The notes beneath the pieces are model-generated. The model was not told where the DNA came from, did no database searches, and saw only the letters and a program-made list of their open reading frames with translations. Below are positions 1 to 20,000 of a stretch of 20,000 bases of DNA, piece by piece (the stretch's first letter is position 1; every line of letters starts with the position of its first letter). Made by a program: the position numbers and the translations under genes. The DNA is taken from IMG/VR virus record IMGVR_UViG_3300042391_000264. One strand, given 5' to 3'. The stretch is from an uncultured virus (IMG/VR IMGVR_UViG_3300042391_000264) (Duplodnaviria; Heunggongvirae; Uroviricota; Caudoviricetes).

Positions 1-525
1 CCATGTCTGTCCAGAGGCAACGGTTGTAATGGACTCGGGATAGTAGTAATAGTGCAATTCCACGTAGTACGCGGCATCTGGCGTTGGGCCGAGAATAATT
101 GATAGCTCGTTTGTAATTGCTGAACTGACGATTGTTGGGCCAAACAGCGCGTAATATTTTGGCTCGCCCGTAGAATTTGGAGTTGGGTACGCCTGACGGA
201 TAAAGTTTGCGTCCTTGTTGAGTAAATACTCAAACGTGCCAGTATCTAAATTTCCGCCAGTAACACCTGTTACCAAGGCCAACGAGTAAACAGCCAAGAA
301 GTCGTCTGGTAGAGACACGTACTTGTTGTTTGCCGTTATCAATGAGTACTGATTCTTGCGGATCGACGGGAACTGCACCGAGTTGTAGATGCGCTGCTCG
401 GCCTGCTCAATCAGAGTGTTAATCTGGGTTGTGCTGGACACGGTAGCACCGCTCGCCAGATATGTAGCTGGGAACTGATTCTCCGTGTACGACTGGATCG
501 ACGCTACGAGCTCGGTGTATGTCAT
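1..525 (-). CDS. Head-tail adaptor-like virion protein (partial, runs off the window start)
   Basis: Not in the ORF track. ATG at 525 just after the stop of the upstream gene; open for 175 codons: MTYTELVASIQSYTENQFP...LIEQAEQRIYNSVQFP...YVSLPDDFLAV...GEPKYYA...LGPTPDAAYYVELHYYYYPESI. The 'LPxDF', 'P.YYA' and 'PTPD..Y' pattern is typical of podovirus adaptor proteins. Confidence 0.75.
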   Translation of the reverse strand, partial: MTYTELVASIQSYTENQFPATYLASGATVSSTTQINTLIEQAEQRIYNSVQFPSIRKNQYSLITANNKYVSLPDDFLAVYSLALVTGVTGGNLDTGTFEYLLNKDANFIRQAYPTPNSTGEPKYYALFGPTIVSSAITNELSIILGPTPDAAYYVELHYYYYPESITTVASGQTW

Positions 526-528
526 GTT

Positions 529-795
529 TTACGCCATTGGGCCACGAGCCATTAAGCCCTTGGTAGCTGCGCCCGTGCCACGGATTTTAATGCCCGAGGT
601 TTTGGCTGGCTGGTCACCGGCGAACTTGCTAACAGCGCCAAGGCTCACGTTGTAGGTGTCCAACTTGCTGTGGTTCGGCATCTTGCCCGGGTTGGTTTCC
701 GCAACTACAGGTTTACCGGTCATGGTGTGCGGCTTAGCATAGACGCTGGCATCACCAACTTCTTTGCCGCCAACCTTTTTGCTGTATTTAGCCAT
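529..795 (-). CDS. Small basic hypothetical virion-associated protein (88 aa)
   Basis: Start moved to ATG 795, which has an AAGGAG Shine-Dalgarno. C-terminus RGTGAATKGLMARGPMA resembles the tag shared by the genes at 2603-4492. Confidence 0.8.
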   Translation of the reverse strand: MAKYSKKVGGKEVGDASVYAKPHTMTGKPVVAETNPGKMPNHSKLDTYNVSLGAVSKFAGDQPAKTSGIKIRGTGAATKGLMARGPMA

Positions 796-805
796 CTTCA
801 ACTCC

Positions 806-1192
806 TTATGTGGTAACCGTAACTGTACCAATTTGTACGCCTAAAGCCAAGAGATTTGGCGTCAACGCATCATCAAAAAACCTAGAGCCACCCACCGGAT
901 ACCAGCCCCACTGGATGTTCCGGCTACCTTCGCCCGGGCTACCATTTGCCAAAAGCCCCGAAGCCACGTAGCTACGGTCTGGGCGCGGGTCACGCAAGCC
1001 CTGCGGATCATCAACTGGATACATACCCAACTGAAGCTGCGGTTGATCTGGGTCCCAACACTCAGGACATACAAGCAAATTGTACGTCTTAGTCTTGATA
1101 ATTTCTTTCCGCAGCACCTTTAAACTAAAGCGCTGCCCACAGCGGTCACACTCCGCAATCGCGTTCTTGCCGCTGGCAAACCTATTGCCCAT
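806..1192 (-). CDS. Conserved phage protein with a C4 zinc-finger-like motif (128 aa)
   Basis: CDRC...CPEC cysteine pairs followed by PDQPQLQLG and PRPD. Starts 1 nt after the upstream stop. Confidence 0.85.
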   Translation of the reverse strand: MGNRFASGKNAIAECDRCGQRFSLKVLRKEIIKTKTYNLLVCPECWDPDQPQLQLGMYPVDDPQGLRDPRPDRSYVASGLLANGSPGEGSRNIQWGWYPVGGSRFFDDALTPNLLALGVQIGTVTVTT

Positions 1193-1193
1193 A

Positions 1194-2117
1194 TCAGTTT
1201 ATAAACATCTGGCGCGGCACAAATCGCACCGCAGCTTTTTCACTATCCTCACCGGCGGCGTTCTGCCAAGCCTCGTCATACTGAGATTTGAGCATGGGTA
1301 GACGCTCAAACCCTGAAGGAATCTTGCCCGCTAGGTAATACGACAAGCCCGCTGCCATGCAAGGCACGAACCGGAACGGAACGTCCATAACGTTGACCCC
1401 GCCGCCAGCGTCCTGAGTGCGGCGCAGACGCCAGTAAACCAATTCGTAAGTCTGCGACCCGTCAGGCGTTGGCCAGACCGTAACGGCGGGCAGCTGCTCC
1501 CAGTACACGGCTGTAGCAGTGGTATGCACGGCTGCGGTGCTGTTATTTTGAGCACGAAAACAGCTGTTTAGGGTATTCCCTGATATGTAGCCATAATTGA
1601 TGGTCTCGTTGTCAATTTTGATGAAGCCAGATGCGGGTAGGCCCACAGTAGAACTGAGGGTGATTGTTGTATCTGTCGCAGTGATGCCCCCGTTTAGCGT
1701 CAGACCAGTGGGCGAGCTTTGTGCGTTGTACCGCTGAATCCAAATTTGGATGGGCCGCGCCTGCTGGATTTTGTTTGGGATCGTGGCATAGGTTGATACG
1801 CTGATCCGGGTAATCGTCAAGTCTGCCTGCGTAGACGCTGCGTTACCGCCAGTGCGGATGACGTGCTCAAGCAGGTCAATAGTGTCAGATGGCAGCGCGT
1901 AAGTATTCTGGCCCTGCACAAAGGTGATGGTGCCCGGCTCAATCGTCCACATGTTGATGCCACGATTGGCCCAATCAGCGAACATGATGTTCAGGCTACG
2001 GCGAGCAGTCCGCAGGTCATAGCCGGTACGCATCTCGCTACCGGCGCGTTCAAACGCCTCCTCGACCAACTCAGTCAGGTCAAGGTTAAACGAGGAAGAG
2101 CCGGAAGTGTTTGCCAT
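1194..2117 (-). CDS. Head-tail adaptor/connector protein with an inserted beta-rich domain (307 aa)
   Basis: EEAFER...ARRSLN.MFADWANRGIN, YALPSDT, WPTPD and GLSYYLA motifs. TAATG stop/start overlap with the upstream gene. Lies downstream of the head genes. Confidence 0.8.
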   Translation of the reverse strand: MANTSGSSSFNLDLTELVEEAFERAGSEMRTGYDLRTARRSLNIMFADWANRGINMWTIEPGTITFVQGQNTYALPSDTIDLLEHVIRTGGNAASTQADLTITRISVSTYATIPNKIQQARPIQIWIQRYNAQSSPTGLTLNGGITATDTTITLSSTVGLPASGFIKIDNETINYGYISGNTLNSCFRAQNNSTAAVHTTATAVYWEQLPAVTVWPTPDGSQTYELVYWRLRRTQDAGGGVNVMDVPFRFVPCMAAGLSYYLAGKIPSGFERLPMLKSQYDEAWQNAAGEDSEKAAVRFVPRQMFIN

Positions 2118-2350
2118 TATCTAAACCCTGCTGTTTTCTTTGCAATCGTTTTGGGTTGGGCTACGAATTGTTTTCCGGCTTTTTTGCCAGCACGCTTCGC
2201 ACGCGTTGTCGCAGCGTATTCACTAGGGCTGAGACTTTTAATCGCAGCGCTTGGGAGGTATCGCTCACCTGTTTCAGAAGATTTTTTACCACTTTTGGTT
2301 CTCCATTTTTGGTCGCCCCAATTCTTCAGAGACTGTTGTGGGGCTTTCAT
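2117..2350 (-). CDS. DUF5872-like protein, C-terminal half (77 aa)
   Basis: Start moved to ATG 2350, 1 nt after the TGA at 2352-2354. QQSLKNWGDQKWRTKSG...ERYLP...GKQFVAQP matches the recalled second half of DUF5872. Confidence 0.7.
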   Translation of the reverse strand: MKAPQQSLKNWGDQKWRTKSGKKSSETGERYLPSAAIKSLSPSEYAATTRAKRAGKKAGKQFVAQPKTIAKKTAGFR

Positions 2351-2351
2351 A

Positions 2352-2600
2352 TCAGTCTTTGTAGCCGCCACCAGCGGCTTTGTAACGTTTAGCCATCAAT
2401 TGGGCCTTACGGGCCGACCACTGACCTGCGCCTGTGCCTTGCACTGCTGCGGCTTTGATGCTGTTAAAAATACGCTTGCGAAGACCGGGCTTGGTGTAGT
2501 TGCCCGCTTCATTGACCTTGCCGCCTTCAGCCATCTTGACGGCTTTAGCTTTGGGTATTTTCTTCGGGTTTATGGCCCCCATGCCACGGCTGGACATCAT
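2352..2600 (-). CDS. DUF5872-like protein, N-terminal half (82 aa)
   Basis: NYTKPGLRKRI...GQWSARKAQLMAKRYKAAGGGY matches the recalled first half of DUF5872. It is preceded by a basic MAEGG-containing leader. Confidence 0.7.
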   Translation of the reverse strand: MMSSRGMGAINPKKIPKAKAVKMAEGGKVNEAGNYTKPGLRKRIFNSIKAAAVQGTGAGQWSARKAQLMAKRYKAAGGGYKD

Positions 2601-2602
2601 GG

Positions 2603-2782
2603 TTACACCATCCGGCCTTTTGTGTGGCCCTTAGAGATGCAGCCATCAGCACGAGTGACACCACCGGAAGCCAATTTCTTCACTGGTTCGTCCACAGGGA
2701 CTGAGTCAGGGTACGTCTTGGCCTTTGCCTGCTTTGGCTTGGCCACGGGCTCGTCCACTGGGGTATCTTTGGGGTATTTCAT
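2603..2782 (-). CDS. Small protein with the shared C-terminal tag (59 aa, below the ORF-track cutoff)
   Basis: Hand translation: MKYPKDTPVDEPVAKPKQAKAKTYPDSVPVDEPVKKLASGGVTRADGCISKGHTKGRMV*. It fills the gap between its neighbours; the ATG directly abuts the upstream TAA. Confidence 0.85.
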   Translation of the reverse strand: MKYPKDTPVDEPVAKPKQAKAKTYPDSVPVDEPVKKLASGGVTRADGCISKGHTKGRMV

Positions 2783-3010
2783 TTAGCACATCTTTCCACG
2801 GGTTTTGCCTTTGGTGGCGATACCGTCTGCACGTTTAGAAGCAGATACAACGCCACCTTTAGCCTTAGAGACCGGAGGTTTGTTGCGGTTTGCCATTTGC
2901 TCCATGTTCAAAATTGCTTGTTTTTGGCGTTGATCAACTAAAGCCTTTGCAGCAAACTCCTCGCGGAGTTGCGCTAACTTTTGTTTAATTTCCTCAGACG
3001 GCTGTGCCAT
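2783..3010 (-). CDS. Small protein with the shared C-terminal tag (75 aa)
   Basis: Start moved to ATG 3010, 1 nt after the upstream TGA. Helical N-terminus; ends KAKGGVVSASKRADGIATKGKTRGKMC. Confidence 0.85.
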   Translation of the reverse strand: MAQPSEEIKQKLAQLREEFAAKALVDQRQKQAILNMEQMANRNKPPVSKAKGGVVSASKRADGIATKGKTRGKMC

Positions 3011-3011
3011 A

Positions 3012-3506
3012 TCAGCACATCTTCCCACGAGTTTTGCCTTTGGTGGCGATACCGTCTGCGCGAGAAGAAGCTGAACCGCCAGAAGCCATCTTCTTGACTT
3101 TTCCACCACGTTTCATACCTTCTTCGTCCATAGAAAGTGAGCTATTAAGCGGAACCGAACCTTGTGAAGTTCGTGGGGCCAACGCCGATGGAGTGTAACG
3201 AGCCTTGTAGCCGCGCATTGACTCTTCAGAATCTGCGTTTTTGTACTTATCAACCGCTGCCTTAGTAGCGCCCGCCATTTTTTGCCGCGCCATAGCAGAA
3301 GTTTCTTCGGGTGCATTTCTTTCTGCGCTTTTGAGAGCAGAAATCATATCGCTTTGTTTACGCATACCTGAATCACGGGCAGCTTTTTTTGCCGCTCCAG
3401 ATTCGTCAGCCGTCTCGGTAGTGTATTTTTTACCGTTGAACTCAAAAGTTTTATCTCCTGCTTTACGAGCAGCCGCAAACGCGGAACCAAATTCTGATTT
3501 AGCCAT
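3012..3506 (-). CDS. Protein with an N-terminal 'F..AF..AR..G...F.FNGK.Y.T' module and the shared C-terminal tag (164 aa)
   Basis: Begins SEFGSAFAAARKAGDKTFEFNGKKYTT; ends MKRGGKVKKMASGGSASSRADGIATKGKTRGKMC. Confidence 0.85.
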   Translation of the reverse strand: MAKSEFGSAFAAARKAGDKTFEFNGKKYTTETADESGAAKKAARDSGMRKQSDMISALKSAERNAPEETSAMARQKMAGATKAAVDKYKNADSEESMRGYKARYTPSALAPRTSQGSVPLNSSLSMDEEGMKRGGKVKKMASGGSASSRADGIATKGKTRGKMC

Positions 3507-3508
3507 GA

Positions 3509-3955
3509 TTACTTCACCCCTTTCATTTTGATCTGGGTACCTTTGGTCTTGCCACGCTGAGCAATACCATCGCCGCGTTTAGAGGTCATGCCGCCAGAAG
3601 CCATCTTCTTGACTACACCACCTTTTTTCATGCCCGCAGAATATCCGGGGTTGTTAACATTTGCGTTAATTCGGTTTTGTCTACCTGCTGCATTTTGTAC
3701 ACCGGGGTCGTACAGCTCACCAGTCTCAGTGTTACGGCGAAGTGTTGACAAAGTACCTTCTTCATCGCGGATTTCGCCCAAGTCCACAGGCTTAACTTCC
3801 ACAGGCTTAGCTTCTACGGGCTTAACATCCATACTTCTGCTTTTAACCACGTCTTGGGCTTTGGCTTTGTCTTCGCCCTTGCCCCTAGTAGCCATATAGG
3901 CAAGACCGGCCAATGCGGCTAAAGCAGCTAAATTTCCGGTTTTTTTGCTTGCCAT
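3509..3955 (-). CDS. Protein with an N-terminal hydrophobic helix and the shared C-terminal tag (148 aa)
   Basis: AAGGA SD; LAALAALAGLAYMA; KPVE-type repeats; ends MKKGGVVKKMASGGMTSKRGDGIAQRGKTKGTQIKMKGVK. Confidence 0.85.
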   Translation of the reverse strand: MASKKTGNLAALAALAGLAYMATRGKGEDKAKAQDVVKSRSMDVKPVEAKPVEVKPVDLGEIRDEEGTLSTLRRNTETGELYDPGVQNAAGRQNRINANVNNPGYSAGMKKGGVVKKMASGGMTSKRGDGIAQRGKTKGTQIKMKGVK

Positions 3956-3964
3956 GATGAGTCC

Positions 3965-4492
3965 TTAACAGGCTCTGCCGCCAGATTTCATCTTGATCAT
4001 TGCGCCCTTGGTCTTACCCTTGACAACAACACCATCAGGCTTGGAGCTGGTTTTAACAGAGCCCATCTTGGTCATGCCACCATCTTTGAGGCCAGCGTGG
4101 GCTTTAGAAGCGGGTTTGCCAGCATGTTTGGCAAGTGCGGCTGTCATGCCGCCAGAGGCCATCTTTTTCATACCCATTTCGGACTTCTCGTGTTTGATCA
4201 TGGATTTAGGAGCACCGGCTTTTTTCATGAAGCCGATTTCTTTACTAACCATTGCTTTAGATTCTTTCATATCGCCACCTTTGTTAAAAAGTTCTGTCTT
4301 ACCTTGACGAGTTTTTGGCTCGTTTACCTTCTGAAGATCAGGTCTGGTTTTAGACCCACCAAACTTAACGCTTTTGCTTTTCTCGCTGAAATCCTTGGCT
4401 ACAGACACAGGCACGCCCGCCTTCTTGGCAAACGCTGGGTTGTGTGCTGCGGCATCCATAAACCGCTTTTGCTTGTCACTTGTCGCTGGCAT
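3965..4492 (-). CDS. Lys/Met-rich protein with the shared C-terminal tag (175 aa)
   Basis: Start moved to ATG 4492, 1 nt after the upstream TAA. MPATSDKQKRFMDAAAHNPAFAKK...; contains MASGG and LKDGG; ends KPDGVVVKGKTKGAMIKMKSGGRAC. Confidence 0.85.
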   Translation of the reverse strand: MPATSDKQKRFMDAAAHNPAFAKKAGVPVSVAKDFSEKSKSVKFGGSKTRPDLQKVNEPKTRQGKTELFNKGGDMKESKAMVSKEIGFMKKAGAPKSMIKHEKSEMGMKKMASGGMTAALAKHAGKPASKAHAGLKDGGMTKMGSVKTSSKPDGVVVKGKTKGAMIKMKSGGRAC

Positions 4493-4493
4493 A

Positions 4494-4682
4494 TTAAACC
4501 TTAACGATCCAGCCTTTGCCAAGCACAAAGCCGACAATCAACATACCAATCCAAATAAGCGCTTTTTCTACAACGGTCTTACCAACTTTTTTATAGAACT
4601 CGCCAGACATCTCTTCGATAGCCAGTTTCGCCGCTTTTCTGGCGATGGCTTCTTCGCGGTCTGTTAACGTAATTTCGGTCAT
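4494..4682 (-). CDS. Small single-pass membrane protein (62 aa; possible holin or membrane accessory protein)
   Basis: C-terminal hydrophobic segment ALIWIGMLIVGFVLG; tightly packed in the operon. Function is inferred only. Confidence 0.75.
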   Translation of the reverse strand: MTEITLTDREEAIARKAAKLAIEEMSGEFYKKVGKTVVEKALIWIGMLIVGFVLGKGWIVKV

Positions 4683-4683
4683 T

Positions 4684-4938
4684 TCAGCACTTCCATCTTG
4701 CTAGTGAAGCAGCCTTACGGGTAGGCTTGCCTTTTTCGTCTTTCATCGGGCCGGGCATACCGCTCATACGGGCGCAGAACGAATCCTTGCGTTTACCACC
4801 TTGGGGCTGTGGAGCCTTCAGGTTACTACCCGTAGCAGCGTTGTACTTGGCACGGCCTTTGGCAGTCAAGCCCGCTCCCTTGGAGACGGGTAGCTTTTCG
4901 CCACGACCTACTGCAAGGGATGGGGTTTTCTTAGCCAT
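4684..4938 (-). CDS. DUF6321-like small basic phage protein (84 aa)
   Basis: Start moved to ATG 4938, overlapping the upstream stop. GLTAKGRAKYN..TGSNLKAP...RKDSFCARM...LARWKC is a recalled phage family signature. Confidence 0.75.
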   Translation of the reverse strand: MAKKTPSLAVGRGEKLPVSKGAGLTAKGRAKYNAATGSNLKAPQPQGGKRKDSFCARMSGMPGPMKDEKGKPTRKAASLARWKC

Positions 4939-5407
4939 AAAACACCGTGATATGTGTGTTGGCTCCCAAGAAAAGGCGTATGCCGTAATGGGCAAGAATA
5001 CCTTCGCCGGGAATCGGCACACTGTATCCAGTTTGATTTGATGCGTCCAATTGCAGCAGCACGTCGTTGTATACGGTGACATTTCCGCTGGCCGCACCCG
5101 AATTCGCAACAGTGACAGTAAACGTATTTGCAGTGGCGGCTGTTTGGACTTGGTACGGGTTATCCGTCAAATCCCAGTCCAGATAAACCCAATCGCCAGC
5201 CCTTAAACCATGATTAGCCGCTGTAATTGTCGCCGTAGTAGTGGCTCTTGCGTAAGTTCCGCTGATACTGATGTTATCAACCAAAACGGTGTACTCTGTA
5301 GCACCAGAAAACGGAAAAACAACCGCGCCTTTAAGGCGAGTACGGTACGGAACCATCAAGCCAGAAACTCCGCCGTGTTGCGATTTAACGTCAGTTTGCA
5401 TGCTCAT
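4931..5407 (-). CDS. Beta-rich virion protein with an E1-FCCH-like insert (158 aa)
   Basis: AAGGAG SD before ATG 5407. MQTDVKS N-terminus, IPGEGIL...TVFYG C-terminus, internal TITAANHGLRAGDWVYL...NTFTV segment. Confidence 0.8.
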   Translation of the reverse strand: MSMQTDVKSQHGGVSGLMVPYRTRLKGAVVFPFSGATEYTVLVDNISISGTYARATTTATITAANHGLRAGDWVYLDWDLTDNPYQVQTAATANTFTVTVANSGAASGNVTVYNDVLLQLDASNQTGYSVPIPGEGILAHYGIRLFLGANTHITVFYG

Positions 5408-5420
5408 AATCAATCTCCTT

Positions 5421-5441
5421 TAAAAACGGGGCCGAAGCCCC
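5421..5441 (-). terminator. Intrinsic terminator with a cUUCGg tetraloop
   Basis: Minus strand GGGGC-TTCG-GCCCC-GTTTTTA, about 10 nt after the stop of 5451..5999. Confidence 0.75.
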
Positions 5442-5450
5442 TTGAGTTGA

Positions 5451-5999
5451 TTAGGAGTCTGCGAACGGTGTAGCGACAGTGCCGGAACCAATAACATTCC
5501 CAGTCACCATGTACTTGTCAGCAGCAATCGCCACAATCTGAACCCATGTGCCAGCAACGCCGCCGGTAGTTGTACCGTTCAAGTTGATGAAGTCATTGGA
5601 AGAGCCGTTAGCAGAGAAAGCAACCACAGCACCAGATGTGTCTGAATCAATAGACATTACAGCGCCAACGTACAAGTCACCAGAAGCAGCGGTAACACCT
5701 ATTTTCAACGAGCTAGTAGAGATAGTTGTAGGCACCCAGATGGTGTAGACAACGCCTTCGTTGTTCAGTGTATTGGGGTCTTGACCGGGGCCAGACGTGG
5801 TCGGGTTGGTCGAAACATTGATTGCGGGGAGCGTCAATGTGAGTGCAGCGGCCAAAGAGCCACCGACAGAAATGATACGACCGCCGTGAGCTTCTGGGCT
5901 TAGTGTGGTGCTGGTTGTAATTTCAACAACAGAGGCGGGGCCTTGTTGATAGATACCGCCCAATGAACGAACTGGGCCTTGAAACGTAGTACGTGCCAT
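5451..5999 (-). CDS. Putative minor capsid/decoration protein (182 aa)
   Basis: AAGGA SD; Thr/Ser/Gly-rich beta composition; MARTTFQGPVRS...LNGTTTGG...ATPFADS; directly downstream of the major capsid gene. Confidence 0.8.
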   Translation of the reverse strand: MARTTFQGPVRSLGGIYQQGPASVVEITTSTTLSPEAHGGRIISVGGSLAAALTLTLPAINVSTNPTTSGPGQDPNTLNNEGVVYTIWVPTTISTSSLKIGVTAASGDLYVGAVMSIDSDTSGAVVAFSANGSSNDFINLNGTTTGGVAGTWVQIVAIAADKYMVTGNVIGSGTVATPFADS

Positions 6000-6009
6000 A
6001 ATTTTTCCT

Positions 6010-6080
6010 TACATACAAGTTAGGCGCATTAGTCTGTATGTAGTCAGCCGGGACTGTCTAATGCACCGGAAAGCCCGGAT
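6010..6080 (-). ncRNA. Candidate structured cis-regulatory RNA in the 5' UTR of 5451..5999
   Basis: 10-bp stem GGUGCAUUAG/CUAAUGCGCC (6058-6067 with 6023-6032), inner AGUC/GACU hairpin, and two possible pseudoknots: UACAUACAG/UUGUAUGUA and CCGGG/CCCGG. Confidence 0.6.
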
Positions 6081-6087
6081 TAGCAGC

Positions 6088-6115
6088 AATATACACTTTT
6101 TCTGCGGCTTGTCAA
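6088..6115 (-). promoter_or_regulatory. Sigma70-like promoter
   Basis: Minus strand TTGACA (6115-6110), 16-nt spacer, TATATT (6093-6088), immediately after the capsid terminator. Confidence 0.65.
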
Positions 6116-6116
6116 C

Positions 6117-6141
6117 AAATAAAAAGGGGGCCGAAGCCCCC
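6117..6141 (-). terminator. Intrinsic terminator after the major capsid gene
   Basis: Minus strand GGGGGC-TTCG-GCCCCC-TTTTTATTT; same core as the hairpin at 5428-5441. Confidence 0.85.
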
Positions 6142-6178
6142 TCTCGCATAGCCCGTTTGTGGCGAGCTACTGGTTCGT

Positions 6179-7096
6179 TTAGGTCGAACCGGACGAGCCG
6201 AACATACCCAATGGGTCTGACCAGCCGAAGCTATAACGCTCGCGGGACTTGTAACGGACATTACCCGTGTCGAAGTCACCATCCATGTTATTAGTCATCG
6301 GTGTACGCACAAAGTGCTTCAAACCGTTAGGCACGTCTGTGCAGATGAACCAAGCGTTGGTGTCAGTCAAATAGTTGTTGACGGTGTAGCCCCCGGGGAT
6401 TGAACCGTTGTTTTTCAACGCATTGATGTCGTTGTCAGCAGTGCCAACACGCAGACCAGTTTCCAACAAGCGAGTAGCAACGAATTGCAACGCGGGTGGA
6501 ACAATCAGCTTACGAGGTTTAGCAGCGATCAACAGACCACGCTCATCCGTCCAAGCAGCGATCTGAATAACGGAGGCTTCCAAAGAAGTCTCGTTCAAAT
6601 CAACTTGGGTCGAAGGAGTGTTGGAGTTAACACCACCGCCTACGGTTGGGTGCGAAGTGCTAAACAAAGGAACGCCATCACCACCGTAATAAGCGGAAGA
6701 GTTGGTGAAACCGTTGTTCAGAACAGCCGCAGCCTTGGTCTGCTTGGTATACGCCATAGCGCGAGCCAAAGACTTGGTGTAGCGTGAAGACAAGCTGTCG
6801 TACAGATTATCTTCAATCGCTTCTTCAGTAATACTGAAGCCAAGGGCGATGGTTTCGTGCGTGTAGCGGGTAGAGAAAGCTTCCTGCGCGTTGTCATAAG
6901 CGATGGCAGAACCCTCACTCTTGACAGGTGCAGCACCAAAGCCGGACAGCTTGGTTTCTTCCTCAAAGGAACGCTCAGAGGTTTCAGTCTCGTAGATTTC
7001 CTTGTGTTGCTCACCGTAGCGAGCGTACTCCATGCCAAACAAAGCATTCAATCCGGGGAGGAGTTCTTTAAGTAGTTGTGCGCGTGAAATAGCCAT
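6179..7096 (-). CDS. Major capsid protein (Mu gpT-like, HK97 fold), 305 aa
   Basis: MAISRAQLLKELLPGLNALFG...ITEEAIEDNLY...GGDGVPLFSTSHP...LIVPPALQF...RERYSFGWSDP. AAGGAG SD, strong downstream terminator, located after the scaffold and cement genes. Confidence 0.92.
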   Translation of the reverse strand: MAISRAQLLKELLPGLNALFGMEYARYGEQHKEIYETETSERSFEEETKLSGFGAAPVKSEGSAIAYDNAQEAFSTRYTHETIALGFSITEEAIEDNLYDSLSSRYTKSLARAMAYTKQTKAAAVLNNGFTNSSAYYGGDGVPLFSTSHPTVGGGVNSNTPSTQVDLNETSLEASVIQIAAWTDERGLLIAAKPRKLIVPPALQFVATRLLETGLRVGTADNDINALKNNGSIPGGYTVNNYLTDTNAWFICTDVPNGLKHFVRTPMTNNMDGDFDTGNVRYKSRERYSFGWSDPLGMFGSSGST

Positions 7097-7107
7097 GATT
7101 TAGCTCC

Positions 7108-7725
7108 TTACAAACCGACGTTGTTTAAATACGAGTGAGCACTGGGGTTGAACTTAACCAACACATCAGTGAACGCATCGCCGATTGCCGAGAAGCCTTG
7201 AACCTCAACAAAGCCCACAATACGGAAAGCCGCAGCAGTGGTTTGCACTGTAGCGTCCAAAGCGCTGGTTGAGTTACCAGTTGTAGTGGAACCTGTGCTG
7301 GTGCTTTGTACAGCGGCAAAGAAGGTGTTAGTGCCCAAAACGGATTGAGCGCCAGAACCATCTAGCTGTGCTTGGAACGCAACGCTTGGGTCAGTAATAA
7401 CCTTAGCTGTTACCACACCGGTTGTGCCGGAGGGGTAGTACTGAGAGTTAATCACTTGACCTTGTGCATTGACGTACTGGCAACCGACGAAAACGCCGAT
7501 CGCACCGATGCCGCTGCCGCCAAGGTTGTTGGTCGTAATGTCGGCACCAGTGGCGGTAGAGATGGCTAAATAGCCGTCCGCGCCAATAATGACCACCTGA
7601 CCATAGAAAATATTGGTGGCTTCGCCAGCAGGGTCAATCAGAAAAGTCTGAGTTGCACCAGCATAAGGCATGCCATCAATACGGTTAATGGGACGTAGCC
7701 CATAGGGAGAAGCTGTAGCTGCCAT
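7108..7725 (-). CDS. Head cement/decoration-type protein (205 aa)
   Basis: PYGLRP...IFYGQVV...GVFVGCQY...DP...F.AQ motif pattern; AGGAG SD; immediately upstream of the capsid gene. Confidence 0.75.
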   Translation of the reverse strand: MAATASPYGLRPINRIDGMPYAGATQTFLIDPAGEATNIFYGQVVIIGADGYLAISTATGADITTNNLGGSGIGAIGVFVGCQYVNAQGQVINSQYYPSGTTGVVTAKVITDPSVAFQAQLDGSGAQSVLGTNTFFAAVQSTSTGSTTTGNSTSALDATVQTTAAAFRIVGFVEVQGFSAIGDAFTDVLVKFNPSAHSYLNNVGL

Positions 7726-7742
7726 TTAATGACTCCTAAAAT

Positions 7743-8207
7743 TTATGTACCAGAACCGAAAGTGACTTTCGACTTTTTATCGACGATCATCGCCATATTA
7801 GATCGAGCGTCTCTATCACGGAGAAAAGTGTTGTCCACTGATTCCATCTGCATTCTGTTCTTTTCATCGTAGTGTTTCATACGTTGTACCAAAAACTCAG
7901 ACGGGATGCGGCAGAGCAACAAACCACCCACTTCAATCGTTCCTTTAAAACGACCTTCAGTGGAAGCGTGCATCATGAGCTCAGGATAATCCTCTGCTTT
8001 GCAGGGTTCGTATCCTTCGCGTAACTTCGACGAAATGTTGCCCGGATCAGCTACACCCATAGTGCTTGTACGTACCCAACGGTGCGTCCAATCAGGTCGA
8101 GGGTCGGGTGATGGCAGAGTTTCAGGCGCACGCCACATCTGTGGGCGCAGCATTTCTACTCTGGTTTCAGAATCACGACTCTTACGGTTTTGTGTTTGCT
8201 GTTCCAT
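7743..8207 (-). CDS. Conserved head-module hypothetical protein (154 aa)
   Basis: W.P...LP.P.P...W.HRWVR...N...KLREGYEP...GGLLLCRIP. Stop/start overlap with the scaffold gene. Confidence 0.85.
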   Translation of the reverse strand: MEQQTQNRKSRDSETRVEMLRPQMWRAPETLPSPDPRPDWTHRWVRTSTMGVADPGNISSKLREGYEPCKAEDYPELMMHASTEGRFKGTIEVGGLLLCRIPSEFLVQRMKHYDEKNRMQMESVDNTFLRDRDARSNMAMIVDKKSKVTFGSGT

Positions 8208-9205
8208 TATTCATTCCTTCTAAGTAAAGCAACCTGTTTTGCGTATTCTTCTACTGACACCCCAATACGGCGAGCTATCGCCACTTCGGATGCCTTTAAC
8301 CGAATACGGTTAGGTGGTGTGCTCCGGGTGGCAGGTGCCACAACGGAACTTGGCTTTGTTGCACGGCGCGTGGTTTCATCCTCGTAAGCCGGTTCTGACC
8401 TCTTTCTAGGAGGCGGGTCATATTCTTCCTCGTCGCTCTGAACATCTTCAAAATGCTCAGGAAATCTTTTACGCATGGTGCGGTCGATTGTTTTGAAGTA
8501 ATCTGTGCTACCAATATATTCGACACCATACTCGCGTTGTAATTTCTTGTCAAGCCCCAGTGCGGCAGACGTCATTTCTTCATCTTTACCCCACCAATCG
8601 CTGTTGTTTTCTATCCAACGTTGCGTCCGTGGGTTGACCTTCGGCGCAGTGTCAACTGGAGCTTTAAACTCTCGCTCTTCTATCTCAATAGGCTTCATAT
8701 CAGACGTACGCTCTATTTTGAGCGTTGCCCGCGTAATTTCTGCCTGTGCGTCGGCCAACTCGTCCGGGTCCGCAGAGTCGTAGGCTTCTTTGTACTTCTT
8801 CTTGGCGGCGACCAGCGCAGCGGCTGCTGCCTCCTGTGAAGTCTCAATATACGCCTTGCTCCCAGTAGAGAGCTGCTGTTGAAGTTTCTTGTTCTCCTCG
8901 AGAACCTGTCGGGCGTACGTCTCAGCTGCTTCCCGCTCTCGCAGGGCTTCTTCTTTGGCGCGTCGCTCGTCGTGATATCCACGGGTAAACTTCTTGATAC
9001 GGGCTTGGACTTTCTCGTCATAAGTAGCGAGTTCGTCCTCCGTGGGCTCCTCCACCGGCTCCCTCATGGGCTTGCGACCACGATCTTGTACGGGGGTATC
9101 GTCCTCAATTTCTATATCAAGTTTGTCCTCTTCAGCAGCAGCTTTCGCCTGCTTAGTTTCCTTTTCATCAGGAAACTCATAGTCATCATCAAATTTTGTT
9201 GCCAT
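8207..9205 (-). CDS. Putative capsid scaffolding protein (332 aa)
   Basis: Acidic N-terminus, long coiled coil, C-terminal helix pair (IRLKASEVAIARRIGVSVEEYAKQ); AAGGAG SD; between portal and capsid. Confidence 0.75.
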   Translation of the reverse strand: MATKFDDDYEFPDEKETKQAKAAAEEDKLDIEIEDDTPVQDRGRKPMREPVEEPTEDELATYDEKVQARIKKFTRGYHDERRAKEEALREREAAETYARQVLEENKKLQQQLSTGSKAYIETSQEAAAAALVAAKKKYKEAYDSADPDELADAQAEITRATLKIERTSDMKPIEIEEREFKAPVDTAPKVNPRTQRWIENNSDWWGKDEEMTSAALGLDKKLQREYGVEYIGSTDYFKTIDRTMRKRFPEHFEDVQSDEEEYDPPPRKRSEPAYEDETTRRATKPSSVVAPATRSTPPNRIRLKASEVAIARRIGVSVEEYAKQVALLRRNE

Positions 9206-9215
9206 GATTTACTCC

Positions 9216-9629
9216 TTACGATGCACGCGTAATACCACGCGGGTCTTCCACAACTGCTTCAACCGAGTCATCGTTGATGATCCGGAATTCACGGCCATGA
9301 ATTTTCAGGCGAGTTCCTGAATTTGGTCGGACGATGACAAAGTCACCTTCCTTGCACGACGGCCCACTGGGGAACCGGGTTTTGTCTGCGTATGCGTCAG
9401 GGCCCAACTTCACGACGAACAGAACAGGGGTAAGCACCTCTTCATACATCATGGATTGGCTGGACTTTACGATGCCTACTTCACTATTAGCGAACGCCTC
9501 CATAGCTTCGGGGACTACGCAAAGAAGCATAAATCTCTTCGGATCAGGCAGTTGCTTCGCCTTCTCCTCAGCTGATTCGTTCAGAATCCCCGAAAGGTCT
9601 ACCGCAGCGACATTAAAATCAGTCATCAC
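9216..9629 (-). CDS. groES: GroES/Cpn10-like co-chaperonin
   Basis: GIV mobile-loop segment, VVKLGPDAY, CKEGDFVIV, GTRLKIHGREFRIINDDSVEAVV. Start is GTG 9629 or ATG 9626. Confidence 0.88.
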   Translation of the reverse strand: MMTDFNVAAVDLSGILNESAEEKAKQLPDPKRFMLLCVVPEAMEAFANSEVGIVKSSQSMMYEEVLTPVLFVVKLGPDAYADKTRFPSGPSCKEGDFVIVRPNSGTRLKIHGREFRIINDDSVEAVVEDPRGITRAS

Positions 9630-9816
9630 TCATCTCCGATCTTTGCACAAGGTCTTTGATTATGGATTCTGCATGGGTCAGACCCCGGATAACCCCGCAG
9701 ACATGACGGTACTCGTCAAAACTTTTCGCACCACCGTTTGATAGGTGGGATACCTGATCGTCACGGAGCTTATTAATCTCCTTGACTGTTATGGATAAGA
9801 GTATGTGATCGCTCAA
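9619..9816 (-). CDS. Small helical hypothetical protein (65 aa)
   Basis: TTG start with an AAGGA SD; L..GGAKSFDEYRHVCGVIRGL; overlaps the portal stop and the groES start. Confidence 0.8.
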   Translation of the reverse strand: MSDHILLSITVKEINKLRDDQVSHLSNGGAKSFDEYRHVCGVIRGLTHAESIIKDLVQRSEMSDD

Positions 9817-12299
9817 TTTTTATCCTTTCTAGTAGACCTAGTGTCGTACTGGCGCTGTTGCATGGACATTTGAGCGCGATGTTTGGCAGCGTCAATCCCC
9901 ATACGAACCCCTTCCGACTCCATCTGCTGTTTGAGTTTGTCTCGCGCAGCGGCTGCTGTTGCCCCCACCTGCATGGCCGCGATCTCTTTCTGAGACTCAA
10001 TCCGAGCCCGCTCAATCTCAAGCTGATCGGCCTTAGCTGCTGCCTCGGTCTGCATCTTCTGCTGCTTGAGCTGGAGCTCACCCTGCTTGATCTGGAGTTC
10101 TTGCATCTGCATCTGAACAATCGGGTCTTGCATTTGTTGCTGCGCCTGCTGTTGTTTGGCTTCCTGTTGATCACGCTGCAAGAGAATGGCGGACGCCTTC
10201 GCAGACATCATGGCAATCTGATCGGCCATCTCCGGTGAAATTTCTTTGTTGGCCTCTTCACCCGGCAACGGTGTACCCAACTGCATCTCCACCTGCTTGC
10301 GGTACTCAAACGCAATATGCTCGTTGATGTGCGCCATCGCAGCAGCCTGAATGGCCTGCGCCTGCGGGTTCATCTGCATCAGCTGCATGATCTTCGGATT
10401 CTGCATCGCAGCCATGTGGACTTGGATGTGCGCCTCATGGTTCTGCTGGATGAACGCTTTGACCGGCTTGCCAATCAGCAAGTTCTGATTCTCCTGCACT
10501 GGGTCTTGCGGCACCGCATCATCTTCGATCGGCACAAGCTTGCTCGCGTTCTTGATACCAAGAATCTCAATCATCTGACGGTGCAACACAGGTAGGTTGT
10601 ACAACTGCGGCGCTGTCTGCGCCAGCTGGAGCACAGCCTGATACTGCACAATCTTCTGCGCCATCGTGGCAGCGTTCGGATCAGACACAGGGATCACGTC
10701 CACCATGTCGTAGTCTTCCTTACGGGCGGAGCGACGCGCATCCACTGGCTCGTAGTCGTAGTCCTCTGGGCAGTAGTCAGCGATGATTACCTTGAGCAGC
10801 TTGAACTCCTGCTTCATGGCAAAGTGCAAGCGAGACTGAACAGCCGTCATCACCTTGAGCGTGCGCTCCAGAATCGCCAGCGTAGTGCCGACCGGAGCTT
10901 GCGAGCCCATGTCGCTGACCTTCATATCACCAGAGGAGGCGAACGCCCGGCCCTCTTGGACGATGTTCTGGAACAGCGCATACAGAACCTGACTTGGCTC
11001 CTTGTACGGCAACGGCAAGATGTTGTCGCGGATTGAACCGCTTGGCACATCTACATCTCGGAACTCGCCGGGGGCAATCGGTGTGTCATCACCTTTAATG
11101 CGAAGCCCGCGTGATTTAAGACCCCCGGGGAGATTTGACAGAGTGCCTGCATCAACCAATTGGCGGATGAGCATGGTAGCGGACTTAGCGTAACCTCCAA
11201 TGAGATGGATAAGACCGTATCCGTAGAACCCAAATCCGGGAATGTACTGATAGTGAACAAAATGTTGTCGCTTGAGGTGGAGTTTGTCTCCTTCATACCA
11301 ATTCCTCCGTATGGCCAAGATTTTGTTAGTACCTTTCTCAACCGTAATCACGTAAGGTAGGGCGATGCCCGTCATCTCACCCTTCTTATTAGTATGCTCA
11401 AACCCCTTGAGGTCCAAGTCCACATTCATTTCTAATAGTCTAAACCTATCATCATGCAGCGCCGATAGCCCCATCTCTTCGGCCTTCTGCTTCTCAATGT
11501 CGTCCAGCTGGTGCGTCGGCTCGCCGATATCTACGTCCATGTAGAACCCAGCCTCCATGAGCTTAGTGATCTCGTTCTTGGTCTTACGCATAACGTGCGT
11601 AACCCGCTCCGCGCCCTCAAGACTCGACGCACCGTAGGGCACCACGATATCTTCAGCGGGAATAAACACAGCAACTTGGCGACCCTTGGCCGGATCGTAG
11701 TACACCTTCTTGAACGCGCTGCCCGTGATGGGCAACGACCACAACATCTTCTCGTGCTCTGGCCGGTACTCAGTCATCACCTCAGTGAGCTGATAGTTCA
11801 TATCTTCACGAACTCGCGCTGCGGCTTCTTCACGCATGCGGTCAACAGCGCCAACGATCTGGGTCTTCACCGGGCCTTGCGCCGGGAACGTCTCCATCAT
11901 CGCTTCGGACTGGAACCGAACAACTGACTCAGTGAGCATAGGATGGAACACACCGCAGGCCCCGTTCCAAGGCTCTGTGCGCTCTTCATACTTCAAGCCC
12001 AACAACTTCAGGCCATCTACGTAAGTCTGCATCCAGTCTTTACGATCGCCGATGTCTTTGTCGAACTCCTCAACCAGCTCAGCACCAAGTGAGTCAATAA
12101 CATCTGCGTCAATGTACTCAGCCAAGTTGGCATCAAACGTATCCGCAGTTTCTTTGGCGGGCTTAAGATCAATCTCAAGACCGTCCATGCCAATACTTAC
12201 TGACTCCGGGTCTTCGATCTCAATCTCGATCTCCGGCGCAACGTTGTCGATCTGGTCAAGACCCTCGGGCGCGGCGTATAAACCTTTGCTGATTGCCAT
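9813..12299 (-). CDS. Portal protein (P22 gp1-like), 828 aa
   Basis: Directly after terL; HPMLTE, GSAFKKVYYD, GFYGYG and QLVDAGTLSNLPGG motifs; Gln-rich C-terminal coiled coil like the P22 portal barrel. Confidence 0.9.
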   Translation of the reverse strand: MAISKGLYAAPEGLDQIDNVAPEIEIEIEDPESVSIGMDGLEIDLKPAKETADTFDANLAEYIDADVIDSLGAELVEEFDKDIGDRKDWMQTYVDGLKLLGLKYEERTEPWNGACGVFHPMLTESVVRFQSEAMMETFPAQGPVKTQIVGAVDRMREEAAARVREDMNYQLTEVMTEYRPEHEKMLWSLPITGSAFKKVYYDPAKGRQVAVFIPAEDIVVPYGASSLEGAERVTHVMRKTKNEITKLMEAGFYMDVDIGEPTHQLDDIEKQKAEEMGLSALHDDRFRLLEMNVDLDLKGFEHTNKKGEMTGIALPYVITVEKGTNKILAIRRNWYEGDKLHLKRQHFVHYQYIPGFGFYGYGLIHLIGGYAKSATMLIRQLVDAGTLSNLPGGLKSRGLRIKGDDTPIAPGEFRDVDVPSGSIRDNILPLPYKEPSQVLYALFQNIVQEGRAFASSGDMKVSDMGSQAPVGTTLAILERTLKVMTAVQSRLHFAMKQEFKLLKVIIADYCPEDYDYEPVDARRSARKEDYDMVDVIPVSDPNAATMAQKIVQYQAVLQLAQTAPQLYNLPVLHRQMIEILGIKNASKLVPIEDDAVPQDPVQENQNLLIGKPVKAFIQQNHEAHIQVHMAAMQNPKIMQLMQMNPQAQAIQAAAMAHINEHIAFEYRKQVEMQLGTPLPGEEANKEISPEMADQIAMMSAKASAILLQRDQQEAKQQQAQQQMQDPIVQMQMQELQIKQGELQLKQQKMQTEAAAKADQLEIERARIESQKEIAAMQVGATAAAARDKLKQQMESEGVRMGIDAAKHRAQMSMQQRQYDTRSTRKDKN

Positions 12300-12308
12300 G
12301 TTAATTCC

Positions 12309-13850
12309 TTAAACTGTATAAAAACGTTCGCGCTTATGACTTTTGAACCAATGAATCTCTTCTGGTTCGTCAATGGGCAAACGAAAAAACCCACCCTGCC
12401 TAAATCTCATCAACGCGAGTGTGGTCGCATCAACCAAGTCATCGTGCTCACCTGACGGGAACGCTGCGACTTCATCAACCAATTCTTCGGCCCAGCGCGT
12501 TCTGGGTATCCATACCTTGCCAGACGCGATTATGTCTGACACTGAGTTCAAGCGGGCGATTTTGTCTTGGCCCCTACTTGGCGTGTATTCTTGCACCGGA
12601 ATCCCCATAGCCCGCAAGTCGTAGATCAGCGGCGCACCAGACGCCTTCTTCTCCACAATCAGGGCATCCGGCTCGTAGTCGTTGTACTCTTTGAGCACAT
12701 CCTTCTTGAGCTCCGGAAACTCCACCCGTTTCTTGTAAGTATTTAGTAAGATGATATTTGGCCTATTACCATCCTTGGGGTTATCAAAAACCCCCCACGT
12801 CGTGCTGGCGGAATAGTCCGCCCGCTGAGTCTTCTCAAACGCCGTATCCCAGCTCTGCAAGATAAAGTCACACTGCGGCGGTTCCTCTTCTTCCCACCAC
12901 TGCCACCAATCGCGCTTAATAATCGCCGCCTCATTACCCACCGGGTTCTGCTGGTACTGAGCCTGCCACTTGGAGTTGGGCAACTCCTCCTGCAACGCCG
13001 ACAACTCCTCCAACGACCAGAACTCTGGCCACAGCGGCAAACCCGAGGGCATGATGGCCGGGAACTCAATGACTTCCCACTGCTCTCCACCCCTTCCGGC
13101 AGCAGCTTTGAGCACCTGCCCGGTCAAATCACGCTGCGCCCACCGGGTCATCACGATTACGATCGCCCCTCCCGGCTGCAAACGCTGGCGCGGGCCGGAC
13201 GTGTACCACTCGTACACCTTATCGAACACATCTGGGTTGGATGCAGCTAGCGCAGCCTCCTGCTCAGAGTGCGGATCGTCAATAATCAGCAGGTCAGCGC
13301 CCTTACCGGTCACCGTACCGCCCACACCGATCGCAAAATAGTCGCCGCCCTTGCTGGTATTCCACCGGCCAGCCGCTTTTGAGTCCGCTCGGAGCTCTAA
13401 AGCAGGGAAAAGTTCCCTATAAGCCTCCGAGTCCACCAAATTTCGTACCTTCCGGCCAAAACCTGTCGCTAATTCAGCCGTATTGGAGCTCTGAATCACT
13501 TTTTTGTTCGGAAATCTGCCCAGAAACCATGCGGGCAGCAGATATGAGGCAAATTCTGACTTGGTATGCCGGGGCGGCATGTTGATAATCAGCCTTTTAC
13601 ACTCCCCGGAGGCCACTCGCTCAAACGCCTTGGCCATAATCTTGTGGTGACGCCCGCCAATGAAGTCCGGCCACACCTTTTCCACGAATCCCATGTACGT
13701 GGTGCGGGCCAACTCCTTCTCCATCATCTTCTCGCGGCGATCTAAGTCCTCCAAGATCAACATCTTCTTGGCGTCGGGCAACTTATCGAGCTGGCTCAAG
13801 AGAAGTTTCATCTCCTCATCAAGCGCCATCGTAGTTTGCTCAGGTCTCAT
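12309..13850 (-). CDS. terL: Terminase large subunit (about 513 aa)
   Basis: Walker A-type INMPPRHTKS, Walker B LLIIDDP, coupling motif VMTRW, nuclease motifs SWDTA and HDDLVDA. Start moved to ATG 13850 (AGGA SD); ATG 13829 is an alternative. Confidence 0.95.
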   Translation of the reverse strand: MRPEQTTMALDEEMKLLLSQLDKLPDAKKMLILEDLDRREKMMEKELARTTYMGFVEKVWPDFIGGRHHKIMAKAFERVASGECKRLIINMPPRHTKSEFASYLLPAWFLGRFPNKKVIQSSNTAELATGFGRKVRNLVDSEAYRELFPALELRADSKAAGRWNTSKGGDYFAIGVGGTVTGKGADLLIIDDPHSEQEAALAASNPDVFDKVYEWYTSGPRQRLQPGGAIVIVMTRWAQRDLTGQVLKAAAGRGGEQWEVIEFPAIMPSGLPLWPEFWSLEELSALQEELPNSKWQAQYQQNPVGNEAAIIKRDWWQWWEEEEPPQCDFILQSWDTAFEKTQRADYSASTTWGVFDNPKDGNRPNIILLNTYKKRVEFPELKKDVLKEYNDYEPDALIVEKKASGAPLIYDLRAMGIPVQEYTPSRGQDKIARLNSVSDIIASGKVWIPRTRWAEELVDEVAAFPSGEHDDLVDATTLALMRFRQGGFFRLPIDEPEEIHWFKSHKRERFYTV

Positions 13851-14598
13851 AAGGCTTTTCCTGCTCGGCGGGCTCGGCGGGCTCAACTTCCTCGACCATA
13901 GGCAACTTGAGTCCCAACTCTTCGTCGATGTCGATGTCAATCGCGCTGGTATTCGCACCATGCGCCAGCAGCATCTTACGCACCTTATCCTTGATGGCCT
14001 TATCAAGATCGGCAACTGAGCCGTAGTTGATAGTAATCTCAGTCTTCTCCGTGAAGAGGCCCACATCGCTGATCTTGCCCAACATCTCTGTGGCCTTGAT
14101 CTCAATACGCGGGTCGCCACACATAGACAAATCCAACAACTTGTTGGTAATCACCATACGTAGCTCAGATACATCGGCCACCGTATGGGCGTTGTACTCA
14201 TTGAGCATGGAGCGGATCCGCTCCGCAACATTGCCTTCATATAACTTGGGTGGATTTACGGGCGTGTCCTCGGCCAGCGGATATTTCCTCGGCCTACCGG
14301 GCTTGCGCTTAGTCGGCGCTTCGGGGGACATCGCTTCTTCAAACTGTTGCTTTGCCTTCTGGGCAAACGCTTGAAACACTTTGTCAGCAACGGCCTGATC
14401 GTCAGTGTCTTGCTCGTCTGAGGAAGTAGAGAAACCTGATTCTTCTAATAAGCTCTGCCCGCTGTGCCCGCGCAGTCCTTCTAGGAGCGCAGCAGTGTCG
14501 CCCGCTATCTGCATGTTCTCACGCAAAGTCGTTGCTGCCTCCGGAACTAGATCGGTAGGTAGCGGCGTTAGTTTGTCTGGCTCAATATGTAGAGTCAT
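13840..14598 (-). CDS. Putative terminase small subunit with an AT-hook (about 252 aa)
   Basis: First gene of the late operon, overlapping terL; KRKPGRPRK; IKATEMLGKISDVGLFTEKTEI resembles terS C-termini. Start is uncertain (ATG 14598 or GTG 14616). Confidence 0.65.
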   Translation of the reverse strand: MTLHIEPDKLTPLPTDLVPEAATTLRENMQIAGDTAALLEGLRGHSGQSLLEESGFSTSSDEQDTDDQAVADKVFQAFAQKAKQQFEEAMSPEAPTKRKPGRPRKYPLAEDTPVNPPKLYEGNVAERIRSMLNEYNAHTVADVSELRMVITNKLLDLSMCGDPRIEIKATEMLGKISDVGLFTEKTEITINYGSVADLDKAIKDKVRKMLLAHGANTSAIDIDIDEELGLKLPMVEEVEPAEPAEQEKPYET

Positions 14599-14631
14599 GG
14601 AGGAAAAGTAGGGCACTCCAGTAATGCGCGA

Positions 14632-14640
14632 AATATAACA
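14632..14640 (-). promoter_or_regulatory. Extended -10 promoter candidate for the late operon
   Basis: Minus strand TG-T-TATATT in an AT-rich patch about 35 nt upstream of the terS start. Confidence 0.4.
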
Positions 14641-14649
14641 TAAAAAATA

Positions 14650-14930
14650 TACTACCCCCCTATAAATTTTTGGGACTCCTACCGGGGGGTGTTTCCGGCA
14701 AGTAAAAATAAGTGTGGTCTAGCCGGAAACGAAAGGGGGTGGGGGGGGTCAACGTATGCACCCAAATTTATCTCGCCCGCTGTGCAAAACACTGTGTATG
14801 TTCCGTACCTCCTTTCCGGTGCGAAATAGGGTGGTGGGGTGGTCTTTCCGGAGCGAAACGATTTTAGTTTGGGGGTATGGCCGGAGAAAGGTCGAATTTT
14901 TTTTCGTCAACCTATGCTGAAAGAACCGGA
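14650..14930. repeat. G-tract and TTCCGG repeat region upstream of terS
   Basis: Inverted repeat GTTTCCGGC (14691-14699)/GCCGGAAAC (14722-14730); direct repeat CTTTCCGG(T/A)GCGAAA at 14812-14826 and 14844-14858; G-run GGGGGTGGGGGGGG at 14735-14748. Confidence 0.6.
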
Positions 14931-15020
14931 GATTACCATAAGCTCTCACTATCCTATGCGTTGACATAGGCCATTGACTGCGTTAGTCGCTGTGGGGAAT
15001 ACACCTAAATTCTGTGGGTT

Positions 15021-15029
15021 TGATATAGT
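15021..15029 (+). promoter_or_regulatory. Extended -10 promoter candidate for the early gene at 15128
   Basis: TG-A-TATAGT, followed by a 5' hairpin CAGAGC-GTTGCG-GCTCTG (15041-15058). Confidence 0.4.
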
Positions 15030-15127
15030 TAATCCATGGACAGAGCGTTGCGGCTCTGCCCTGAACAAAGGAACATTTTGTCTGTTTGTTCGGCGCTTAT
15101 GCCAAAACCTTTATTGGAGAAAATGCT

Positions 15128-15799
15128 ATGTCGAAGTCAATCTCTGCGGCTGTTGCTGCTGTCGTGTCCGCTGATGCGGTCGATATGTTTCAAGGTGAAC
15201 CTGTGAATTCCTCACTGGTTGAAACGCTTGAACAGTTGGGGCGTGAATACTGGGCGGCTGAAGATGCCCGCTCGGTGGCTGAAAAGTCACTCGCTAAGTG
15301 TGACGTCTCGCTGTTCGATCATGTGAAGGGTTTGAAATACCCTGATTTTATGTTCGTTCGGAAACTGTTCGTTACTGGTTGCCGTGACAAGGGTGCGCCT
15401 ACTGATGACGCGGCGGGCAAAGTCTGGGAGCGTGCGGTTGGTCGCATTGTCAACTCTTGCGGTTTCATTCGGCCTAAGTCTGAATCCAAAGACGCTGAGC
15501 GCATTGCGGCAAAGCGGGCGGAAGAGATCAAGAAGTTCGAGACAAAATCGACTGGCGAATTGATCGAAGAGAAGCAAGCCATGCTGGCCAAAGGCGATGT
15601 CAAATCAATCAAGGCGGCGCAAGCTGTGGCCAAAGAAATCGAGCGGCGCGAAAAGCCCGCTTTGGAAGCTGTGGTCAAGGACTGTGCGGCTCTGCGTGAC
15701 AAGTTAATTGCCCGTGCTAAAGAAGTGGCAAAGCTTGGAACCGATGATTCGGTCGAGTTGTTGATCGCTGCGCTGTCTGCTTTGTCAGTCGAAGCGTAA
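15128..15799 (+). CDS. Hypothetical early protein, helical (223 aa)
   Basis: Start moved to ATG 15128 (GGAG SD); Ala/Lys/Glu-rich coiled-coil C-terminus. Confidence 0.85.
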   Translation: MSKSISAAVAAVVSADAVDMFQGEPVNSSLVETLEQLGREYWAAEDARSVAEKSLAKCDVSLFDHVKGLKYPDFMFVRKLFVTGCRDKGAPTDDAAGKVWERAVGRIVNSCGFIRPKSESKDAERIAAKRAEEIKKFETKSTGELIEEKQAMLAKGDVKSIKAAQAVAKEIERREKPALEAVVKDCAALRDKLIARAKEVAKLGTDDSVELLIAALSALSVEA

Positions 15800-15812
15800 T
15801 CGGGGCGGGCAT

Positions 15813-16004
15813 ATGCGTGATATCCATGCTGTGCCCGCCTACGGGCGGGATTACAAATCTGCGTCTGCTGTTAAGGCGGACTGGCTAGCGGGGAAAGATT
15901 TCCGCTGTGCTTTTACCGGTCGCTACTTAAGCGTTCGGGATGGTGTGCTTTCCGAAGTCTGGGTTCGCTATGCGAAGCTGGCTAAGTTAGTGCGTGTCAG
16001 TTAA
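15813..16004 (+). CDS. Small conserved phage protein with a 'PAYGRDYKS' motif (63 aa)
   Basis: PAYGRDYKSASAVKADWLAGKDF, recalled from small early phage proteins; followed by a terminator. Confidence 0.75.
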   Translation: MRDIHAVPAYGRDYKSASAVKADWLAGKDFRCAFTGRYLSVRDGVLSEVWVRYAKLAKLVRVS

Positions 16005-16010
16005 TCTCCT

Positions 16011-16050
16011 TCGGCCTCGTTCGCTTCGGCGTTCGGGGCCGGTTTTTTTT
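16011..16050 (+). terminator. Intrinsic terminator
   Basis: CGGCCTCG...CGC-TTCG-GCG...CGGGGCCG followed by a run of 8 T, just after the stop at 16004. A second similar hairpin GGCCTCGAA-TCT-TTCGGGGCT follows at 16051-16071. Confidence 0.85.
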
Positions 16051-16075
16051 GGCCTCGAATCTTTCGGGGCTGGCT

Positions 16076-16236
16076 CGATAGTAGTTATTGTAGCGAGCAT
16101 CGGGGTAGTTTTATTCTGTATAGCCCGCATAGGATGGTAGCGAGCATCGGGATAGTCCTGCTCTTGCGCGGCGGGCAGGGTACGGTAGCGCCCGCTATGT
16201 TCTTTACGATAGTAGTTACAGGGAGCATCGGGGTAG
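16076..16236. repeat. Iteron-like direct repeats
   Basis: GAGCATCGGG at 16095, 16142 and 16223; GTAGCGAGCATCGGG(G/A)TAGT at 16090-16109 and 16137-16156; CGATAGTAGTTA at 16076 and 16207. Confidence 0.75.
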
Positions 16237-16539
16237 GGTTCGGACAAAGCGACATAGAGTCGGATTGTCGCCCTTATAGTTTTTAGTTATGACTTGGGGC
16301 TCGGTCATAAGCAAAGAGTCTCACAAAGTGCGGGCATCGCTTAAAAAACAGGCAAAAAAGGCCCTTCTTATATCAAAGCCCGCAACGGGCGCAGCTACCT
16401 CGCGAGCATTCGTGCGGGCTTGCCGCTAGTTACGCACCAACACCCCACCATAGTTTTATAAACCTCGGACCTCGATTTTGGCCCAATGCTATAAAAGTGC
16501 CATTTCGTTCTTTATAGAAAGTAAACGGCAACTTTCCCC

Positions 16540-16552
16540 TAACTCGTTGATT
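16540..16552 (-). promoter_or_regulatory. IHF-binding consensus
   Basis: Minus strand AATCAACGAGTTA is an exact match to WATCAANNNNTTR, at the edge of an AT-rich tract. Confidence 0.5.
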
Positions 16553-16600
16553 TTGCAGAGGTTTCCTTCATTTTTTCTCTCTTACTTACTTACTATTATA

Positions 16601-16760
16601 AATAATATTTTATAAGAGTGCTTAAACTGTTTACCTGAGTGAGAGGGTACCCCAACTAAAAATCTAAACATAGAAAAAGATGAGAATAGGATGATTTCAC
16701 AATTTCTCTTTTTCCTTCTCTCCCTATCCCACCGTATGAGCACTCTTATAAAATATTATT
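16601..16760. repeat. 22-bp perfect inverted repeat with a 116-nt spacer
   Basis: AATAATATTTTATAAGAGTGCT (16601-16622) and AGCACTCTTATAAAATATTATT (16739-16760); extends to 27 bp with one mismatch. Confidence 0.9.
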
Positions 16761-16780
16761 AATAAAACCCTCAAAAAAGC

Positions 16781-16816
16781 TGACAGGTATTGTCAAATGC
16801 CCTACTTTGATATACT
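16781..16816 (+). promoter_or_regulatory. Promoter candidate with an overlapping TGACA-N5-TGTCA palindrome
   Basis: Extended -10 TG-A-TATACT (16808-16816); TTGTCA at 16790-16795; palindrome at 16781-16795. Confidence 0.55.
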
Positions 16817-16867
16817 ATGTCGATGGCTTTTATTAATAGCCCGAGTTTTCAACCCAAGGAGAAAATC

Positions 16868-17647
16868 ATGCCCAAACCCAACGGTCGCCCCCAAAAGTAC
16901 AAGACCGCCGACGATCTGTTCCACAACTGTGCCCGCCACGATGACTGCTACATCTGGCCTGACAAGGTCACGATGACCATGCCCATGCTCGCACCTGCCT
17001 CACCGCTGTCTAAATTGTTTGGCACAACCAGCGTTGCCCGCATCCTATTCACTGTCTGTAGGTTCCCACCTGCCAGCACACGGGTAGTGCGTTGGTGCAA
17101 CACACGGTTCTGCGTCAATCCATACCATCACACCGAAGCGGGCGCGTATGTGAAAGAGCGTCGAGCATCGGATTCGCCCACTGCGCTGTTACCAAGTCAG
17201 ACGGAAAGCCGACATCTGGTTGCACCACCGGACGAAGTGTTGGAGACTTTGAAACCAACCGACCCCGTCATCCTGCGTCATCTGGCAGAGACAGCAGCGC
17301 GGGCAGGGTTCGACTGTAAGGGTATACCCGACCATCGCCATACCAACGCGTTCAAGCCAAAACACATGATCAACGCCGAGACGATTTACGCCGACCCGAC
17401 TGTCCCTGTGCTGGTGATGCGAAGCATGACGCCCACGCGAGACACCGAGCCCGCCGAGCCCGATGAGTTTTCGTTTGACGATATCGAGGCCAAGCTGGAC
17501 GACATGGTTGCCAAAACGCCTGTCCAAAAGTCGAAAAAGGTTGAAGTGCAGCAAGTGGACTCTGATGACACAAGTATCTTTGCGGCTATCAGGCGCAGGG
17601 AAGAGTGGCTGCGGGCACAGCATCGAAAGACCGAACACGAGGGTTGA
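16868..17647 (+). CDS. Protein with a degenerate HNH/His-Me zinc-binding domain (259 aa)
   Basis: Start moved to ATG 16868 (AAGGAG SD). DCYIWP...VAR...VVRWCNTRFCVNPYH corresponds to the HNH_3-type CW.W...HR...H.C.N..CVNP.H. Confidence 0.7.
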   Translation: MPKPNGRPQKYKTADDLFHNCARHDDCYIWPDKVTMTMPMLAPASPLSKLFGTTSVARILFTVCRFPPASTRVVRWCNTRFCVNPYHHTEAGAYVKERRASDSPTALLPSQTESRHLVAPPDEVLETLKPTDPVILRHLAETAARAGFDCKGIPDHRHTNAFKPKHMINAETIYADPTVPVLVMRSMTPTRDTEPAEPDEFSFDDIEAKLDDMVAKTPVQKSKKVEVQQVDSDDTSIFAAIRRREEWLRAQHRKTEHEG

Positions 17648-17659
17648 AACGCGAACAGC

Positions 17660-17691
17660 TACTTGACATTGTCAAGTATGTGTGGTACAAT
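17660..17691 (+). promoter_or_regulatory. Near-consensus sigma70 promoter with an operator-like palindrome over the -35
   Basis: TTGACA (17663-17668), 17-nt spacer, TACAAT (17686-17691) with TG extension; palindrome TACTTGACA-T-TGTCAAGTA (17660-17678). Confidence 0.85.
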
Positions 17692-17795
17692 GTACTCTAG
17701 GTACATTGATAAGACAGACAGTAATATCTCTGTATCTAGCGGCAACAGACATTCCGTCATGTTGTCTGTTTGTTCAACCTTTATTGGAGTAATGT

Positions 17796-18011
17796 ATGAC
17801 ACAAGATGATCTCGATGTTCACCACAAGAGTGTGTGCGACGCAGTGCAGCTATGGGCAGATGGCCTTATTACCGACCTTGAGTTCTCCGTGCTCATGGCC
17901 GAAGACCGCAAAGCCTTGCCCGCCGATGCAAACCCTGCGGGCTTGATTGACCCCAACACGGGTCTGCTCTATCCAACCAAGCGAGGAGCACCAAATGTTT
18001 ACCAATACTGA
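17796..18011 (+). CDS. Hypothetical early protein (71 aa)
   Basis: GGAG SD; first gene after the strong promoter. Confidence 0.75.
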   Translation: MTQDDLDVHHKSVCDAVQLWADGLITDLEFSVLMAEDRKALPADANPAGLIDPNTGLLYPTKRGAPNVYQY

Positions 18012-18090
18012 ACGCCTTGTCCGTGTGACTGTGATGGTGATTGCAGTCATCGTTGTGCTTCTTGACCTATTCGTATGGAGGCCACAATGA
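17995..18090 (+). CDS. 31-aa single-pass membrane microprotein
   Basis: Not in the ORF track: MFTNTERLVRVTVMVIAVIVVLLDLFVWRPQ*. GAGGAG SD; ATGA overlap with the next gene. Confidence 0.8.
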   Translation: MFTNTERLVRVTVMVIAVIVVLLDLFVWRPQ

Positions 18091-18365
18091 GTAGCAAGTG
18101 GAGACACCTTGACAGCCAACTGGTAGCTGCCTTGATAACTTTCATGGCAGCACGGGAGACTGTAGCCGAGTATCCACCGCACCGTGAAGACTGGATTGAC
18201 TCCATGATGTACAGCTTGCTCTTTGGTACACCCGAGGAAATCTACCGCACGCAAGTCGCTGCCACGAAAGAGGCTGAGGAAGCGGGTCGTCCGTTCACGC
18301 CTGTGTTCTGGACGGCAACCGAGTTCGGCGCTGAACCTGTGCTTACTCTTTGGAGAATCAAATGA
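18087..18365 (+). CDS. Hypothetical early protein (92 aa)
   Basis: Start moved to ATG 18087 (GGAGG SD); ATGA coupling at both ends. Confidence 0.75.
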   Translation: MSSKWRHLDSQLVAALITFMAARETVAEYPPHREDWIDSMMYSLLFGTPEEIYRTQVAATKEAEEAGRPFTPVFWTATEFGAEPVLTLWRIK

Positions 18366-18622
18366 GATACCTAGCTAGAGAATACGATGTCGATGACAGC
18401 ACGGACTTCCGTGACTGTGGGTTGTGCGGAGACGATGTTCACATCACCCGTTGGCGACTCGGCTATCACACATGCCACACCTGTGGCGACAAGATTGCGA
18501 CTGATGCCCGCCGTGTGTGGTGCGTCGTGCAAGAGTACGGGAAAGGGCCGTATCAGTTAGTGACCCAAGCGTCTGCACCAAGGACTCTGAAAGACACTAA
18601 TCAAAAGTCCCCTCGATCATGA
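18362..18622 (+). CDS. C4 zinc-finger protein, DksA/TraR-like finger spacing (86 aa)
   Basis: CGLCGDDVHITRWRLGYHTCHTC; GGAG SD; ATGA overlap. Confidence 0.75.
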   Translation: MRYLAREYDVDDSTDFRDCGLCGDDVHITRWRLGYHTCHTCGDKIATDARRVWCVVQEYGKGPYQLVTQASAPRTLKDTNQKSPRS

Positions 18623-18647
18623 CAAACCGACATGGTGTCGGATTGTT
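18622..18647. promoter_or_regulatory. Palindromic element, copy 1
   Basis: ACAAACCGACA-TGG-TGTCGGATTGT(T) between a stop codon and the SD of the AAA gene. Confidence 0.65.
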
Positions 18648-18674
18648 CTACCTGTTTTATTAAGGAAAATCTAA

Positions 18675-19754
18675 ATGGCTAACGAAATGAATCTATCACG
18701 CCGCGTCAATTTCGCGGAGACTGTTGACATACTGCTCAACTCTGGACACAACTCAGTACATCTAACGGGCGAGCCGGGCGTTGGGAAAACTGCGATCCAA
18801 GACGTAATTGTCGCTAAGACAGGTTACAGGAAGGTGTATATCGACGGGCCTAATACTGACGTGGGTCAGGCGGGCATGCCGATACCCAACCACACCTCGC
18901 GGACGCTGGACTTCTATCCTGCTGATTACTTCGGGCTGCACACTAACGAGCCGCTATGCATCATGATTGATGAGTGGACTAAGACCGATGACTATGTGCG
19001 GAACACGCTGCACCCACTGCTGCACGAGCGGCGCTTGGGTAACTTCGCCGTGCACACTGACTCGATCATCTTCACCACTGGCAACATGGATGCCGATGGT
19101 GTCGGTGACTCGGCCAAGGCGCACACACGCAACAGACAAACATGGATGACTTACATGAAACCCACTGCTAAAGAATGGTGTGTTTGGGCAAACAACAACG
19201 GCGTACAGCCAGAGGTTATTGCTTGGGTACACGAGTACGAACATTGCATGCTCTCCTACATGGATGGCGGGCAGGACAAGAATCCGTACATCTTCAACCC
19301 GAAGGACGCGTCGCAGCTTGCGTTTGTATCACCACGCTCGATGTTCAAAGCATCGCACTGGGTGGCCAAGCGGGCATCGCTTACCGATAACGCGTTCATT
19401 GGTTGTCTCGATGGGACTATCGGGTTTGCGGCATCGCGTGATCTTCAGGCGTTCATCCAACTGGCAGATCAACTGCCAACGCGTGAGGCCATTGAGACTT
19501 CGCCCGATACGGCGCTTGTGCCCACATCACCTGCTGCTCAGTGCATCTTGATGTTCAAGGCAACTGCTGCTGTAACGCGGGAGAACTTCGCCACTTGGAT
19601 GCGGTATGTACGCCGTATGCCCAAAGAGACTCAGGCGGTGTTCATCAACTCCTTGTTGGAACTCAAGGATAAGAAAGCATGGGCGATGGTGCACCCATCG
19701 TTCGTCACATGGGCTCGCGAGAACCAGTATATGTTTGCTGGCCTCAAGGGATAA
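18675..19754 (+). CDS. MoxR/AAA_5-like AAA+ ATPase (359 aa)
   Basis: Walker A GEPGVGKT, Walker B IMIDE, sensor-1 TGN, arginine finger RNR, sensor-2 SPRS; AAGGA SD. Confidence 0.9.
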   Translation: MANEMNLSRRVNFAETVDILLNSGHNSVHLTGEPGVGKTAIQDVIVAKTGYRKVYIDGPNTDVGQAGMPIPNHTSRTLDFYPADYFGLHTNEPLCIMIDEWTKTDDYVRNTLHPLLHERRLGNFAVHTDSIIFTTGNMDADGVGDSAKAHTRNRQTWMTYMKPTAKEWCVWANNNGVQPEVIAWVHEYEHCMLSYMDGGQDKNPYIFNPKDASQLAFVSPRSMFKASHWVAKRASLTDNAFIGCLDGTIGFAASRDLQAFIQLADQLPTREAIETSPDTALVPTSPAAQCILMFKATAAVTRENFATWMRYVRRMPKETQAVFINSLLELKDKKAWAMVHPSFVTWARENQYMFAGLKG

Positions 19755-19776
19755 ACCGACAAGTTGTCGGATTGTT
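19753..19776. promoter_or_regulatory. Palindromic element, copy 2
   Basis: AAACCGACA-AGT-TGTCGGATTGTT; arms identical to copy 1. Confidence 0.65.
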
Positions 19777-19798
19777 TGTATTAACCAAGGAAATCGAA

Positions 19799-20000
19799 AT
19801 GTCTAAACGACCATTTGTAACGCAGTATTTCACCGAGCCCGATTCGTCTGGCAAACGCCCCGCATCAATGGGCTACGCCGCATCCGTTCAAGGTGCAAGG
19901 CGCAACATGGCTGTCCGTATCGTGATGGGCCAGTATGGGTTGGCAGTCGTCATCGACCGCGACACCCGAGGCGTCATGGGCATCATGCGCCGCACCAAGA
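19799..20000 (+). CDS. Hypothetical protein (partial, runs off the window end)
   Basis: AAGGA SD; open frame MSKRPFVTQYFTEPDSSGKRPASMGYAASVQGARRNMAVRIVMGQYGLAVVIDRDTRGVMGIMRRTK... Confidence 0.7.
   Translation, partial: MSKRPFVTQYFTEPDSSGKRPASMGYAASVQGARRNMAVRIVMGQYGLAVVIDRDTRGVMGIMRRTK

Follow-up and report, generated by a model that had tools for sequence, protein, structure and literature searches.

Pseudoknots in the leaders of ribosomal protein mRNAs, such as Escherichia coli rpsO/S15, are translational operators, and SAM-II, SAM-V, preQ1-II, and preQ1-III are pseudoknotted riboswitches that act on translation. The Mu-gpT-DE RNA (RF03012), which reportedly originated in Weinberg et al. 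2017, is a 53-position candidate RNA that Rfam types as an sRNA, with no function cataloged. Its name is absent from the main text of PMC5737381. In supplement file 8 of PMC7657543, the authors' alignment of this RNA has 10 of 11 pairs covarying, versus 5 of 9 in Rfam, and may include more than the Rfam seed. In phages, T4 gene 32 is described in PMC10690425 as autoregulated through a leader pseudoknot.

Here we analyzed a 20,000-nucleotide stretch of DNA from an uncultured virus of the Caudoviricetes (IMG/VR record IMGVR_UViG_3300042391_000264), called the window below, in which a structured leader precedes a probable capsid spike gene. Like the T4 gene 32 and rpsO/S15 operators, this leader has a pseudoknot in the 5′ leader beside the ribosome binding site, a placement that fits a protein repression model. 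Unlike them, it has two pseudoknots and an embedded hairpin and precedes a product that is no known nucleic acid-binding protein; the likeness is positional, with no homology seen. It shares with SAM-II/SAM-V and preQ1-II/III an H-type pseudoknot in which the final helix extends to the Shine-Dalgarno sequence but differs from them in having no Rfam match, other conserved bases, and a virion gene as its probable target. As a protein operator would, it lies in cis and is linked to the gene that it would regulate, and, as in a riboswitch, its expression platform overlaps the ribosome binding site. By comparison of loci and cores, the RNA in the window is a new, larger architectural variant of the orphan Mu-gpT-DE family.

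RESULTS

The leader in the window contains four helices. In the window, the minus strand carries a module of phage head and packaging genes, which encode terminase, portal, a GroES-like protein, and capsid. The GroES-like cochaperonin gene (9216 to 9629, minus strand) lies between the portal gene and a 332-amino-acid gene and is kept in cultured relatives. The window's capsid is 62 to 65% identical to those of the cultured pelagiphages HTVC023P and HTVC027P, 63% identical to that of DSL-LC04, and 57% identical to those of roseophages CRP-901 and CRP-902. Between capsid and spike genes, the leader (6078 to 6010) is a four-helix RNA occupying about 75 bases 5′ of the spike gene, whose AUG is at 5999 (Table 1).

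Table 1. Positions of the leader, its flanking signals, and the neighboring genes in the window
Feature	Position	Strand	Remarks
Major capsid protein gene, 305 aa	6179..7096	-	Pfam Phage_capsid_4, E 6e-16; Mu-like_gpT, E 7e-9; PHROG major head protein, E 4e-24
Intrinsic-terminator-like hairpin and U tract 3′ of capsid gene	6122..6145	-	
-35 hexamer	6110..6115	-	Perfect in the window; 16-nt spacer to -10
-10 hexamer	6088..6093	-	Predicted +1 at about A6081 (inferred)
PK1 5′ strand	6074..6078	-	Pairs with 6052-6048; alternative here is hairpin P0 with 6069-6066
P1 5′ strand	6058..6067	-	10 bp with 6032-6023, one G-U
Conserved unpaired A between P1 and P2	6057	-	A in 235/239 unique elements; partly by construction, this base being one that the parser scored
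P2 hairpin	6045..6056	-	3 bp, 6056-6054 with 6047-6045; loop carries PK1 3′ strand 6052-6048
Junction strand	6033..6044	-	Conserved AC 6044-6043, PK2 5′ strand 6042-6035, conserved GA 6034-6033
P1 3′ strand	6023..6032	-	Complements 6067-6058
PK2 3′ strand	6010..6017	-	Pairs with 6042-6035; adjoins Shine-Dalgarno on its 5′ side
Shine-Dalgarno	6006..6009	-	From sequence; conserved location, -9 to -15
Probable virion spike or decoration protein, 182 aa, conserved N-terminal TFxGP arm	5451..5999	-	From model fold and gene position
Second terminator-like hairpin, 3′ of spike gene	5428..5441	-	From sequence of the window

An earlier note made from the window alone had described a terminator, promoter boxes with a 16-nt spacer, an enclosing stem with one G-U pair (P1), and a Shine-Dalgarno sequence, all of which are present at their positions. 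The inner 4-bp hairpin that it had drawn (6055-6052 with 6045-6042) does not hold, since all four pairs occur in only 16 of 201 unique long elements; this register needs U6042, where most relatives have G. With P2 at 6056-6054/6047-6045, the four helices occupy separate bases, and most of the competing overlaps proposed earlier vanish. One alternative, P0, remains.

Taken by itself, the window's sequence gives little sign of structure. The minimum-free-energy z score of the 86-nt leader is -0.49, and that of a 61-nt portion is -1.72; an 8-bp Watson-Crick helix is present in 9 of 500 shuffles. Thus, in the single sequence, structure is not beyond chance, and we judge the element to be real because its homologues covary.

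All four helices covary among homologues. We assembled 454 sequences, including the window, from five scans of viral contigs (best 80 of each), one scan of genome contigs, and 11 of 23 cultured-phage matches. The start of the downstream gene family is present in 352 of these, 344 of which have at least 95 nt upstream. Using a parser that scored only P1, P2, and the junction bases, we found the element core upstream of 302 of the 344 gene starts, including that of the cultured pelagiphage HTVC023P, compared with 1 of 101 shuffles. These cores represent 239 unique elements (201 long and 38 short), and their carriers are many lake and ocean phages. Among the 42 loci that the parser missed, 29 have a capsid-to-gene spacer of at most 63 nt. 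Of the other 13, the long-form covariance model matched eight, six strongly (L088, L109, L145, L148, L150, and L431) and two weakly (L432 and L358). The approximately 29 relatives with the short spacer belong to one clade and carry the gene without the RNA, implying that the RNA is dispensable there.

For covariation, we aligned 90 of the 94 nonredundant long elements with MAFFT, leaving out two with long P2 insertions (L029 and L306) and two without PK2 before the Shine-Dalgarno sequence (L211 and L213). In this alignment, P1 pairing was 96%, and 9 of 9 pairs had two-sided changes, while P2 was 100% paired, with all four Watson-Crick types at its middle pair; these counts lean toward the model because a parser that requires pairing picked the sequences. 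PK1 and PK2 were each 71% paired, their register being shifted by linker length. The covariation score of the alignment was 0.689, versus 0.228 when shuffled and about 0.1 in slid registers, and the RNAalifold consensus gave identical P1 and P2.

In an anchored register, PK1 forms in 184 of 201 long elements with 18 distinct complementary strand pairs, which bears out the CCCGG/CCGGG pairing proposed from the window. A five-base PK2 forms in 166 of 201 with 22 strand pairs. The 9-bp pairing that the earlier note had placed against the Shine-Dalgarno sequence corresponds to PK2, but its ninth pair takes the conserved junction base G6034, and the conserved helix is 5 to 8 bp. PK1 helices reached a score of at least 5 in 156 of 164 cases with their own partner, versus 367 of 2,460 with a swapped partner; for PK2, the figures were 161 of 164 versus 889 of 2,734. 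On a FastTree capsid tree of 170 tips, the PK1 strands changed 44 times each, together in 44 of 44.

An independent, RNA-first search of metagenome contigs used a pattern that fixed the 5′ half only and drew on 80 listed of 120 stretches, 5 of which were truncated. Among the matches listed, 71 were unique, with P1 having 10 of 10 pairs in 59 and PK2 at least 5 bp in 71 of 71. All 75 analyzable matches listed precede the spike gene family (63 by motif test and 12 with a THLGPW-type arm). The covariation of all four helices, which the earlier note had named as the test to apply to homologous intergenic regions, indicates that the leader is a real, evolutionarily conserved RNA.

Even where capsid identity to the window falls to about 40%, the core is retained. 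Only about 8 to 10 nucleotides are near invariant, several of them demanded by the parser, and these could serve tertiary packing alone. In most long elements, the loop between P1 and PK2 is only 4 to 6 nt, against a P1 of 9 to 10 bp. Given this loop, it is not certain that P1 and PK2 form at the same time; PK2 may be strained and hence switchable. P0 is possible in 85 of 184 elements, comprising 78 of 79 in the window's own PK1 class and 7 of 105 others. We rejected a universal P0/PK1 switch because P0 is nearly confined to this one sequence class.

Some loci carry other structures. The long-form covariance model found no match in phage 023Pt_psg01 or Pag-Yong1. The 023Pt_psg01 leader (L170) looks by eye like a variant of the element. 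Pag-Yong1 (L169, 3403 to 3510) has a G+C-rich leader before an annotated minor capsid gene, in which several helices are possible, one of them onto the Shine-Dalgarno sequence. About 45 nt 5′ of the spike start, L217 and L241 have a small hairpin with P2-like closure, followed by AC, without P1 or pseudoknots; this may be a pared-down relic of the element. When five records were searched with the model, each capsid module had one copy, and the record with two such modules had two. That record, G005 (L456 and L459), has two different capsid-HNH-RNA-spike modules near its two ends and is possibly a chimeric contig.

The short form and Mu-gpT-DE share a core with the leader. Rfam scans gave no match at the element in the window (up to E 10) or in 18 loci (up to E 5), and scans across the window and 29 loci gave none at the long element from any family, including riboswitches and ribozymes. 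The RF03012 gathering cutoff of 49 bits was not reached at the element in the window or in five records; over these records, RF03012 gave weak matches only, as it did in 13 of 14 control genomes. With the same Rfam library, it scored 72 bits at the same locus of roseophage CRP-902. The Mu-like_gpT match of the capsid is what we took as the lead to this family. The leader itself has no Rfam match, but it is related to a known RNA at the same locus with the same core.

Both RNAs lie between a Mu gpT-like capsid gene and a TFxGP-arm gene, ending at the next start codon. Both have P1, a single A, a C-G-closed P2, an AC...GA strand, and the P1 3′ strand in their consensus. The long form differs in having a P1 of 8 to 13 bp (4 to 5 in most short ones), PK1, and a PK2 upstream of the Shine-Dalgarno sequence. 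The P1 3′ strand lies over the Shine-Dalgarno sequence in 38 of 38 short elements and in 0 of 201 long ones. In 37 of 38 short elements, the junction strand forms 4 to 6 bp with the stretch spanning the start codon and codon 2. Where codon 2 encodes alanine (n = 26), GCC is present in the junction strand in 26 of 26; where it encodes glycine (n = 12), GCC is absent in 12 of 12 and a C run stands instead (Fisher P = 3.7e-10, kinship ignored). The long form has no such link between junction strand and codon 2. This result implies that the short form uses the same PK2, reaimed just past the end of the Rfam model, which has no pseudoknot, ends at the AUG, and hence lacks the pairing over the start codon.

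On the capsid tree, the long and short forms are interspersed, with the nearest long-form capsids 74 to 94% identical, and exchange requires 6 changes, against a shuffled minimum of 29. L211 and L213 are intermediates, with PK1 and a long P1 but a short-form junction strand. A separate local hairpin appears possible by eye at the L211 Shine-Dalgarno sequence. The two covariance models miss each other: the long-form model found 0 of 16 short elements, bar one partial match (E 0.6), and RF03012 does not detect the long form.

Full-text literature searches returned no description of the long form. No match was found among the 10,006 candidate viral RNAs of PMC10690425 in supplement files 3, 5, and 6 and, by names only, file 4; the element may still be among the candidates. 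A blastn search of the region against cultured phages matched the terminator alone.

The RNA probably starts at its own promoter and travels with the downstream gene. The earlier note had called the leader promoter driven. The -10 box and its spacing are conserved, but the perfect -35 hexamer is specific to the window: a TTG-started -35 match of at least 4 of 6 occurs in 17 of 155 relatives. A -10-like hexamer is present in 155 of 184 elements, versus 54% of shuffles, and its presence by itself says little. It lies 7 to 9 nt before PK1 in 129 of 155, a spacing that is flat in shuffles, and A stands at the inferred +1 in 83%. From this spacing and the A at +1, the transcript probably begins 1 to 3 nt before PK1. 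Six long elements without PK1 by eye (L341, L343, L346, L352, L361, and L430) are also without a -10-like box. In metatranscriptome contigs of 4 of 22 runs, the element was covered in two and hardly or not in two; these are assembled contigs without strand, start, or level, and DNA carryover is possible.

A terminator-like site is present in 126 of 140 relatives whose element directly follows the capsid gene. At 69 of 302 loci, at least 400 nt separate capsid and RNA, and the interval holds HNH-like genes (a rough motif test gives 18) or others. At such separated loci, the RNA stays with the downstream gene, with the -10 box in 38 of 44 and an adjacent terminator in 2 of 44. We therefore rejected a 3′ element of the capsid gene, given that the RNA follows the downstream gene when insertions intervene. 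HNH-like and other genes are repeatedly inserted directly 3′ of the capsid terminator (L002, L004, L020 to L024, L151, and others), and the interval from capsid stop to RNA is an insertion hotspot.

The downstream gene is predicted to encode a capsid spike. The gene has no Pfam match and no useful PHROG match, and its protein has 3,130 relatives. A first structure model was poor (pLDDT 50); one built from a 93-sequence alignment was all beta (pLDDT 88), with the capsid spike knob of Pseudomonas phage Pa223 as the best Foldseek hit (E 1.4e-4). Superposition on this knob (gp52 C-terminal, PDB 9ny6) gave Z 10.4 and an RMSD of 2.2 over 100 aligned residues, and a capsid spike knob fold is predicted on this basis. 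A baseplate protein tied at Z 11.0, and baseplate and tailspike domains scored Z 9 to 11. Because such domains match equally well, the proposed capsid location rests on gene position and on the annotations of relatives, where genes at the same position are called cement protein or minor capsid protein. Like gp52, the protein has an N-terminal attachment arm and a knob; unlike gp52, with which it shares 13 to 14% identity, it has no triple beta-helix. Residues 2 to 41 of the Pa223 spike are described as fastening this spike onto the capsid (bioRxiv 2025.06.11.659172). Solved structures, searched by sequence with the spike family, the DSL-LC04 gene, a 205-amino-acid gene, and the capsid, gave nothing significant, and the Atlas gave unnamed viral clusters only.

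The 320 complete downstream proteins form 14 clusters, 91 to 405 amino acids long, whose common part is mainly the N-terminal TFxGP-type arm; from this we infer a capsid-anchoring arm joined to a display domain that can be swapped. One identical RNA core stands before proteins of many different lengths, and two arm classes (TFxGP and THLGPW) follow 4 of 94 cores. These pairings argue against the body of the product as the ligand of the RNA.

DISCUSSION

On comparative sequence grounds, the leader probably controls the amount of spike protein made. The earlier idea of a doubly pseudoknotted cis-regulatory leader of a virion protein gene is upheld by the covariation, the -10 spacing, the linkage, and the spike-like fold, and what fell away were its inner hairpin and most of its overlaps. 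In 193 of 201 long elements, the 3′ end of PK2 is at -18 to -6 from the AUG, and in 164 of 192, its 3′ strand lies within 1 nt of, or over, the Shine-Dalgarno sequence. A helix is thus placed on the ribosome binding site in both architectures, which favors translational control over self-cleavage.

The account that we prefer, with confidence just short of even, is a ligand-responsive OFF switch of translation initiation on the spike mRNA, with PK2 as the OFF helix, the junction as the binding site, and a conserved protein other than the spike body as the ligand. A late promoter 3′ of the capsid terminator would give a monocistronic spike message. PK1 would pin the 5′ end to the P2 loop and so preorganize or protect the RNA, and the conserved A, AC, and GA at the junction of P1, P2, and PK2 would form the recognition site. 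Ligand binding would stabilize PK2 and block 30S loading (OFF); when ligand is absent, the weak PK2 would open (ON), this being the presumed direction of switching. The likeliest ligand would be a protein that is conserved, for example the major capsid protein or a different head assembly protein, and spike output would thereby be tied to head assembly. It is possible, if doubtful, that the long form and Mu-gpT-DE are two architectures of one unrecognized class of phage translational switches, in which the junction would sense a metabolite or the capsid protein and dose a swappable spike.

The same occlusion could instead serve a metabolite- or ion-sensing riboswitch whose junction recognizes a small molecule as a signal of the host's state late in infection. 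A pseudoknot that ends at the Shine-Dalgarno sequence and conserved unpaired junction bases agree with this, as does a module exchanged freely among phages of different hosts, and glutamine riboswitches are predicted in some marine phages in PMC9004378. We consider a riboswitch unlikely, however, in that no Rfam riboswitch matched across the window and 29 loci, few bases are invariant, and the regulated gene encodes a virion protein without a metabolic link. An attenuator or stabilizer that needs no ligand is also improbable to us. There, PK2 (in the short form, P1) would fix initiation at a low rate, keeping spike below the capsid level, and PK1 would shield the 5′ end from decay. The loss of the -10-like box in the six elements without PK1 ties PK1 to the transcript 5′ end, and some relatives use a plain hairpin or direct coupling only. 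But those six cases are few and related, a plain hairpin would suffice for attenuation, and the junction frame is unchanged between the two architectures and still present at about 40% capsid identity.

Autorepression by the spike through its conserved N-terminal arm, which would be free only when spike exceeds capsid binding sites, would make use of the sole part common to the 14 downstream clusters, one that is always coinherited with the RNA and whose counterpart in Pa223, residues 2 to 41, anchors that spike to the capsid according to bioRxiv 2025.06.11.659172. The arm is, however, short and mostly uncharged, and TFxGP and THLGPW arms alike follow identical cores (4 of 94), making this highly unlikely. 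A small self-cleaving ribozyme or a trans-acting or packaged RNA is suggested by the compact double pseudoknot with few invariant unpaired A, C, and G bases and by Rfam's sRNA type for Mu-gpT-DE, yet it is the most improbable of the readings. The helix order differs from that of HDV-like ribozymes, each pseudoknot can be lost separately, the short form pairs into coding sequence, and no terminator separates RNA and gene in the window. At the element, no Rfam ribozyme matched; the sole ribozyme row was drz-agam-1 at 4871 to 4936 (E 7.5).

A structured RNA at the ribosome site of a variable surface protein would represent widespread posttranscriptional control of virion composition, and, as a ligand-sensing switch, it would set the spike dose in a phage group that ranks among the most abundant in oceans and lakes; in bioRxiv 2019.12.14.876532, HTVC023P-type phages are reported to rank first in abundance among known marine viral groups. 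An orphan Rfam family would gain a concrete role, that of start codon pairing by its junction strand beyond the last position of the model. A metabolite-sensing version, if true, would be a new riboswitch class in lytic phages, and a capsid-sensing version would be an assembly sensor. The cultured carriers HTVC023P, HTVC027P, CRP-902, and DSL-LC04, together with an RNA of 55 to 80 nt with compensatory pairs, make these readings directly testable.

Elsewhere in the window, a run of short basic proteins with repeated motifs of the KKMASGG and ADGIAxKGKTRG types is encoded at 2352 to 4537 (minus strand); these are apparently paralogous and perhaps internal virion proteins. A 15-bp palindromic motif has three exact copies (14133 to 14147, 18627 to 18641, and 19756 to 19770), against 0.17 expected by chance at one mismatch, and these are possible operator sites. 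A near-consensus sigma-70 promoter (11 of 12, with TG) lies at 17663 to 17691 (plus strand) in the region of plus-strand genes.
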